Assembly: GCA_947504185.1 (NCBI GenBank)
Contig: CANNGJ010000006.1
Coordinates: 22,797 to 86,796 of the forward strand
Direction of reading: 5' to 3'
DNA from: an uncultured Tenacibaculum sp.
GTDB lineage: Bacteria; Bacteroidota; Bacteroidia; Flavobacteriales; Flavobacteriaceae
DNA: 64,000 nt
The notes beneath the pieces are model-generated. The model did not search any database and was not told the DNA's origin. It was given only the letters and a program-made list of their open reading frames with translations. The position numbers and the translations under genes are program-made. Shown piece by piece: positions 1-64,000 of the stretch (positions are counted from its first letter, which is position 1; each line of letters begins with the position of its first letter).

Positions 1-221
1 GCTTCCCATAAACGACCATAAGTGGCGTTATTTTTAAATGAAATAATGAACGCTAATGCAGTACCTACCAAACCAATTGGCAACCAAGGCAAATGCAACC
101 AATACCATCGTAAACCTGTGTATAGCAATACCGGGATTAATGATAAAATAATAAAGATATAGATATAGCGACGTGTCCACGACAACATATCTTTAATAGA
201 ATAATTTCTTTTTGTGTACAT
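1..221 (-). CDS. bestrophin-family (YneE/UPF0187-like) ion channel, N-terminal part only; gene runs off the window
   Basis: Not in the ORF track because it is truncated. Reverse translation from the ATG at 221-219 gives MYTKRNYSIKDMLSWTRRYIYIFIILSLIPVLLYTGLRWYWLHLPWLPIGLVGTALAFIISFKNNATYGRLWEA. The LPxxPxxxxGxAL...F(K/R)xNxxYxRxWE pattern is typical of bacterial bestrophin N-termini. Confidence 0.6.
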   Translation of the reverse strand, partial: MYTKRNYSIKDMLSWTRRYIYIFIILSLIPVLLYTGLRWYWLHLPWLPIGLVGTALAFIISFKNNATYGRLWE

Positions 222-278
222 AGTTGATTAATTATAAGCAACTAAAGATAACTATTTATTAAACAATTTTACATTGAA

Positions 279-1214
279 TTATTTACTCCACAAACTATCT
301 GTAAAATAGTGTTTACAATCTAAAAAGTTATAATCTAATTTAAACCCAGTATTCATTGATAGTTCTTCAATTTGGTTGAAGCTATATTTTTTTGAAAGCT
401 CAGTCCATATCAATTCATTAAAATCAAAAGAAAATGTTTTGTTTAAAGAAGTTATATGTACATCTTGCTTTTTAAGACTAACTAAGTAACTTTTTACTTC
501 GCCTGAAATTGGATTATAATGACAATAAAAATCAAATTTATCTAATCTAAAATCTGCTCCTAATTCTTTATTAATTCGATGTAACAAATTCATGTTAAAT
601 GCTTTGGTGATGCCATGTAGGTCGTCATAAGCATTCTTAATAATAATTGGGTTCTTTTGTAAGTCGAAACCAATTAGTAGTTTATCATTGGGGTTTAAAT
701 GACTTTGAACTAAGTTTAAAAAACTTTGCGCATCTTCTTTTTTAAAATTACCAATATTACTTCCTAAAAACAACACTAAACTTGGTATATTATTAGGTAG
801 GTTATTTAATAAATTAAAATAATCTCCTACATGTGATTTTAATTTTATTTCTGGAATTTCTTTTGTTACTTTTTCTGACAAGATATCAATAGCTTTCTTT
901 GAAATATCAACAGGAATATAGGTAAACTCTAAACCGAGCTCTTTAAAGTTTTTTAATAATTTTATTGTTTTATACCCATCACCAGCTCCTAGTTCAATAA
1001 TATTAAAAGGTTTTTTAAAATTTACTTTTTCTGCTATCTGTTTAGCTTGTAATGACAAAATTTCAAATTCAGAATCTGTTAAATAGTATTCTGGCATAGC
1101 CATAATTTCTTGAAAAATTTGACTTCCAATATCGTCATAAAAATATTTTGACGACAAATATTTTGGTGATGCTGACAACCCAGTATCTACATCTTTTTTA
1201 AATTGTTCTAACAT
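279..1214 (-). CDS. egtD: L-histidine N-alpha-methyltransferase (EgtD family, ergothioneine biosynthesis)
   Basis: 311 aa. The N-terminus SPKYLSSKYFYDDIGSQIFQEIMAMPEYYLTDSEFEIL and the ELGAGDGYKT SAM loop match the EgtD/Methyltransf_33 family. The start codon lies 1 nt from the egtB stop. Confidence 0.85.
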   Translation of the reverse strand: MLEQFKKDVDTGLSASPKYLSSKYFYDDIGSQIFQEIMAMPEYYLTDSEFEILSLQAKQIAEKVNFKKPFNIIELGAGDGYKTIKLLKNFKELGLEFTYIPVDISKKAIDILSEKVTKEIPEIKLKSHVGDYFNLLNNLPNNIPSLVLFLGSNIGNFKKEDAQSFLNLVQSHLNPNDKLLIGFDLQKNPIIIKNAYDDLHGITKAFNMNLLHRINKELGADFRLDKFDFYCHYNPISGEVKSYLVSLKKQDVHITSLNKTFSFDFNELIWTELSKKYSFNQIEELSMNTGFKLDYNFLDCKHYFTDSLWSK

Positions 1215-1215
1215 C

Positions 1216-2373
1216 TTATTTTACTAATCGAATTCCTGTAAATTGCCAACGCTCATTCGGGTGAAAAAAATTACGATACGTATATCGACTGTGGTTTGGC
1301 GATGTAGCTACAGAAGCTCCGCGTAATACCATTTGATTTATCATAAATTTACCATTGTATTCTCCAATAGCTCCTGCTGCTTTTTTAAAATTAGGATATG
1401 GTAAATAAGAAGAATACGTCCATTCCCATCGACTTCCCCATTGCAACTGACTTGAAGCAACTTCCCATTCAAATTCGGTAGGTAATCGCATTTGTTTCCA
1501 TTGCGCATATGCATACGCTTCATAAAAACTAACATGGCATACTATTGACTCTATCTCTACTTTTTGCAATCCTGCCAATGTATAATGATGCCACTCATTA
1601 TTTATCTTATGCCAATACAATGGTGCTTTTATTTTATTCTCCTGTACCCAGCTCCAACCTTCATCTAACCATAAATTAAAGTTGGTATATCCACCATCTT
1701 CTATAAATTCAATAAACTCTTTATTTGTTATTAAGGCTTTGCTTATTTGAAATTCGTTTATATACCTTTTATGAGTTCCTAATTCATTGTCGTAAGAAAA
1801 ATCAGTGGTTTTATGCCCAATTTCATAAACTCCCTCTTTAATTTCTATAAACCCAGATGATTCATTTATTGAACTCACTAAGCACTTATTTCCATCATAT
1901 TTAGGAAACGTAGGGTTAGTACCCAACATATACTTAATATCAGTTATTAATAATTCTTGGTGTTGTTGTTCATGATGAATCCCCAATTCAATAACTCCTT
2001 TTAATTCTGAAGAATTATTTTGAGAAAGTAACATATTAATATACTCATTTACATACTTTCTATATTGATAAACTTCTTCTACGTTAGGTCTTGTAATATT
2101 TCCTCTATTTGCTCTAAAAACTCTATCGCCTATATTGTTATAATAACTATTGAATAGGAAACTAAAATCTTGATGAAATACTTTATAATTATTGAAATAC
2201 TTTTTTAATACAAACTCTTCAAAAAACCATGTTGTATGTGCCAAATGCCATTTTGCTGGACTTGCAAATACTGCTGATTGTACCACATAATCTTCTATTT
2301 GTAGAGGTTTACATATCTTTTCTGTATAAGTTCTAACAGAATTATATTGTTCTAGTATGTTGGATTGAGTCAT
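1216..2373 (-). CDS. egtB: sulfoxide synthase EgtB (DinB-like plus FGE-sulfatase domains)
   Basis: AKWHLAHTTWFFE and IHHEQQHQELL (HX3H iron ligands) in a DinB-like N-domain. FGE-sulfatase-type C-domain (RWEWTYSSYLPYP, VLRGASVATS). The ORF opens at 2406, but MTQSNILEQY at 2373 is the likelier start. Confidence 0.85.
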   Translation of the reverse strand: MTQSNILEQYNSVRTYTEKICKPLQIEDYVVQSAVFASPAKWHLAHTTWFFEEFVLKKYFNNYKVFHQDFSFLFNSYYNNIGDRVFRANRGNITRPNVEEVYQYRKYVNEYINMLLSQNNSSELKGVIELGIHHEQQHQELLITDIKYMLGTNPTFPKYDGNKCLVSSINESSGFIEIKEGVYEIGHKTTDFSYDNELGTHKRYINEFQISKALITNKEFIEFIEDGGYTNFNLWLDEGWSWVQENKIKAPLYWHKINNEWHHYTLAGLQKVEIESIVCHVSFYEAYAYAQWKQMRLPTEFEWEVASSQLQWGSRWEWTYSSYLPYPNFKKAAGAIGEYNGKFMINQMVLRGASVATSPNHSRYTYRNFFHPNERWQFTGIRLVK

Positions 2374-2443
2374 AGGCCTTACTAATGTATAAAAAAGATT
2401 CCACAAGTTTTACAACTTGCGAAATCTTGACAAAAAAGGGAAT

Positions 2444-3214
2444 TTAAAATTTTCCTGTATTTGCCCATTCATCTCTAGGAGGAATTGGCTCCATATTATC
2501 CCAATGTTCTACAATTTTTCCATTTTCTATTCTGAAAATATCAAATACAGCTAATTCTGTTCCGTTAAATGTTGCTTTTGAATAGGATACTACATGGTCT
2601 CCTTGTCCTATGATTTTAAAAATAAAATCGTAGTTAAAATCTTGGGTAGCTAAAAAACCTTTCACTGCATCAATACCATTTGGAACTTGCGGATTGTGTT
2701 GTATGTATTTTTCAGTAGAAACATATTTCTCTACTGCATTATGATTTCCATTTTGAAATACATCTGTAATAAAATTGCGCACCAATATTTTATTCTCTGC
2801 GGTTTTATCTAAATCTTTTAATTCAAAATCTCCTAATACTACATCATTACCCGAGACAGTGTCTTTTACTTCGGTATATGCTGCTATGACATCCCAATGT
2901 TCAATCATTCTATTATTTTCATCGGTATCAAACATATCAGTGGTTACCCATTTTGCTTTACCATTGTCTATATCTTGATATACATGAACGAATACATTAT
3001 TTCCATCTTCTATTGCCCTAATTACTCGAATATCACGATCGTTTGTTCTATTCAAGAAATCAGCAAAAAATTCTTTAAATCCTTTTGATCCATCAGGAAC
3101 TCCAGTACTGTGCTGTGTATAACGGTCTCCTGTTAATGTATCAACTACATTAATATGACCTTCTTTAATACCTTTTAAATAAAGGCTTTTTGCATTTTCT
3201 AATTTCTGACTCAT
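2444..3214 (-). CDS. tandem SnoaL-like/NTF2-fold protein (COG4922-type), cytoplasmic
   Basis: Two halves of about 125 aa, each ending in an (I/M)(V/I)EHWD(V/N) motif. No signal peptide. Confidence 0.7.
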   Translation of the reverse strand: MSQKLENAKSLYLKGIKEGHINVVDTLTGDRYTQHSTGVPDGSKGFKEFFADFLNRTNDRDIRVIRAIEDGNNVFVHVYQDIDNGKAKWVTTDMFDTDENNRMIEHWDVIAAYTEVKDTVSGNDVVLGDFELKDLDKTAENKILVRNFITDVFQNGNHNAVEKYVSTEKYIQHNPQVPNGIDAVKGFLATQDFNYDFIFKIIGQGDHVVSYSKATFNGTELAVFDIFRIENGKIVEHWDNMEPIPPRDEWANTGKF

Positions 3215-3237
3215 AATTCTTATTTTATTGGTTAATT

Positions 3238-3696
3238 TTATTTTTCTACTAATGTTAAATCTTCTATTATCCCTCCATCAAATCGTGTAAATTGTTTTTT
3301 TGTTCCGAAGCGAAAAATACCAGAAGAATACATGACATTATTGTTGAAATTGAATATTAAAGTTGTATAATCTGGATGCGATGCTTCTAACCAACTCACG
3401 ATATACATTTTGTCTCCAATTTTTCGGGAACTGTAGGGTAAGTCTTGATTTTTATGTCCTTTTCTTGGACCAACGATCCATTTGTACTTTAGCACTCCTT
3501 TATAAAATTCAATGTGAATTCCTCCTCCATTTTGATAATAATACTTCATTGAGGTACCATCCAATAGATGCTCTGGTTGTTTTGCCTCTGCCTCTTTTCT
3601 TACCTTTTCTAATGAAGATTCTGCTTGCTTTTCTTGTGCAGTTAATGAGCCTAAAAAGGAAGTCATTAACACTAAAACAATTGTTAATTTTTTCAT
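3238..3696 (-). CDS. secreted lipocalin-fold protein, phenolic-acid-decarboxylase/MoaF-like (tentative)
   Basis: Signal peptide MKKLTIVLVLMTSFLGSLTAQ. The mature part (YYYQNGGGIHIEFYKGVLKYKW...MYIVSWLE...LIFNF) parallels the PAD-family strand pattern by eye only. Confidence 0.4.
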   Translation of the reverse strand: MKKLTIVLVLMTSFLGSLTAQEKQAESSLEKVRKEAEAKQPEHLLDGTSMKYYYQNGGGIHIEFYKGVLKYKWIVGPRKGHKNQDLPYSSRKIGDKMYIVSWLEASHPDYTTLIFNFNNNVMYSSGIFRFGTKKQFTRFDGGIIEDLTLVEK

Positions 3697-3707
3697 TGTA
3701 TATTATT

Positions 3708-4580
3708 TTAAGTTTCTATTAATTCTTGCTTACCAACATGGTGAACAATTTCATCAAATTTTAATTTTAAACCATATTTTTCAAGGGAATCTCTTAAAAT
3801 TGGTTCCATTTCTTCTCTATATTTTTTAAGTTGAGATGAAGTATATACTTCTTGAATTTCTTTGCTTTCTTCTTTTAATAATTTATTCATTTTTGGGCGT
3901 ACATATTTAGGAAGATTAAGATACTCTATCTTAATATCTTTTGTTCCAGCCTTACGAATTTCAGAAAATAATTTATCTATTAATTCTGGTTTTAATTTCA
4001 TATGTGGTAAAAAAGGTCCTACAAAAACATAGGTTTTTATACCTGCATCATTTAGCTTTTTTAAAGTTCGTAATCTGGCACTTGCTAGAGGGGCTTGCAC
4101 TTCCAAAAAACGACTTAATTTATCATCTGTTGTAGTAATTGACAATCCAACTTCTAAGTTAGGGATTTTTTTTAATAGCTCTAAATCATCTAAAACCATG
4201 GGCGACTTTGTTAAAATACCTACTCTACCTTGATAGTTATTTTTAGCAAATACTTCTAAAATACCACGAGTGAGCCTATAATTTCTTTCTGCTCCTTGAT
4301 AGGGATCTGTTACTGTACTTAACACCACTCGTGGATGGGGATTTTTTTTCATCAATCGTTTAATATCCTTTTTTATCAACTCTACAGCATTGGTTTTAAT
4401 ATATACATAGTTTCCCCAATTATTGTTGGATTCGCCTACAAAACGTCCCATAAAACTTGCAAAACAATACATACAAGCAAATTGGCAACCTGTATATGGA
4501 TTTATTACATAATCGGCACTAGGAACTTGAGTAGTTCCTATGATAGATTTTGCTTTTATTTCTTTAACTTTAAGTCTCAT
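3708..4580 (-). CDS. radical SAM protein, SplB/COG1533 ('DNA repair photolyase') type
   Basis: CQFACMYC is a CX3CX2C cluster motif about 32 aa from the N-terminus. TIM-barrel length is 290 aa. A 4-nt ATGA overlap links it to the upstream NmrA-like gene. Confidence 0.8.
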   Translation of the reverse strand: MRLKVKEIKAKSIIGTTQVPSADYVINPYTGCQFACMYCFASFMGRFVGESNNNWGNYVYIKTNAVELIKKDIKRLMKKNPHPRVVLSTVTDPYQGAERNYRLTRGILEVFAKNNYQGRVGILTKSPMVLDDLELLKKIPNLEVGLSITTTDDKLSRFLEVQAPLASARLRTLKKLNDAGIKTYVFVGPFLPHMKLKPELIDKLFSEIRKAGTKDIKIEYLNLPKYVRPKMNKLLKEESKEIQEVYTSSQLKKYREEMEPILRDSLEKYGLKLKFDEIVHHVGKQELIET

Positions 4581-5434
4581 CTAATTCCTTTTTTAAATTC
4601 TTCTATCATCTCTAAAGGACTTTTATGCGGCATTCTTGCTACCTTCTCAAAATCAGATTTCACATCAAAACTTCCTTTATTAATGTTTTCATAAATACTA
4701 CCAACTATTGTCCCTAAGTGTTTTCCTAAAACTGATTTTCTATCCTTTAAATATTCTTCTATAGCTATTGATTTATATGTAAGGTTCGTAGCATATACTT
4801 TATTTATACAATCAGCTAATTCTTGTTGTGTAATGGGTTTTCCTAGTAAACTGTACACCTTACTATTATGTTTATCATCAAGAAGCATCTCTGTATATGC
4901 TTTTGCCAATTCATTTCTATTTGTATATCCACATTTACCTGTACCAGCACTATTTATAATTACCCCAATATTTTTATAAGTCTCTATATACTCTAAATCT
5001 GGTTCGATATAAAGGCTATTTCTTCCAATACTCCAATTTATATTGGTATTTATAATATCGGATTCAGTCTGCCGATTACTTTCTAATATGGGTTTAAATG
5101 AAGTGTTTTCAATAGCTCCAATTACACTGGTAAATACTATTTTACTTACCTTATTTCTTTTGGCTGCATTAATTATATTTTGATGTTGTTTTATTCTTAC
5201 TTTTGGAGCGTCTAACCCTGAAATAAGTAAGAGTGTATCAATATCTTGTAAAGCACTCTTAAAATCGATTGGATTATTATAATCTCCTTTTCTAACTTCA
5301 ATATTTAAAAAATTAGTTTTTTCAGGATTTCGGACAATTCCAACTACATTTTCTTTTCCTATTCTTTTAATAAGTTGTTGAATAACTCGACATCCTAACT
5401 GCCCATTCGCTAAAGTAACTGCTACTTTTTTCAT
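4577..5434 (-). CDS. NmrA-like / atypical SDR NAD(P)-binding protein
   Basis: Rossmann-type start MKKVAVTLANGQLG. 285 aa with a YtfG/NmrA-like layout. Its start overlaps the DoxX stop by 1 nt. Confidence 0.8.
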   Translation of the reverse strand: MKKVAVTLANGQLGCRVIQQLIKRIGKENVVGIVRNPEKTNFLNIEVRKGDYNNPIDFKSALQDIDTLLLISGLDAPKVRIKQHQNIINAAKRNKVSKIVFTSVIGAIENTSFKPILESNRQTESDIINTNINWSIGRNSLYIEPDLEYIETYKNIGVIINSAGTGKCGYTNRNELAKAYTEMLLDDKHNSKVYSLLGKPITQQELADCINKVYATNLTYKSIAIEEYLKDRKSVLGKHLGTIVGSIYENINKGSFDVKSDFEKVARMPHKSPLEMIEEFKKGIR

Positions 5435-5757
5435 TATCTCATCAATAGAAAAACTAAAACAGATGATAAAATGCCTAATACAAAAGCAGGGGCTATTGTT
5501 GGTATATTGTGTTTTGTTTTTACATGATTAAACACAGCGCCTATCATTAAAATAATAAGCAGAATTGCTGCATATATTGTTATTGGAGGAATTAACAATC
5601 CTATAGCACATACTACTTCCAAAACACCAACTAATTGTACTCCGAAATCTGGCAGCCCGAATTCTTTAAATTGATCTACCATAGGTTTTGCTTTAAATAT
5701 TTTTACTCCTCCTGCAAGTACAAACGCAATTGCTAAAACTAATTTTAATACTAACAT
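5434..5757 (-). CDS. DoxX-family small membrane protein
   Basis: 107 aa, hydrophobic throughout with 3-4 predicted TM helices. Composition is DoxX-like (KIFKAKPMVDQFKEFGLP loop). Confidence 0.7.
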   Translation of the reverse strand: MLVLKLVLAIAFVLAGGVKIFKAKPMVDQFKEFGLPDFGVQLVGVLEVVCAIGLLIPPITIYAAILLIILMIGAVFNHVKTKHNIPTIAPAFVLGILSSVLVFLLMR

Positions 5758-5876
5758 TTTTATTATTTTTATTTGTTAATGAAAATCAAGGATTGATATA
5801 AGGGGTGTTTATAGATTAGCTTAAGCCTTAATCTTTTTGCTATTAAACAAAATCAACCCTTGACTATAATATTATA

Positions 5877-6755
5877 TTACCACTTGCCGTTTGAGTTTGC
5901 CCAATCTGCTTCTGCTGGAATCGTTTGAACTACATCCCAATGCTCTACAATTTTTCCGTTTTTTAATCGAAACAAATCATAATAAGCAGATGATAAACCA
6001 GAAATGGTATCTGGGAAACCTTGTGACATCATTAATGCAAAATCGCCTTTTACATGTATAAATTTAATTGATTGATAAAAAGGTGTTCCTTCCCCTAAAA
6101 CATTTTGTACAAATCCTTTTAAACCTGCTATATCTGTTCCAGCATTTACACTATGCTGAACAAATTCTGCTTCGTTAAAAAACCTAGTAAAACTACTATC
6201 GCTATATTCTCCTTTTAAGAAAAAGTCTTGCCCAAAAGCTGTTATTAATGTTCTGTTAGCTGTTGTTTGATTCAAATCGGTTACTGGAGTTAATGTACCA
6301 TTTAATTGTGTTGTACTATCTCCATCATTAGATATATTATCTAAATTATCCCAATGTTCAACAATAAGTCCGTTTTCAAAACGAAATACATCAAATACTA
6401 CTTGAGGTGTACCATTATTCCATGTTCCTCCATATTCCGAATGTAAAACAACTATATCGTCATCTTCAAAAGAACGAACTGTATTGATTGTTGTTCCGTT
6501 AAATGCTCCAGATTGTGTTGCTCCAATTACTGCTGCTGCTCCATCTGGATATGATAAATTGTGTTGAATATACGTTGTTGAGCTTATATTTTTTTGCATT
6601 GCAGTTACATCACCACTTTGTATGGCTTGTAAAACAGCTATTGATTTTTCTATGTTAGTTGGTTCTGGTGTTTCGTTATCATCATCATTACAAGCTGTAA
6701 ATAATATTGAAAATGAGATGAAAAACCCTGTTAAAATTAGTTTTGATTTTTTCAT
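5877..6755 (-). CDS. lipoprotein with two SnoaL-like/NTF2-fold domains
   Basis: Start taken at MKKSKLILTGFFISFSILFTAC, which carries a lipobox; the ORF opens at 6818. Both halves carry IVEHWD(N/V). It is a paralogue of 2444-3214. Confidence 0.7.
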   Translation of the reverse strand: MKKSKLILTGFFISFSILFTACNDDDNETPEPTNIEKSIAVLQAIQSGDVTAMQKNISSTTYIQHNLSYPDGAAAVIGATQSGAFNGTTINTVRSFEDDDIVVLHSEYGGTWNNGTPQVVFDVFRFENGLIVEHWDNLDNISNDGDSTTQLNGTLTPVTDLNQTTANRTLITAFGQDFFLKGEYSDSSFTRFFNEAEFVQHSVNAGTDIAGLKGFVQNVLGEGTPFYQSIKFIHVKGDFALMMSQGFPDTISGLSSAYYDLFRLKNGKIVEHWDVVQTIPAEADWANSNGKW

Positions 6756-6857
6756 AATAAAATATTTGTTTTTGTTTAGTACAAATATCTTATCATATAG
6801 ATTTTTACAAAAGGTCAATCCTTTTAAAAAAAAACTAATTATGGTAAATCTTTTAAT

Positions 6858-7736
6858 TTATACAGAAATCAGCCGCTCAGAAAACAGCTTTGGAGAAATT
6901 CCTGTGTGTTTTTTAAAAAATTTCGAAAAATTCGTAGGCTCCTTAAAACCAAGAGAGTATGACACTTCACTAGCATTATTAGTAGGATCTGCTAATAATC
7001 TTTTTGCTTGAAGTATTATAAAACCGTCTATAAATGCTTTTATCGTTTTATTGGTTAATATTTTAACCGTTTTATTTAGCTCATGATAAGATACATTAAG
7101 CATGTCGCAGTAATCTTGTGCGTTTCTTGTTAGTGATATATTTTGGTCTAACTGCTTTTGAAACTCAACAAATAATGTCTCTACTTCTTTTGAAGCGTTG
7201 TTTAAAAGTGAGGGAATAGAATCTTGTATTTTAAGAATCAATACACGAAGTAAACATTGTAATAATTCTTCTTGATTAACTTTAATAGAATGGTTATACT
7301 CATTATATATAAGCTCAAAAAATTGATTAAAAGCCTTAAGGGCTTCTCCTTTAATTTGAAGAATTGGGCTATATAAGTTGTAATTATACGGATATGAGTA
7401 AGACAAATCGTTAAATTGAATTTGATTTTTATACAAAAAAGCTTCGGTAAAGAAAATGATATAACCTTCAATTTCATTCTTTTTTCCCCAAGCATGTACT
7501 TGATTTTTACTTACAAATATTAAACTTCCCTCCTTAAAAGTATGTGGAGTAAAATCTATTATGTGAGTATCTCTTCCTTTAGTTATGTATATAAGTGCAT
7601 AGAATTTTAACCTGTGAGGTTTTGTTCTTTCATCTATTGAATGCTTCGTATAGAAGTATTTTAAATTTATGGCTTCAAAACCTAATTGTTCGTATTCTTT
7701 TCTAAAAAAATATTCTGGAACTTTTTCACGACTCAT
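6858..7736 (-). CDS. AraC-family transcriptional regulator
   Basis: C-terminal double HTH (DYCDMLNVSYHELNKTVK ... ASEVSYSLGFKEPTNFSKFFKKHTGISP). N-terminal cupin-like sensor domain. Confidence 0.9.
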   Translation of the reverse strand: MSREKVPEYFFRKEYEQLGFEAINLKYFYTKHSIDERTKPHRLKFYALIYITKGRDTHIIDFTPHTFKEGSLIFVSKNQVHAWGKKNEIEGYIIFFTEAFLYKNQIQFNDLSYSYPYNYNLYSPILQIKGEALKAFNQFFELIYNEYNHSIKVNQEELLQCLLRVLILKIQDSIPSLLNNASKEVETLFVEFQKQLDQNISLTRNAQDYCDMLNVSYHELNKTVKILTNKTIKAFIDGFIILQAKRLLADPTNNASEVSYSLGFKEPTNFSKFFKKHTGISPKLFSERLISV

Positions 7737-7760
7737 ATTGTAAATATATCAAATAATAGA

Positions 7761-7791
7761 AAACCCTGCATAGTTAAACTATACAGGGTTT
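7761..7791 (-). terminator. hairpin downstream of fadH
   Basis: AAACCCTGCATAG-TTAAA-CTATACAGGGTTT with one mismatch, followed on the minus strand by the T-rich TCTATTATTT. Confidence 0.5.
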
Positions 7792-7814
7792 AATTTTCCT
7801 CTATTATATTTCGC

Positions 7815-9845
<2,031 letters not shown>

Positions 9846-9903
9846 TTATTTTTTAGACACTAATTTCACTAATTAGCTCGAATAATTATTTTGCAGAGTT
9901 TAT

Positions 9904-9925
9904 TTTATTATGCATGCATAATAAA
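9904..9925. promoter_or_regulatory. perfect 22-bp palindrome upstream of fadH (candidate operator)
   Basis: TTTATTATGCA|TGCATAATAAA, 62-83 nt upstream of the fadH ATG at 9842. Confidence 0.35.
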
Positions 9926-10050
9926 TTGCAAGATACAATTTTTTAGAAAACAAAAAACTTGATGATAAAATAGATTTTAGGTTACCTCTCTATCAATTCA
10001 ATAGATAATCGTAATTTTTATATGTTCTAATTTTTTAAATCCTATTATCA

Positions 10051-10518
10051 TTATTCGTTTACTTGTAATGGTATGGTTACGGTCTCTCCTTCTTTATCAT
10101 TCTTTAAACTCCCAACTTTATGATCAAATAATCCATTTAAATTATTACCCGAAGGATACACTTTTGAAACTGTTAAAGGCATTCTTTTCTTTTTAGGAAG
10201 TGAAAATTGTTGTTCTTCCTTTTTACCATCAATAGTTCTTATCAGAACATAATTGGTATTTTCTAATAATGGAAAACTAGGAATAAAGGTAAGTTTGTTT
10301 CCAATTTCATATTTAAACTGTCCTGCTATGGGAGTTTCATTTAATTTACCTTCTCTTTTATTCAAAATATAAATAGCTGATTTCTTATTGTTCAACTCTT
10401 TTGGATACCAGTTATGAAAAATAACTTTATCTTTTCGTACCGTTAATTCTATGTCCTTAGTTGTTGAAGAACAGCTCCAAATAAAAACAATTATTAGTAT
10501 GTATAGGATGTTTTTCAT
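10051..10518 (-). CDS. hypothetical lipoprotein
   Basis: MKNILYILIIVFIWSCSS carries a lipobox. No family recognised. Confidence 0.55.
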   Translation of the reverse strand: MKNILYILIIVFIWSCSSTTKDIELTVRKDKVIFHNWYPKELNNKKSAIYILNKREGKLNETPIAGQFKYEIGNKLTFIPSFPLLENTNYVLIRTIDGKKEEQQFSLPKKKRMPLTVSKVYPSGNNLNGLFDHKVGSLKNDKEGETVTIPLQVNE

Positions 10519-10602
10519 TATTCTTTATCTTATTTATTCAAAGAAAAACCTGAACAAATGTTATATATCTGCTTACAAAAATCTTAATTTTCGATTTCAT
10601 TT

Positions 10603-11160
10603 TTAATACAACCACCTTTTAAATAGCTTAGTTAAGTTTGGCATTAGTACCCATGTTAACAATGCGACTAATGTGACAGTCACAAAAAGTACTTTTAATG
10701 TTAGAGAAAAGGTAGGGAATAATCTTCCATATAATTCAAGCAGTATTAATACCATAGGGAATACGGCAACCCAAGTTAAGATTGCCATTTTCCATTTTGG
10801 AGGTCTTTTGGTTTCACCTGGAGTGGTAAACCAAAAATCAATACCTTCTTGATATTCCAATTGCATTTCTTTTTCAGAAAATGACTTGAGCTTTTTAACC
10901 TCGGTTATTCTTTCTTCTGAATCCATCCAAGCGGTTAAAGTTTCTAAATTTTCAAACTGAAAAGCAACAGTATATTCGTTTGAAGTAGTGCCTATTTTTG
11001 GAGGCACTACATATTTTCCTCTAAACCCTTTGAACGCACTTACTATATTACCAATGTTTTGACTCCATTGTTCGAAGTCTTTTTCTGCTCCCAATTTTAT
11101 AGTGTGCCTGACAATAGTTGTCAAGGGCATATTTTCAGGAAGCTGGTTTATTTCAGACAT
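10603..11160 (-). CDS. ABM (antibiotic-biosynthesis-monooxygenase-like) domain protein with C-terminal membrane anchor
   Basis: A ferredoxin-like ABM segment (TIVRHTIKLGAEKDFEQW...FRGKYVVPP...TVAFQFENLETLTAWMDSEER) followed by two TM helices. The start is set at MSEINQ (11160) so that it does not overlap the upstream stop. Confidence 0.55.
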   Translation of the reverse strand: MSEINQLPENMPLTTIVRHTIKLGAEKDFEQWSQNIGNIVSAFKGFRGKYVVPPKIGTTSNEYTVAFQFENLETLTAWMDSEERITEVKKLKSFSEKEMQLEYQEGIDFWFTTPGETKRPPKWKMAILTWVAVFPMVLILLELYGRLFPTFSLTLKVLFVTVTLVALLTWVLMPNLTKLFKRWLY

Positions 11161-11164
11161 CTTT

Positions 11165-12964
11165 TTATTGTTTATAATATGAACCAAATAGTTTTACTGG
11201 TGACCAATCTGGAAGCATTTCAGGTGCTTTTGGTGCTAAACTCTCAAAATCTCCTGCTCCGTATACTGGTTTTCCATTTACTACTGTTAGTACTGATTCT
11301 ATGGTTTTAATATCATCTTCGGCAACTGCCATATAATCTTTAGATAAGATTACAAAGTCTGCAAATTGCCCTTTTTTAATGCGTCCTTTAACATCTTCTT
11401 CTTGCGAAAACCAAGCACTACCGATGGTATGTACGCGTAAGGCTTCTTCTCTGGTCAATACATTGTCTTTGTCATATAGTTGTCTACCACTTGCAGTTTT
11501 ACCAGATACCATATAGTGTAATGACACAAAAGGATTGAAACTACCACCTCGAGTACCATCAGTTCCCATACCAACAGGAATACCTTTATCATAGATATAG
11601 CGTAATGGTGGACTGTATTTTCCTGCTTCAGCACCATAACGCTCTACATAATCATCTCCTAAAAACACCATTCTATCTTGCAGAGCCAATCCACCACCTA
11701 AAGCGACTATTCTATCTACCGTTTCTGGCGTAATCGTTTCGCCATGTTCTATTGACCAACGTAATCCGTTTAATGGTGTTTCTTTGTTTACTTTTTCAAG
11801 TACATCTAAAATTTTTTGGATAGATTCATTATAAGTGGAATGTACCTTGAATGGCCAACGTCTTTCAATTAATAGTTTTAAAACAGGGGCTAAATTTTCT
11901 CCCATTGTTTCTGGTAATTCAGGACGTTCCCATCTAAAATTCTCATAATCGGCAGCTTCCCATAAAATATATTCTCCAGCTCCATCCAATTCGAAACCAT
12001 GTTCTTTATGAGGATCTGTGTTTTTTCCTGCTTTGTTGGCATCACTCCAAGCCGTAAAGTCTTGTAATTCTCTTTTGGGTTTTTGAGCAAATAAGTAAAA
12101 TGAAGTTCTAATCGCCAATTTTCCATCTGCTGCCAATTGCTCTGCTGTATTGTATTCTTGTGGATAGTTGAATCCACCACCTCCAGCATCAATCACACCT
12201 GTTAATCCAAAACGTGCCAATTCTCTAAACATATGGATGGTAGAATTTGCTTCAACGTCCTTACTTGTTCCTGGTAAGGCTGCAATTTTTCCGTAGAAAA
12301 TTCCCGGATGTGGTTCTGCTAACATTAATCCTGTAGGATTTCCGTTTGCGTCACGTTCAAAACGCCCTTGGTATGGGTCTGGTGTGTCTTTGGTAATTCC
12401 TAAAGCTTCCAGTCCTTTTTTATTTACGATTCCTGCACTATAAAAATATTGCATATATACAGGTCTATTTGGTGATGCTTCAGTTAATTCAGCAGGTGTT
12501 GGTAAACGTTGTTCTTTAAACTGCCAAGGAGTCCATCCACCAATGACACGAACCCATTCACCTTCTGGGGTAATCTCTGCTGCTTTTTTTATCATTTCCA
12601 ATCCTTCCTTTAAGGTTGGAACACCATCCCAACGTAATTCACGTGTATAGGTCAATCCGCTTCTTAAGAAATGAGAGTGTGAATCAATCAAACCTGGAAT
12701 GATTCTTTTTCCCTCTGCATCAATAACCTCAGTACTATCTCCTTTTAACTTTAATAATTCTTTCGAATTACCTACTGCTAAAATTTCACCGTCCTTTATA
12801 GCCAATGCCTCTGCATTAGGCTGATTCTCATCTAAAGTGGTGATAGTTGCATTATGCACAATCATATCTGCCACTTCTTTTGGTGTTTGATTGTCTTTAC
12901 ACCCTAAGAAGAGTAGTAAAGACAACACACCGATTACTAGTTTTTTTGTTTTAGAATCTATCAT
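11165..12964 (-). CDS. Amidohydro_3-family metal-dependent hydrolase, exported lipoprotein
   Basis: Lipobox LLFLGC. PGLIDSHSHF metal motif. 599 aa, YtcJ-like length, with a C-terminal ADFVILS motif. Confidence 0.85.
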   Translation of the reverse strand: MIDSKTKKLVIGVLSLLLFLGCKDNQTPKEVADMIVHNATITTLDENQPNAEALAIKDGEILAVGNSKELLKLKGDSTEVIDAEGKRIIPGLIDSHSHFLRSGLTYTRELRWDGVPTLKEGLEMIKKAAEITPEGEWVRVIGGWTPWQFKEQRLPTPAELTEASPNRPVYMQYFYSAGIVNKKGLEALGITKDTPDPYQGRFERDANGNPTGLMLAEPHPGIFYGKIAALPGTSKDVEANSTIHMFRELARFGLTGVIDAGGGGFNYPQEYNTAEQLAADGKLAIRTSFYLFAQKPKRELQDFTAWSDANKAGKNTDPHKEHGFELDGAGEYILWEAADYENFRWERPELPETMGENLAPVLKLLIERRWPFKVHSTYNESIQKILDVLEKVNKETPLNGLRWSIEHGETITPETVDRIVALGGGLALQDRMVFLGDDYVERYGAEAGKYSPPLRYIYDKGIPVGMGTDGTRGGSFNPFVSLHYMVSGKTASGRQLYDKDNVLTREEALRVHTIGSAWFSQEEDVKGRIKKGQFADFVILSKDYMAVAEDDIKTIESVLTVVNGKPVYGAGDFESLAPKAPEMLPDWSPVKLFGSYYKQ

Positions 12965-12966
12965 AA

Positions 12967-13956
12967 TTATTCTTTTTTACCTGAAAGTTCTTTGTATGTA
13001 TTAGGCACATTTATTTGAGAATGTACCCAACCAAAAATAGGATATCCTTTGTAGTCATCCATAGTTACTTTTTCAACTGTTTTTTCTAAAGACCAACCTT
13101 TCTTTACTGCTTTACTTACTTGCTTATCTAGTTCATCTAAATAATTAATGGCAAAGTTTAAATCTGATTTTTTCATGGCAGTATGATGACCAGGCACAAT
13201 AATAGCATCCTCAGGAATGAAGTTTTTAATTTTCTCCATTGTTGTTTTTACTTCCATATGTTTTCCATCTAATAGCCATGGAAGTCCTGGTTTTCCAGAC
13301 ACCCATACATTTCCCGTCCAAAGCACTTTACTTTCTGGTTCCCAAATAAATAAATCTCCTGAAGTTTGCCCGAATCCGAAGGTGTGTATTTCTACTGTTT
13401 TTCCTCCTAAATTAATTTTCATGATGTCTTCATTTTGAATAAGGACATCAGCTTCACGAGCAATTACTTTTTCGATACCTCTTCCTTTACCGAAGCTACC
13501 CATCATCCATTCTTTATCTTTTTCAAAATAATTAGCAATATAATCTGCTGTGCCTTGATGTTGAATGACAGTAGTAGATGATGGAAAAACATAGTTTCCA
13601 TAACTATGGTCTCCATGATAACTTGTATTTACCAAATATTTAATTGGTAAGTCTGTTTCTTGGCGGATTAAAGCAATTAATTGGCCTGCTAAATCTGCAT
13701 TTAAAAATGATTCGATTACCAATACGCCTTTTTTACCGACTATAAATCCACCACTAGTTGGTTTTGGAGCTTCTGCTGGTGCTTCAAAACTTTCTTGTGG
13801 AAATACTCCAAACACTCCTGGAGAGAGTTCTTTTTTTACCAAAATTATTTTATTCGCATCCCAAATTGGTTCTTGTGCAACTGCCGTAGTGATTGTAAAA
13901 AAAGCGAGCAATAGCAATGTTAATTTACCGACTGATATTTTCATATTTGTTTTCAT
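12967..13956 (-). CDS. MBL-fold metallo-hydrolase, exported
   Basis: Signal peptide, then NTSYHGDHSYGN (an HxHxDH-type motif) and a later PGHH motif. Confidence 0.8.
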   Translation of the reverse strand: MKTNMKISVGKLTLLLLAFFTITTAVAQEPIWDANKIILVKKELSPGVFGVFPQESFEAPAEAPKPTSGGFIVGKKGVLVIESFLNADLAGQLIALIRQETDLPIKYLVNTSYHGDHSYGNYVFPSSTTVIQHQGTADYIANYFEKDKEWMMGSFGKGRGIEKVIAREADVLIQNEDIMKINLGGKTVEIHTFGFGQTSGDLFIWEPESKVLWTGNVWVSGKPGLPWLLDGKHMEVKTTMEKIKNFIPEDAIIVPGHHTAMKKSDLNFAINYLDELDKQVSKAVKKGWSLEKTVEKVTMDDYKGYPIFGWVHSQINVPNTYKELSGKKE

Positions 13957-13991
13957 GATATTTATTTTTAGTTGTTTTATATTAAATTGTA

Positions 13992-14366
13992 TTAGGCTTT
14001 AAAAAGTGCCGAGTATTTTTCTTTATTAGCATACATTAAAAAGATGTTCATAGCGATTGCCATAAGCGCAAAAAGAATATTTCCTATATCTAAAAACAAG
14101 TGAAATAATAAAGCATTCAAGAGAATAGGAAATAAAATCACCAATGCTAAAGCCCTGTACTTATTAAAAAGAATCAATGCTCCTGTAATTATTTCAACGA
14201 CCGCTACAATAGTCATTATATACCCTGTTTTTAATAATGCCCCCATAAATTCTCCTGCTGGTTGCGCAAGTTCTCCCATGGGCATAAATTGTAAAAAATT
14301 GTTTAATCCGAATGTTATTAGCATAATACCTAGTATCGCACTAATTATTGTGGTTGCTTTATTCAT
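13992..14366 (-). CDS. DoxX-like small membrane protein
   Basis: 124 aa with four hydrophobic helices, of DoxX-like type. Confidence 0.55.
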   Translation of the reverse strand: MNKATTIISAILGIMLITFGLNNFLQFMPMGELAQPAGEFMGALLKTGYIMTIVAVVEIITGALILFNKYRALALVILFPILLNALLFHLFLDIGNILFALMAIAMNIFLMYANKEKYSALFKA

Positions 14367-14384
14367 ATAATATTTAATTAGTAT

Positions 14385-15802
14385 TTAAAATTTATAACTT
14401 AATGTTGGAGCAAAATGAAATATGTTTTCAGATTCTCCACTTTCTTTTAAAAAATCACCAGCTATGAAATAGCTTATATCTAGTTCTAGTGACAAATGTC
14501 TGTTAAACTCGTATTCAGCTTTAAAACCTAATTGATTCCCTAAACTTTTATCGGTAATTCCATTAGCAGGTCTTGCTACAAATCGAGGTGGACTGTAGAG
14601 ACCATCATTTTTAGAGGCTCTCCAAAAGAAGCCCCATTCTGCATACAAGTTTAATTTTTCAGTAGGTTGTACAGAAACTGACGGATGAACCGATATCATA
14701 TTCACTGGTGTAATGGTAGCTGCTAAACTATAGTAGGCAGGATTTACAAACATTGGATTAAATGTATTTACCTTTCCGTCCCCTAAATGCTTATCACCAC
14801 TGGTATATTCTAGCTTTAATCCAGGATTTATTCTCCAGATTGTATTGATGAGTTCATAATGCCAATCCATCTCAATATTAAAAGCACTGATGTCGCTGTT
14901 TCCAATCTCTCCAAATTGATAAATTAATTCGGTATTGTAATTCCAACGCTTTCCTAGTTTTCCAAATCTCCGCAATCCAATACTATGTCGTGTTTCCTCT
15001 CCCGAAACATCATTAAATCTTGATTGGTCAGATTGAAATCCAAAATAATAGAGTTCGTTTAGTCCTGTGAAATTTTTAATCTTAAATTTTGAATACAAAC
15101 CCCATAATTGAGGGTTGGTTGCATCACCATCAAACAACGTGAATTTATTATCAAAAGCTTCAAATAAGGGACGTACTTCTTTTCCATAAAATGCCTGAAT
15201 ATTGGTTTTTCCAACCTTATATGTTGCTCTGGTGGCATCAAAAGTTCTACGAATATTTGGACCTTCTCTAAAACCTACTAAACGTGCTGCACCAAAAGCC
15301 ATTTCTTGTCTTCCTAATCTAAATACTAGGCTCGAACTTTCCTGTAATGGAATCTTAAAATCTATAAATGCTTGATGAAAACCAACCTCATCATATTCTG
15401 CAAACTCTTTTTCATGACTGGTATAACCATGATATAATTCTCCAAAAACTCGTACATATTTTCCTAACACTAAATCTGTGTGCAATGCTATACGTTGCGA
15501 ATAAAAATCTTGATCTACATTACCTTGCCATAAACGATTAGAATAATGTTCAAATCGTGGCCTAATTTGCCCACCAAAAGACATATATATATATCTTTCT
15601 TTGAATTTAAAGGAATAAACTTAATAACATCGAAAACATCTTCTCTATATGGATTATTCTCTTTAGACTTTAAATATTCATAGTTTTCTAAAGACCTTAG
15701 TAATTTGTATTTGGGAGGCTCTTTTTTTGTTTCTTGTTCTTGAGCATATGCTCCTTGAACAACTAAGAAAACTAATATTAGTTTGATTATTGATTTTCTC
15801 AT
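14385..15802 (-). pseudogene. alginate-export-family outer-membrane porin, reading frame broken in a (TA)6 tract
   Basis: ORF 15515-15802 encodes the signal peptide plus the N-terminus (...KYKLLRSLENYEYLK...FIPLNSKKDIY). ORF 14385-15584 continues MSFGGQIRPRFEHYSN through a beta-barrel ending in YKF. Removing one TA unit at 15583-15594 joins them as KKDIYMSFGGQIR, giving about 471 aa. Confidence 0.75.
15583..15594. repeat. (AT)6 dinucleotide tract at the porin frame break
   Basis: ATATATATATAT read directly from the sequence. Confidence 0.95.
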
Positions 15803-15814
15803 ATGTTTAATTTT

Positions 15815-16387
15815 CTAATTGATATTTTTTTCTATTCGTTTATCTGGTACTACCCATATAACAGCTACAAGTACATAACAAATAATTGCTAATATTGGTG
15901 ATATAAAACTTAGTATTAATCCAATTATATAAAACAACATAGATAGTTTTCCTTTACGATCTTTTCCTATTGCTTTACGCAACACAAAACCCTCATCATG
16001 ATATTTTATAATTCTAGATTGTAAAATATAATAAGCTAAAGCTGACATGAGTAACACAAAACCATATAAAGCAACAGGTGCCGTTTCTATATGATGTTCT
16101 CCAATCCATGAGGTCGCAAATGGTATTAACGACAACCAAAACAATAAATGTAGATTAGCCCACAAAATTTTCCCGTTTACCCTTTCAGTTATTTGAAATA
16201 AATGATGATGATTATTCCAATAAATACCCAGAAAAATAAAACTTATTAGATAACTTATAAATACTGGAAATAGAGGAATCAATGCTTCTAATGTTACTTC
16301 ATCGGGAGCTTCTAATTCTAATACCATAATTGTGATAATGATAGCAAGTACACCATCACTAAAGGCTTCTAATCTATTTGTTTTCAT
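15815..16387 (-). CDS. TMEM175-family potassium channel (DUF1211)
   Basis: N-terminal signature RLEAFSDGVLAIIITIMVLE. 190 aa with six TM helices. Confidence 0.85.
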   Translation of the reverse strand: MKTNRLEAFSDGVLAIIITIMVLELEAPDEVTLEALIPLFPVFISYLISFIFLGIYWNNHHHLFQITERVNGKILWANLHLLFWLSLIPFATSWIGEHHIETAPVALYGFVLLMSALAYYILQSRIIKYHDEGFVLRKAIGKDRKGKLSMLFYIIGLILSFISPILAIICYVLVAVIWVVPDKRIEKNIN

Positions 16388-16390
16388 TAG

Positions 16391-16693
16391 TTATCGTTTA
16401 AATCGTAATTTTTGAATCATTTCAGACGAAAGCGAGTCTGCATATACTCCATAAGCATCTACTAATGTTCCCTTTTCACCTGAATTGGTTTCAATCACAT
16501 ATACTACAGAATTATCGTCGGCACTACTCATACCTTCAAATCGATACATCTCTACAATTTCAAACACTTCTGGACCAAATACTTTATTTATAGGTTTACA
16601 TTCTATTTGGTGCTCTTGTAAATTAAAATCGAAGATATATCCTCTTTTTTCTAAATCATTTAGCGCTTCGGAAAGTGTATCATAAGATTTCAT
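16391..16693 (-). CDS. conserved hypothetical 100-aa protein
   Basis: MKSYDTLSEALNDLEKRGYIFDFN... resembles a small Bacteroidota family of unknown function. Tightly packed between its neighbours (3- and 6-nt gaps). Confidence 0.55.
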   Translation of the reverse strand: MKSYDTLSEALNDLEKRGYIFDFNLQEHQIECKPINKVFGPEVFEIVEMYRFEGMSSADDNSVVYVIETNSGEKGTLVDAYGVYADSLSSEMIQKLRFKR

Positions 16694-16699
16694 AATTTT

Positions 16700-17191
16700 T
16701 TAATTTTGATTAGTTACTAACTTATAAGAGCTTTCAATGATTGTTTTTATATTGTCTAACTCCTCTTCGCTTCTAGGAGCATAAATCAGTACATGTCCAA
16801 ATTTTTTATCTGAAAAAATTCTACTATCTAAGGGATGATACTCTCCCCAGCCTTTTGCTATTACTCTTTCAGCATCTTCTCTTCTTAAAGATAAATGTAA
16901 ACTTCCTCCATGTTCATTATCCATTGGTGGATGGATGTGTGTAAACTCTCTACCAAATTGTAATACCTCTTCATTTATGTTACTATAATTATCTTTAATC
17001 CACGCCGCTCTTGCTCCTCTAACTGAAATAATGGTTGGTCTTTCTTCTACATTTTCTAATGAAAATAACCATTTTGCTAATTCAGCATACATTTCTTTTG
17101 TTGCATTGTCAGAAAATTGTAAATGAGGTAATGCATCACCTGTTACTGGTCTATTACCTTGCCTTATTGAAATATCTGTTATTGCTTTCAT
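16700..17191 (-). CDS. luciferase-domain-like (DUF5519-type) protein
   Basis: EFTHIHPPMDNEHGGSLHLSL...AKGWGEYHPL matches the EF(A/T)H(L/I)HP..DGSLHL...GW.E.HP pattern of that family. The call is from memory. Confidence 0.5.
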   Translation of the reverse strand: MKAITDISIRQGNRPVTGDALPHLQFSDNATKEMYAELAKWLFSLENVEERPTIISVRGARAAWIKDNYSNINEEVLQFGREFTHIHPPMDNEHGGSLHLSLRREDAERVIAKGWGEYHPLDSRIFSDKKFGHVLIYAPRSEEELDNIKTIIESSYKLVTNQN

Positions 17192-17263
17192 CTATATTCT
17201 TTTTTAGAATATCTGAAAAGGATGGGGAGTATTCTCCTTTAAAGATACATATTTATTAAATTA

Positions 17264-17983
17264 TTACAAAGTCATTGGAACTTCTACTAATAAAACATCG
17301 GAAGTTGTGTTTGCTGTTAGCTTAACTTCAGAAGTCTCCCAAACACCTAAAGCATCTCTCTTATCAAGTATATGCTTATCAATACTAATGTTTCCATCTA
17401 TATTCATTGTATACAGTCCATGATTTTCCGATTTCAAAGTATATTTAAAAGTGTTTCCTTCTGTTAAGATTATTCTGGAAATCTGTGCGTCTTGATGAAT
17501 TTTTAGACTTCCATTCTCTTTTGAATCAACAGGACTTACCAACACTTGTAACGTATCTTTTCTATCAGCTTCTTCAAAATACTTCTGCTCATATTGTGGG
17601 CTTACATTTAATTCATTAGGTACAATCCATAACTGAAAAAAGTTTGCTTTCTCCGTTTTACTATCGTTAAATTCTGAATGTGTTAAACCACTTCCTGCCG
17701 ACATTGCTTGCACTTCTCCTGTAGTAATTGCTTTCTTATTATCCATGCTATCTTTGTGAGACAATGCTCCTGATAACGGAATAGAAATGATCTCCATATT
17801 ATTATGTGGATGCGTTCCAAAACCCATTTTTGGTTCAACATAATCGTCATTAAACACACGAAGTGCTCCAAAACTCATTCTTTCTGGATTATAGTAATTG
17901 GCAAAACTGAATGAATGGTAACTTTCTAACCAACCATGATTTGCATGCCCTCTTGTGTTTGCTTTATGAATTATTGTTTTCAT
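17264..17983 (-). CDS. pirin-family protein (YhhW-like)
   Basis: GFGTHPHNNMEIISIPLSGALSHKDS cupin metal motif; 239 aa. Confidence 0.9.
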   Translation of the reverse strand: MKTIIHKANTRGHANHGWLESYHSFSFANYYNPERMSFGALRVFNDDYVEPKMGFGTHPHNNMEIISIPLSGALSHKDSMDNKKAITTGEVQAMSAGSGLTHSEFNDSKTEKANFFQLWIVPNELNVSPQYEQKYFEEADRKDTLQVLVSPVDSKENGSLKIHQDAQISRIILTEGNTFKYTLKSENHGLYTMNIDGNISIDKHILDKRDALGVWETSEVKLTANTTSDVLLVEVPMTL

Positions 17984-18007
17984 TTTTATTTTATGTTTTG
18001 TATTAAA

Positions 18008-18039
18008 TCGTCATCCCTGTTGTAAATATAGGATGACGA
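18008..18039 (-). terminator. hairpin between the two pirin genes
   Basis: TCGTCATCC-14 nt-GGATGACGA, followed on the minus strand by TTTAATAC. The U-tract is weak. Confidence 0.4.
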
Positions 18040-18072
18040 CTATGTTAACCCCTTCGACTATTATATTCAGGT

Positions 18073-18942
18073 CTAGTATAAATAGCCCATTTTACCTTGC
18101 TGAAAATCGCGCATTGCTTCCATAATTTCAGTTTGAGTATTCATTACGTATGGCCCGTATTGAGAAACCTTTTCTTTAATTGGTTCGCCTGAAAGTACTA
18201 ATAAAGTACTCTCTTTTTTGGCTTCAATTTCAACAAAATCTCCATCTTGATTGAAGGTTATCATTTGTGTTGCTCCTTTCTTCAAAGTAGCTTTATCGTT
18301 TACCAATACTTCGCCATCTAATAAATAAATCAACGACTCGTGCGTTTGCGGAATGTCGATTTTCATATTGCCTTCTGTTTGCGTTTTTACCGTAAATACA
18401 TTGACTTCTGTTTGCGTTTGAATCAATCCTTTTTTATTAGCTTGTTTACCTGCAATTACTTTTAAATCTATCGTTTTATCATCGTTTTGTACTACAGGAA
18501 TATCCTCACTCTTTAAATGTTGATAATTTGCAGGCATCATCTTTTTTGCTGCTGGAAGATTTAGCCACAATTGAATTCCTTCTAACTCCCCTCCTCTTTC
18601 TACGAACTCTTTACTTGGTCCTTCTGCGTGAATAATTCCACGTCCTGCGGTTGTCCATTGTACATCGCCTGCTTTTACGAGCATTTCATTTCCTAAAGAG
18701 TCACGATGCAACTGCTCGCCTTTAAACAATAATGTTATTGGTTCAAACCCACGATGTGGGTGCGGCCCTAAATCAAACGGATTGTTAAATGCGCTAATTG
18801 CATACGGTCCGTAATGATGTAATAATAAGAACGGATCAACTTGCTCTATACCTTCTGTTGGTAATGGTTGACGTAATCTTATCGGTCCCATATTTACTAA
18901 TGGGCTTCCTACTTTATTTTTTATGGTTTTTAATGTTTTCAT
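18073..18942 (-). CDS. pirin-family protein (two-cupin, 289 aa)
   Basis: LGPHPHRGFEPITLLFKGEQLHRDSLGN and a C-terminal YGPYVMNTQTEIMEAMRDFQQGKMG. Confidence 0.9.
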   Translation of the reverse strand: MKTLKTIKNKVGSPLVNMGPIRLRQPLPTEGIEQVDPFLLLHHYGPYAISAFNNPFDLGPHPHRGFEPITLLFKGEQLHRDSLGNEMLVKAGDVQWTTAGRGIIHAEGPSKEFVERGGELEGIQLWLNLPAAKKMMPANYQHLKSEDIPVVQNDDKTIDLKVIAGKQANKKGLIQTQTEVNVFTVKTQTEGNMKIDIPQTHESLIYLLDGEVLVNDKATLKKGATQMITFNQDGDFVEIEAKKESTLLVLSGEPIKEKVSQYGPYVMNTQTEIMEAMRDFQQGKMGYLY

Positions 18943-19127
18943 TTTGTTTAAATTTTGTCATTGCGATGGCATCAAATCAATCTTTATATTTTGATTACGC
19001 TCTGTTTACGTTCGCAATGATGTTTTAATATTAATACTCTAGTCTTACCTATCATTCTTTTTTCTGAGAAAGATATATGCTGGGTATTTTTTGTCGTTTA
19101 TATTTCATAATTATTTTTATTTTAAAC

Positions 19128-19149
19128 ATTTTCCATGGAAAATATTTTT
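19128..19149. promoter_or_regulatory. perfect 16-bp palindrome ATTTTCCATGGAAAAT fused to AAAATATTTTT
   Basis: Read directly. Lies between the MarR stop (19193) and the pirin start (18942). It shares both sub-motifs with the sites at 19896-19928 and 23213-23245. Confidence 0.35.
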
Positions 19150-19192
19150 GCAAATTTTTTTGACTCCTATATTTTTATAGGAATCAAAAAAA

Positions 19193-19630
19193 TCATCTTA
19201 TCTTATCTAATAAATCACTTAATTGATTCGCTTCTTCTTCTGAAAGATTGTGAATAAAATCAAAGTCAATATTTCCATCAATTATTTTTAACAATTCTAA
19301 GCCTTGATTTGTTATACTTATATATACCACCCTCCTATCATGATCACATCGTACTCGTTCAATTAGTTTTTTATCACATAGTTTATCCATCAAACGCGTA
19401 GCATTTGGGGCTCTTTCAACCATCCGATCTTTAATAACTTGAACTTTTATTGGTTCTTTAGCTCCTCTTAAAATTCTAAGGATATTATACTGTTGTGGTG
19501 ATATTCCATAAGGCTTAAAAAAATCATTTTCCTTACTAATAATCCAATTTGCCGTATATTTTATGTTGATAAAAGCTTTCACTTTACTGTTTGGGAATGT
19601 TGAATTAATATCTTTAGAAATGTCTCCCAT
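19193..19630 (-). CDS. MarR-family transcriptional regulator
   Basis: Winged-HTH core ISPQQYNILRILRG...IKDRMVERAPNATRLMDKLCDKKLIERVRCDHDRRVVYISIT. Confidence 0.9.
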   Translation of the reverse strand: MGDISKDINSTFPNSKVKAFINIKYTANWIISKENDFFKPYGISPQQYNILRILRGAKEPIKVQVIKDRMVERAPNATRLMDKLCDKKLIERVRCDHDRRVVYISITNQGLELLKIIDGNIDFDFIHNLSEEEANQLSDLLDKIR

Positions 19631-19634
19631 CTTA

Positions 19635-19874
19635 TTAATTTAAGTCTTTCATTATTTTGTTAAACTCATCTGTAGTTGGTGTTAAATACACTTCATCATC
19701 AACAAATAATGTTGGGTATTTTAAAAGGCCTCCATACAGCTCTTTGGAGTGCTCTTTGGCTTCTACATCTACAGATATATCTTTATAATTAAATGGAATT
19801 TCTGCCATTCTTAAATAATTTTTAAAGGCTACTGTATGTGCGTGCCCTTTTCTACCATATATAGTTATCTTCAT
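19635..19874 (-). CDS. glutaredoxin-fold protein lacking cysteines
   Basis: KITIYGRKGHAHTVAFKNYL...YPTLFVDDEVYL follows the Grx beta-alpha-beta layout, but the CxxC position reads GHAH. The 79-aa protein has no Cys at all. Confidence 0.55.
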   Translation of the reverse strand: MKITIYGRKGHAHTVAFKNYLRMAEIPFNYKDISVDVEAKEHSKELYGGLLKYPTLFVDDEVYLTPTTDEFNKIMKDLN

Positions 19875-19895
19875 TTTTTATCTCCTTTCTGAGTA

Positions 19896-19928
19896 CAAAT
19901 TTACGAAAAATATTTTTATTTTCCAAGG
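19896..19928 (-). promoter_or_regulatory. candidate promoter plus operator of the grx-like/MarR operon
   Basis: Plus-strand sequence is CAAATTTA-CG-AAAAATATTTTT-ATTTT-CCAAGG. On the minus strand this gives TTG-N20-TAAATTTG (a TAnnTTTG box) ending 21 nt before the ATG at 19874, with a 12-nt AT palindrome in the spacer. Confidence 0.45.
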
Positions 19929-19983
19929 AAACTATTTTAATAGTAAATATATAAAGAATTAAGAAAATATTATTTAAAGTTGA

Positions 19984-20265
19984 TTAGGCTAAAACATCTG
20001 AATATTCTGACCTCTTGTCAAAAACTGATTTTGCAAACGGACACAACGGAATGGCTTTAATGCCTTTTTCTCGCATAAAGTTTACCGAAGCTGCTACTAA
20101 TTCATAACCAACTCCTTGTCCGCGTAAACTATCTCCTACTTCTGTATGGTCTATAATAATTTTATCATTTCCAGCCCAAGTATAAGTCATTAATGCATTT
20201 TTGCTTCCGTTAACTTCAACGTAAAATTCTCCTTTATTTCCGTTGTCTTCTTGTTGTACTTGCAT
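19984..20265 (-). CDS. small GNAT-type N-acetyltransferase (YjdJ-like)
   Basis: 93 aa. HTEVGDSLRGQGVGYELV...CPFAKSVF is typical of the Acetyltransf_CG family. Confidence 0.75.
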   Translation of the reverse strand: MQVQQEDNGNKGEFYVEVNGSKNALMTYTWAGNDKIIIDHTEVGDSLRGQGVGYELVAASVNFMREKGIKAIPLCPFAKSVFDKRSEYSDVLA

Positions 20266-20269
20266 TTTC

Positions 20270-20701
20270 CTATCCTTTAAATTCTGCTTTTACATGCGCA
20301 CCATCGCAGTAAGGTTTATTTTGCGAAGCTCCACATCTACAAAATGCTGTGGTTTTATTTTTCTTTTCCTCGGTTCCGTCAGAATTCTTTATATGCAGGG
20401 TTCCGTATATTAACAATGGACCATTTTCTAAAGCTTCTACTTCAGTTACAGTATGCATTGACTCTTGATTATCTCCTTTAGATACATAAGATAATGCGCC
20501 AGACGGACAAGCTTCTACTTGTTTTTTTATACAAGCAGTTGTTGCACCCTTCATATTTACCCAAGGCCTGTTTTGTGGATTGAATACTTGCAATAATTCT
20601 TTCCAACATTTCTTCGCATGGATACAAGTATTGGGTTTCCACACTACAGTAAGATCATCATTACTATACTCTTTGATTATTTCTTTTTTTCCGTCTGACA
20701 T
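20270..20701 (-). CDS. divergent 4Fe-4S mono-cluster domain fused to a CDGSH iron-sulfur domain
   Basis: N-domain CIHAKKC...CPSGAL. C-domain CRCGASQNKPYCDGAH, which is the CDGSH signature. Confidence 0.8.
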   Translation of the reverse strand: MSDGKKEIIKEYSNDDLTVVWKPNTCIHAKKCWKELLQVFNPQNRPWVNMKGATTACIKKQVEACPSGALSYVSKGDNQESMHTVTEVEALENGPLLIYGTLHIKNSDGTEEKKNKTTAFCRCGASQNKPYCDGAHVKAEFKG

Positions 20702-20715
20702 AATTTATTTTTTAA

Positions 20716-21246
20716 TTAAATTGATTTTTCGAAAGTCATTACTGCTTCTTTTAACTCTGAGTTTAAAGCATCATCTACTATATTTCCATCTTTAAAGTTA
20801 TCATAAAATTTCGGTAATGAAAAATCAGCAACTATATTTCCTCCCATATGTGGAAATCCATTTTTAGCAATACCTAAAGCTGATGCGCCTCCTCTTCCTC
20901 CTGGTGAAGTAGATAATAATAACATTGGCGTATTACTCCATAATTTTTGCTCAATACGAGACATCCAATCAAAAACATTTTTAAACGCTACTGAAAAATT
21001 ACCATTATGTTCTGCTAACGATAAAACAATTCCATCTGCTGTTTTAATTTCTTCAAAAAATCTTTTTGCGTTTTCTGGAATTCCATTTTCAGTTTCTTCA
21101 TCAATACCATAAACTGGCAATGGAAAATCGTTTAAATCTAATATTGACACTTCAACATTCGTTACTAAATTTGCTGTATGTGTTGCTAATACTTTATTTA
21201 TCGAGTTCTTACTATTACTTCCTGCGAAAGCTATTATTTTTTTCAT
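20716..21246 (-). CDS. NAD(P)H-dependent FMN reductase
   Basis: MKKIIAFAGSNSKNSINK flavodoxin-like start; SLAEHNGNFSVAFKNVFDW. Confidence 0.85.
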   Translation of the reverse strand: MKKIIAFAGSNSKNSINKVLATHTANLVTNVEVSILDLNDFPLPVYGIDEETENGIPENAKRFFEEIKTADGIVLSLAEHNGNFSVAFKNVFDWMSRIEQKLWSNTPMLLLSTSPGGRGGASALGIAKNGFPHMGGNIVADFSLPKFYDNFKDGNIVDDALNSELKEAVMTFEKSI

Positions 21247-21267
21247 TTTATTGTCTAATTATTTATT

Positions 21268-22410
21268 TTATAAATCTGCTAAATACTTAATATCTAGTAT
21301 TCGTTTAAATCTTTTTTGGTAATATGATTGAGGTAAAAACTTTAACATTATATGTAAGAACCTCGTTTGATACTTATTATTTGTAAGCGACATTTTTCCT
21401 ATTTTTAAAGAAGATCTTACTATATACTTAACTTTACCGATTCTCTTTTTTTGATATGCTGCAAAAACTTTTTTCTTAGGATACTTTTTTAAACACATCC
21501 CTAATGTATATGCACTTTCTACTGCTTGGCAAGCCCCTTGTCCTAAATTTGGCGTGGTGGCATGAATTGAATCACCAATAAAGACGGTATTATTGTTAAA
21601 CCATTTTTCTTTATTTGGCTTTAAATCAGATAATTCATTTTGAATTATTTTTTCCTCACTAGTTTTCCTTATCATGTTTAATACAATTTCATCGTACTCT
21701 TTAAAAGTATTTAACAAATAACTTTTTAAAGATTTTGATGGAAATTTTGTATAATTTTTCTCTTCCTGAACTGCTAACCAAAATATTTTATCGGAACTTA
21801 ATGGAAGGAATAAAAAGCGTGAGTCTCCTCCAAATAATTCATAATATGAATGTGCTAAAGTTGCATCAACTTTATAATCTATTATTCCTCTCCAAATAAT
21901 TTGTTGTGCTCTTCTTATTTTAATTTTTGGGAAAATCCATTTTCTAATGACAGAATTAATTCCATCAGAAGCAATTAAAGTTTCAAACTCTTCTTGTGTT
22001 TTATCTTGAAACTCAATTTTAACACGTTCTAAATTTTCTACGTTCTTTACTTCTTTATTTAATTCGTAATCATCTTTTTTTAATTGGCTTGATAATACAT
22101 CTATTAATGAAGCTCTATGAATACAATAAACTTCTTCAGGAAAAGGAATTTCTTTAAGAGTTTTAAGGGTATTTGTGGCTAATATTGTTCTTTTTATTAA
22201 ATACCCTTTTTCTCTTATTTTATTTCCTATGTTTAGTTTATCAAATATTTTTAAAGCATTCGATGAAATTCCAATTCCTGCGCCTACTTCTTTAAATTCA
22301 GTTGATTTTTCAAAAAGTTTAAATGGCACATCATTCCTTTTCAAGGTCAACGCCATTGTTAAACCTCCAATTCCTCCTCCTATTATAGCAATCTTTTTTT
22401 CACTTTTCAT
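21268..22410 (-). CDS. FAD-dependent aromatic-ring monooxygenase (salicylate-hydroxylase-like)
   Basis: IAIIGGGIGGLT dinucleotide motif, ASDGINS, and GDSIHATTPNLGQGACQAVESA. Confidence 0.85.
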   Translation of the reverse strand: MKSEKKIAIIGGGIGGLTMALTLKRNDVPFKLFEKSTEFKEVGAGIGISSNALKIFDKLNIGNKIREKGYLIKRTILATNTLKTLKEIPFPEEVYCIHRASLIDVLSSQLKKDDYELNKEVKNVENLERVKIEFQDKTQEEFETLIASDGINSVIRKWIFPKIKIRRAQQIIWRGIIDYKVDATLAHSYYELFGGDSRFLFLPLSSDKIFWLAVQEEKNYTKFPSKSLKSYLLNTFKEYDEIVLNMIRKTSEEKIIQNELSDLKPNKEKWFNNNTVFIGDSIHATTPNLGQGACQAVESAYTLGMCLKKYPKKKVFAAYQKKRIGKVKYIVRSSLKIGKMSLTNNKYQTRFLHIMLKFLPQSYYQKRFKRILDIKYLADL

Positions 22411-22428
22411 CTTTCAAAACTATATTAA

Positions 22429-22836
22429 CTAATTAATATTCGTTTCAATTTCTGTTTCTCCTTTTACCATTTTGGCTACCGGACATTTTCCTGCAATCTC
22501 TAACAGTTTTGCTTTTTGTTCTTCGGATACCTCCTTTTCAAAAGATATTTCTTCTACTAACGATTTTTTAATTCCTTCAGAAGTTAATTCTTGTTTCTGA
22601 ATCACGTTAACAGTTATCTCACCAAGATCCCAACCTTTTCTTTCCGCATACATACGTAATGTAATAGATACACAACCACCAATCGCAGTTAATAAATACT
22701 CTACTGGAGTAGGTGCATTATCATCTCCTCCTTTATCTAAAGGTTCGTCTATTACCGCAAAATGATTTCTCATTTTAGCTTCTGCCAAATAATTTCGGTC
22801 GGTGAGTTTAACTTCTGAAGTTGGGTTCTTAGCCAT
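22429..22836 (-). CDS. OsmC-family peroxiredoxin-like protein
   Basis: PTPVEYLLTAIGGCVSITL and AGKCPVAKM place the two conserved Cys in the OsmC context. Confidence 0.85.
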   Translation of the reverse strand: MAKNPTSEVKLTDRNYLAEAKMRNHFAVIDEPLDKGGDDNAPTPVEYLLTAIGGCVSITLRMYAERKGWDLGEITVNVIQKQELTSEGIKKSLVEEISFEKEVSEEQKAKLLEIAGKCPVAKMVKGETEIETNIN

Positions 22837-23187
22837 TTATATTTTTTTACTATAAATATAAGAAACAATCGCCAATATTAAAGCTACTAATGCTGGGTAT
22901 TGCTCTCCATCTCCTATCATAAAATGCGCAAAAAAAGCTAGTATAAATGCAAAGACAAAACCTGCATACGCCCATTCTTTCAAAAAAGTATCTTTTAAAA
23001 ACCAAATAGCTATTAAACCTAATATTTTAGCTAAACCATATGGGTAAATTATATAGGTCGGATACCCAAACCCCTCAAACATTTTTGCAACTTCTGAATT
23101 ATTAAAAAAATACATTCCAGCTGAAAATAGCATAAATAAAGTAAGCAAACCTGTTGCTACATAATAAATAATTTTGTCTCGTTTCAT
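22837..23187 (-). CDS. DoxX-like membrane protein
   Basis: 116 aa with four TM helices. Its stop abuts the OsmC start with no gap. Confidence 0.6.
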   Translation of the reverse strand: MKRDKIIYYVATGLLTLFMLFSAGMYFFNNSEVAKMFEGFGYPTYIIYPYGLAKILGLIAIWFLKDTFLKEWAYAGFVFAFILAFFAHFMIGDGEQYPALVALILAIVSYIYSKKI

Positions 23188-23212
23188 TCTTAATTAGTTT
23201 TTAAATTCGGAT

Positions 23213-23245
23213 CAAAGATATAAAAAATATTTTTACATACCATGG
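23213..23245 (-). promoter_or_regulatory. candidate promoter plus operator of the DoxX-OsmC operon (divergent from the MarR-GNAT gene)
   Basis: Plus-strand sequence is CAAAGATA-TA-AAAAATATTTTT-ACATA-CCATGG. Block order and spacing are identical to 19896-19928. The TATCTTTG box ends about 25 nt before the ATG at 23187. Confidence 0.45.
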
Positions 23246-23351
23246 AATATATTTTCTAGGTATATAAATTTATCATTTTTCTATTTTTAAAGATATAGAA
23301 AATATTATATATTTGCATAAGCGCTTATATAAATACATATATAGATATTAA

Positions 23352-24311
23352 ATGGATGCATTAAAAGGTTTTGGAGAAATAGGAATGGGCTCTCGATTAA
23401 AGAGAGTTAGTGAATATATGATGAGAGAAACTCAACTAGTATATAATGAATTTAACATTGATTTTGACCCATACCTCTTCCCTACTTTTAAGATCATTAA
23501 AAATAAAAATGGGGTTACCAATACCGAAATTACAAATAGCTTACATATTTCTCAACCTGCAACTACACAAGCTATCAACAAACTTTTAAAGAAAGAACTG
23601 ATTCTTTTTAAGGAAGATGAAATTGACAAACGTAAAAAAATAATATTCCTTTCAGAAAAAGGTAAAAAGCTTATACAAAATGTAACCCCTATTTGGGATA
23701 GTATAGAACAAATTATAAAAGACTACACCAACATCACATCAAATTCTTTAGTTGAACACTTAAACATTTTAGAAGAAAAATTTAATACCAAAGCTTTTAG
23801 CAAAGCTATCATAGAACATATACAAATGAATAATATAAAAAAACACAGTTTAGAAGTTATCGATTTTAAAAATGAGTATGCTTCTCATTTTTATGATTTA
23901 AATATAGAATGGTTAAAAACCTTTTTTTATGTTGAACCTTACGATGAAGAAGTTTTAAGTAATCCCGACAAATACATTGTAGATAAAGGTGGACATATTT
24001 TTTTTGCAAAGCTAAATAACGAAATTGTGGGTACAGTAGCATTGATGCCTATGAAAGAAAAGAATGTTTACGAACTAACTAAAATGGCCGTTTCCCCTAA
24101 ACATAGAGGTTATAAAATTGGACAGCAATTAATGCAAAAATGTATTGACTTTGCAAAAAATAATCGTTTTGACAAGCTTGTTTTGTATTCGAGTACAAAG
24201 CTTGAAAATGCTATTTACATTTATAGAAAATACGGTTTTATAGAAATTCCAGTTGAAGAAAATTGTCCTTATGTTAGAAGTGATATTAAAATGGAGTTAT
24301 CTACCAATTAA
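23352..24311 (+). CDS. bifunctional MarR-type HTH regulator / GNAT N-acetyltransferase
   Basis: N-terminal wHTH (TNSLHISQPATTQAINKLLKKELI...DKRKKIIFLSEKG). C-terminal GNAT (VGTVALMP...VSPKHRGYKIGQQLM...YRKYGF). Confidence 0.8.
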   Translation: MDALKGFGEIGMGSRLKRVSEYMMRETQLVYNEFNIDFDPYLFPTFKIIKNKNGVTNTEITNSLHISQPATTQAINKLLKKELILFKEDEIDKRKKIIFLSEKGKKLIQNVTPIWDSIEQIIKDYTNITSNSLVEHLNILEEKFNTKAFSKAIIEHIQMNNIKKHSLEVIDFKNEYASHFYDLNIEWLKTFFYVEPYDEEVLSNPDKYIVDKGGHIFFAKLNNEIVGTVALMPMKEKNVYELTKMAVSPKHRGYKIGQQLMQKCIDFAKNNRFDKLVLYSSTKLENAIYIYRKYGFIEIPVEENCPYVRSDIKMELSTN

Positions 24312-24322
24312 TTCATAGAAAA

Positions 24323-24345
24323 AACTCCAGCTTTGTGCTGGAGTT
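24323..24345. terminator. 9-bp hairpin, functional mainly for the minus strand
   Basis: AACTCCAGC-TTTGT-GCTGGAGTT. The A-run on its left becomes a U-tract for minus-strand transcripts (aceA 3' end). No T-run follows on the plus strand. Confidence 0.5.
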
Positions 24346-24485
24346 CACTTCAAAATATAAAATTTATAAACTGCTAATTATAAATTCTATGCTACTTTAA
24401 TTCTTATGTAAAGTTTCTCGTTATGCAAACAAACAACTTTTACAAACTAACATAAACGAGAAACTTACATACAAATAATTAAGTT

Positions 24486-26114
24486 TTATACTTCTGCTAC
24501 TTCTAGTTCCATTTTTTCTAATTTTTTAGAAGTCTCAAACTGATTCGAGGTATTCTTTTCTCCTCCAGCTTTTAATGCTTTATCACCCGCAAAGAATGTT
24601 TTATGATCATCTCCTAAATCAGATCCTGCCATTCTTTGATGCTTTACACACGATACTCCTTTTCGTATTTCTTGACGTTGAACACCTTTTACGTATGATA
24701 ACATTCCTTCTTCTCCAAAATAACCTTCAGTTAAATCATTTATATGCAATGCCGTTGTATGATAAGTAGGTAATGTAATTAAATGATGGAAAATTCCTGC
24801 TTCTCTTGCTCCATCCATTTGAAATGTGCGAATTTTTTCATCAGCAAGATGGCATAATTCTGATCCGTCATATTCAGCGTCCATTAAATTATTTCTATCA
24901 TAAGCTGTCATATTCTCACCAGCTTCTAACATTTCATCGTAAGCTTGATTACGGAAATTCAATGTCCAATTAAACGATGGTGAATTGTTATATACCAATT
25001 TAGCATTTGGTATTACAGTTCTAACTCTGTTCACCATGTGTGCTATTTGCTTCACATTTGGAGTTGGAGTTTCTATCCATAATAAATCTGCACCGTTTTT
25101 AAGACTTACAACACAATCTAAAACTACTCTATCAATATTTGATCCTTCTTTAAATTTATATAATCCATTTGGCAAACGTACTGGACGAACTAACTTTCCA
25201 TCTCTTTTTAACAATACATCATCCTCCTTAGCTTCTTCAATAGCTATTTCTTCTGCTTCTACAAAGGCTAAATATTGTGATGCTAAATCTCCTGGTTCTT
25301 GACTCACAGGTAGTTTTTGTGTTAATCCAGCTCCTTCTGAATCTGTTCTTGCTACTATAATTCCATCTTCAACACCTAACTCTAAAAAAGCATAACGAAT
25401 TGCATTTAATTTTGCTATAAAATCCTCATGTGGTACCGTTACTTTTCCGTCTTGATGTCCACATTGTTTTGCATCAGAAACTTGATTCTCTATCTGAATT
25501 GCACAAGCTCCAGCTTGAATCATTTTTTTTGCTAATAAGTAAGTAGCTTCTTCATTACCAAATCCAGCATCAATATCTGCAATAATAGGTACAATATGTG
25601 ATTCGAAATTATCTATTTGATCTTGCACATCTTCTCCATTCTCTAATCTCTTAAATAAATCATTTAATTCAACCGCATCAGCTTGACGTAAGAAATCATA
25701 AATCTCTTCAATAAGAGATGATACGGCAGTTTTTTCGTGCATTGATTGATCTGGTAATGGTCCAAATTCTGAACGTAACGCAGCTACCATCCAACCAGAT
25801 AAGTATAAATATCTTTTACTGGTTGTTTTGTGGTGTTTTTTTACTGAGATCATTTTTTGCTGTGCTACAAACCCATGCCAGCAACCTAACGACTGCGTGT
25901 ATTTAGAGCTATCTGCATCATACTCAGCCATGTCTTCTCTCATAATGGCAGCCGTATATTTAGCAATATCTAATCCTGTTTTAAAACGGTTTTGTGTTAC
26001 CATTCTTGCCGCATTTTGTGGATTCACACCACCCCATGCAGCTCCATACTTTTTCTTTAAAGTTTTTACAGTTTCTAAAGCTGAACTATAACTTCCTTGA
26101 GCTAAATTTTTCAT
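24486..26114 (-). CDS. aceA: isocitrate lyase (long, about 540-aa form)
   Basis: Catalytic KQCGHQDGK (KxCGH) motif, IADIDAGFG, and WIETPTP. Confidence 0.95.
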   Translation of the reverse strand: MKNLAQGSYSSALETVKTLKKKYGAAWGGVNPQNAARMVTQNRFKTGLDIAKYTAAIMREDMAEYDADSSKYTQSLGCWHGFVAQQKMISVKKHHKTTSKRYLYLSGWMVAALRSEFGPLPDQSMHEKTAVSSLIEEIYDFLRQADAVELNDLFKRLENGEDVQDQIDNFESHIVPIIADIDAGFGNEEATYLLAKKMIQAGACAIQIENQVSDAKQCGHQDGKVTVPHEDFIAKLNAIRYAFLELGVEDGIIVARTDSEGAGLTQKLPVSQEPGDLASQYLAFVEAEEIAIEEAKEDDVLLKRDGKLVRPVRLPNGLYKFKEGSNIDRVVLDCVVSLKNGADLLWIETPTPNVKQIAHMVNRVRTVIPNAKLVYNNSPSFNWTLNFRNQAYDEMLEAGENMTAYDRNNLMDAEYDGSELCHLADEKIRTFQMDGAREAGIFHHLITLPTYHTTALHINDLTEGYFGEEGMLSYVKGVQRQEIRKGVSCVKHQRMAGSDLGDDHKTFFAGDKALKAGGEKNTSNQFETSKKLEKMELEVAEV

Positions 26115-26194
26115 AAATTTGTATTGTTAAATAAGTTGTTGATTTATTAATAGCTTACCCCTTAAAATGTTGCCGCATTTTTGGGGGCTTTTTT

Positions 26195-27790
26195 TTATAT
26201 GTATTTATATGCTGGTAAGGTTAAGAATTCTATAAACTCTTTATTTAAAATTAAATCATCAAAAAGTTGAATTGCCTTTTCAAACTTTCCTGTTTGATAT
26301 CTTTCATCTCCTACATATTCTTTAATCTTGTTTATTTCTTCTTTCTTGTATTGCTCATACATCTCTTTTGTAAAAGTTTTACCATCTTCTAATAAAACTT
26401 CTTTATGTAACCATTGCCATAATTGCGATCTAGAGATTTCTGCAGTAGCAGCATCTTCCATTAAATTATATAAAGCAGCGGCTCCCTGTCCCATTAACCA
26501 TGATTCTATGTATAAAATTCCAACATTGATGTTATCTCTTATTCCTTGCTCAGTAATGGTACCATCTGGTAACTCCACTAATTCTTGCTCACTAATTACT
26601 AAATCCTCTAGTTTTTTATCTATCTGATTTACATTAGGCATCGCTTCATTAAATACATCTATTGCTACTTTTACCAATCCTGGATGCGCTACCCAAGTAC
26701 CATCATGACCGTTTTTAGCTTCTTGCAACTTATCATTATATACTTTTTTAAAAGCTAATTTATTTGCTTCATCATTATTTTTTACAGGAATTTGCGCTGC
26801 CATTCCCCCCATAGCATGTACATTTCTTTTATGACATGATTGTATTACACGTAACGAATAGGCTTTCATAAAAGGACTACTCATGGTAACTTGAGCTCTG
26901 TTAGGTACAATAAAACCTGTATGATTTCTAAACTTTTTAATGTAAGAGAAGATATAATCCCAACGACCACAGTTTAATCCTGCCATATGATTTCTTAACT
27001 CATAAAGAATTTCATCTAATTGAAAACTAGCCGTAATTGTCTCAACTAACACAGTAGCCTTTATTGTTTTTTGTGGAATATTTAAATAGTCTTGTGCAAA
27101 TACAAAAACATCATTCCACCAACGAGCTTCTTTATAATGTTCTAGCTTTGGTAAGTAAAAATAAGTTCCGCTTCCTTGCGCTAATAAAGTTTTGATGTTA
27201 TGAAAAAAGAACAATCCAAAATCTACTAAAGAACCAGACATTTCTTTTCCTTCAATTACAAAATGCTTTTCATTTAAATGTAAACCTCTAGGTCTTACTA
27301 ATAAGGTAGCTACCTTTTCATTTAATTGATAGGTTTTATCTTTCTTCTCATTATAAAAAGATATTGTTTTACTTACTGCATCTCTTAAATTTACTTGTCC
27401 GTCTAAAACATTTGCTAAAGTTGGCGAATTACTATCTTCAAAATCTGCCATAAATGTTTTGGCCCCAGAATTTAAAGCGTTGATAATCATTTTTCTTTCT
27501 ACTGGACCTGTGATTTCTACTCTACGATCTAACAAATCTTTTGGTAATGCTGCACACACCCAGTCTCCTTCTCTAATTTCTTTTGTTTCTTCAGGAAAAT
27601 TTGGATAATTCCCTGCATCAAAGTAAGCTTGCTCAACCTCCCTTTCTTCTAATAATTGAAGTCTTTTTGCATCAAATTTTTCATGAAGCTGAATTAAAAA
27701 CATTTTAGCTTCTTCAGTTAAAACACTTTTATATTGATCAACATCAAAACCTTTGAATTGAATTTCTTTAACTAAAACATCTTGATTCAT
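26195..27790 (-). CDS. aceB: malate synthase A
   Basis: 531 aa. RRVEITGP, FMADFEDS, LLVRPRGLHL, NCGRWDYIFS and MGGMAAQIP are hallmark segments. Confidence 0.95.
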   Translation of the reverse strand: MNQDVLVKEIQFKGFDVDQYKSVLTEEAKMFLIQLHEKFDAKRLQLLEEREVEQAYFDAGNYPNFPEETKEIREGDWVCAALPKDLLDRRVEITGPVERKMIINALNSGAKTFMADFEDSNSPTLANVLDGQVNLRDAVSKTISFYNEKKDKTYQLNEKVATLLVRPRGLHLNEKHFVIEGKEMSGSLVDFGLFFFHNIKTLLAQGSGTYFYLPKLEHYKEARWWNDVFVFAQDYLNIPQKTIKATVLVETITASFQLDEILYELRNHMAGLNCGRWDYIFSYIKKFRNHTGFIVPNRAQVTMSSPFMKAYSLRVIQSCHKRNVHAMGGMAAQIPVKNNDEANKLAFKKVYNDKLQEAKNGHDGTWVAHPGLVKVAIDVFNEAMPNVNQIDKKLEDLVISEQELVELPDGTITEQGIRDNINVGILYIESWLMGQGAAALYNLMEDAATAEISRSQLWQWLHKEVLLEDGKTFTKEMYEQYKKEEINKIKEYVGDERYQTGKFEKAIQLFDDLILNKEFIEFLTLPAYKYI

Positions 27791-27850
27791 AATAACTTAT
27801 TTTTAATTATTGACAATTCAAAACTAAAAAAAAGAATTCGAAACAAAAAA

Positions 27851-27905
27851 CGAACGTTCGCTAAATTTATATTGTTTGCTAATTTTTATTAATTCGCTAA
27901 TTTTA
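27851..27905. promoter_or_regulatory. aceB/regulator divergent control region: 10-bp palindrome plus three direct repeats with an 18-bp period
   Basis: CGAACGTTCG at 27851-27860. TTCGCTAA at 27857, TTTGCTAA at 27875 and TTCGCTAA at 27893, each followed by an (A/T)TTT run. Confidence 0.4.
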
Positions 27906-27941
27906 ATACCTTTGAATTACGAATCTTTTAATAAAAACACT

Positions 27942-29423
27942 TTGGAAGAAGAATACATTAGACTTGTTTTCGGATTAAAACTGAAACAAATACGAACCGA
28001 CAAAAACCTATCTCTCTTTGGGTTAGCTAAATTAACAGGCCTATCTAAATCGTATTTAAATGAAATAGAAAAGGGTAAAAAATATCCAAAAACCGATAAA
28101 ATTGTAACTTTATCTGAAAAGCTAGAAGTTCCATATGATCATTTAGTTTCTCTTAAGCTAGACAAAAACCTAGCTCCTATTGGCGAGATTTTACAATCTA
28201 AAATTTTAAAAGAAATTCCTTTAGAGCTTTTTGGAATTAAAGAAAACAACTTAATTGATATTGTAGCGAATGCTCCTGCCAAAGTAAATGCCTTTATAAG
28301 CACAATTATAAAGATATCTCAAAACTACAACCTAACTAGAGAGAGTTTTTTCTTGGCTTCTTTACGTTCTTACCAAGAAGCTCACAATAATTATTTTGAA
28401 GAGATTGAAAATAATGCCGTTGCTTTTGCCAAAGCCTATCACATTAATTTAGAAGCACCAATTAAATCAAAAGACCTAGAGGATATTTTGATTGAAGAAT
28501 ATGGATATACTATTAACAAAGAAGAACTTTCTAAACATCATCAAAAATTATCAGAATTAAGAAATATTTACATACCAAAAAATAAAACATTACTTATTTA
28601 CGATGATATTAATGAAGCACAAAGAACCTTTATTTACGCTAAGGAAATAGCCTACAACTATCTAAAAATTGAGAATCGTTTATATACTTTTCCATGGATT
28701 AAATTTGAAAGTTTTGATCAAGTCTTAAACAATTTTATTGCTTCTTACTTTGCTGGAGCCCTCATTATTCCAAAAGACAATCTTGTTCAAAAACTAACTC
28801 ATTTATTTTCTTTAGAAAACTGGCAACCTATACAGTTACATAAAATCATAAAGAGTTTTAATTGCTCTGATGAAACTTTTTACCAGCGTTTAACTAACAT
28901 ATTACCTAAGTTTTTCAACATCAAAAACTTATTCTTTTTACGTTTTACCCATAAAGAAAATGCTCCTGTATTTAAACTCACGAAAGAGTTACATATCACA
29001 CAGCAACAAACTCCGCACGCCAATAGAAATAACGAACATTATTGTAGACGATGGATTTCTTTAAAAACAATTCAGGACTTAGAAAAAAGAGAAGATAAAA
29101 AATCTACTTATGGTATCCAGATATCTTCATATGAAAATTCTAAAAATGAATATTTGGTATTTTCAGCAGCTACCTCAGATCCTTTTAAAGAAAAAAACAA
29201 TCGAAGTATTAGTATTGGTATGTTACTCTCTCCTCATTTAAAGAAGAAAATTAAGTTCTTTAAGGAGGATACTTTTGAGAAAAAAACCGTAGGAGTTACC
29301 TGCGAATCTTGTAGTGTACAAAACTGCAAAGAACGTGTCGCAGACCCTCGTATTTTAATCAAACAATTAAGAAATGCTGAAATTGAAAAAACAGTAGAAA
29401 ACATCATACAATCCTACAACTAA
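27942..29423 (+). CDS. XRE-family HTH regulator with ImmA/IrrE-like domain (RamB/ScfR-like)
   Basis: HTH segment FGLKLKQIRTDKNLSLFGLAKLTGLSKSYLNEIEKGKKYP. Long C-terminal domain ending in CESCSVQNCKERV. The start is uncertain: there is no in-frame ATG near the 5' end, so I use the in-frame TTG at 27942. The ORF-track TTG at 27876 lies inside the repeats. Confidence 0.75.
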   Translation: MEEEYIRLVFGLKLKQIRTDKNLSLFGLAKLTGLSKSYLNEIEKGKKYPKTDKIVTLSEKLEVPYDHLVSLKLDKNLAPIGEILQSKILKEIPLELFGIKENNLIDIVANAPAKVNAFISTIIKISQNYNLTRESFFLASLRSYQEAHNNYFEEIENNAVAFAKAYHINLEAPIKSKDLEDILIEEYGYTINKEELSKHHQKLSELRNIYIPKNKTLLIYDDINEAQRTFIYAKEIAYNYLKIENRLYTFPWIKFESFDQVLNNFIASYFAGALIIPKDNLVQKLTHLFSLENWQPIQLHKIIKSFNCSDETFYQRLTNILPKFFNIKNLFFLRFTHKENAPVFKLTKELHITQQQTPHANRNNEHYCRRWISLKTIQDLEKREDKKSTYGIQISSYENSKNEYLVFSAATSDPFKEKNNRSISIGMLLSPHLKKKIKFFKEDTFEKKTVGVTCESCSVQNCKERVADPRILIKQLRNAEIEKTVENIIQSYN

Positions 29424-29482
29424 ACACCTTGTATTATATACTCCCTTTTCTTACTTTAGCAATCGCAAACAAATAACTCACA

Positions 29483-31111
29483 ATGGATCTTAACTTCAAC
29501 AAAAACGAAGACCACAATAAACTTTTAGCTTCGGATTTACGCAGACGCTTCGCCAAAGTAAAATTAGGTGGAGGACAAAAACGTATAGACAAACATCACG
29601 AAAAAGGAAAACTTACTGCTAGAGAACGTATTGACTATCTTTTAGATGACAATTCTAAATCAATTGAAATTGGTGCTTTTGCCGGTGAAGATATGTATAA
29701 AGAACATGGCGGTTGTCCTTCTGGTGGTGTAGTCGTGAAAATCGGGTATGTTAGCGGAAAGCAATGTATTGTTGTTGCTAATGATGCAACAGTAAAAGCT
29801 GGTGCTTGGTTTCCTATTACAGGAAAAAAGAACTTAAGAGCTCAAGAAATTTCTATAGAAAATAGATTACCAATTATTTATTTGGTTGATTCTGCTGGAG
29901 TATATCTTCCTATGCAAGATGAAATTTTTCCTGACAAAGAACACTTCGGCCGAATTTTCAGAAATAATGCGGTAATGAGCAGTATGGGTATCACTCAAAT
30001 TTCAGCAGTTATGGGTAGCTGTGTTGCTGGAGGTGCTTATTTACCTATTATGAGCGATGAAGCTTTAATTGTTGATAAAACAGGAAGTATTTTCTTAGCT
30101 GGAAGCTATTTAGTAAAAGCTGCTATTGGAGAATCTATCGATAACGAAACTTTAGGTGGCGCAACCACCCATTGTGAAATTTCTGGGGTTACAGATTATA
30201 AATCTAAAGATGATAAAGACGCTTTAGATACCATTAAAAATTTAATGGATAAAATTGGGGACTACGACAAGGCCGGTTATAGCCGTAAAGAAGCTTTTCC
30301 TCCAAAAGAAAATGAACAGGATATTTTTGGCATTCTTCCAAAAGAAAGAAATGCTCAATATGATATGTTAGAAATTATTAATCGTTTGGTTGATAATTCT
30401 GACTTCGAACAATACAAAGATGGCTACGGAAAAACCATTATTACTGGTTACGGACGTATAGATGGATGGGCTGTAGGTATTGTTGCTAATCAACGAAAAT
30501 TAGTAAAAACAAAAAAAGGAGAAATGCAATTTGGTGGAGTTATCTATAACGATTCTGCTGATAAAGCAACTCGTTTTATCGCCAATTGCAATCAGAAAAA
30601 AATTCCATTAGTTTTCTTACAAGATGTTACTGGTTTTATGGTTGGATCTAAATCTGAACACGGAGGGATTATAAAAGACGGAGCAAAAATGGTAAACGCT
30701 GTTTCTAACTCTGTTGTACCAAAATTTACCATCGTTATTGGTAACTCTTACGGCGCTGGAAACTATGCTATGTGTGGTAAAGCTTACGACCCTAGACTAA
30801 TTGCTGCATGGCCAAGTGCAGAATTAGCAGTAATGAGTGGAAACTCAGCAGCAAAAGTATTATTACAAATAGAAACTGCATCACTTAAAAAACGAGGAGA
30901 AGAAATTACTCCTGAAAAAGAAGCTGAGTTATTCCACAAGATAAAATCACGTTACGATAATCAAATTTCGCCTTATTATGCAGCAGCAAGAATTTGGACT
31001 GATGGAGTTATCAATCCACTAGATACACGAACTTGGATTTCTATGGGAATTGAAGCTGCGAATCATGCTCCTATTGAAAAGAAATTTAATCTAGGTGTTA
31101 TTCAAGTATAA
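29483..31111 (+). CDS. acyl-CoA carboxylase carboxyltransferase (beta) subunit, methylcrotonoyl-CoA carboxylase-like
   Basis: 542 aa. VVANDATVKAGAWFP, SAVMGSCVAGGAYLP, QDVTGFMVG and GAGNYAMCG are carboxyl_trans motifs. Confidence 0.9.
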   Translation: MDLNFNKNEDHNKLLASDLRRRFAKVKLGGGQKRIDKHHEKGKLTARERIDYLLDDNSKSIEIGAFAGEDMYKEHGGCPSGGVVVKIGYVSGKQCIVVANDATVKAGAWFPITGKKNLRAQEISIENRLPIIYLVDSAGVYLPMQDEIFPDKEHFGRIFRNNAVMSSMGITQISAVMGSCVAGGAYLPIMSDEALIVDKTGSIFLAGSYLVKAAIGESIDNETLGGATTHCEISGVTDYKSKDDKDALDTIKNLMDKIGDYDKAGYSRKEAFPPKENEQDIFGILPKERNAQYDMLEIINRLVDNSDFEQYKDGYGKTIITGYGRIDGWAVGIVANQRKLVKTKKGEMQFGGVIYNDSADKATRFIANCNQKKIPLVFLQDVTGFMVGSKSEHGGIIKDGAKMVNAVSNSVVPKFTIVIGNSYGAGNYAMCGKAYDPRLIAAWPSAELAVMSGNSAAKVLLQIETASLKKRGEEITPEKEAELFHKIKSRYDNQISPYYAAARIWTDGVINPLDTRTWISMGIEAANHAPIEKKFNLGVIQV

Positions 31112-31134
31112 ATACAACAACAGCATCTTTAGCA

Positions 31135-33125
31135 ATGAATAAAAAAATTATATGGGCAGTAGTTATCGCCCTTTTAGGATTTATTCTTTACCAAGCCTAT
31201 ATTTTTACATTAGCGGATGAAGACAATATCAATCCTATTTACCTCATACCTAAAGATGCTGCTATTGTTTTAGAAACTGAAAGACCCATTGACACTTGGG
31301 ATGAAGTAAGTTCTAGTCCTATTTGGAAACATTTTCAAACAAATTTGTACTTTAAAGAGGTTACTAAAAATCTTGATGGCTTCAATAAACTTTTTAAAGA
31401 TCAAAAAGATGTTATTGATTTTATTGGTGAACGTGATTTATTAATCTCTATTCACTCTTATAAACCTAAAAAATACGGTTTACTCTACATCGCCGATCTT
31501 CAAAAACTATCAAAACTTCGCTTTTTAAAAAGTGCTATCCAAAAATTGACCGATGATAGCTTTAAAGTTACCCAAAGGCAATATAATAATCATGAAATTA
31601 TAGAGCTTTACAATAAAAAGAATCGTGAAACACTCTATTTATCTTTTATAAAAAATCAACTAGTTGCTTCTTATACTCATATATTAGTTGAACAATCTAT
31701 AGATCAATACACAACACCTGTTATTGGCAGAGACCTTAATTTTGTTGAGATTAAAAAAGAAACAGATACTGATGGCTTTTTTAATGTATATGTACAATAT
31801 AAATATCTCGATAAGTATTTGGCTTGCTTTACAAATTCGAGTAATCTTAAAAATTTTAGCGAAGCTAAGAAAGCATTATTCTATTCTGGTTTTGACATCT
31901 CAATTATAGAAGGAGTAAGCTTGCAAGCTATTGGCTACACGAACGTGAACCAAACATCGCAAAGTTTTTTAAATGCTATTCAAAAATCAGGAAAAGGAAA
32001 ACGTAACATTGCTAAAATTGCACCAAGAAACACTTCTTTATATCTGAGTTTTGCTTTTGAAAATTTTGAAGAATTCCACAACAATTTAGAAACTTTAGAA
32101 AAAAAAATCCAAGTACTTTTAAAATATATACTAATCAAATTAAGAGTATAGAGGATCAGTTAGATATTAATATTCAAAAACATATTTATAGCTGGGTTGG
32201 TAACGAGATAGGATTACTACATTTTAATTCCGATCTTTCAAAAAATAAAAAAGACGTCGCTGCTGTAATAAAAGCAGATGATATTGAGGATGCTAAAAAA
32301 AACCTTGATTTTATTCTTTCAAAAATTAAAGAAAATACTCCTTTAAAATTTAAGCAAATTAATTATCAAGGTTATCCAATTCATTTTTTTGATTTAAAAG
32401 GATTTTTTAAAATGTTAGCTGGCAACACTTTTGCCAAAATGGAAAAACCATATTTCACGATTATTGATGATTTTGTGGTATTCAGTACAAGCCCAAACAG
32501 TTTAAAAGAAATTATTAACAATCATTTAGCTGGCTATACATTATCAAAATCTGAAAGATTCGAAGAATTTAATTATTATTTTGAAACTAAATCAAGTGTT
32601 TTTGCGTATGCCGAGACAGCTAATTCATACAATGATTTATTAAGCTTGTTAGACACAAAAACAAAACAACAGTTAAGAAGTAATAAAAGCTATTTCAATT
32701 CTTTTTCTCAAGTAGGAGTTCAACTTATTTCAACTGGAGATTTATTTAAAAGTAACCTTACACTATCTTATCAATCTCCTGAAGAATTATCGATTTATCA
32801 AGAAAAAGAAATGGAATTAAAAGAAGAGTTATACAAAAAACTGATTCCAGAAAAAGATACTATTATTAAAGAAACTTCGGAAACGGTTTTTAAAATCGAA
32901 CCTATTCACCCATCAGATTTAAGTGCTAAAGAATACAAAGAATTTTACAACAACAAGCTACTGAAATTTGAAGTAGAATTAGACGACGGCACTTTAGATG
33001 GTGATTTTAAACTGTATTACCCTACAGGCATACTAAAAATAAAAGGACAGTTTAAAAAAGGAAAACAGTCGGGTACTTGGCGTGCTTATAAAAAAGGTAA
33101 AGTTATTTTCAAAAAACGTTTTTAA
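31135..33125 (+). pseudogene. DUF3352-like envelope protein with C-terminal MORN/YwqK-like repeat; frame broken at an A9 run (or decoded by slippage)
   Basis: Frame 1 (31135-32151) reads ...NLETLEKK then junk. The -1 frame is open from 32100 to 33125 and reads KKNPSTFKIYTNQIKSIEDQLDINIQKHIYSWVGNEIGLLHF... The track shows only its 32412-33125 part. Confidence 0.7.
32099..32107 (+). repeat. A9 homopolymer, an in-phase A_AAA_AAA heptamer at the frame break
   Basis: Frame-1 codons are GAA AAA AAA ATC. The -1 frame reads AAA AAA AAT CCA. Confidence 0.95.
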
Positions 33126-33254
33126 TTAATTCTAGCGAATTTTAATTGAATTCAAATAAAATAATATTAAACTCAATAATCACATAAGTAAACCTTACTT
33201 TCCATGCCCTTTATTTTATTTTAAATTATATTTGAGTATATTCTACTAAAAAAA

Positions 33255-35126
33255 ATGAAGAGAAAACTTGTTCTTATTTTCTTACTTCTTATATCTACCT
33301 ACAGTTCCTCTCAAACTTTAGATCAGTTTAAAAAAAAGGCAGATCACTCACAAAATATAGAAGAAAAGGTAGATGCCCTAATTGAGATTGTTGATTATTT
33401 TTCGAAAAAAAATATCGACAGCGCTTTATTTTACTCCGAAAAAGCAATCACACTTTCTAAAAAACACAAAAAAGACACCTTACTAACCAAAGCTCTCATG
33501 CGTAAAGGTTTATACGCTGCCTACAAAGGAGACCTAGAAAAAAGTCAAGCTATTTTAAACAATAACTTAACAAGACCTATAGACTCTATCTCTTTAGCTT
33601 TAAACTACATGTACATAGGTACATCAAATAAAATTCAAAAAAAGTTCGACAAAGCTATTGAAAACTACTTAAAGGCAATTTATATCTATGAAAAGTTAGA
33701 TAGAAAAGAGAAATTAGCTATGGTATACACAAATATAGCAATAACCAATGCTCAAACTAGAAACTATAAAAATGCAGAACTATATTTTAACAAAGCATTA
33801 CTCAATGTACAAAACAATATAGGATTAGAAATGTCTTTAAACATGAATTTATCTAGTTTAAACCTAGACACTAAAAACTATAATAAGAGCCTTAATTATT
33901 CAAAAAAAGCTGAATTACTAGCTAAAAAAATTGGTTCTAAAAAACATCTATCTGTTATCTATACAAATCTTAGTAATTTATTTGGTCGTGACGATTATAA
34001 AGGTAAAGATTTAAACAAAGCCATAGAATATGGTAAACGATCATTAAAACTAAAAAAAGAGTTTGGAAATAAAGCCAAGTTACCTTACAGCTATGCAACA
34101 TTAGCAAATGCTTATTATGAAAACAAAAATTACGATAAAGCTATTTTTTATCTTGAAGAAGGGCTTGTGCACGCAAAAGGAGCCATAAAAAAAAGTATTC
34201 TAATTCTTTTACAAAAAGCTTATACAATTAATAACAATACTAAAAAAGCCTTATACTTTACTGATGAATACGTGAATTTAACTGATTCATTAGCAAAAAG
34301 AAAACAAGAAGAAAAAGTTGCAGAAATTATAGTAAAACATGAATCAGCTAAAAAACAGCAACAAATAAACTTATTAAACATTAAAAACTCACTACAAAAA
34401 AGTAGAATAAAAAACAAAGACAACCTTCTAATTGGCGGCGGGCTAACCATTTTATTTTTAAGTCTAGTTTTGTATTTATGGTATCTAAATCAAAAAACTA
34501 AACAAGAATTACAACAAGCATCTCTTAAACATAAACTATTGCAAATACAATTAAATCCTCATTTTTTATTTCATTCTTTAAATAGTATTCAATCTTATAT
34601 TTATCAAAATAAAAAAGAGGAATCTATTGAGTATTTATCAAGCTATATTAAATTAATGCGTTCTATTTTTGAAAGTGCTTCTGAAGATTTTATTAGTATT
34701 CAACAAGACGTTCAAACCATTAGAGAGTATCTTAATTTACAAAAACTAAATTTCGAAAAATCAGTAGATTTTTCTGTGAAGTCTGATGATCAAATTTCAC
34801 AATATCAAATCCCCCCTATGCTAGTTCAACCTTACGTTGAAAATGCTATTCAACATGGTATAAAAAATATAAAACACGGTGAAATAAAAATAAACTATTC
34901 TGATAAAAATGAACAAATTTCAGTAACTATTTTTGATAATGGAATGGGATATTACAACAATACTTCTAATAACAAACTACATAAAATCTCTAGTTCTGAA
35001 GTAATTGAACAGCGAATTCAAAATATTGAAAAAACACATCAATTTAATATTAATAGAATTGTTACAACCAATAAAAATGGTACACAAGTAACTCTTACTT
35101 TTCCAAAAAAAATACACGATTTATGA
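33255..35126 (+). CDS. TPR-repeat sensor histidine kinase (His_kinase/LytS type)
   Basis: Signal peptide, about 300 aa of TPR-like repeats, one TM helix (LLIGGGLTILFLSLVLYLWYL), then LQIQLNPHFLFHSLNSIQ and the ATPase segments PPMLVQPYVENAIQHG and FDNGMG. Confidence 0.85.
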   Translation: MKRKLVLIFLLLISTYSSSQTLDQFKKKADHSQNIEEKVDALIEIVDYFSKKNIDSALFYSEKAITLSKKHKKDTLLTKALMRKGLYAAYKGDLEKSQAILNNNLTRPIDSISLALNYMYIGTSNKIQKKFDKAIENYLKAIYIYEKLDRKEKLAMVYTNIAITNAQTRNYKNAELYFNKALLNVQNNIGLEMSLNMNLSSLNLDTKNYNKSLNYSKKAELLAKKIGSKKHLSVIYTNLSNLFGRDDYKGKDLNKAIEYGKRSLKLKKEFGNKAKLPYSYATLANAYYENKNYDKAIFYLEEGLVHAKGAIKKSILILLQKAYTINNNTKKALYFTDEYVNLTDSLAKRKQEEKVAEIIVKHESAKKQQQINLLNIKNSLQKSRIKNKDNLLIGGGLTILFLSLVLYLWYLNQKTKQELQQASLKHKLLQIQLNPHFLFHSLNSIQSYIYQNKKEESIEYLSSYIKLMRSIFESASEDFISIQQDVQTIREYLNLQKLNFEKSVDFSVKSDDQISQYQIPPMLVQPYVENAIQHGIKNIKHGEIKINYSDKNEQISVTIFDNGMGYYNNTSNNKLHKISSSEVIEQRIQNIEKTHQFNINRIVTTNKNGTQVTLTFPKKIHDL

Positions 35127-35857
35127 TTTCTTACGCCATTATAGAAGACGATAAAAACACCGTATCGATGTTGGAAAGTATTATTAGTGAAAATTTCAGC
35201 TCACTTTCTAATCTCGGAAATGCTTCCTCTATTAAAGAAGGAATAGATTTAATTCAAACTACAAACCCTGACTTTATTTTTTTAGATGTAAATCTTGAAG
35301 ATGGTAAAAGCTTTGAAATTTTAGAAAAACTTCCTAACCCTACTTTTAAGATTATTTTTATCACCTCATACAGTAAATATGCTATTGAAGCTTTTAAATT
35401 CAGTGCTTTAGATTTTGTATTAAAACCATTTACTCCTTCTGAAATTACTAATGCTATCAATAAAGTAATAGAACAACAAAATCATGAAGATTATAATCAA
35501 AAAATAACCACCTTTTTTCACAACTATACTTCTTCGCAAAAGAAAATCGTTTTATCAAATGTAGATAGCATTCATTTAGTCTTAATAGAAAACATTTTAT
35601 ACGCTAAATCAGACAATAGCTACACTACTTTCTACATAACAGACGGAAGAGAAATTTTAGTATCAAAATCTTTAAAGTCATTTGACGATAAGCTTTCTCC
35701 ATATTTTTTCTTTAGAATACATCAAAAATATCTCATAAACCTACATCAGATAAAAAAGTACGATAAACGTAATGATAAAATTGTATTATTAAACGATGTT
35801 TCCTTACCCGTGTCACAAGGAAAGAAAAGGCAATTACTTCAAGTCTTAAAAGAGTAA
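35123..35857 (+). CDS. LytTR-family response regulator
   Basis: Receiver domain (PDFIFLDVNLEDG, FVLKPF) plus a LytTR DNA-binding domain (FFRIHQKYLINL). 4-nt overlap with the kinase gene. Confidence 0.9.
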   Translation: MISYAIIEDDKNTVSMLESIISENFSSLSNLGNASSIKEGIDLIQTTNPDFIFLDVNLEDGKSFEILEKLPNPTFKIIFITSYSKYAIEAFKFSALDFVLKPFTPSEITNAINKVIEQQNHEDYNQKITTFFHNYTSSQKKIVLSNVDSIHLVLIENILYAKSDNSYTTFYITDGREILVSKSLKSFDDKLSPYFFFRIHQKYLINLHQIKKYDKRNDKIVLLNDVSLPVSQGKKRQLLQVLKE

Positions 35858-35981
35858 TTTCTTTCAATCTCTAAAAAGAAACAATAAAACTCAAAGAAAT
35901 AATAATCATACTCATTTTTTGGAATTTTCTAATGATTAATACCCTTATTTTTAAGTGTATTAATCTTAAAAATAAAAAATT

Positions 35982-36329
35982 ATGAAAAAAGTAAATCTAA
36001 TTTTATGTATAATTTTATTCACAGTTTCAATCATTTCTTGTTCAAGCGATGATAATGAAGCACCAACCTCAAATCAATTTCAAGGAACATGGGTAGGAAC
36101 ATTTTCTGGTAATGACGATAGTGGAACATGGAATGTTACTGTTTCAGAAACAGGTACTAAAAATGGCACAATGTATTCTACTGCTTTTACCAGTAGCTAT
36201 ACAGTAATAGGAAGTGTTAGTGCTAGCGGAGATTTTTCAGCTACAGCTGGAGCAACGTCAGGAGGAGCTGAATTTGTCGGTAAATTAACAGGAAATCAGG
36301 GTGAAGGCACATGGAAAACACTAGTTTAA
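35982..36329 (+). CDS. small lipoprotein with repeated GTW motifs
   Basis: Lipobox VSIISCSS. Motifs QGTWVGTF, SGTWNVTV and EGTWK. Confidence 0.55.
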   Translation: MKKVNLILCIILFTVSIISCSSDDNEAPTSNQFQGTWVGTFSGNDDSGTWNVTVSETGTKNGTMYSTAFTSSYTVIGSVSASGDFSATAGATSGGAEFVGKLTGNQGEGTWKTLV

Positions 36330-36493
36330 ACTATAATGGCACCTGGAAAGGAGATAGAAAATAATTAAATTCAAGAATTTACTCTTTGTAATTCATTAAA
36401 AGCCTCCTTAAATTCATCATAACCACCTAATTTCTTAAAACATGGTAGTTTTTTTGGAGTATATTTAATAATCAGAACTTAATATTTACAGTT

Positions 36494-37666
36494 ATGAAAT
36501 TAGCTAAAAACTTATTTATTTTAATTGGATTTCTATTTGCTTTTACTCCAAACATTCAAGCTCAATTTTGGAAAAAAATAAAAAAAGCTGCTGAAGATGC
36601 CGTAGTAAAAGAAACAAAAAAAGAAATAGAAAAAACTATTGGAGGTACAAACTCTGATGAAGATATAGATGAAAAAATAAATACTAACTCATCAAACTTA
36701 TGGCGTAACTTTAAATTTATACCAGGTGAAAATGTAATATTTTTTGATGACTTAAAAAACGAAGAAGTTGGAGAGTTTCCATCTCGATGGGATTTAATCA
36801 AAGGAAAAGCAGAAATCGCTCAACTAGATAATGAAAAAGTAATTATTCTAAGTGCAGAGTACAATAATATAATTACACCTCTTTTTAAAACTACTGATTA
36901 TCTTGGTGATGAGTTTACTATTGAATATGATATTCTAATTCCTAATTTTAGGCAAGAAAAAATATGGCATATAAAAAGTGATGTTTACCTAAATTCAAGA
37001 CTACAAAAAGATATTCATATGGAATTTAGTAAACAAAGTGATAAAATTAGTGGCTGGGCTTCAAGTAGTAAGTTTAAAATAGAGAGCATAAACATAGGTG
37101 CTCAAAACGCATGGCATCACGTTGCTATCTCTTACTACAAAGGAAAGTTAAAAGTATATTATGATGCAAAACGAATTGCAAACATACCTAGGTTTGATGG
37201 TAACCCTCAAGCCTTTGCCTTAAACTTATTATGTTATTACAACGGTAAAGGAACACACCCACATATGGCAGTAAAAAATATAAGGATTGCACATGGAGGT
37301 GGAAGTCCGTATGATAGAATTATTGCTGATGGAGAATATGTCACTAACGGAATTATTTTCGATAGCGGAAAAACAGAAATTAAAAAGCCATCATTAGGGA
37401 TTATTAATAAAATTGTAAAAATTTTAAAAGATAATTCTGATTGGAAATTTGATATTATTGGTCATACAGATAATGACGGTACCAATGAAAGCAACTTAAA
37501 ATTATCCTCAGATAGAGCTGAAGCCGTTAAAAAAGCTATTGTTGCTCAAGGTATAAAATCAGAAAGGCTTACTGTTGTAGGAAAAGGTGAAAGTGAACCT
37601 TTAAACACGAATGCGAACTCAGAAGAAAAAGCAAACAATCGTCGTGTAGCTTTTGTTAAAAAATAA
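36494..37666 (+). CDS. OmpA-family protein with N-terminal jelly-roll (LamG-like) domain
   Basis: Signal peptide. C-terminal OmpA_C domain (IIGHTDNDGTNESNLKLSSDRAEAVKKAIV...NRRVAFV). Confidence 0.85.
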   Translation: MKLAKNLFILIGFLFAFTPNIQAQFWKKIKKAAEDAVVKETKKEIEKTIGGTNSDEDIDEKINTNSSNLWRNFKFIPGENVIFFDDLKNEEVGEFPSRWDLIKGKAEIAQLDNEKVIILSAEYNNIITPLFKTTDYLGDEFTIEYDILIPNFRQEKIWHIKSDVYLNSRLQKDIHMEFSKQSDKISGWASSSKFKIESINIGAQNAWHHVAISYYKGKLKVYYDAKRIANIPRFDGNPQAFALNLLCYYNGKGTHPHMAVKNIRIAHGGGSPYDRIIADGEYVTNGIIFDSGKTEIKKPSLGIINKIVKILKDNSDWKFDIIGHTDNDGTNESNLKLSSDRAEAVKKAIVAQGIKSERLTVVGKGESEPLNTNANSEEKANNRRVAFVKK

Positions 37667-38114
37667 ATATTATATAATTATTTGGATCGGGGGGATCCTT
37701 CTGTTTGGGTTTTGCGCTTTATGTAAAACCCAAACTATTAAAACTTATTCCAATTATTTACCTGAATGTAAAAATATTACAGTTAAAGAGCTATGGCAAC
37801 TAAAAGAGTTAAATGAAAACTGCTATAATATAAAAGGATTTATTAGCGCTATGCAAGTTTGCCCTCCATGTCCTAAAGGAGCACTTTGTAAACCTTGTCC
37901 CCCGGATGCCATTTTTTTAACCGATAGTTTACAGGAAAAATTTAAATATGCTTTAAAATTAAATGTACATTTTGGCAAAACCAAACAGTTTAAAGTTGGC
38001 GATTATGGTGTTTACTCTTTTTTATCTTTATCATCAAAAGTAAAGATTGATCAAAATCTAACTAGTTACCACTATCGCTTATTAGGTTATGATACATATA
38101 AAAAACAACCTTAA
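37653..38114 (+). CDS. hypothetical membrane-anchored protein with a CPPCPKGALCKPCPP motif
   Basis: ORF with a TTG start, which is uncertain. One N-terminal hydrophobic helix. No family recognised. Confidence 0.4.
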   Translation: MLKNKYYIIIWIGGILLFGFCALCKTQTIKTYSNYLPECKNITVKELWQLKELNENCYNIKGFISAMQVCPPCPKGALCKPCPPDAIFLTDSLQEKFKYALKLNVHFGKTKQFKVGDYGVYSFLSLSSKVKIDQNLTSYHYRLLGYDTYKKQP

Positions 38115-38779
38115 TGGAATTTTACAAACCTGTTTTTTGGAGTATTATAATTATAAGTTTACTATTACTTATCTACGGATTATTTATTTCAAAAAAAGAA
38201 AAAAGGACTTCTTTTTTAAGTAAAGCATTGTATTTTCCACTAGGGTTTTTAACAGTCGTTTTACTAACACCTTCAATTACTTTTTTGCTAACAATGAACG
38301 TAACAAATTTTGAAGGTACTCGAGGCTATGCATATATGTATGGTTTACCAGTAGTTATTATTGGATTATTATTAGGATGGCTCATTATTCATCTATTATT
38401 TAAAAAGGGTAAAAACTATTTTAAGATTATTACAAGTGTTTTTGGGTTAATGACAGTCGCTTTAATATGTACTTATACATATTTACATTTTCAAGATAAA
38501 AAAGAGCGGTTAGAATATCAGCGAAACGCACATTCTTGTCAAAAACAATTTAAAGATGGTTACAGAGGCTTTGTTATTGATACAGTTTACGGGAGTGTAA
38601 AAGTTAGAAAAATGGATTCAACCTACACTGAATTTCGGTATAGATTTGGTGATAAAAAATTGATAAAAAAATATTTTTATAGAGGTCAAAAAATAAATAA
38701 AGTTCCAAACTACGAAAAGTTTAAAGTCCTGTTAAGAAATGGTACTACAAAAGAGTTTTTAATTCCTTGTTACAAATAA
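38114..38779 (+). CDS. hypothetical integral membrane protein
   Basis: Four hydrophobic helices followed by a basic soluble tail. TAATG stop/start overlap with the upstream ORF. Confidence 0.5.
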   Translation: MEFYKPVFWSIIIISLLLLIYGLFISKKEKRTSFLSKALYFPLGFLTVVLLTPSITFLLTMNVTNFEGTRGYAYMYGLPVVIIGLLLGWLIIHLLFKKGKNYFKIITSVFGLMTVALICTYTYLHFQDKKERLEYQRNAHSCQKQFKDGYRGFVIDTVYGSVKVRKMDSTYTEFRYRFGDKKLIKKYFYRGQKINKVPNYEKFKVLLRNGTTKEFLIPCYK

Positions 38780-38785
38780 CTTGCT

Positions 38786-39091
38786 ATGAAAAAAACCTTT
38801 TCTATGAAGGGTTTAAGAACGTTTTAATTGAAAGAATTCGTAAGCGCTTCCCTTTTTTAGAAGAAGATGGTAGAGTAATTAACCAATATATCTGCGAAAG
38901 TTAATAATGCTACAAATACTACAGAAATAGATCTTTGGTCTGGGGGAATCAACCTAATAAGCAATGAAGTAGAAAACTGTTATGAAATGCAGAAATATGA
39001 CATGGACAGAAGTAATTCTTTAGAAATTGGTGCACATTTTTATGAATTAAAAAAATACATCAAACCTAATAAGTATTTTATTTTTGAATAA
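38786..39091 (+). pseudogene. possible decayed gene remnant
   Basis: Three consecutive open stretches in different frames: MKKTFSMKGLRTF*, ERIRKRFPFLEEDGRVINQYICES*, and a 70-codon stretch with no 5'-proximal start, LTNISAKVNNATNTTEIDLWSGG...YELKKYIKPNKYFIFE*. Confidence 0.25.
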
Positions 39092-39155
39092 TTGAAAAAT
39101 TGCAAATCCACTCGGGAAGTTTTACATTTGCTCCATATCAAAATTAAAACAAAAA

Positions 39156-39872
39156 ATGGGTAGAGCATTCGAATTTAGGAAAGCAAGAAAAATGAAGCGT
39201 TGGTCGGCAATGGCAAAAACATTTACCAGAATTGGTAAAGACATTGTTATGGCGGTTAAAGAAGGCGGACCTAATCCAGAAACAAACTCTCGTTTAAGAG
39301 CTGTAATACAGAATGCTAAGGCAGCAAATATGCCTAAAGATAATGTTGCACGTGCTATTAAAAAAGCAACCGACAAGGACACTGCCAACTATAAAGAAAC
39401 TTTATTTGAAGGATATGCACCTCATGGAATTGCAGTCGTTGTAGAAACTGCAACTGATAACAACAACAGAACCGTTGCTAATATTCGTGCAGCCTTTAAC
39501 AAATGTGATGGGAATTTAGGAACTTCGGGTTCAGTAGTATTTATGTTCGACCATGTTTGTAACTTTAGAATTAATGAAGAAACTCTAAAAATGGACATAG
39601 AAGAGTTTGAGTTAGAAATGATTGAGTTTGAAGTAGAAGAAGTTTTTAAAGACGAAGATGGTATTTTAATTTACGCTCCTTTTGAGCAAAATGGTTCTAT
39701 TCAAAAATATTTAGAAGATAATAATATTGATATTTTATCTTCTGAATTTGAAAGAATTCCTACTACAACCACAAAACTTTCTGAAGAGCAAAAAGCTGAC
39801 GTTGATAAGCTTTTAGAAAAATTAGAAGAAGATGATGACGTTAATACCGTTTACCATTCTATGGAGGAGTAA
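39156..39872 (+). CDS. yebC: YebC/PmpR-family DNA-binding regulator
   Basis: MGRAFEFRKARKMKRWSAMAKTFTRIGKDI...NSRLRAVIQNAKAANMPKDN is the family signature. Confidence 0.9.
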   Translation: MGRAFEFRKARKMKRWSAMAKTFTRIGKDIVMAVKEGGPNPETNSRLRAVIQNAKAANMPKDNVARAIKKATDKDTANYKETLFEGYAPHGIAVVVETATDNNNRTVANIRAAFNKCDGNLGTSGSVVFMFDHVCNFRINEETLKMDIEEFELEMIEFEVEEVFKDEDGILIYAPFEQNGSIQKYLEDNNIDILSSEFERIPTTTTKLSEEQKADVDKLLEKLEEDDDVNTVYHSMEE

Positions 39873-39897
39873 TTACTTTAATGCTTAACAATATATA

Positions 39898-39932
39898 ATA
39901 GCCGAAACATTTGTTTTTGGCTATTTTTTTTA
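39898..39932 (+). terminator. intrinsic terminator after yebC
   Basis: ATAGCCGAAACA-TTT-TGTTTTTGGCTAT followed by T8. Confidence 0.75.
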
Positions 39933-40003
39933 TTTAATAATGTAAGTTTTTTTATTTTTTAAGACTATCAAAAGAACCCCAACTAACTAAATACCTTTAC
40001 ATT

Positions 40004-41065
40004 ATGAAAAAAACAATGCTTCTATTCGCAACTTTTGCGATGATTTTTTCGTGTACAACTAACGAAGAAATTTTAACCGAACCAAACGCTGAAAAGCAAG
40101 ATTTAATTCAACAACGTCATTATCAAAATAAAAAAACAGATTACTTTGCAGTAGCTAATCGTGGTGATGGAACCGTAAGTATATACAATGCTGATACACA
40201 AGTTAAAGAAACTACAATTACAATGCCTGATGAAAATTCAGCCCCAACCTATGTGGTATATAGTCGTTATAGAGATTTACTTTATGTGGCAGATTTTAAT
40301 AATCAAAAAGTAGTAGTATTTGAAACCGAAAATTTTTCAAAAGTTAATGAATTTCCCACAGGCAATGGTTCATTTCATATGTGGTTAAACGATTATGCTA
40401 ATCAACTTTGGGTAAATAATATTGTAGATAAAACTACTTCAGTTATCAATTTAAACAACGGAAATACCTTAGCTACCTTATCACTTCCAAATAATTTAAA
40501 TTTAGCTTCAGATACTGCACAACACGATGTAATTATTTCTCCTTACGGATACTTTGCTTACGTCAGTGTTTTTTCACAAACAGGACAAAATTATGTTTTA
40601 CAATACAGTACTTACAATTTTAATTTAATGAAGTCTATTGAAGTTGGTGGCGACCCACACTTAACAGCAACCAATCGTCGATTATATATATTATCACAAG
40701 ATGATTCTAGCATTACTGAATATCATTTTCATAATTTAAACTCGACAGGTCGTAGTGGTACAATGCAAAATGTACATGGAGTTACTCCAGGAAAAAATCG
40801 AAATTTATTTGTTACTGATATTTCTGGCAGAAAAGTTGGTTCATATAAAATTAATACCCAAGTTACTAGTTCAATTACTAATGCTGGTTCTAGTAGTGGA
40901 GTTGCTCATAATTTAGCATATAACCCTGATAAAAAGATTTTGGCACTTACACTTTCAGGAAGTAATACAGTTGATTTCTTTAGAGCAAATGGTAAAAAAA
41001 TAAAGTACTTATCTACAGATGAATCTGGTGCTAATCCATTTGGAATTGTGTATATAGATAGATAA
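40004..41065 (+). CDS. lipoprotein, probable beta-propeller (YncE/YVTN-like)
   Basis: Lipobox AMIFSC. Repeated ~45-aa segments with hydrophobic strand patterns (VSIYN, YVADF, VVVFE...). Confidence 0.55.
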   Translation: MKKTMLLFATFAMIFSCTTNEEILTEPNAEKQDLIQQRHYQNKKTDYFAVANRGDGTVSIYNADTQVKETTITMPDENSAPTYVVYSRYRDLLYVADFNNQKVVVFETENFSKVNEFPTGNGSFHMWLNDYANQLWVNNIVDKTTSVINLNNGNTLATLSLPNNLNLASDTAQHDVIISPYGYFAYVSVFSQTGQNYVLQYSTYNFNLMKSIEVGGDPHLTATNRRLYILSQDDSSITEYHFHNLNSTGRSGTMQNVHGVTPGKNRNLFVTDISGRKVGSYKINTQVTSSITNAGSSSGVAHNLAYNPDKKILALTLSGSNTVDFFRANGKKIKYLSTDESGANPFGIVYIDR

Positions 41066-41085
41066 TTATTTGAATTATAATCCTT

Positions 41086-41117
41086 AAAAATCCAACGATG
41101 TTCTTGTTGGATTTTTT
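41086..41117 (+). terminator. intrinsic terminator
   Basis: AAAAATCCAAC-9 nt-GTTGGATTTTT plus a T-run. Confidence 0.75.
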
Positions 41118-41167
41118 CGTTCTTATTCTTTTCTATATATTTAACTCTAACTAATTAATCAATTGTT

Positions 41168-41767
41168 ATGATATTCTATGGAACTAAAGGCGCTCATTTG
41201 AAGAGCGAAAAGATTAGTGGTGCGAAATGTACACATTGTGGTGAGCAAACTTCACATACCGTAAGTATTTTTGGAAGGTATGCATACCTGTATTGGATTC
41301 CTGTATTCCCTTTAACAAAAAAAGGAGTAGCAGAATGTAATAATTGCAAAGCAACTGTAGAACCTAAAGAAATGAGCGAACAGCTACGTTTAAAGTTTGA
41401 CAACGTAATGCGAAATACCAAGACTCCAATAACCTACTGGGTTGGTTCGTTAATTTTAATTGCAATTATATTATTTGCTTTTTATTCTATAAAACAGCAC
41501 GAAAAAGATGCAATAAATTATATAGCTAATCCACAAAAAGGAGACGTAATTGAATATAAGCCTAGTGAATTTTACTCTACTCTGAGAATAGAAAATATTA
41601 CTGCCGATTCTATTTTTGTTATTCAAAATAATTACGAAATAGAAAGACAAAGTAAGTTGTATAAAATTGATAAGGATAAAAACTATACAACCGAACCATT
41701 TAGTATTTCTAAAAAAGAATTTCAAAAAATGTTTGATGACAAAACATTCTTAGATATTGATAGGTAA
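41168..41767 (+). CDS. zinc-ribbon membrane protein, hypothetical
   Basis: CTHCGEQ ... CNNCKA gives a four-Cys ribbon. One TM helix (WVGSLILIAIILFAFYSI). Confidence 0.5.
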   Translation: MIFYGTKGAHLKSEKISGAKCTHCGEQTSHTVSIFGRYAYLYWIPVFPLTKKGVAECNNCKATVEPKEMSEQLRLKFDNVMRNTKTPITYWVGSLILIAIILFAFYSIKQHEKDAINYIANPQKGDVIEYKPSEFYSTLRIENITADSIFVIQNNYEIERQSKLYKIDKDKNYTTEPFSISKKEFQKMFDDKTFLDIDR

Positions 41768-41790
41768 AACAATAAAAGCTAGTATTAATA

Positions 41791-41825
41791 AAGAACCAAC
41801 AAATTAGCTTGTTGGTTCTTATTTT
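41791..41825 (+). terminator. intrinsic terminator
   Basis: AAGAACCAACAA-ATTAGC-TTGTTGGTTCTT is a 12-bp stem, followed by ATTTT. Confidence 0.8.
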
Positions 41826-42070
41826 ACACTCCAGCATCTTTTTCAATTAACTGAACAATTAAAGTCGTTAAATTCCTCTACCTTAAACATATTATCAGTG
41901 GCTTTAATATAGCTTACCAGCTCTACTATCATCAGTTAAAGAAGCATATTTCTCGTTCGTAAACACACTAAAATAGCACATTAAAAATCTACTGTTTGAT
42001 TAATATTCATTTTACGGTTTTACCTTACTTTTTTTACGTTTTTTTATCATCAATCTTATTTCATACTATT

Positions 42071-42078
42071 TAGATTTG
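42071..42078 (+). promoter_or_regulatory. Bacteroidota-type -7 box (TAnnTTTG) for the small peptide gene
   Basis: TAGATTTG ends 20 nt before the ATG at 42099. No clear -33 TTG was seen. Confidence 0.35.
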
Positions 42079-42098
42079 AGAAACTTAAAACTCAAATT

Positions 42099-42236
42099 AT
42101 GTTAAAGAACATTTCAAGCTTAGGCACAGCTCTAAACATTACAGAACAACAATCTATTCTCGGAGGTCATGGTATTTGCCCTCCAAGTATGATTCCTAAT
42201 AATTCAGGAGTTTGTGTACCAATGGATCAGCATTAA
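42099..42236 (+). CDS. 45-aa double-glycine-leader peptide precursor (bacteriocin/RiPP-like), missing from the ORF track
   Basis: Translation is MLKNISSLGTALNITEQQSILGG|HGICPPSMIPNNSGVCVPMDQH*. The leader has L-12, E-8, I-4, G-2 and G-1 of the classical GG-leader consensus. It is flanked by a -7 box and a terminator. Confidence 0.55.
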   Translation: MLKNISSLGTALNITEQQSILGGHGICPPSMIPNNSGVCVPMDQH

Positions 42237-42246
42237 ACAAATTATC

Positions 42247-42271
42247 AGCGAACTTCGGTTCGCTTTTTTTT
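42247..42271 (+). terminator. intrinsic terminator of the peptide gene
   Basis: AGCGAAC-TTCG-GTTCGCT followed by T8, starting 11 nt after the stop codon. Confidence 0.8.
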
Positions 42272-42782
42272 AACATTATTAGTTGTCATAAAAACCTCTC
42301 TTTTATTTTTAATTATTTGATATTGTTTTGTGAAATCTGAATTAACCTCCTATTAAAACTTTCTCTTTCCAAACAATAACATTCAATATTTACCGTAATC
42401 TATCTCCTATCCTTAAGCTATATCTTTTTCTACTTCTAGTTCTTCTCCATTTTGGTTTGTTCATTCACTTAATTCTACAAACAAGTAATCTTTAATAAAA
42501 CTAAAGCCTTCCATTTATAGAGAGTTTTAGTTTTTACAAATCTTAAAATCAGTTAATTAAGTTGTAATTTTTAGTTAAACCGACTGTAAACATGTAACAT
42601 AGATATATGAAAAACAGTCTATTAAGCATAACCACCTAAAACTATTTATTATGATAAGCAACAGAACAATAAGAAGATTGAAAGATTTAACGATGCATTC
42701 TAAAAAAATAATTTGGAATAGTAGAAGGAATTACAATCATAGATACAGAATTACATTATTTAGTTAAACAATTAAATAGATT

Positions 42783-42817
42783 AAAAAACGAGCGAACTTA
42801 GAGTTCGCTCGTTTTTT
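42783..42817. terminator. 15-bp-stem hairpin, bidirectional by shape
   Basis: AAAAAACGAGCGAAC-TTAGA-GTTCGCTCGTTTTTT. It shares the GCGAACTT..GTTCGC core with the terminator at 42247. Confidence 0.7.
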
Positions 42818-42909
42818 AATCTATCGGTAAACCACATTAATTACTGCGGATATCCCCTTTTAAATAAGCCAATACAATTATACTTTTGCTATTATTAATA
42901 AATAGAGTT

Positions 42910-43188
42910 ATGATTGAAACTGTTTTTAAAGCTTTAATATTTAAGACTAAGTATATTGAAGTAAATAATTTTATTAATGAAATCGCTGAGGAGAATTCAA
43001 ATATTGAAGATGCTCACAACCAAGTAAAAGAATCTTTAATAAAACTTGTACTATATAAGTTTATTAGCATTAAGGATAAATCACCTAAAGGGAGTTATGT
43101 ATTTAAAGAGCATAATTTTTATAAAGCTAGAGAAGTAGGGAGTATAGAAACATGGTTAGATAAACAAAGGTATTATCAAGAATCATAA
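42910..43188 (+). CDS. hypothetical 92-aa protein
   Basis: ORF with an ATG at 42910 (the track opens at a TTG at 42886). No family recognised. Its 3' end overlaps the convergent menE by 13 nt. Confidence 0.4.
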   Translation: MIETVFKALIFKTKYIEVNNFINEIAEENSNIEDAHNQVKESLIKLVLYKFISIKDKSPKGSYVFKEHNFYKAREVGSIETWLDKQRYYQES

Positions 43189-44228
43189 TACTTTTTTAAT
43201 GTCTCTATTCGCTGAATTTTTTTTGTTTCAGTTTCTACAAAATCTTTAATAAAATAAGTTTGCTTAGGGGTTTCATATTTAGTTAAGCTTTCTGCTTTAC
43301 TAAAATTTATTAGCTGTTTCTTGCCTTCTACAACTAAAACTAAACGCTCTCCTAAAGCCCTATCTTGTTCAGCAATCACAAAAAAACGACTAGAGATAAT
43401 AGCAGATAGTTTTTCTTCAATTTTTTCAGGGTGTAATTTTACACCTCCAGAATTTATAACATTATCAAAACGTCCAAGCCATTCAAACTGAGTATCTGAA
43501 ATTAAATTCACTACATCGTTTGTTACAATTCTTTCTTCTGATAGTTTAGACGCTTCAATTACCAAACAATTACGAACGTCTTGTGAGAGTTTTATATTTG
43601 GCAATGTCTGATAAATAGATTTTTCATCTGAAATAACAAATTGATTCAGCTTTTTTACAGCTATATGCGTAATTGTTTCTGTCATACCATAAGTAGCATA
43701 CACTTTTGTAGAAACGTTTTGAATAGCCGATATTAAATCATTAGAAACCACACCTCCACCTACAATTAATTGCTTCAATTTATATAATTCACTTAATGAA
43801 TTTCTTAATTGTAACGGAACCATTGCTGAAAAATCGTATTCTTTTTTCAAGCCTTTTAATGGACTTGAAACAGGATCAACAATATCAAGTTCCCAACCTA
43901 AAATTAATGCTCTTACCAATATCATTTTACCCGCAATATAATCGGTAGATAAACACAGTAAAGTAGTAGTATTTTCTTTCAAATTAAAAAAATCTCCTGT
44001 AGCTAAGGCTGAGTTTATCATAAACTCTTTTTTCAATTGAATCGACTTTGGTTTACCTGTAGACCCAGAAGTTTGTACAATTACATAATCACCTTCGTTA
44101 AACCAATCAGATAGAAATGAAAATATGGAATCATTAATTTCTTTAGAAAAACTTAAAAGGTCCTCTTTTGTAGTAAACGATGTTGAGTTTAACTTAAAAC
44201 TTCTATGAATATTATTATTCTTCAACAA
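43176..44228 (-). CDS. menE: O-succinylbenzoate-CoA ligase (short Bacteroidota form)
   Basis: AMP-binding motif TSGSTGKPK and YGMTET. 350 aa, in an operon with menC and menA. Confidence 0.8.
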   Translation of the reverse strand: MLKNNNIHRSFKLNSTSFTTKEDLLSFSKEINDSIFSFLSDWFNEGDYVIVQTSGSTGKPKSIQLKKEFMINSALATGDFFNLKENTTTLLCLSTDYIAGKMILVRALILGWELDIVDPVSSPLKGLKKEYDFSAMVPLQLRNSLSELYKLKQLIVGGGVVSNDLISAIQNVSTKVYATYGMTETITHIAVKKLNQFVISDEKSIYQTLPNIKLSQDVRNCLVIEASKLSEERIVTNDVVNLISDTQFEWLGRFDNVINSGGVKLHPEKIEEKLSAIISSRFFVIAEQDRALGERLVLVVEGKKQLINFSKAESLTKYETPKQTYFIKDFVETETKKIQRIETLKKYYDS

Positions 44229-45132
44229 TAATCGGTTTTTCTATTTTTCCGAATAGTTTTTCTTTCCAGTTTTTCCAACCATATTTTTTTGATAATAACA
44301 AAAGGTATAGTGGATATACAACAAAAACTGGAAGCATCATTAACAACAATAAACTAGGCTCAGAATGATCGATAAACAAAGCATCTGTTTGAAAAACTGC
44401 CCAATTAGAAGCTACTAAAGTTGCAGCAATAATATTATTAATCGCATGAATACCTAAAGCCAACTCAGTTCCTTCATCCATTAAAGTAATAATACCAAAT
44501 AAGAAACCGGTACCTATGTAAAATACCATAATACTAGATCCTAATTTCGTAACTTCTGGATTTAAAATATGCATTACTCCAAAAAGTACTGAAGTAATAA
44601 TTAAAGGAACCCATCTGTTTTTAGCTAAAATTCCTATTCCTTGCATTAAGTACCCTCTAAATAATAATTCTTCTAATGATGTTTGTAAAGGAAGTAATAT
44701 TAATGAAACAGCCAATAAAAAGAAAAAAGGACCAGCTTTAAAATTCCAAACATAATCTTCAGGAGTTAAAAAATAACCTATAGACAAAAATGCTATAGAT
44801 ATAAGTCCCCATGAAAAGAAACCATAAAAAAATCGTTTCCAATCTACTTTGTTTCTACTTGTTATAAGCGACTTAATTGAACGTTGATGTAAAAACTTAA
44901 CAAAGACTAATAACATAACTAATAATACAGCAAAAAGAATTAGGCTCTCTATTAAGAAAATGTTCTTATCTCCATTAAAATCCTCCGTTTCATTTATCAA
45001 TTCATCATATGCTTCTGGCATTAGAAAATAAAGCATGAAGTTTAAAATAAATGGAGACATTACAACAAGAATGGTAATTAACCAACGCCAAAATTCATTA
45101 TTTCCTTTATATGCTTGCTGTATAAAATTCAT
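44215..45132 (-). CDS. CPBP-family intramembrane glutamic endopeptidase (CAAX/Abi type)
   Basis: Motifs SLEELLFRGY (EExxxR), FGVMHILN (FxxxH) and GIHAINN (HxxxN), on 7-8 TM helices. Confidence 0.85.
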   Translation of the reverse strand: MNFIQQAYKGNNEFWRWLITILVVMSPFILNFMLYFLMPEAYDELINETEDFNGDKNIFLIESLILFAVLLVMLLVFVKFLHQRSIKSLITSRNKVDWKRFFYGFFSWGLISIAFLSIGYFLTPEDYVWNFKAGPFFFLLAVSLILLPLQTSLEELLFRGYLMQGIGILAKNRWVPLIITSVLFGVMHILNPEVTKLGSSIMVFYIGTGFLFGIITLMDEGTELALGIHAINNIIAATLVASNWAVFQTDALFIDHSEPSLLLLMMLPVFVVYPLYLLLLSKKYGWKNWKEKLFGKIEKPIIVEE

Positions 45133-45135
45133 ATC

Positions 45136-46173
45136 TTATAATTTAAAATTCCACTTTTTATTATTGTTATAGCCTAAACTTCCATTTGACACTTCTAACG
45201 GGCTTTCAAAATTATTAGTAAACAAACTACCTGTTCCTAAACCTTGTGGCAACGAGTTATTTAAAGTGTATGTCCATTGAGCTATTGCATTTAAACCAAT
45301 ATTGCTTTCTAAAGCAGAAGTTATCCAATTATCAGCTCCGTATTTTTTTGCTATCTGAATCCATTCTTGACTTCCTTTAAATCCTCCTACCAAACTTGGC
45401 TTTAAGATAATGTATTGTGGTTTAATCGTATCAATACATTTCTCTTTGTCTTCTGATGAAAATACACCTATTAACTCTTCATCTAAAGCTATTGGTAACG
45501 GAGTCTTTTCACATAAACTTGCCATCTCTTGCCACTGTCCTTGTTTTATCGGCTGCTCGATAGAATGCATTTCTAATTCTGATAATTTTTCTAATTTTTC
45601 TAATGCATTGTTCGGGGTAAACGCTCCATTAGCATCTACCCTTAGTTCTATTTCTTTAGATGAAAATTCTTTTCTAATGGATTTTAATAAATTGATTTCA
45701 GTCTCAAAATCAATCGCGCCTATTTTCATTTTTATACAAGTAAACCCTGCTGTTAATTTTTCTCTAATTTGGTTTTTCATGAAGTCCTTATCCCCCATCC
45801 AAATTAATCCGTTGATAAAAACACTTTCTTTACTTCTAGTAAAATCAGAAGGAAATAACTCAAATGGATTATCTGATCTCAATGATAAAAAAGCTTGTTC
45901 TAAGCCAAATTGTATAGACGGGAAGCGAATCGCTTCGGATAATAAAACTTCTAAACCTAAATTAATATTTTCACAAAACCATTTTAGTTTTTCTTCATAG
46001 TTTGGTATATCATCTGCGCTTAAACCTCTAAACAAACCGCATTCTCCATATCCTTGCTTACCATCTTTATTAAGAACTATAAACCATGTTTCTTTAGTTC
46101 GCAAAATTCCGCGAGATGTTCCGCTAGCTTGCTTAAAGTTTAATATATATTTGTGGTAGGTAGCTCTAATCAA
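45136..46173 (-). CDS. menC: o-succinylbenzoate synthase (enolase superfamily)
   Basis: KMKIG, LRVDANGAF, IEQP and LDEEL metal and catalytic segments. Operon context. Confidence 0.8.
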   Translation of the reverse strand: MIRATYHKYILNFKQASGTSRGILRTKETWFIVLNKDGKQGYGECGLFRGLSADDIPNYEEKLKWFCENINLGLEVLLSEAIRFPSIQFGLEQAFLSLRSDNPFELFPSDFTRSKESVFINGLIWMGDKDFMKNQIREKLTAGFTCIKMKIGAIDFETEINLLKSIRKEFSSKEIELRVDANGAFTPNNALEKLEKLSELEMHSIEQPIKQGQWQEMASLCEKTPLPIALDEELIGVFSSEDKEKCIDTIKPQYIILKPSLVGGFKGSQEWIQIAKKYGADNWITSALESNIGLNAIAQWTYTLNNSLPQGLGTGSLFTNNFESPLEVSNGSLGYNNNKKWNFKL

Positions 46174-46694
46174 TTTTTCTCAACTTCAGTTTTAAATCGA
46201 TTCATATAGCTTAAACTTAAATCCTTAAGTGAACCTTTAAAATAAGGAAGTAAACATCCCATTAAATACGACTTACTATTTACTGAACAATGTTGCACCA
46301 TTTTTGTACCGTTACCATTGGCAATAAAATTATAGTCATCAATTTTCACCATTTGATCTGAATCAAAACGGAAAGTCATTTTCTTATTTGGTATATAATC
46401 GATAATCTTCTCCATCATCACAATTTCTTGCCCTTGATTTGTAACGACCATTTTATAAGTACTACCGATAATCCCTTCTTTCTCCTCAATTGGTTCGATA
46501 GACTTAACTTCTGGCAACCATTTTTTCATTAACTCAACATTCTGAAAATCTTTAAAAACCTTTTCTATTGGCTTATCAATTTCAACTTCGGCTGTATATT
46601 TTACATCTGTAACAATTATTCCTGTTATCAAAAATATTACAACTAATGCGGTTACAACTCCTAAAACTATTTTTACCGCTTTCATATTTCTCAT
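46170..46694 (-). CDS. SRPBCC-fold (polyketide cyclase/START-like) protein with N-terminal TM anchor
   Basis: TM helix IVLGVVTALVVIFLITGIIV, then a ~140-aa START-like beta-rich domain. 4-nt overlaps with both neighbours. Confidence 0.6.
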   Translation of the reverse strand: MRNMKAVKIVLGVVTALVVIFLITGIIVTDVKYTAEVEIDKPIEKVFKDFQNVELMKKWLPEVKSIEPIEEKEGIIGSTYKMVVTNQGQEIVMMEKIIDYIPNKKMTFRFDSDQMVKIDDYNFIANGNGTKMVQHCSVNSKSYLMGCLLPYFKGSLKDLSLSYMNRFKTEVEKN

Positions 46695-47368
46695 ATACTC
46701 ACTGATTTTCCTATCTCTAGAATAATTAATTCTTTATTTGCTTTTGAAAATTTACTTTTTGCTTCTTCTACAACTATTTCAATTGGAGGAAATGTATTAA
46801 AATGACAACCGATTACTTTTTCACACTCTACCAAATTACTTGCAATAATTGCATCATCAACTCCCATGGTAAAATTATCTCCAATAGGGAAAATAGATGC
46901 TGTTAATTTTGTGCTCATCGGAATCAATTTCATATCCATTGTCACTGCAGTATCACCAGCAATATATAATGATTTTTCTCCGCTAGATATTACAAAACCT
47001 CCTGGTTGCCCTCCATAACTTCCATCAGCAAAAGATGAAGTATGAATTGCATTTACATATTTAGCAGAAAAAGTATCTGTTTTAAAAGTTCCTCCATGAT
47101 TTACTGGATGTCCTTTTAAGTTTTTAGCTCCGTAGTACATTACGATTTCATAATTCGAAATTATGGTTGCTCCAGTACGTTCAGCAATTACCTCAACATC
47201 CAACACATGATCTTGATGTGCGTGTGTTAATAATATATAATCAGCTTTAACATCATTAATATTGATGTGAGATGCTAACGAGTTTCCTGTAATAAATGGA
47301 TCAACCAATAAATTTGTTCCATTTATTTCGATACCAAAACAAGCGTGACCGTAAAATGTAATGTTCAT
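46691..47368 (-). CDS. UPF0173-family MBL-fold metal-dependent hydrolase
   Basis: MNITFYGHACFGIE...LLTHAHQDHV and the 225-aa length are typical of UPF0173/YtkL. Confidence 0.85.
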   Translation of the reverse strand: MNITFYGHACFGIEINGTNLLVDPFITGNSLASHININDVKADYILLTHAHQDHVLDVEVIAERTGATIISNYEIVMYYGAKNLKGHPVNHGGTFKTDTFSAKYVNAIHTSSFADGSYGGQPGGFVISSGEKSLYIAGDTAVTMDMKLIPMSTKLTASIFPIGDNFTMGVDDAIIASNLVECEKVIGCHFNTFPPIEIVVEEAKSKFSKANKELIILEIGKSVSI

Positions 47369-47394
47369 ATTATTTAAAGTTGTTTCTATGCAAT

Positions 47395-48342
47395 TTACAA
47401 AACTTGACCTAGTCCGAAAAGAATAGCAAACAAAAAAGTACTTAACGCTACCTTTTTTAATTCACCATCTAATAAAGCGTCCTCTTTATTTTTATAGACG
47501 AAGATCAAATGTTTTAGTAGAGGTAAATAAGCGATTATAAATAAAAATTGATATGGTGATTTATAGTTAATCACCACATACAACATCGCAAATAAAAATG
47601 AAGCGATAATTAAATTATACTGGTATACTTTTCCAAATACTGCTCCCATTTTTACTACTAAAGTATTTTTACCAGATTTCGCATCATTTACACGATCTCG
47701 CATATTGTTTAAATTCAATACAGCGGTACTTAATAATCCGATTGTAAAAGCTGGTAAAAAAACAGTAACATTTAATTGTTTTGTGTAGAGGAAATAAGTT
47801 CCTACAACTGCGAGTAAACCAAAGAATACAAATACAAATACATCTCCAAACCCACTATAACCATAAGCCGATTTACCTACAGTATATTTTATTGCTGCTA
47901 TAATAGAAGCTATTCCTAATCCGAAGAAAATTGCTGAGTATAAAAAATCATCTTTTCCGAAAGCTACATAAATAAGAAATAAAGCTATCACTAAAGTTAT
48001 CACTCCAGTTATAATCATTGCAGATTTCATTTGTTCTGGAGTAATAGCTCCTGAAGACACCATACGTGCTTCTCCCTCTCTATTATCATCTGTTCCTTTT
48101 ATACCATCGCCATAATCGTTTGCAAAGTTTGATAATACTTGAAAACCTATTGTAGCTAAAATTGCTAAAATGAATATTAAATAGTTTTTTTCATTAAGTG
48201 GGCCAATGTCAAGAAGTCCATCAAATTTAACATCTCTATTTATGGGCACAGAAAAATCAGCCAAAAAACTCCCTGTAATAATTCCTGAAACTGATAATGG
48301 TAAAGTTCTTAAACGAGCGGCTTTTATAAAGTTTTTAATCAT
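47395..48342 (-). CDS. menA: 1,4-dihydroxy-2-naphthoate polyprenyltransferase
   Basis: UbiA-type motifs NFANDYGDGIKGTDD and NNMRDRVNDAKSGKNTL, with 8-9 TM helices. Confidence 0.9.
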   Translation of the reverse strand: MIKNFIKAARLRTLPLSVSGIITGSFLADFSVPINRDVKFDGLLDIGPLNEKNYLIFILAILATIGFQVLSNFANDYGDGIKGTDDNREGEARMVSSGAITPEQMKSAMIITGVITLVIALFLIYVAFGKDDFLYSAIFFGLGIASIIAAIKYTVGKSAYGYSGFGDVFVFVFFGLLAVVGTYFLYTKQLNVTVFLPAFTIGLLSTAVLNLNNMRDRVNDAKSGKNTLVVKMGAVFGKVYQYNLIIASFLFAMLYVVINYKSPYQFLFIIAYLPLLKHLIFVYKNKEDALLDGELKKVALSTFLFAILFGLGQVL

Positions 48343-48400
48343 TTTTATTCCATAAAAAAAGGAAGAGTAATTCTTCCTTTTATTTTTAAGTTACATACTC

Positions 48401-49180
48401 CTATAAATTATTTGCTTCTGCTATTAACTCAGCAATATCTTTTACAACAACTTGGTCTTCTTTTAATTTGAACTTCACACCGTCTGTCATCATTGTATTA
48501 CAATATGGGCATCCTGTTGCAATAATTTGTGGATTGGTTTCTAAAGCATCCTCAGTACGTAATACATTAATATCCATATCGCCTTTTTCTGGCTCTTTAA
48601 ACATCTGCGCACCTCCTGCTCCACAACACAAAGCTGTAGATTTATTACGCTTCATTTCTGTCATTTTAACACCTAAACGATTAATTAACTGACGTGGAGT
48701 TTCATATACATCATTCGCTCTACCTAAATAACAAGGGTCGTGGTAGGTAACACGTTTTCCTTTTAAGTTTGTATCATCAATAGATAAACGACCGTCTTGA
48801 ATTAACTTACTAATGTATTGTGTATGGTGATATACTTTATACTTACCTCCTAATCCTGGATATTCATTTTTTAAAGTATTAAATGAATGTGGATCGCAAG
48901 TAACAATTGTTTTTACTTCGTAAGCATTTAAAACCTCAATATTGGTCATTGCTTGCATTTGAAACAAAAACTCGTTTCCAGCACGTTTAGCGGCATCACC
49001 TGTTGAACTTTCTTCTGTACCTAACACAGCAAAATCAACTCCTGCCATATCTAATATTTTCACAAACGCCTTGGTAATTTTTTTCGCTCTATCATCATAA
49101 CTTCCTGCTGCTCCCACCCAAAACAACACTTCTGGTTGTTTTCCTTGAGCCATCATATCTGCCATTGTTGGTACGTTCAT
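48401..49180 (-). CDS. (Fe-S)-binding protein with two CCG domains (HdrD C-terminal-like)
   Basis: CDPHS...DPCYLGR and CCGAGG...GCPYC are cysteine-rich CCG motifs. Confidence 0.8.
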   Translation of the reverse strand: MNVPTMADMMAQGKQPEVLFWVGAAGSYDDRAKKITKAFVKILDMAGVDFAVLGTEESSTGDAAKRAGNEFLFQMQAMTNIEVLNAYEVKTIVTCDPHSFNTLKNEYPGLGGKYKVYHHTQYISKLIQDGRLSIDDTNLKGKRVTYHDPCYLGRANDVYETPRQLINRLGVKMTEMKRNKSTALCCGAGGAQMFKEPEKGDMDINVLRTEDALETNPQIIATGCPYCNTMMTDGVKFKLKEDQVVVKDIAELIAEANNL

Positions 49181-49241
49181 AATCTTATATTGTTTAATTG
49201 TTGATATGCTTCTTTTTTACTCTTTTAATTGATAAATAAAA

Positions 49242-50558
49242 CTATTCGTCTTTCCAGTTTAACCTATCCATCTGACTGTATTGCCAAGGCGCTCCGTTAT
49301 TCTCGATATTTGTCATCATCATATTTAACTCTTGTGGAGCTGCAGATTCTTCCATTACTAAATAACGACGCATTTCCATAATAATCGATAACGGATCGAT
49401 ACCAATTGGGCATTCTTGTACACATGCATTACAACTTGTACATGCCCATAATTCTTCTGGAGAAATATAATCGTTTAATAATTGCTTACCATCATCTTTA
49501 AACTCTCCTCCGTTAGCATCAATATTCTTACCTACTTCTTCTAAACGATCACGAGTATCCATCATTATCTTACGAGGCGATAACTCTTTACCTGTTAAGT
49601 TTGCAGGACATGAAGAAGTACAACGTCCACATTCTGTACACGTATATGCATTCATTAATTGAACCCAGTTTAAATCGGTAACATCTGATGCTCCAAACTT
49701 TGCAGGCACTTCATCCTCTGCCCCTTCTTCTGGCATTGCATATGGATCAGCATCTGGATCCATCATCATTTTTACTTCATTGGTTACTGCTTCTAAGTTG
49801 TCCAACTGCCCCTTTGGATCTAACTTCGCAAAGAAAGTATTTGGGAAAGCTAATAAAATATGTAAGTGCTTAGAATAATATAAGTAATTTAAGAAAATTA
49901 AGATTCCTACAATATGCAACCACCAAGCAGTTTTTTCGATTGTATGTAACTCTTCATGAGAAAATCCATTAAACCAAGGAGCTATAAATTGTGAAACTAC
50001 ATTTCCTGCACCAGCTTCTTGAAAATTAACATCGGTAGCATTCATTATTAAAAATAATGACATTAATACCATTTCAAAATACAAAATGATGTTTCCATCA
50101 TTCTTTGGCCAACCTGTCATTTCTTTACTCCAAAAACGTTTAACTCGTTGGATGTTTCTACGCAACCAAAAAATTACTACTGCTACGAAAACTAAAGCTG
50201 CTAACACTTCGAAATTACCTATTAAGAAACCGTAAATGGCATCTCCTAAAATTGGTTGAAAAACACGATGTGTACCAAATAATCCATCAATAACGATCTC
50301 TAACATTTCGATATTGATTAAAATAAATCCTACATAAACTACTACATGTAGAATTCCTGAAACTGGTCTACGCACCATTTTGTACTGACCTAAAGCAATT
50401 TTAGCCATGTTTTTCCAACGCTCAGGTTTCCTATCAGTTCTATCAATATCTTTTCCTAGCTTAATATTTCTAATAAGCTTACGAACATTCATTACAAAAT
50501 ATCCAATTCCTGCAATTAAAATAAGTGCAAAAAAGATGTTTGGTACGTATTTCTCCAT
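49242..50558 (-). CDS. membrane protein with C-terminal 2x[4Fe-4S] ferredoxin domain
   Basis: Five to six TM helices followed by CTECGRCTSSCP and CTSCNACVQECP. Confidence 0.8.
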   Translation of the reverse strand: MEKYVPNIFFALILIAGIGYFVMNVRKLIRNIKLGKDIDRTDRKPERWKNMAKIALGQYKMVRRPVSGILHVVVYVGFILINIEMLEIVIDGLFGTHRVFQPILGDAIYGFLIGNFEVLAALVFVAVVIFWLRRNIQRVKRFWSKEMTGWPKNDGNIILYFEMVLMSLFLIMNATDVNFQEAGAGNVVSQFIAPWFNGFSHEELHTIEKTAWWLHIVGILIFLNYLYYSKHLHILLAFPNTFFAKLDPKGQLDNLEAVTNEVKMMMDPDADPYAMPEEGAEDEVPAKFGASDVTDLNWVQLMNAYTCTECGRCTSSCPANLTGKELSPRKIMMDTRDRLEEVGKNIDANGGEFKDDGKQLLNDYISPEELWACTSCNACVQECPIGIDPLSIIMEMRRYLVMEESAAPQELNMMMTNIENNGAPWQYSQMDRLNWKDE

Positions 50559-50600
50559 CGTTCTTTAATTATTAAATTTTGTTAGTTGATTAGCGTAAGT

Positions 50601-51566
50601 CTATTTATTACTTACGTTTTTGGTATTATTATCTTCATTAAAAGGTTTTGCTTTTTTACCAAATAATGAAAAATGTACAAATCGTTTTGGGTTTAATTTC
50701 ATTTCGCGAAGTAACTCCTCCATCTCTTTAGATGCGTTTGTTAAATTCGTATACATCTTGTCGTCTGTCATTAACTTACCTAAAGTACCTTTACCAGCTT
50801 TCATATTTGCTAACAAACCATTTACATTAGCTAAAGTTGATTCAAGCTTCTTAACTGTTTCACCTAAATTAGCTTTTACTAAATCTTCTGAAACTTTCGA
50901 AAAATTATCAGTGATTTTCTTTGTGTTTTTTAAAGTTGAATCTAAATTTGTTTTATTGTCAACTAATAAAGAGTTTACAGAAGATAAGGTTTTACGGACA
51001 CCGTTAACCGTTCCTTCTAAACCTACAATACTTCTATTTAAGCTTTTACGAGATTTTTCGTCTAAAATTTGATTTAATCCTATTAATAAAGAATCTGCAC
51101 CTACCAACACATTTTCAAGTTTCGCCTGAATAGGATTTAGTTTCTCACCTACAGAAGAAAAAATATCCGATTCTACCTCTCCTTTTAAGAAATCTCCTGA
51201 AACAGCAGTTTCCCCATCATATTTTGGTACAATCGCCAAATTTTGTCCTCCCATTAAACTTGCAGAATAAATTTTAGCAATACTGTTTTTTGAAAAATTA
51301 AAATCAGTAGCTAAAGAAATCTTTACAATTAAATTTCCTTTTTTTTCTGCAGAGTTGTTAAAAACTATTTGATCTACTTTCCCAACCTTTAATCCATTAA
51401 TAGTTACCTGACTAGCTTCGTTAAGTCCATTAATATTGTTGTATTCTACAAAAAAATGTCGGCTGTTTGCGCTAAATAAGTCTTGTCCTTTTAAGAAATT
51501 ATATCCCCATATAAATAAAGCTATAATTACTACAGCGACAATTCCCGTTTTAAGTTCTTTAGACAT
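50601..51566 (-). CDS. MlaD/MCE-domain protein
   Basis: N-terminal TM helix, an MCE core (VTINGLKVGKVDQI), and a long helical C-terminus. Confidence 0.8.
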   Translation of the reverse strand: MSKELKTGIVAVVIIALFIWGYNFLKGQDLFSANSRHFFVEYNNINGLNEASQVTINGLKVGKVDQIVFNNSAEKKGNLIVKISLATDFNFSKNSIAKIYSASLMGGQNLAIVPKYDGETAVSGDFLKGEVESDIFSSVGEKLNPIQAKLENVLVGADSLLIGLNQILDEKSRKSLNRSIVGLEGTVNGVRKTLSSVNSLLVDNKTNLDSTLKNTKKITDNFSKVSEDLVKANLGETVKKLESTLANVNGLLANMKAGKGTLGKLMTDDKMYTNLTNASKEMEELLREMKLNPKRFVHFSLFGKKAKPFNEDNNTKNVSNK

Positions 51567-51631
51567 AAATATAATTTATACCAGCGAAAATACTAATAAT
51601 TTTGAGAGTATAAATATAGAATTTCTCTAAA

Positions 51632-52858
51632 TTAACGGTTTTTCAAGGCTTCTTTTATCGTAATTCGTTGCCCATTTTTAAAAGCAACTACCCAAGCATC
51701 TTTATAACCTGTTTTTCTAACCTTAGATAGAATTTTCTTAATTTCAAGAAAATCAGAGGTATTACCATAGTAATACTTATAGTAATCATCTATAAACATT
51801 GACTCTACATTTTGTAAACCTTTAAAATTAAAATTGGTTTCATCTAAATATTTTTTTGATGCAGCTATCTGTATTTTAAATTCAACTATTGAATTCGCAT
51901 TCTTTTTAACCTTTGGTGATTTCTTTACTGGAGCCTTAACTACAACCTTTTTAGGAGTTTTCTTTACTGTTTTTTTAGTAGTAACCTTTTTAGGCTGTAC
52001 TTTTTTCACAATTGGATTCGTAGTTTTTTTCTTTTCAGTCACAACAACTGTGTTATTTACAGCATTTAATTTTATTCCTCGTATGTAATTTTTAATTGCC
52101 TGTGCTATTGCTTTAGCCATTTTTATTTGACCAGACCTTGAATTTAAAAACCGTCCTTCTGTTTTATTTGATAAAAACCCTAACTCAATCAAAACACTAG
52201 GCATTACAGTTTCTCTTAACACCAAAAAATTAGCTTGCTTTACCTTACGATTATAGCGTTTTAAATTTTTAAAATTTTTCTGAACCAATCCTCCAAAACC
52301 TAAGCTTAAATCTAAATTTTCTTCTTGAAGAACTGACAAACCAATTAATGACTCAGGAGAATTAGGATCATAATCATAGTTCTGCTTATAATTATCTTCT
52401 AATAAAATAACAGCATTTTCTTTTCGTGAAATCTCTAAGTTTGTTTTATTTCCACTCAAGCCCAACACATATGTCTCAGCTCCATGAGGTTTCTCTGAAT
52501 TATTCGCGTTACAATGCACAGAAACAAACAAATCGGCTTTCTTTGAGTTTGCTATTTTTGCCCTGTTATGTAGTTCTATAAAGTTATCTGTCTTTCGAGT
52601 GTAAACTACTTTTATATCTTTTGATGTTAATAATTCCTTACCAATATCCAACACTACTCTTAACGCTATTGCTTTCTCTTTATAACTTCCTCTAGATGCA
52701 CCGTGATCTTTTCCTCCATGACCAGCATCCAAAACTACTGTGTATTTTTTTTGTGCTGATACCTGAGTAGGAAAGCTAAAAAAAACACAGAATGTTATTA
52801 AAAAAATAAAAGATATTTTCGAGAGATTATATTTAAGGAATTTTAAGAATTGCATCAA
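51632..52858 (-). CDS. N-acetylmuramoyl-L-alanine amidase (Amidase_3) with Lys-rich linker and SPOR domain
   Basis: VVLDAGHGGKDHGA, FVSVHCNA and ELGFLSN motifs. The linker is KKVQPKKVTTKKTVKKTPKKVVVKAPVKKSPKVKK. C-terminal SPOR domain (FKIQIAASKK...GYKDAWVVAF). Confidence 0.85.
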   Translation of the reverse strand: MMQFLKFLKYNLSKISFIFLITFCVFFSFPTQVSAQKKYTVVLDAGHGGKDHGASRGSYKEKAIALRVVLDIGKELLTSKDIKVVYTRKTDNFIELHNRAKIANSKKADLFVSVHCNANNSEKPHGAETYVLGLSGNKTNLEISRKENAVILLEDNYKQNYDYDPNSPESLIGLSVLQEENLDLSLGFGGLVQKNFKNLKRYNRKVKQANFLVLRETVMPSVLIELGFLSNKTEGRFLNSRSGQIKMAKAIAQAIKNYIRGIKLNAVNNTVVVTEKKKTTNPIVKKVQPKKVTTKKTVKKTPKKVVVKAPVKKSPKVKKNANSIVEFKIQIAASKKYLDETNFNFKGLQNVESMFIDDYYKYYYGNTSDFLEIKKILSKVRKTGYKDAWVVAFKNGQRITIKEALKNR

Positions 52859-52948
52859 TAAAATTTAACTATTTTTGATTTTTAATTTAAGGCATTCAAA
52901 TAGCACGCCAAAGTTTTTAAATATAACACAAAAATAGTATTTATAACA

Positions 52949-55651
52949 TTGCGAACAAATCTAACTTACATACTTTTAGCATTCTATCTTTTTTGTTTTC
53001 AAATAAGTACTGCTCAAGAATTTGGCAAGACTAGTGTACCACCTCAAAAAACTGCTAAGAAGCCTGTTTTAAATATTGAAAATGATTCTTTAATTGATTT
53101 AAAAAAAGATGATTTATTAAATTTAAAGAAGGACACTATAGTTAATGATTCTATTAAACCTAAAGAAGTTATTGACGGAATCATTACGCACGATGCTAAA
53201 GATTATACTATTCAAAATGCAAAAGACAAAACAGTTACTTTATACAATAAAGCACAAGTAACTTATACTGATATTGATTTAAAAGCTGGAATCATTATTC
53301 TTGATTATAAAAACAATACAGTATATGCTAAAGGGATTAAGGATAGTTTAGGTTATCATCAACGACCAGTTTTTAAACAAGGGAATCAGGAATCTGAACA
53401 AGACTCTATTTTATTCAACTTTAAAACTAAAAAGGCTTTAGTTTATGGTGTAAAAACTGTGCAAGGAGGAATCATAACTTATGGTGAAAAAACAAAACGA
53501 GTAAACGACTCTACTATTTATATGCGTCGTTTGCGCTTTACAACTTCTAAAAAGAAAATACCAGATTATTATATTCAAACAAACAAAGCAAAATTAGTAC
53601 CTGGTAAAAAAATTATTGTCGGAGGAAGTAATTTGGTTTTGGCCGATGTACCTACTCCTGTTTATTTACCATTTGCTTTTTTCCCTTTAACAGATAAAAG
53701 AACTTCTGGTTTTATTATTCCATCATGGGGAGAAAGTAATAGTCAAGGTTTCTTTATGCAAAACGGTGGGTATTATTTTGCCTTAAGTGATTATTTTGAT
53801 TTAACCGTTTTAGGGGATTTATACACCAATGGTAGTTGGGGATTAAGAGGAGATTCAAACTATTATGTTCGTTATAAATTCAGCGGTAACTTTAGCCTTC
53901 GATTTGAAAATATTATTCAAGGTATTCGAGGTTTAAGTGATTATAGTAAATCTTCGAATTTTAATATTCGTTGGAGTCATAGTCAAGATACTAAATCTAG
54001 CCCAAACTCTCGTTTTTCTGCCTCTGTTAATTTAGGAAGTAGCACCTATTATCGCCAGTCTCTTAATGAATTTAATAGCTCCCAATTTTTAACAAACACC
54101 TTAAGTTCTTCTATTTCATATTATAAAAATTTTGTGGGTACTCCGTTTAACATGAATGTTACAGCGACGCACTCACAAAACACGAATACTGAGCAAATAA
54201 CTATGACACTTCCTTCATTGCAATTAAACATGGATCGTATTTATCCGTTTGCAAAAGATGGTATTAAGAAAAATCCGATTCAAAAAATGGGATTAACTTA
54301 TAGTATGCAAGGTGAATATAGAATTAATACTACTGATGACGAATTCTTTACTAGCAAAATGTTTAAAACAGCGAAGAAAGGAATTCAACATAATTTAAGT
54401 ACCAATACAAATATAAAAGCATTTAAATATTTTACACTATCACCAAGTGTTAGTTATAAAGATGTATGGTATTTTGATAAAATAAACAAACATTATGATC
54501 CTACAGCTACAAATTCTAATGGTAATTTAGGGGCTGTTATTAACGATACTATAAGTGGATTTAATCGTTTTAATGAATATAACTTCGGAGTATCTTTATC
54601 AACAAATATTTACGGAACCTTTAATTTTAAAAAAGGAAGATTAAAAGCTATTCGACATACTTTTAGGCCTTCTATTTCGTATGGATATAGACCTAATTTT
54701 GCTCAAAACCATGATTTACAAGTTCAGCAAAGTAGTGACCCAAATGATTTACTAACGTATTCTCCTTTCGAAGGGGGTATATATGGTACACCTGGAAGCG
54801 GTTTATCTAACTCTATAGGAATTTCTTTAAATAATGTTTTAGAAGCCAAAGTTGCTCCAAAAGATCCTGATAGCGATGAAGAAGACAAGAAAGTAACTAT
54901 TCTTAATAATTTAAACTTCAGCTCCAGTTATAATATTGCTGCAGATAGTTTACGCTGGAGTCCTGTAAGTGCTAATGCAGGAACTCGTCTTTTTAAAGAT
55001 AAGCTAGCTCTTAACGTTAACGCAACATTAGACCCTTATCAAGTAAATGATAAAGGACAAAGAATTAATGAATTTAACTCCAATGTTTTTAGACTAACAA
55101 ACCTTGGAGTTACAGCGAACTATTCTCTTTCAAGTAAAGATTTTCAAAAGAAAAAAGAAGGGGAAGATGACTCTTCTAAAGATAATGGTAACGGTGCACA
55201 AGATACTCCAGATGTATTTGGACAAAACACACCTCCTACAAATGGTTTTGCTAGTAACCCTAACAACAGGCAAAACAAAGAAGATGAAACTAAAGAAACC
55301 GAGCTTTACAAGTTAAAAATTCCATGGACATTAAACTTAGCCTATGCCATGAATTATACCAATAACGGACTTACAAGTAGTATTGGTAGTAATACATTAA
55401 TGTTTAGTGGTGATGTAGAGTTATCTCCTAAATGGAAAGTAGGTTTCTCGTCTGGTTATGATATAAAGGATAATGCCTTTACCTATACTCGATTAAATTT
55501 TGCTAGAGACCTAGATAGTTGGCGCTTTAATTTTAGTTGGACTCCTTTCGGAACCAACTCTTCTTATTCATTTTTTATAGGAGTTAAATCTGCTGTGTTA
55601 AGTGATTTAAAATGGGATAAAAATAAGCCGCCAGATAGGGTGTTATTCTAA
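52949..55651 (+). CDS. LptD-like (OstA-family) outer-membrane LPS-assembly protein, Bacteroidota type
   Basis: 900 aa with a TTG start and signal peptide. OstA-like N-terminal beta-jellyroll, then a long beta-barrel-like region rich in alternating aromatic residues. Confidence 0.7.
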   Translation: MRTNLTYILLAFYLFCFQISTAQEFGKTSVPPQKTAKKPVLNIENDSLIDLKKDDLLNLKKDTIVNDSIKPKEVIDGIITHDAKDYTIQNAKDKTVTLYNKAQVTYTDIDLKAGIIILDYKNNTVYAKGIKDSLGYHQRPVFKQGNQESEQDSILFNFKTKKALVYGVKTVQGGIITYGEKTKRVNDSTIYMRRLRFTTSKKKIPDYYIQTNKAKLVPGKKIIVGGSNLVLADVPTPVYLPFAFFPLTDKRTSGFIIPSWGESNSQGFFMQNGGYYFALSDYFDLTVLGDLYTNGSWGLRGDSNYYVRYKFSGNFSLRFENIIQGIRGLSDYSKSSNFNIRWSHSQDTKSSPNSRFSASVNLGSSTYYRQSLNEFNSSQFLTNTLSSSISYYKNFVGTPFNMNVTATHSQNTNTEQITMTLPSLQLNMDRIYPFAKDGIKKNPIQKMGLTYSMQGEYRINTTDDEFFTSKMFKTAKKGIQHNLSTNTNIKAFKYFTLSPSVSYKDVWYFDKINKHYDPTATNSNGNLGAVINDTISGFNRFNEYNFGVSLSTNIYGTFNFKKGRLKAIRHTFRPSISYGYRPNFAQNHDLQVQQSSDPNDLLTYSPFEGGIYGTPGSGLSNSIGISLNNVLEAKVAPKDPDSDEEDKKVTILNNLNFSSSYNIAADSLRWSPVSANAGTRLFKDKLALNVNATLDPYQVNDKGQRINEFNSNVFRLTNLGVTANYSLSSKDFQKKKEGEDDSSKDNGNGAQDTPDVFGQNTPPTNGFASNPNNRQNKEDETKETELYKLKIPWTLNLAYAMNYTNNGLTSSIGSNTLMFSGDVELSPKWKVGFSSGYDIKDNAFTYTRLNFARDLDSWRFNFSWTPFGTNSSYSFFIGVKSAVLSDLKWDKNKPPDRVLF

Positions 55652-55672
55652 ATCAAAAAACATATAACTATA

Positions 55673-56053
55673 ATGAAAAAAATAATAACTACTGATAAAG
55701 CTCCTGCGCCTATTGGCCCATATAACCAAGCAGTATTAAGCGGTAATACACTTTATACTTCTGGTCAAATTGCTATAAATCCTGAAACTGGAGAATTAGT
55801 TATGGATTCTATAGAGTTAGAAACCAAACAAGTTATGGAAAACATGAAAGAGGTATTAACTGCTGCTGAAATGACTTTTAAAAATGTAGTTAAAACTTCT
55901 ATTTTTATTTCAGACATGCATAATTTCAATCAGATCAATACTGTCTATGCTACATATTTTGATGAAGCTACAGCACCAGCAAGAGAAACTGTTGAAGTTG
56001 CCAACCTACCAAAGTTTGTAAACGTAGAAATTAGTATGATTGCTATTAAGTAG
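55673..56053 (+). CDS. ridA: RidA-family reactive-intermediate deaminase
   Basis: APAPIGPYNQAV...LYTSGQI...ARETVEVANLP is the YjgF/RidA signature. Confidence 0.9.
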   Translation: MKKIITTDKAPAPIGPYNQAVLSGNTLYTSGQIAINPETGELVMDSIELETKQVMENMKEVLTAAEMTFKNVVKTSIFISDMHNFNQINTVYATYFDEATAPARETVEVANLPKFVNVEISMIAIK

Positions 56054-56180
56054 TTTTTAAATTTAGCTTGATTCTAAAAGTTAAAAAAATTAACTTCGCT
56101 AACGGTGGCTATAAGTCATTACATTAAAACGACGTCATAGCCGAAAATCCATTAGCGAAATTTTTAAAAAATACTAAAAG

Positions 56181-56212
56181 AAAACCGAAGCTAATTAATT
56201 AGCTTCGGTTTT
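56181..56212. terminator. bidirectional terminator (perfect 32-nt palindrome) between ridA and mgsA
   Basis: AAAACCGAAGCTAATT|AATTAGCTTCGGTTTT with A/T runs on both sides. Confidence 0.8.
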
Positions 56213-56215
56213 CTT

Positions 56216-56578
56216 TTATATCGCTTTCATTAACAACTCTGCTGTAGCTGGATTTGTTGCTAGTGGTACATCATGTACATCACACAAACGCAGTAACATA
56301 GAAATATCCGGTTCATGTGGATGCTTTTCATGCGGGTCTCTAAAAAATAATACCATATTACATTTTCCTTCCGCTACTCTACTTGCTATTTGTGCATCTC
56401 CTCCATAAGGTCCAGATAAAAATTTTGTGACTTTAAAACCTGCTTTTTCAGCTTTTGCCCCGGTAGTACCTGTAGATATTAATTCTATTTCTTTTTGATG
56501 TAAAATTGCCTTATGCTCATTTAAAAACTGAACCATTTCTGCTTTTTTACCATCATGTGCAATAATTGCTATTTCCAT
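56216..56578 (-). CDS. mgsA: methylglyoxal synthase
   Basis: IAIIAHDGKK...STGTTG...SGPYGGDAQIA...FFRDP. Start set at MEIAII, because the longer track ORF would run through the gap terminator. Confidence 0.9.
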   Translation of the reverse strand: MEIAIIAHDGKKAEMVQFLNEHKAILHQKEIELISTGTTGAKAEKAGFKVTKFLSGPYGGDAQIASRVAEGKCNMVLFFRDPHEKHPHEPDISMLLRLCDVHDVPLATNPATAELLMKAI

Positions 56579-56590
56579 ATATTTTTCTTC

Positions 56591-56620
56591 TAATAAAAAT
56601 TCCCGCATAAAAGCGGGAAT
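56591..56620 (-). terminator. intrinsic terminator after gap
   Basis: On the minus strand: ATTCCCGC-TTTTAT-GCGGGAAT followed by TTTTATT. Confidence 0.7.
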
Positions 56621-56645
56621 ACAATTTACAAAATATTTTGTGCTT

Positions 56646-57638
56646 TTATAAAGATGCTGAATATTCTAATAAATCAACAATCTTAGTTGCATAACCATAC
56701 TCGTTATCGTACCAAGAAATTACTTTAAAAAAGTTTTCATTCAGTTCTAAAGAAGCACCAGCATCTACTACAGAAGTTCTCGTTTCTGAAACAAAATCCT
56801 GAGATACTACTTCATCATAAGTAACATCTAAAATTCCTTTTAAATCACCTTTTGACGCCTCTTCTAATGCGTTTAAAATTTCTTTTAACGAAGTTGAATT
56901 TTTAGTTTTAAAAGTTAAATCTACTAAAGACACGTCCATTGTTGGTACACGAACTGCCATACCAGTTAACTTCCCTTCCAATTCAGGAATCACTTTCGTA
57001 ACAGCCTTTGCTGCTCCTGTAGAAGTTGGTATAATGTTATGTAATGCTGAACGCCCTCGGGTACGTTTAGAATTTGGTCCGTCAACTAAATTTTGTGTTG
57101 AAGTTGCTGCGTGAACCGTAGTCATTAAACCTTCTTCTAAACCAAAGTTTTCGTTAAGCACTTTTGCTAATGGGGCTAAACAATTTGTAGTACATGATGC
57201 ATTAGAAACAATAGTTTCATCAGCTGTCATTTCTTTATGGTTCACACCCATCACATACATCTTAGCATCTTTTGATGGTGCTGAAATAATTACCTTCTTA
57301 GCTCCTCCTTTAATATGTAATTCTGCTTTTTCTTTTGTCGTGAAAAAACCTGTTGATTCAATTACATATTCTGCTCCTACTTCATTCCATTTTAAATTCT
57401 CAGGATTTCTATCTGCTGTAATTCTAACTACTTGTCCGTTTACAACTAAGTTTCCATCCTTCACCTCAACATCACCATCAAAACGACCATGAACAGAATC
57501 ATACTTTAATAAATAGGCTAAATAATCTACATCTAATAAATCATTAATGGCAACTACTTGCACATTATCTCTTTTCATTGCTGAACGGAATGCTAATCTA
57601 CCTATCCTTCCAAATCCGTTAATTCCTATTTTTATCAT
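56646..57638 (-). CDS. gap: type I glyceraldehyde-3-phosphate dehydrogenase
   Basis: INGFGRIGR and the active site [12 protein letters not shown]. Confidence 0.95.
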
Positions 57639-57667
57639 TTACTTAATTTTAATATTCTTATTTTACT

Positions 57668-58651
57668 TTATGTCGTCATAATATCAGATACTCTTAACAA
57701 CTCAGTATCTATACTATCTTGACCTTTAATTGCTTTTTCTAAATCGGTAGCAACCACCTTATTATTTTGCAAACCTACCATTAAATTGGTTTGACCATCT
57801 AACAATAGTTCTACAGCTTTTACTCCTAATCTACTTGCCAATACTCTATCAAAACAAGTTGGTGAACCTCCTCTTTGCATATGCCCTAATACAGAAACTC
57901 TTACTTCATATTCTTTCAGATTTTTCTCTACATAATCAGCCAATTCAAAAACGTTCTTACCTGTTTTATCACCTTCTGAAACTACAACTATACTAGAAGA
58001 CTTTCCTGTTCTTCTACTCTTTTTTAAAGACTCAAGCATTCGTTCTAGACCTAAATCTTCTTCAGGAATTAAAATTTCTTCTGCACCAGCCCCTACTCCA
58101 GCATTTAACGCAATAAAACCTGCATCACGCCCCATAACTTCAACAAAAAACAATCTATTATGCGAAGATGCGGTATCTCTAATTTTATCAATAGCTTCTA
58201 CAGCGGTATTTAAAGCAGTATCATAACCTAAAGTATGTGTAGTTCCAGAAATATCATTATCAATAGTTCCAGGTATACCAATTATAGGAAAGCTGAATTC
58301 TTGATTAAACACTACTCCTCCTGTAAAAGAACCATCACCACCAATTACTACTAAAGCATCTACATTGTTTTCTTTTAAATGTTGATATGCTTTTTTTCTA
58401 CCTTCTTTAGTTCTAAAATCTTTAGATCTTGCTGATTTTAAGATTGTACCTCCTTTATGAATAATATTATTCACACTACGAGCGGTTAAAGGAACTAAAT
58501 CTCCTTCTATCAACCCTTGATAACCTCTATATATTCCCATACACTCAGTACGATAATATGCACAGGTTCTAACTACCGATCTAATTGCTGCATTCATTCC
58601 TGGAGAATCTCCTCCAGATGTCATTACTGCTATTTTCTTTATTTTTCCCAT
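57668..58651 (-). CDS. pfkA: ATP-dependent 6-phosphofructokinase
   Basis: KKIAVMTSGGDSPGMNA, GGDGS, PGTIDND and MGR motifs. Start taken at MGKIKK; the ORF opens 24 nt earlier, at 58675. Confidence 0.95.
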   Translation of the reverse strand: MGKIKKIAVMTSGGDSPGMNAAIRSVVRTCAYYRTECMGIYRGYQGLIEGDLVPLTARSVNNIIHKGGTILKSARSKDFRTKEGRKKAYQHLKENNVDALVVIGGDGSFTGGVVFNQEFSFPIIGIPGTIDNDISGTTHTLGYDTALNTAVEAIDKIRDTASSHNRLFFVEVMGRDAGFIALNAGVGAGAEEILIPEEDLGLERMLESLKKSRRTGKSSSIVVVSEGDKTGKNVFELADYVEKNLKEYEVRVSVLGHMQRGGSPTCFDRVLASRLGVKAVELLLDGQTNLMVGLQNNKVVATDLEKAIKGQDSIDTELLRVSDIMTT

Positions 58652-58778
58652 AAAACGAACATCAAATTTACTCATTTTAAGTTGTTTTTCAATAAAAAAG
58701 ATAAAATCATTTCTTGTTTTAATTCAAATTTAACTTTTCATAATATTTGACTACTTTTAGCCAATCAAACTAAAAAAC

Positions 58779-60506
58779 ATGACTTTAACCTCTCTTGATT
58801 ATTCAATCATCATAGGATTTTTTATCCTTTCATTAGCAATCGGTATTTGGGCTTCTAAATCCGCTGGAAAAAACAGTGCTGAGTTCTTTTTATCAGGAAG
58901 AAATATGCCTTGGTGGTTATTAGGAGTTTCGATGGTAGCTACTACGTTTGCAGCAGATACCCCAGGATTAGTCACTGAATTAGTTCGTAAGAATGGGGTT
59001 TCTGGTAACTGGGTTTGGTGGGCGATGCTACTTACAGGTATGCTTACCGTATTTTTTTATGCAAAATTATGGCGTAAATCAGGAATTACAACTGATTTAG
59101 AGTTTTACGAATTACGTTACTCTGGTAAAACAGCAGGTTTCTTAAGAGGATTTAGAGCTATTTATTTGGGAGTTATTTTTAATATCATTACCATGGCAGG
59201 TGTTTGTTTAGCAGGTGCTAAAATTGCAAACATCTTATTAGGAATCTCACAAGGGGAAATGCTTTTATACTCATCAATAATTGTTGTTATTTATTCTTCT
59301 TTAGGTGGATTAAAAGGCGTTTTACTTACCGATTTTGTTCAATTTTTAATTGCAATGATTGGTTCAGTTTGGGCAACTGTTTATATTGTAAATCTTCCTG
59401 AAATAAATGGTTTATCAAATTTATTATCTCACCCTAATGTCAGTGGTAAATTAGCGATGCTACCAGATTTTTCGAATACCGAAGCTTTAATTACATTATT
59501 TATAATTCCATTTGCAGTACAGTGGTGGAGTACTTGGTATCCAGGTGCAGAACCTGGTGGAGGCGGATATATCGCGCAACGTATGTTAGCTGCTAAGGAT
59601 GAAAAAAACGCAACTTGGGCTACTTTATTTTTCAATTTTGCGCATTACGCATTGCGCCCTTGGCCATGGATTATAGTCGGATTAGCTTCTTTAATCATTT
59701 TTCCAAGTTTAGAAAGCATGAATCAAGCATTTCCAAGTTTAACAATCGATATGCAAGGACATGACGTAGGTTATGCTGCTATGATGACATATCTCCCTGC
59801 TGGACTTATAGGTATTGTGTTAACATCATTAATTGCTGCTTTTATGAGTACAATTTCTACACAATTAAACTGGGGAAGTTCATATTTAGTAAATGATTTT
59901 TATAGTAGATTTATAAATAAAGATGCTTCAGAAAAACAAAAAGTAGTTGTTGGTAGAATATCAACTGTATTATTAATGCTATGTGCTGCGTTATTTTCTT
60001 TTTACCTTCAGTCTGCCAAAGATGTATTTGACTTATTATTGCAAATAGGTGCAGGTACAGGTTTATTATTCATTTTACGTTGGTTTTGGAGCAGAATAAA
60101 TCCTTATAGTGAAATAGCAGCAATGGCAATTTCATTCATTATAGCTGTATTCTTTTTTGTAAACGGAAAACTAGAAAATCCTATTATTGAAATTGCTGGC
60201 TATTGGCAATTAATCATTGGTGTTTTTGTAACAACTATCGGATGGATTCTTGTTACACTTTTAACACAACCTACAGATAAAGAAACTATCAATAAATTTG
60301 AAACCTTAATTTTTGAAGGAGAAGATAAGTTTAAAAACATTGGAGTAAAAATAGTTGGTTTTATTACCGGTACAATTGGTGTTTACAGTTTCTTATTTGC
60401 CACTGGAAACTGGATTTACGGTAAAACACTCTTAGCCTTGGGGTTATCAATATTAACGTTAATCTGTATGTTTATTCTTCTTAAAATTTGGAAACGAATA
60501 TCATAA
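58779..60506 (+). CDS. sodium:solute symporter (SSS) family transporter
   Basis: 575 aa with about 13-14 TM helices. EFFLSGRNMPWW near the N-terminus is typical of the SSS family. Confidence 0.85.
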   Translation: MTLTSLDYSIIIGFFILSLAIGIWASKSAGKNSAEFFLSGRNMPWWLLGVSMVATTFAADTPGLVTELVRKNGVSGNWVWWAMLLTGMLTVFFYAKLWRKSGITTDLEFYELRYSGKTAGFLRGFRAIYLGVIFNIITMAGVCLAGAKIANILLGISQGEMLLYSSIIVVIYSSLGGLKGVLLTDFVQFLIAMIGSVWATVYIVNLPEINGLSNLLSHPNVSGKLAMLPDFSNTEALITLFIIPFAVQWWSTWYPGAEPGGGGYIAQRMLAAKDEKNATWATLFFNFAHYALRPWPWIIVGLASLIIFPSLESMNQAFPSLTIDMQGHDVGYAAMMTYLPAGLIGIVLTSLIAAFMSTISTQLNWGSSYLVNDFYSRFINKDASEKQKVVVGRISTVLLMLCAALFSFYLQSAKDVFDLLLQIGAGTGLLFILRWFWSRINPYSEIAAMAISFIIAVFFFVNGKLENPIIEIAGYWQLIIGVFVTTIGWILVTLLTQPTDKETINKFETLIFEGEDKFKNIGVKIVGFITGTIGVYSFLFATGNWIYGKTLLALGLSILTLICMFILLKIWKRIS

Positions 60507-60548
60507 AAAAAGCCCCTTAAAATAACTTTATTTTAAGGGGCTTTTTTT
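60505..60548. terminator. bidirectional terminator
   Basis: AAAAAAAGCCCCTTAAAAT...ATTTTAAGGGGCTTTTTTT between convergent genes. Confidence 0.85.
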
Positions 60549-61917
60549 ATCTAATCGCTTTATTGTAGTTAGATATTATTTTTTGAACTCTTTCATTTTC
60601 ATACACCGTAGGATATAATTCCTTAACTATTGAATGATACTCATAATCAATAGCTAATGCATTTTTTAAATGTGTTAAACTATAATCTTCCTTATCAAGA
60701 ATCATAAACAAACCACATAAACGATATTCCACTTCTGCGAATTCTTTATAAATTTTCTTAGCTTGAATCAACCTTCTTAAAGCCTCATTAAATTCTCCTA
60801 AAAATAATAATATATCCGATAAAGCAACATAAATTTCAATTTCTTGATCTCCTAAATCTATACAGGTAGAAAACGCCTTAACAGCCTCTTCGTAAAAATT
60901 AAGTTTTAAGTTAATATCACCATATCTTCTCCAATACAATCCATTAGTTTCATCAATTTGAATCGCTTTATTTATATAGTATAATGCTTTCTGATAGTTC
61001 TTTTCGTTATAACAAACGTTAGTTAACAAAATCCATGCTCTATCTAACAAAGGATCTTCATGTACTGCTTTTTTATAAAAATGTATCGCAGTATGAGCAT
61101 TATTAAGTTTCTCATAACACTGCCCTATTCTTACATATGCAAAAGCTGTTGGGTCATCTAATTCTAAAGTGATTAAATAATTTTTTATCGCCTCCTCATA
61201 ATCCTTTAACTCTTCTAAGGTTTTTGCTTTTTCTAGGTAACCACCAATAAAACTTTCGTCAATTAATACAGCGTAATCAAAAGATGTTAACGCTTCTTTA
61301 AACCTACCAAGTTCAAAATATTGTTTTCCTAATTGATGCCATGCAACTTCACAATACGGGTTCTTATCTACATAAGCGTTTAAATATCGTATTGCATCTT
61401 CATGGCTTCCTTCCATATCAAAACAATATACAAGGTTATACAGCGAAGAATAATCTTCAAAATCAACCTCAATACATTTTGCAAAGTTTAAACGAGCATT
61501 TTCGAAATCATCTAAATACAGATACTCCATCCCCATCATTGACCAAACATCTGATGGGTCTTCAATATATTGCAAAGACTCCTTTAAAATTGAAATAGCT
61601 TCAGCATGCTTATTCTTTTTAGAAAGAATAACAGCTTTCTGAATAAACACCTCATCATTATGAGGTTCTAGAGCTTCAATTTTTGTAAGCATTTTAATTG
61701 CTTCTTGCAATTCATTCTCGAAAATTAAGAGTTCAACTCGCATTAATTTTAACTGAATTGAAGAAGGATGCTGTTCCAAACCTAGTTGTACAGCTTTTTT
61801 TGCCAACGAATGTTTACCTATATTTAAATAATGCTCTATGATTGTTTCAAATTCAACAGCATCAAAAAAATATACATCGTTGGTTTTCAACATTGATTCA
61901 AATTTTGATAAAGACAT
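60547..61917 (-). CDS. tetratricopeptide-repeat protein
   Basis: Ten or more 34-aa TPR-like units (A..Y..A/L pattern) across 456 aa. Confidence 0.8.
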   Translation of the reverse strand: MSLSKFESMLKTNDVYFFDAVEFETIIEHYLNIGKHSLAKKAVQLGLEQHPSSIQLKLMRVELLIFENELQEAIKMLTKIEALEPHNDEVFIQKAVILSKKNKHAEAISILKESLQYIEDPSDVWSMMGMEYLYLDDFENARLNFAKCIEVDFEDYSSLYNLVYCFDMEGSHEDAIRYLNAYVDKNPYCEVAWHQLGKQYFELGRFKEALTSFDYAVLIDESFIGGYLEKAKTLEELKDYEEAIKNYLITLELDDPTAFAYVRIGQCYEKLNNAHTAIHFYKKAVHEDPLLDRAWILLTNVCYNEKNYQKALYYINKAIQIDETNGLYWRRYGDINLKLNFYEEAVKAFSTCIDLGDQEIEIYVALSDILLFLGEFNEALRRLIQAKKIYKEFAEVEYRLCGLFMILDKEDYSLTHLKNALAIDYEYHSIVKELYPTVYENERVQKIISNYNKAIR

Positions 61918-62124
61918 AGGCTAAAGATTTGAATTTATATAAAATTACTACAAGAACGATGCCTTTTTACTTACAATCCTTTTTGTTTTCAACAATTTAA
62001 TTAACAATAACAACCCATTCAGTATATTTATTTTCTTGCTATTTGAAAGAACAAATTATTTTTCTATATTTGGAATGATTAAAAAATTCAAACAAGATTA
62101 ACATCTAATTTTAAACAAAAAATC

Positions 62125-62466
62125 ATGAGTAAATTTGACGAAAAAGTAGAATTGTATAAAAAATTCATGGACGATAGAGATATTCGTTCTAACACTGATT
62201 TATTAAAAGCAGTTACTAAAGGTTTAGGTCCATCTATTTATAAAAAAGATGCTGAAACTGTATCTGGTTCTGATCCTAAAGAATTAGAAACTGTTAAGAA
62301 AAATTTCTTAATGAAAAAATTAGGTTTAGCTGATAGTCCTGAATTAGACAAGGCAATTGACGAAGTAATGGAAAGAATAGGTAGATCTGAAAGAAATAAA
62401 TACCGTGCAGTTGTTTACTATATGTTAGCTAAGAAATTTGACAAAGAAGGAGTTTACGGAATGTAA
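62125..62466 (+). CDS. DUF2853-family protein
   Basis: MSKFDEKVELYKKFM...LGPSIY..DAE.VSGSDPKELETVKKNFLMKKLGL matches my recollection of that family. Confidence 0.6.
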   Translation: MSKFDEKVELYKKFMDDRDIRSNTDLLKAVTKGLGPSIYKKDAETVSGSDPKELETVKKNFLMKKLGLADSPELDKAIDEVMERIGRSERNKYRAVVYYMLAKKFDKEGVYGM

Positions 62467-62489
62467 TCTTTCTTATCTTTATAAAAACT

Positions 62490-62523
62490 AAATCCTGTAT
62501 TACATTTAATACAGGATTTTTCT
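62490..62523 (+). terminator. intrinsic terminator
   Basis: AAATCCTGTATT-ACATTT-AATACAGGATTT plus a T-run. Confidence 0.8.
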
Positions 62524-62553
62524 ATTTTAGCCATCAACAAACAACAATTTAAT

Positions 62554-63978
62554 ATGTCGCAATTTATTAGTGTTTTTGATATGCTAAAAATTGGTGTGGG
62601 GCCTTCAAGCTCACACACTTTAGGTCCTTGGAGAGCTGCTCAACAATGGATAGAAAAATTAAAAAAGACTTCTCTTTTTTCTACTATTGACGGGATTAAA
62701 ATTGATCTTTATGGCTCTTTATCTCTTACTGGAAAAGGGCATGCGACAGATTTAGCTGTTCTACTAGGTTTAAGTGGTACAGATCCTGAATATATTCCTG
62801 TTGGTGATATCGAGGCTATTATTAATCAAATAAAAGAAACAAAAACATTAAATTTCAATGCTGAAAAATCAATTATATTTTCTGTTGAAAATGTAGTTTT
62901 CAATAAAGACTTTTTGCCATTTCATTCTAATGGAATGACCTTTAGAGGTTTTTCAAAAGGAAAAGAAATATCAACAGAAACCTACTACTCTATTGGTGGT
63001 GGTTTTGTAATTCAAGAAACAGTTGAAACTTCTTCAAGCACTCAAATTAACAAACAAAACTTTCCGTATCCAATAAATAGAGCTACTGAATTAGAGGCTT
63101 ATTGCGAAAAAGAAAATAAGACAATTTCAGAAATTGTTTTTCAAAACGAATTAGTTTTAAAGACTGCTGATGAAATTGACACTGAACTACAACGTGTTTG
63201 GGGTACCATGTTAGAATGCATGTATATTGGTTGCCATACCGAAGGTATTTTACCTGGCGGATTAAATGTTAAACGTAGAGCTTTTGAAACTCACAAAAAG
63301 TTAATTAAAGATTCCTCTTACAACAATGAGCAAGAATGGATCACTGCAATTAGAGGTACAGAAGTTAAGTTTCGCGAAATATTAAAATGGGTAAGCTGTT
63401 TAGCCTTATCTGTAAATGAAGTAAATGCATCGTTAGGTAGAGTTGTTACTGCACCAACAAACGGAAGTGCCGGTGTTATTCCTGCGGTTTTAATGTACTA
63501 TTTAGTAATTGAAAATCACAAAGCAGATTTTGAACAGATTAAAAAATTCTTATTAGTTGCTGGAGAGGTTGGAAGTATTTTTAAGAAAAATGCAACTATC
63601 TCTGCTGCTATGGGTGGATGTCAAGCTGAAATCGGCGTATCATCAGCAATGGCTGCTGCTGCCTTAACTGAACTTTTAGGTGGAACTCCTGAGCAATGTT
63701 TAGTTGCTGCTGAAATTGCAATGGAGCATCATTTAGGTTTAACCTGTGACCCTATTGGAGGTTTAGTTCAAGTACCTTGTATTGAACGTAATGCCATGGG
63801 AGCTATCAAAGCTATTAATGCTGCAGAATTAGCTTTAGAAACAAACCCTGAAGATTCATTAGTTCCACTAGATAAAGTGATAGACACTATGTGGGAAACA
63901 GCAAAAGACATGAATCGTAACTACAAAGAAACTTCTGAAGGAGGTTTAGCTATTACAGTAGGTTTAGCCGATTGTTAG
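62554..63978 (+). CDS. sdaA: L-serine ammonia-lyase, iron-sulfur-dependent, single chain
   Basis: VGPSSSHTLGP, TGKGHATD, APTNGSAG, CQAEIG and CDPIGGLVQVPCIERNA motifs. Confidence 0.95.
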   Translation: MSQFISVFDMLKIGVGPSSSHTLGPWRAAQQWIEKLKKTSLFSTIDGIKIDLYGSLSLTGKGHATDLAVLLGLSGTDPEYIPVGDIEAIINQIKETKTLNFNAEKSIIFSVENVVFNKDFLPFHSNGMTFRGFSKGKEISTETYYSIGGGFVIQETVETSSSTQINKQNFPYPINRATELEAYCEKENKTISEIVFQNELVLKTADEIDTELQRVWGTMLECMYIGCHTEGILPGGLNVKRRAFETHKKLIKDSSYNNEQEWITAIRGTEVKFREILKWVSCLALSVNEVNASLGRVVTAPTNGSAGVIPAVLMYYLVIENHKADFEQIKKFLLVAGEVGSIFKKNATISAAMGGCQAEIGVSSAMAAAALTELLGGTPEQCLVAAEIAMEHHLGLTCDPIGGLVQVPCIERNAMGAIKAINAAELALETNPEDSLVPLDKVIDTMWETAKDMNRNYKETSEGGLAITVGLADC

Positions 63979-64000
63979 ATTATTTTATTTCAATAGGTTT

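Follow-up and report, generated by a model that had tools for sequence, protein, structure and literature searches.

A predicted MarR operator embedded in the -33 element of two look-alike promoters in a Tenacibaculum stress gene cluster

Within a 64,000-nt stretch of DNA from an uncultured Tenacibaculum sp. (referred to as the window), two operons are preceded by nearly the same 33 nucleotides. This raises the question of whether the two promoters share a repressor site and, if so, which part of the common sequence forms it and which protein is likely to bind it. The genes of the cluster, assigned from ORFs and Pfam matches, are the following.

23352-24311, plus strand: MarR-GNAT fusion protein, divergent from the doxX operon
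19984-23187, minus strand: six-gene operon behind predicted operator O2
22837-23187, minus strand: DoxX
22429-22836, minus strand: OsmC
21268-22410, minus strand: FAD monooxygenase
20716-21246, minus strand: NADPH-dependent FMN reductase
20270-20701, minus strand: Fer4_19/CDGSH iron-sulfur protein
19984-20265, minus strand: small GNAT
19635-19874, minus strand: glutaredoxin-fold protein (Pfam Glutaredoxin), first gene of the grx-marR operon
19193-19630, minus strand: 145-aa MarR-family regulator (Pfam MarR, MarR_2), the proposed dyad binder, also on the basis of its co-occurrence with the module described below
18073-18942, minus strand: pirin, downstream of predicted operator O3
17264-17983: second pirin (quercetinase type), after the first

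The glutaredoxin-fold protein contains no cysteines. No terminator-like site was detected inside the six-gene operon or the cluster, and an Rfam search of positions 18800-20100 (E up to 1) gave no match. A sigma-70 promoter scan returned 29 matches against 34 expected, with a model that is uninformative for Bacteroidota.

On the plus strand, positions 19896-19928 read CAAATTTACGAAAAATATTTTTATTTTCCAAGG and positions 23213-23245 read CAAAGATATAAAAAATATTTTTACATACCATGG. Both were re-read in the window sequence, and 25 of the 33 positions are identical on recount, in agreement with the approximate figure of the earlier note. The two promoters, and with them the transcription starts, are predicted from the following elements.

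19896-19903, minus strand: -7 box TAAATTTG of the grx-marR promoter, 19 nt after the operator GG
23213-23220, minus strand: -7 box TATCTTTG of the doxX operon promoter, 19 nt after the operator GG
19906-19917, no strand: 12-mer AAAAATATTTTT of the first promoter, an A/T-rich spacer with no conserved palindrome
23223-23234, no strand: 12-mer AAAAATATTTTT of the second promoter, from the window sequence and the comparison of orthologues

The two -7 boxes end 21-25 nt upstream of the ATG codons at 19874 and 23187. The spacer 12-mer occurs three times in the window (0.39 expected from shuffled sequences); since its 19 genomic copies are close to the 20.6 expected under an order-3 model, the 12-mer alone is unremarkable. 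A genome scan for CCWWGG-N5-AAAAATATTTTT, slightly broader than the one suggested in the earlier note, found these two promoters only in 2.99 Mb, as did a search for AAAAATATTTTT-N1-4-TAnnTTTG, and the module pattern TWCCNNGGWA-N12-18-TANNTTTG had three matches in the genome and none in a reversed control. The shared sequence is thus not a generic promoter sequence, and these results support a single promoter/operator module common to both operons.

The operator was originally placed in the spacer, where the AAAAATATTTTT palindrome would be bound by MarR, with CCAWGG serving merely as the -33 element. This 12-nt palindrome is exact, has an equal offset in both promoters and recurs unchanged in seven close relatives at their doxX promoters (including L051, L052, L054, L055, L062 and L066). 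However, it is exact in just 8 of 114 orthologous promoters, and most of its counterparts carry 2-4 mismatches; their dyad symmetry, about three of six pairs, is at the chance level for a sequence composed of A and T only, just as the genomic frequency of the 12-mer is at expectation. The palindrome is also missing from the marR-pirin gap (O3) and from a yceI promoter, both of which keep the CCWWGG dyad, whose two arms are conserved across genera. We therefore consider it highly improbable that the spacer palindrome is the MarR operator.

The conserved, predicted repressor site is instead an 18-bp dyad, TATWTTCC-WW-GGAAWATA (TATWTTCCWWGGAAWATA), centred on the block that had been read as the -33 element. 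Its copies in the window are listed below.

19917-19934, minus strand: O1, predicted operator of the grx-marR promoter, TAGTTTCCTTGGAAAATA, centre CCTTGG (19928-19923), overlapping the -33 TTG
23234-23251, minus strand: O2, predicted operator of the doxX operon promoter, TATATTCCATGGTATGTA, centre CCATGG (23245-23240)
23249-23266, minus strand: auxiliary predicted operator copy, TATATACCTAGAAAATAT, centred 15 bp upstream of O2
19127-19144, minus strand: O3, predicted operator between marR and pirin, holding a perfect 16-bp palindrome, ATTTTCCATGGAAAAT (19128-19143)

A position weight matrix (PWM) built from same-genus sites and symmetrized gave just 11 matches above its threshold of 12 bits in the 2.99-Mb genome, with O3, O1, the promoter of a yceI-like gene and O2 among the top five. 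The highest score belongs to O3 (26.7 bits), whose palindrome lies 49 nt past the marR stop codon and whose sequence TTCCATGGAA is unique in the genome, followed by O1 (26.4 bits). The fourth location of the dyad, the yceI-like promoter on another contig, reaches 22.5 bits, and O2, a weak match with the right arm GGTATGTA, 17.7 bits. The auxiliary copy in this window scores under the threshold; in the doxX-class consensus, ttTtCCttGaAAaTATtTTCCATGG, the CC..G at -15 is strongly conserved, and the commonest words at that position are CCTAGA, CCTTGG and CCTTGA. The PWM matches at C33:752, C7:73109, C14 and C15, and a recurrent GGTATTCCWTGGAAAGG inside a 563-aa ORF, lie within ORFs without a -7 box and were attributed to chance or coding conservation. 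A role of CCWWGG as a restriction-type site was set aside, CCATGG and CCAAGG being common in the genome.

Across 80 Tenacibaculum and Polaribacter loci (934 kb), 181 PWM matches were found, nearly all in one of three places: ahead of the doxX/FMN-reductase operon, ahead of grx/marR, or in the marR-pirin gap. The loci from which the PWM was derived overlap this set, so the enrichment there is partly circular, and its independent check is the family-level pattern test on other genera given below. Sites orthologous to O1 occur upstream of grx or marR in 48 of the 80 loci, and those orthologous to O2 upstream of a doxX, osmC or FMN-reductase operon in 65 of them and in most of 20 other genera. For O3, the corresponding gap is occupied in 42 of the 80 loci and in about 8 of the 20 other genera, several of which have pirin at that place. 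Most of the 20 other genera place the dyad as the Tenacibaculum and Polaribacter loci do, including at the promoter of an operon ending in marR.

The position of the dyad relative to the promoter is equally constrained. Of 114 orthologous promoters, 86 have TAnnTTTG at a distance of 19 nt (75 promoters) or 20 nt (11 promoters) from the GG, which fits the -33/-7 layout proposed earlier; a TAnnTTTG -7 box and a -33 TTG, about 19-20 nt apart, are what is expected of a Bacteroidota sigma-A promoter. The central dinucleotide is orientation-locked at promoter sites, with CCTTGG at 76, CCATGG at 29 and CCAAGG at one of 110 sites, while the marR-pirin site shows AA as often as TT (11 versus 10). Because the bias towards TTG/ATG is seen at the promoter copies only, the -33 TTG appears to constrain the dyad centre only where a promoter is overlapped.

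The coincidence with the -33 position and the fixed distance from the -7 box could also be explained if the motif, rather than being a repressor site, were an extended -33 element or served an alternative sigma factor as a -35-like element. This we regard as extremely improbable, given that the motif is two-fold symmetric with both arms conserved, and that conserved copies lie off the -33 position: in the marR-pirin gap, 15 bp upstream of O2, and in the yceI promoter of relatives, where a second dyad copy is found 29 bp downstream, abutting the -7 box. The loss of orientation bias at non-promoter copies argues in the same direction. The two look-alike promoter sequences are real and form part of a small predicted stress regulon conserved across Flavobacteriaceae.

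Two MarR-family proteins encoded at the site had been named as possible binders. Both have MarR domains above the Pfam cut-offs; for the 145-aa protein the scores are 37.2 bits for PF01047 (cut-off 24.6) and 38.3 bits for PF12802 (cut-off 27), so that a MarR-type winged-helix protein is encoded among the genes it would regulate. They are not equivalent candidates, because the operator is kept where no MarR-GNAT gene is nearby and because MarR-GNAT has a separate palindrome.

23310-23335, plus strand: second, different palindrome, TATTTGCATAAGC-GCTTATATAAATA, with core ATAAGCGCTTAT (23317-23328)

The MarR domain of the fusion protein and its divergent transcription from the doxX promoter region would suit a binder of the CCWWGG dyad. 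Nevertheless, MarR-GNAT is present in 39 and missing from 41 of the 80 related loci, the dyad is found in 33 loci without and 32 with a neighbouring MarR-GNAT, and none is labelled in the 20 loci of other genera. Moreover, the core of the distinct palindrome (ATAAGYRCTTAT), single-copy in this genome, lies less than 120 nt from the gene start in 26 of the 39 loci with MarR-GNAT and in none of the 41 without it. Here, the palindrome abuts a plus-strand -7 box, TATATTTG (23308-23315), 17 nt before the MarR-GNAT ATG. It is thus very unlikely that the fusion protein, rather than the 145-aa MarR, binds the CCWWGG dyad; MarR-GNAT is probably a separate regulator, with the ATAAGCGCTTAT palindrome as a candidate autoregulatory operator.

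For the 145-aa MarR, one line of evidence is genomic linkage. In a comparison of 150 genera of the family, 63 have an orthologue of this protein and 40 of these carry the strict module, versus 2 of the 87 genera without an orthologue (Fisher p = 1e-17), and all 40 matches lie on the same contig as marR, 0.6-1.6 kb from it, with no control matches. The strict pattern was not found in the other 23 orthologue-bearing genera, several of which have looser versions, and loci L162 and L164 gave no PWM match. The operator variant also shifts with the MarR clade. Paralogues sharing 44-47% identity, encoded beside doxX or pirin, have TATTTTACATGTAAAATA at their own promoters, the MarR-YceI clade has TTGTATATACAA repeats, and the recognition helix varies by MarR class (RLM, RLS/T or RLV). 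This correlated change of protein and site was counted in favour of the 145-aa MarR as the likely binder.

The case for this protein is sequence-based, genes for further potential regulators lie in the island, and a co-regulator role has sometimes been ascribed to pirins. The dyad could therefore be bound by a dimeric transcription factor that is unlinked to it, with the nearness to marR reflecting only a shared stress island. We judge this unlikely, since the linkage is tight (at most 1.6 kb in 40 of 40 genera), the module is nearly absent where the orthologue is absent, the promoter of the operon that contains marR carries the site, as is usual for autoregulation, and the operator variants follow the MarR clades. 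Of the possible binders of the module, a MarR protein is the best candidate.

The identity of the 145-aa MarR was compared with that of known regulators. An OhrR assignment was rejected (27.2 bits against an NCBIfam cut-off of 200, and no N-terminal cysteine), as were HpaR (TIGR02337, 48.8 bits against 121.2) and YodB/CatR/QsrR of the HxlR/DUF24 type, the Pfam matches comprising MarR-type families and no HxlR family. None of the NCBIfam equivalogs reached its cut-off (MarR equivalog, 31 bits against 240). The best match in a PDB search was 3u2r, an uncharacterized MarR, with no characterized homologue to fix the ligand. The only cysteines of the protein, Cys85 and Cys95, fall in the recognition helix and the wing and are conserved in 89% and 93% of 101 orthologues, respectively.

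In the reading that we favour with reasonable confidence, the 145-aa MarR exerts autoregulated repression by occluding the -33 element, and the 33-mer common to both promoters exemplifies a promoter-operator module found across Flavobacteriaceae. The 18-bp dyad would overlie the Bacteroidota -33 element, with -33 supplied by TTG where the centre is CCTTGG and by ATG where it is CCATGG, and the A/T-rich stretch between dyad and -7 box, which reads AAAAATATTTTT here, would be a spacer only. A MarR dimer on the dyad would then block RNA polymerase at the -33 element. The predicted targets are its own grx-marR operon, the doxX-osmC-monooxygenase-FMN reductase-CDGSH-GNAT operon with two dyad copies 15 bp apart, and the yceI-like gene on another contig.

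The third copy, in the marR-pirin gap, may control pirin: it could be an operator that follows a weak promoter, or it could block read-through as a roadblock. Near O3 no canonical -7 box was found at the right place for a pirin promoter, and the start codon of a micro-ORF occupies that position. A search upstream of O3 for an internal pirin promoter found a conserved AAAAAATTT(G/A) preceding the dyad, without the TA of TAnnTTTG and with no -33 at the right distance.

Judging from gene content, the signal could be quinone, electrophile or phenolic stress. It might be sensed through the conserved pair Cys85/Cys95 of the DNA-binding domain, or take the form of a ligand. No account of the regulator or of its motif turned up in a literature search of incomplete coverage. 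More speculatively, and with considerable doubt, the cluster might represent an undescribed thiol-/quinone-sensing MarR regulon across Flavobacteriaceae, combining an orientation-locked dyad embedded in the -33 element, a Cys85/Cys95 switch in helix and wing, and a post-marR roadblock operator that uncouples basal MarR synthesis from pirin expression.

The analysis yields a defined, predicted operator motif, a predicted regulon and a candidate regulator for a stress module that about 40% of the sampled genera of Flavobacteriaceae possess. Few transcription-factor sites are known for this family, to which marine algal degraders and fish-associated Tenacibaculum belong. The corrected operator assignment matters for the design of EMSA probes or inducible promoters in these bacteria.

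Bacteroidota sigma-A promoters, as defined from Bacteroides fragilis and from the ompA promoter of Flavobacterium johnsoniae, consist of -33 TTTG and -7 TAnnTTTG elements with a spacer of about 19 nt. The promoters described here share this layout (TTG-N20-TAnnTTTG, 21-25 nt before the ATG codons) and differ in that the -33 sits inside a predicted repressor dyad and, at the doxX promoter, is often ATG instead of TTG. They offer a clean comparative case of a predicted repressor site fused to this unusual promoter type.

In Firmicutes, responses to quinones and electrophiles are controlled by B. subtilis MhqR (MarR type), YodB and CatR (MarR/DUF24, i.e. HxlR type), and by S. aureus QsrR and MhqR; MhqP and CatD are DoxX-like. 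These regulons resemble the present cluster in encoding DoxX-like membrane oxidoreductases, NAD(P)H-dependent flavin/quinone reductases and ring-modifying oxygenases alongside a repressor, although the likeness is one of gene content, the phylum being different and the operators unrelated. The 145-aa protein is a classical MarR, unlike the HxlR/DUF24 regulators YodB and CatR, and its conserved cysteines lie in the recognition helix and wing, whereas YodB and QsrR sense through N-terminal cysteines.

Autoregulated MarR-family repressors with palindromic operators over promoter elements include E. coli MarR (marO), MexR, OhrR and HucR. As in those systems, a small wHTH MarR protein is encoded within the regulated cluster, tandem sites occur, and the predicted regulon is a small set of stress and detoxification genes. 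The 16-20-bp (pseudo)palindrome typical of MarR proteins over their own promoter has its counterpart in the 18-bp dyad over the grx-marR -33 element, an operator predicted from sequence. In contrast, the sequence TATWTTCCWWGGAAWATA is unrelated to described MarR operators, and the dyad is fused to a Bacteroidota -33/-7 promoter, not to a -35/-10 promoter. The system is probably a new example of the ordinary MarR switch, not a new type of mechanism.

The gene calls for this cluster proved to be sound. The genes concerned are:

18073-18942 (-), pirin
19193-19630 (-), MarR protein of 145 aa
19635-19874 (-), glutaredoxin-fold protein
22837-23187 to 19984-20265 (-), operon encoding DoxX, OsmC, FAD monooxygenase, NADPH-dependent FMN reductase, a Fer4_19/CDGSH protein and a small GNAT protein
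23352-24311 (+), MarR-GNAT fusion protein, on the opposite strand

The glutaredoxin-fold protein, encoded by the first gene of the marR operon, contains no cysteine (GHAH in place of CxxC) and therefore cannot be a thiol-disulfide oxidoreductase.

Two plus-strand 33-mers, located at 19896-19928 and 23213-23245, had been reported to share a promoter/operator layout; their sequences are exactly as described, with 25 of 33 positions identical. The A/T palindrome AAAAATATTTTT within their -33/-7 spacer occurs three times in the window (0.39 expected from shuffles) and 19 times in the 2.99-Mb assembly (20.6 expected under an order-3 model), and by itself is unremarkable in a genome of 31% G+C. A genome scan for CCWWGG-N5-AAAAATATTTTT found only the two 33-mer sites, which are also the only genomic occurrences of AAAAATATTTTT-N1-4-TAnnTTTG; the rarity belongs to the composite, not to the 12-mer alone.

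To define the conserved element, three window sites on the minus (coding) strand were aligned with the surroundings of MarR orthologues from 19 related genomes. The alignment revealed a dyad, approximately TATWTTCC-WW-GGAAWATA, whose centre is the block previously written as CCAWGG, followed by a TAnnTTTG box. Scanned with a 26-nt weight matrix derived from the sites of the relatives, this genome gave only 11 matches above 12 bits, including:

19127-19144 (-), O3, dyad in the marR/pirin gap, 26.7 bits
19917-19934 (-), O1, dyad at the grx-marR promoter, 26.4 bits
23234-23251 (-), O2, dyad at the doxX operon promoter, 17.7 bits, a weak copy in this genome
contig C22, position 4953, outside the window, 22.5 bits

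Downstream of the C22 site, at a distance of 33 nt, is a gene for a lipoprotein with a YceI domain; the site shares the layout of the other promoters (TTCCGTGGAA-N13-TACATTTG). In the operator of this yceI-like gene (C22:4940-4970 (-)) the spacing is shorter, GG-N15-TACATTTG. Only three promoters in the genome match TWCCNNGGWA-N12-18-TANNTTTG (O1, O2 and the yceI-like one), and the reversed control has no match, so the 33-mer is not a generic strong-promoter sequence, a possibility raised in the earlier note.

Conservation was analyzed in 80 loci retrieved with the MarR protein (74-92% identity) from Tenacibaculum, Polaribacter and allied genomes, the closest match being a Tenacibaculum. Within their 934 kb, nearly all of the 181 matrix matches above 13 bits occupy one of three positions: before the doxX/osmC/FMN-reductase operon, before grx or marR, or in the marR-pirin gap. 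The spacer palindrome fared differently from the dyad. Among 114 promoter-type sites AAAAATATTTTT is exact in 8 and has no more than a single mismatch in 18. Of the 6 position pairs in the 12-mers at its offset, 3 on average are symmetric, which is what chance gives for sequence of A and T alone, and the spacer consensus is simply AAAATAAA..T.tTTTTtG. Exact copies recur in the closest relatives alone, and there in doxX promoters, a pattern that shared ancestry would give. With symmetry at chance level and a genomic count no higher than expected, AAAAATATTTTT was the wrong palindrome to be named as the operator.

The assignment of the -33 and -7 elements, by contrast, is supported by the orientation of the dyad centre. 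At promoter-type sites (n = 110) the centre is CCTTGG in 76 cases, CCATGG in 29, CCTAGG in 3 and CCAAGG in 1, with the TG almost always pointing along transcription, while at the marR-pirin site it is unbiased (CCATGG 15, CCAAGG 11, CCTTGG 10). In a symmetric protein site AA and TT should be equally acceptable, so the promoter bias marks an overlapping -33 TTG. The same comparison shows the CCWWGG block to be more than a -33 element. GG and TAnnTTTG are 19 nt apart in 75 of the 114 sites and 20 nt apart in 11, and the known geometry of Bacteroidota promoters would place the dyad at about -42 to -25.

Such an overlap raises the question of whether the dyad is a sigma-factor element rather than a protein-binding site. 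Copies situated away from the -33 position argue against this and speak for a dimeric DNA-binding protein. In related loci, doxX-class promoters have an additional copy whose centre is 15 bp further upstream (consensus ttTtCCttGaAA; in the window TATATACCTAGAAAATAT at 23266-23249), and in yceI promoters (L139-L144) there is a pair spaced by 29 bp, of which the second abuts the -7 box. In the yceI-like promoter of this genome the downstream operator copy has decayed.

The presence of the dyad goes with that of the 145-aa MarR. In a survey of the family that took in 150 other genera with one genome each, 63 encoded a full-length orthologue (at least 52% identity), with a clear gap to paralogues (at most 50%). 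The strict pattern TTCCWWGGWAWWTA-N10-14-TANNTTTG has 44 matches in the 151 genomes (with this genome counted) and no match in the reversed control. With this genome left out, it is present in 40 of the 63 orthologue-bearing genomes vs 2 of the 87 others (Fisher p = 1.2e-17), and in all 40 it lies 0.6-1.6 kb from marR on the same contig. Maps of 20 of these genera usually show the dyad followed by a [doxX]-FMN reductase-...-marR operon, and about 8 of them have a second dyad between marR and the next gene, mostly pirin; L162 and L164 gave no dyad match.

The two MarR proteins, treated as interchangeable in the earlier note, differ in this respect: the doxX-type operator occurs in 33 loci without MarR-GNAT in the fetched flank and in 32 with both, so on this distribution the fusion protein is not needed for the dyad. 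Distant MarR paralogues adjoining doxX or pirin (44-47% identity; L131, L132, L165) have TATTTTACATGTAAAATA dyads at their own promoters, and the MarR-YceI clade (L167-L183) has tandem TTGTATATACAA repeats over the -7 box; the recognition helices of the three MarR classes read RLM, RLS/T and RLV. Such operator differences would be expected if every MarR recognised its adjoining dyad. Within the family, the paralogous clades make up a small group of related repressors whose operators have diverged.

MarR-GNAT probably has an operator of its own. Directly after a plus-strand -7-like TATATTTG box lies a near-perfect 26-bp palindrome, TATTTGCATAAGC|GCTTATATAAATA (23310-23335 (+)), whose core ATAAGCGCTTAT (23317-23328) is unique in the genome and is found close to the gene in 26 of the 39 loci with MarR-GNAT and in none of the 41 without. 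Between the divergent promoters there is also an 8-nt inverted repeat, TTTTCTAT-N10-ATAGAAAA (23277-23302 (+)), which could be a chance product of A/T-rich DNA; some relatives carry another one at this place (TTTTATC...GATAAAA).

O3 lies 49 nt past the marR stop codon and contains a perfect 16-bp palindrome, ATTTTCCATGGAAAAT (19128-19143); TTCCATGGAA is unique in the genome. No canonical -7 box could be placed for O3 in the marR-pirin region, and the dyad may lie across the start site of a weak promoter or act as a roadblock against grx-marR read-through. In many relatives the pirin ATG is about 31 nt past the dyad centre. Here, an 18-codon micro-ORF (19108-19052 (-), 57 nt; MKYKRQKIPSIYLSQKKE) starts 27 nt past it; pirin comes about 110 nt after that, preceded by a leader that folds strongly. 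The micro-ORF ATG lies within TAATTATG, exactly at the expected -7 box position. Similar peptides (M..[YH]K[KR][QL]K[IV]P[SN]..F..) are present at the equivalent place in 9 of the 80 loci and nowhere else in them; the third position of the proline codon varies (CCC, CCT, CCA, CCG), which suggests that the micro-ORF is translated.

The marR-pirin intergenic RNA has an unusually strong predicted fold (-47.3 kcal/mol, z = -4.9), with a 17-bp U7...A7 hairpin immediately 3' of the marR stop (19155-19192 (-)) and a long hairpin, CAUUGCGA...UCGCAAUG, just 5' of the pirin ATG (18950-19020 (-)). Neither hairpin is repeated elsewhere in the genome or matches Rfam. Four Polaribacter loci (L084, L089, L111, L115) have a recurring insert of ~100-200 nt with GTCAGTTCGAGTGATTT... 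between operator and pirin, apparently a small repeat or mobile element.

The nearest solved relative of the 145-aa MarR is 3u2r, an uncharacterised MarR; comparison with Pfam and NCBIfam ruled out an OhrR, HpaR or HxlR-type protein. Of its cysteines, Cys85 closes the recognition helix and Cys95 lies in the first wing strand; they are conserved in 89% and 93% of 101 orthologues, respectively, and form a plausible candidate thiol switch within the DNA-binding domain.

The feature singled out in the earlier note is thus real and its promoter elements were rightly assigned, although the wrong palindrome was chosen and two MarR proteins were conflated. Classical MarR autoregulation, with the dyad as predicted operator, is the simplest interpretation: a bound MarR dimer would keep RNA polymerase off the -33 element until freed by an inducer. 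A search of the accessible literature found no description of this module, which is an ordinary MarR operator-promoter whose sequence and regulator clade are new and whose distribution is family-wide. Quinone/electrophile regulons exist in Firmicutes, and the gene content of the candidate regulon (DoxX, OsmC, flavin monooxygenase, FMN reductase, CDGSH iron-sulfur protein, two pirins and YceI) resembles theirs.

What the first reader, a model, noticed from the sequence alone, without database searches (positions are those of the whole stretch)
42071..42271. Unannotated double-glycine-leader peptide gene (orphan bacteriocin/RiPP-like precursor) with its own promoter box and terminator
- A 45-codon ORF (42099-42236), too short for the supplied track, encodes MLKNISSLGTALNITEQQSILGG-HGICPPSMIPNNSGVCVPMDQH.
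- The first 23 residues fit the classical double-glycine leader recognised by C39-peptidase ABC exporters: L at -12, E at -8, I at -4, GG at -2/-1. This is also the LxxxEQxxIxGG form common in Bacteroidota precursor peptides.
- The 22-aa core is Pro-rich with two Cys 12 residues apart, so a possible disulfide or thioether loop.
- The gene is a self-contained unit: a TAGATTTG -7 box ends 20 nt upstream, and a GC-stem/T8 terminator starts 11 nt downstream.
- It sits in an otherwise non-coding 1.1-kb island.
- No peptidase-ABC exporter, HlyD partner, modifying enzyme or dedicated immunity gene is present in the window, so the processing and export partners and the function (bacteriocin, signal, modified RiPP) are unknown.
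Basis: partly seen in the sequence, partly recalled or inferred. Interest (0 to 1): 0.7.

Follow-up and report, generated by a model that had tools for sequence, protein, structure and literature searches.

The report
Secreted cysteine-peptide gene, double-glycine leader
The 45-codon gene is real and belongs to a large family of small secreted, cysteine-containing peptides in marine Flavobacteriaceae that share one export leader but have very different mature parts; this is an ordinary kind of bacteriocin-like gene, and this copy is the shortest and may be partly decayed.

Summary
Observation confirmed. The ORF at 42099-42236 (+), the TAGATTTG box at 42071-42078 and the GC-stem/T8 terminator at 42247-42272 are all present.

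The interpretation as a double-glycine-leader prepeptide is supported by comparison:
- The 23-aa leader matches about 60 intact genes in Tenacibaculum, Dokdonia, Aquimarina and Maribacter. More than 600 leader-pattern matches occur in metagenomes.
- These genes share the leader (consensus MLKNISSLG..LNK.EQKSI.GG) but have hypervariable, mostly 4-6-Cys, anionic cores.
- Both leader and alignable cores are under purifying selection (pN/pS 0.38 and 0.23).
- About half of the genes share a palindromic operator, TACGG-N5-CCTTA, 73-92 nt upstream of the ATG. The window has it at 42013-42027. Several also share the same UUCG-loop terminator.

No exporter lies in the window or within 6-10 kb of any fetched family locus. 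In T. ovolyticum, however, two peptides with a related leader sit between a C39-like/VKOR/thioredoxin fusion gene and a C39-peptidase ABC transporter gene.

The window copy lies in a 1.4-kb insertion that the nearest relatives lack. It has the shortest typical core (22 aa, 2 Cys) and could be a decayed 4-Cys paralogue.

Family members are already in databases as "hypothetical" or "bacteriocin-like" proteins. Verdict: new member of a known kind; function untested.

The parts
42013..42027 (+). Palindromic operator TACGG-TTTTA-CCTTA, 86 nt upstream of the ATG. It is the presumed binding site of an unidentified dimeric regulator.
   Evidence: It is the only exact match to the pattern in the 64-kb window. 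The same palindrome lies 73-92 nt upstream of the ATG in 31 of 63 family genes across Tenacibaculum, Dokdonia and Maribacter.
42035..42039 (+). Third half-site TACGT (family consensus TTAYGGTTTT), 22 bp downstream of the first half-site.
   Evidence: It falls in conserved columns of the 16-sequence upstream alignment A4.
42071..42078 (+). Bacteroidota-type -7 promoter box TAGATTTG (consensus TAnnTTTG). There is no TTTG at the expected -33 position.
   Evidence: Read directly from the sequence. The block TAnnTTTGAGAAACTTAAAA is conserved in Tenacibaculum paralogues. The exact box occurs in 13 of 63 family genes.
42079..42098 (+). Conserved A-rich stretch between the -7 box and the ATG (AGAAACTTAAAACTCAAATT), probably holding the transcription start and a short 5' UTR.
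   Evidence: Alignment A4. blastn finds 74-82% identity with L005, L010 and L019 copies from about 42000 onwards.
42099..42167 (+). Leader peptide, 23 codons: MLKNISSLGTALNITEQQSILGG. The predicted cleavage site is after G22-G23.
   Evidence: 52 bits against the family leader HMM. Leader pN/pS is 0.375 at pS 0.56 over 60 members.
42168..42236 (+). Core peptide HGICPPSMIPNNSGVCVPMDQH plus the stop codon. It has 22 aa, two Cys with 11 residues between them, and net charge -1.
   Evidence: It resembles the 4-Cys subfamily CPxxYCxNxxGGCTN..FFDDC of L004 and L005, with the same C1-C3 spacing. No orthologue was found.
42247..42272 (+). Intrinsic terminator: a 7-bp stem with a UUCG tetraloop followed by T8.
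   Evidence: The same stem-loop follows family genes with unrelated cores in L001, L010, L014, L019, L036, L039, L044 and L045. It occurs in 12 of 63 genes.
41768..43175 (.). Lineage-specific 1.4-kb insertion between the zinc-ribbon gene and the AMP-binding (MenE-like) gene. It carries the peptide cassette.
   Evidence: In the nearest relatives (69-72% protein identity) the two flanking genes abut, or alginate lyase genes occupy the junction.

Best explanation
The ORF is a real, transcriptionally autonomous gene for a 45-aa prepeptide. It belongs to a multi-copy family of marine Flavobacteriaceae, called here the MLKNISSLG-leader family.

Proposed mechanism; every step below is inferred, none shown:
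1. An activator binds the TACGG-N5-CCTTA palindrome about 60 nt upstream of the start site. It drives a promoter that has a -7 box but no -33 element.
2. The short mRNA ends at the UUCG hairpin and T8 tract.
3. The 23-aa double-glycine leader is recognised by the C39 peptidase domain of a peptidase-containing ABC transporter encoded elsewhere in the genome. The transporter cuts after G22-G23 and exports the 22-residue core.
4. The two Cys are oxidised to one disulfide, closing a 13-residue ring. The likely enzyme is a VKOR-thioredoxin type oxidoreductase carrying a C39-like leader-binding domain.
5. The product is a secreted, mildly anionic, Pro-rich peptide used in interactions between cells. 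Antagonism is the default guess; the family's anionic cores make classical membrane attack unlikely.

Shown: family membership, purifying selection on the family, conserved cis elements, and genetic linkage of a related leader to a PCAT and an oxidoreductase in the same genus.
For: - Family size: 27 genome loci and 12 metagenome loci hold intact genes with the same leader and different Cys-rich cores. More than 600 leader-pattern matches occur in metagenomes.
- Leader selection: pN/pS 0.375 at pS 0.56.
- Core selection: pooled pN/pS is 0.23 over alignable pairs. For example, L015 and L042 have identical cores despite 7 synonymous changes.
- Promoter: the operator, the -7 box and the stretch between the box and the ATG are conserved.
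- Terminator: identical in L001 even though the core is unrelated.
- Leader type: members hit GG-leader models weakly (NF047798 in 7 of 37; also TIGR04149, TIGR01847, ComC).
- PCAT link in T. ovolyticum (L047): a C39-like/VKOR/Thioredoxin_4 fusion gene is followed by two 70-aa Cys-rich peptides and then a PCAT N-terminus.
  - The two peptides have the leader MKKSILNLGKxLxKTxQKDIFGG, which scores 20-22 bits in register against the family HMM.
  - The PCAT N-terminus carries a KDCGPTC motif that fits the catalytic Cys of C39 peptidases.
  - Those two peptides use the same 'class B' promoter (AGACAC-N9-GTGTCT..TAAATGTTCA) as dispersed family members L008, L018, L029, L037, L038 and L046.
- A second VKOR / GG-peptide / PCAT locus exists in L050.
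- Precedent: bacteroidetocins are GG-leader, disulfide-bonded peptides encoded with a PCAT and a thiol oxidoreductase and without an immunity gene (PMC6671954).
Against: - No PCAT, membrane-fusion partner or oxidoreductase lies in the window or within 6-10 kb of any fetched family locus. The rest of this genome could not be searched.
- The window peptide hits no curated GG-leader model.
- Position -7 of the leader is Q, not a hydrophobic residue. Position 14 is I where 52 of 60 members have K.
- No orthologue of this core exists in the collections searched, so selection on this copy cannot be measured.
- The core is the shortest typical one and has 2 Cys where most members have 4-6.
- The PCAT linkage rests on one locus with a related, not identical, leader, and that PCAT gene is cut by the contig end.
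Confidence: 0.62

Rival explanations
1. It is a decayed paralogue. The cassette descends from the 4-Cys subfamily (C-P-x-x-Y-C-x-N-x-x-G-G-C-T-N...F-F-D-D-C), has lost Cys2 and the C-terminal part with Cys4, and is an intact-looking but functionless remnant in a recent insertion.
For: - The C1-C3 spacing is the same as in L004 and L005, but Cys2 is replaced by Ile.
- After Cys3 the +2 frame reads C-T-N, like the subfamily (TGTACCAATG against TGTACGAACG). This fits a 2-nt TG insertion in a TGTG run.
- It has the shortest typical core and only 2 Cys.
- Residue I14 is unusual in the leader.
- The nearest relatives lack the island.
- Truncated family genes exist elsewhere: L005:6380 and L015:8697.
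Against: - Promoter, operator, leader, GG site, stop codon and terminator are all intact. The stop-to-hairpin distance is 10 nt, within the 7-18 nt seen in other copies with this hairpin.
- Both missing Cys could be the two partners of one disulfide. The number left is even, as in a minimised functional variant. Four other members also have 2 Cys.
- Beyond the three codons C-T-N, the shifted frame shows no similarity and would read through the terminator.
Confidence: 0.25
2. It is a peptide pheromone. The exported peptide is sensed by the TPR/His_kinase sensor and LytTR response regulator at 33255-35857, as in ComC/BlpC/PlnA systems.
For: - A His_kinase (PF06580) sensor and a LytTR regulator lie 6 kb upstream.
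- Similar pairs lie 2-7 kb upstream of family genes in L007, L008 and L016/L017.
- The half-sites TACGG and TACGT are 22 bp apart, roughly the 21-22 bp repeat period I recall for LytTR-type binding sites (the period is from memory).
Against: - Only three independent co-occurrences among about 22 loci, and such regulator pairs are common in Flavobacteriia (from memory).
- The main element is a palindrome, not a direct repeat.
- There are dozens of hypervariable copies per genome (at least 14 in T. aiptasiae). That fits a toxin or effector repertoire better than one cognate signal.
- The operator is absent upstream of the kinase-regulator operon.
Confidence: 0.07
3. It is an enzymatically modified RiPP precursor (radical-SAM thioether or lanthipeptide-like) whose modifying enzyme is encoded elsewhere.
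For: - Three of 37 members hit TIGR04149 (rSAM-modified RiPP leader) and one hits a pinensin leader model, at E about 0.01-0.03.
- The cores contain Cys, Ser and Thr.
Against: - No radical-SAM, LanB/C/M or cyclodehydratase gene was found among the neighbours checked at the fetched loci.
- The enzyme linked to related leaders is a VKOR-thioredoxin oxidoreductase, which points to plain disulfides.
- Most Cys counts are even: 50 of 60.
Confidence: 0.05
4. It is a chance ORF, or a non-coding RNA element, in an AT-rich spacer.
For: - The window is 31% G+C, where short ORFs are frequent.
- The peptide is not in the protein collection.
Against: - The leader HMM gives 52 bits.
- The family shows synonymous-rich divergence.
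- No Rfam match reaches a gathering score.
Confidence: 0.01

Closest known systems
Bacteroidetocins (proposed class IIf bacteriocins of Bacteroidales; Coyne et al. 2019, PMC6671954)
   Same: - Bacteroidota peptides with a double-glycine leader.
- Cys-containing mature part with disulfides.
- Made with a C39-peptidase ABC transporter and a dedicated thiol oxidoreductase.
- No immunity gene.
- The T. ovolyticum locus L047 has the same logic: oxidoreductase, peptides, PCAT.
   Different: - Leader is 15-16 aa there and 23 aa here.
- Mature part is 42-48 aa, four Cys and basic (+2 to +6) there. Here it is 22 aa, two Cys and net -1, and the family median is -2.
- Bacteroidetocin genes sit inside the four-gene cluster. 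The window gene is a stand-alone cassette far from any exporter.
- No sequence similarity was detected.
Flavobacteriia 'bacteriocin-like protein' leader families (NCBIfam NF047798 leader_Chryseo; TIGR04149; TIGR01847 bacteriocin-type signal sequence)
   Same: - Short N-terminal leader ending in GG, followed by a small, often Cys-rich core.
- 7 of 37 family members hit NF047798, and others hit TIGR04149 or TIGR01847, at E about 0.007-0.014.
- UniProt names some members 'Bacteriocin-like protein' or 'Bacteriocin-type signal sequence-containing protein'.
   Different: - The window peptide matches none of these models.
- The MLKNISSLG leader family has no dedicated curated model among those scanned.
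Prochlorosin precursors (ProcA) of marine Prochlorococcus/Synechococcus (recalled from memory, not tested here)
   Same: - Many dispersed precursor genes per genome.
- One conserved double-glycine-type leader and hypervariable cores.
- Served in trans by one processing and export machinery.
   Different: - Prochlorosins have long (about 60+ aa) Nif11-type leaders and are lanthionine-cyclised by ProcM.
- Here the leader is 23 aa and the linked enzyme is a disulfide oxidoreductase.
- Trans-processing is inferred here, not shown.
Streptococcal blp/com-type class II bacteriocin and pheromone cassettes
   Same: - GG-leader peptides as short stand-alone transcription units.
- Conserved promoter operators shared across a regulon, with export by a distant PCAT.
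   Different: - Gram-positive hosts, linear cationic peptides, LytTR direct-repeat operators and adjacent immunity genes.
- None of these features is seen here.

Membership tests
Double-glycine-leader peptides (substrates of C39-peptidase ABC transporters) | N-terminal leader of about 15-30 aa ending in GG (or GA/GS), with no hydrophobic Sec-type core | tested here: met
   The 23-aa leader ends in G22-G23 and has no hydrophobic stretch. GG sits at the same positions in 52-57 of 60 family members.
Double-glycine-leader peptides (substrates of C39-peptidase ABC transporters) | Conserved hydrophobic residues at -4, -7, -12 and -15/-16, and an acidic residue at -8 | tested here: inconclusive
   I at -4, L at -12, L at -16 and E at -8 are present and nearly invariant in the family. 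Position -7 is Q in 55 of 60 members, not hydrophobic.
Double-glycine-leader peptides (substrates of C39-peptidase ABC transporters) | Match to a curated GG-leader model (TIGR01847, NF047798 and similar) | tested here: not met
   The window peptide has no NCBIfam or Pfam hit at E <= 10. Family members give only weak hits, with best E-values between 0.0027 and 0.05.
Double-glycine-leader peptides (substrates of C39-peptidase ABC transporters) | A cognate C39-peptidase ABC transporter in the same genome | not testable with these tools
   None lies in the 64-kb window, and the rest of the genome is not available. In the same genus, related-leader peptides lie next to a PCAT gene in T. ovolyticum.
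Double-glycine-leader peptides (substrates of C39-peptidase ABC transporters) | Cleavage after GG coupled to export | not testable with these tools
   Needs mass spectrometry or an in vitro protease assay.
MLKNISSLG-leader peptide family of Flavobacteriaceae (defined here) | Leader matching the family HMM over all 23 positions | tested here: met
   52.0 bits, positions 1-23. The window copy was one of the sequences used to build the model.
MLKNISSLG-leader peptide family of Flavobacteriaceae (defined here) | Conserved promoter architecture: palindromic operator 73-92 nt upstream, then a -7 box and an A-rich stretch up to the ATG | tested here: met
   Operator at 42013-42027, 86 nt upstream of the ATG; TAGATTTGAGAAACTTAAAAC is conserved.
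MLKNISSLG-leader peptide family of Flavobacteriaceae (defined here) | Cys-rich core, typically 4-6 Cys in 25-54 aa | tested here: inconclusive
   The window core has 22 aa and 2 Cys. Five of 60 members have 2 Cys and 55 have 4-6.
Bacteroidetocins (class IIf) | 15-16-aa leader and a 42-48-aa basic mature peptide with four similarly placed Cys | tested here: not met
   Here the leader is 23 aa and the core is 22 aa with 2 Cys and net charge -1, against the description in PMC6671954.
Bacteroidetocins (class IIf) | Gene lies inside a cluster with a 5-TM protein, a thiol oxidoreductase and a PCAT | tested here: not met
   The flanking genes are a zinc-ribbon protein, a small ORF and the men operon.
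TIGR04149-type rSAM-modified RiPP precursors | Model match and a radical-SAM maturase nearby | tested here: not met
   The window peptide has no model hit. No radical-SAM gene was found among the neighbours checked in the window or the family loci.

The most novel reading that the evidence does not exclude
Marine Flavobacteriaceae maintain a regulon-wide library of dozens of dispersed, single-gene cassettes. Each consists of a shared operator, a shared 23-aa GG leader, a hypervariable anionic disulfide-rich core and a shared terminator. All are processed in trans by one PCAT and one oxidoreductase that carries its own C39-like leader-binding domain. This would be a disulfide-based counterpart of the prochlorosin system. 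The products may act on targets other than bacterial membranes, such as receptors, enzymes or eukaryotic hosts. The window gene would be a minimised one-disulfide member.
Probability: 0.3. Interest if true: 0.6.

Novelty: new member of a known kind. Interest (0 to 1): 0.4.

Why it matters
For this window the result is modest. It adds one small, previously uncalled gene whose product is most likely a secreted, disulfide-looped peptide.

The family is more useful than this single gene:
- It has many copies per genome: at least 14 in 13 kb of T. aiptasiae, and five contigs of one Dokdonia MAG.
- It is conserved across genera that include fish pathogens (Tenacibaculum).
- It has no curated model and, as far as the literature searches show, no experimental study.
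- It carries a sharply defined operator that should allow the regulator to be identified.
- The fusion of a C39-like domain to VKOR-thioredoxin next to the PCAT suggests leader-guided disulfide formation, which can be tested directly.

Tried and rejected
- Curated models: NCBIfam and Pfam give no hit for the window peptide.
- First protein search: the word-index search with the peptide returned only one relative, P0001. That was low sensitivity, not absence, because exact look-ups later showed family members are deposited.
- Viral contigs: two leader-pattern scans gave only chance hits, L002 and L003.
- Orthologue of the core:
  - The metagenome scan with a back-translated core pattern found nothing.
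  - The exact look-up of the flanking zinc-ribbon protein found nothing.
  - phmmer of the peptide against 1.84 billion representatives gave two repeat-protein artefacts.
- Exporter next to family genes: none was found. The only ABC protein found, in L030, looks like a soluble two-ATPase (ABC-F-type) protein, not a PCAT.
- Kinase and LytTR regulator as the dedicated regulator: co-occurrence is too sparse to claim.
- Rce1-like (CAAX protease family) gene at 44215-45132 as an immunity gene: rejected, because it is conserved in the men operon of relatives that lack the peptide.
- Non-coding RNA: no Rfam match reaches a gathering score.
- Literature: the searches found no paper on this family.

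Full report
**1. The observation**

The window is AT-rich (31% G+C). The ORF at 42099-42236 (+) starts with ATG and encodes MLKNISSLGTALNITEQQSILGG-HGICPPSMIPNNSGVCVPMDQH.

TAGATTTG lies at 42071-42078 and ends 20 nt before the ATG. AGCGAAC-TTCG-GTTCGCT followed by T8 lies at 42247-42272. The terminator scan found 5 sites in the region against 0.2 expected in shuffles. The hairpin folds at -9.8 kcal/mol, z = -4.45.

A generic GG-leader pattern finds no other such ORF in the window. No ORF of at least 150 aa in the window has both an ABC signature and a Walker A motif. All elements of the observation are therefore confirmed.

**2. A large family shares the leader**

The peptide hits no NCBIfam or Pfam model. 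The first protein search gave one relative, P0001. Its leader is almost identical (MLKNISSLGTTLDKTEQQSISGG), its Cys-rich core is unrelated, and its terminator hairpin is identical at the DNA level.

- A genome scan with the two leaders found 27 loci in Tenacibaculum, Dokdonia, Aquimarina and Maribacter.
- A leader HMM applied to six-frame translations of these loci found about 55 genes.
- There are at least 14 copies in 13 kb of T. aiptasiae, plus several truncated copies.
- Over 60 unique full-length members the leader is M-L-K-N-I-S-[SN]-L-G-x-x-L-N-K-x-E-Q-[KQ]-x-I-x-G-G.
- Cores are 20-54 aa. They have 2 Cys (5 members), 4 (33), 5 (10) or 6 (12).
- Cores are 13% Cys, with a median net charge of -2.

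**3. The family is protein-coding**

Leader pN/pS is 0.375 at pS 0.56. For alignable orthologous or paralogous cores the pooled pN/pS is 0.23. Some pairs have identical peptides despite 7 synonymous changes. Rfam gives nothing above a gathering score.

Members are deposited in NCBI and UniProt as 'hypothetical protein'. Some are automatically named 'Bacteriocin-like protein' or 'Bacteriocin-type signal sequence-containing protein'. The window peptide itself is not in the collection.

**4. Conserved cis elements**

DNA similarity between the window and Tenacibaculum paralogues starts about 100 nt upstream of the ATG. It covers the leader, stops at the core and resumes at the terminator.

- The upstream alignment shows TA[AC]GG-N5-CC[GT]TA, then CTTnTnTTAYGGTTTT, an AT-rich spacer, and TAnnTTTGAGAAACTTAAAA.
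- The palindrome lies 73-92 nt upstream of the ATG in 31 of 63 genes and in three genera.
- In the fetched DNA, sites matching a looser form of the palindrome are scattered and seldom lie upstream of other genes. In the window the only exact site is 42013-42027.
- One such palindrome drives a GG peptide with a different leader at L023:9620.
- Seven genes carry a second promoter type, TCGCGA..AGACAC-N9-GTGTCT..TAAATGATCA.
- The window promoter has no TTTG at the -33 position.
- Given that and the operator's position near -64, I infer dependence on an activator. The Bacteroidota promoter consensus is taken from memory.

**5. Genomic setting**

The nearest homologues of the flanking zinc-ribbon protein are 69-72% identical. 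In two of them the zinc-ribbon gene abuts the AMP-binding (MenE-like) gene. In another, seen on two contigs (L031, L032), alginate lyase genes occupy the junction.

In an uncultured Tenacibaculum (L020) the interval between the YebC-family gene and the zinc-ribbon gene holds one family gene and a second, more divergent GG peptide, among VWA and VIT genes. The window's 41768-43175 is therefore a lineage-specific insertion in a variable junction.

**6. Export and maturation**

No PCAT lies within 6-10 kb of any family locus.

In T. ovolyticum (L047) the gene order is as follows:
- a 539-aa protein with a C39-like domain, VKOR and Thioredoxin_4; the stretch I aligned by eye to the catalytic motif has no Cys;
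- two 70-aa Cys-rich peptides with the leader MKKSILNLGKxLxKTxQKDIFGG, scoring 20-22 bits in register against the family HMM;
- a PCAT N-terminus with KDCGPTC and the start of the membrane domain, cut by the contig end.

These two peptides use the second promoter type seen at dispersed family members. Another Flavobacteriales locus, L050, repeats the order VKOR, GG peptide, PCAT.

This matches the bacteroidetocin logic, in which a PCAT and a thiol oxidoreductase are both required and no immunity gene exists (PMC6671954). It links the leader type to a PCAT and to disulfide formation. It does so in another species and through one locus.

**7. Is this copy functional?**

The core aligns with a 4-Cys subfamily (L004, L005) at identical C1-C3 spacing. 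Cys2 is replaced by Ile and the C-terminal part with Cys4 is missing.

After Cys3 the +2 frame reads C-T-N, as in the subfamily. This is compatible with a 2-nt insertion in a TGTG run.

Against decay:
- All regulatory and processing signals are intact.
- The stop-to-hairpin spacing is typical.
- The two lost Cys may be the partners of one disulfide.

No orthologue exists to measure selection. I give decay about 25%.

**8. Verdict**

This is a real GG-leader prepeptide cassette. It is a new member of a known kind, the bacteriocin-like, disulfide-bonded peptides of Bacteroidota. Its family is uncharacterised but already deposited.

The family's architecture has moderate interest: dispersed cassettes, a shared operator, anionic hypervariable cores, and an oxidoreductase with a C39-like domain. 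The single gene has low to moderate interest.

Noticed in passing
window 33255-35857 (+): A sensor kinase (TPR repeats plus His_kinase PF06580; 33255-35126) overlaps a LytTR response regulator (35123-35857), 6 kb upstream of the peptide gene. Homologous pairs lie 2-7 kb upstream of family genes in L007, L008 and L016/L017. This may be chance.
   Followed up: partly
window 42910-43188 (+): A conserved ORF of about 92 aa with no Pfam match, convergent with and overlapping the end of the MenE-like gene. A 46%-identical homologue lies in T. caenipelagi (L019:11710-11985) between two family peptide genes. No other fetched locus has it.
   Followed up: partly
window 42776-42824: A perfect 23-bp inverted repeat with a 3-nt loop (ATAGATTAAAAAACGAGCGAACT / AGTTCGCTCGTTTTTTAATCTAT). 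It looks like a bidirectional terminator. Its inner stem, GCGAACT, resembles the peptide gene's terminator stem.
   Followed up: no
window 41768-43175 versus L031-L034: The junction between the zinc-ribbon gene and the MenE-like gene is a variable spot. It is empty in two relatives, holds alginate lyase genes in another, and holds the peptide island here.
   Followed up: yes
L047:7645-9264 (T. ovolyticum): One protein combines a C39-like domain (the stretch aligned by eye to the catalytic motif has no Cys), VKOR and a thioredoxin domain. It is encoded just upstream of two GG-leader Cys-rich peptides and a PCAT. This suggests leader-guided disulfide formation.
   Followed up: partly
L005:500-13200 (T. 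aiptasiae): At least 14 family genes lie in 13 kb, most with their own operator and promoter. They include truncated copies (for example at 6380) and members of the subfamily closest to the window core.
   Followed up: partly
L048/L049:4890-11060 (T. finnmarkense): A different GG-leader peptide pair (MKNLNDFGVQELSGKE..GG with hydrophobic cores) lies with an Rce1-like gene and a PCAT that is split into a 172-aa C39 piece and a 199-aa ATPase piece. The exporter is probably degraded.
   Followed up: no
L001:357-6204: The closest leader relative (P0001) sits on a 12-kb contig with a DNA methylase, an HTH protein and a 979-aa protein. This looks like a mobile element, so cassettes may move horizontally.
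   Followed up: no
L007:10263-10300: An operator-plus-half-site remnant, 94% identical to window 42010-42045, has no peptide gene downstream. It appears to be a relic of a lost cassette.
   Followed up: no
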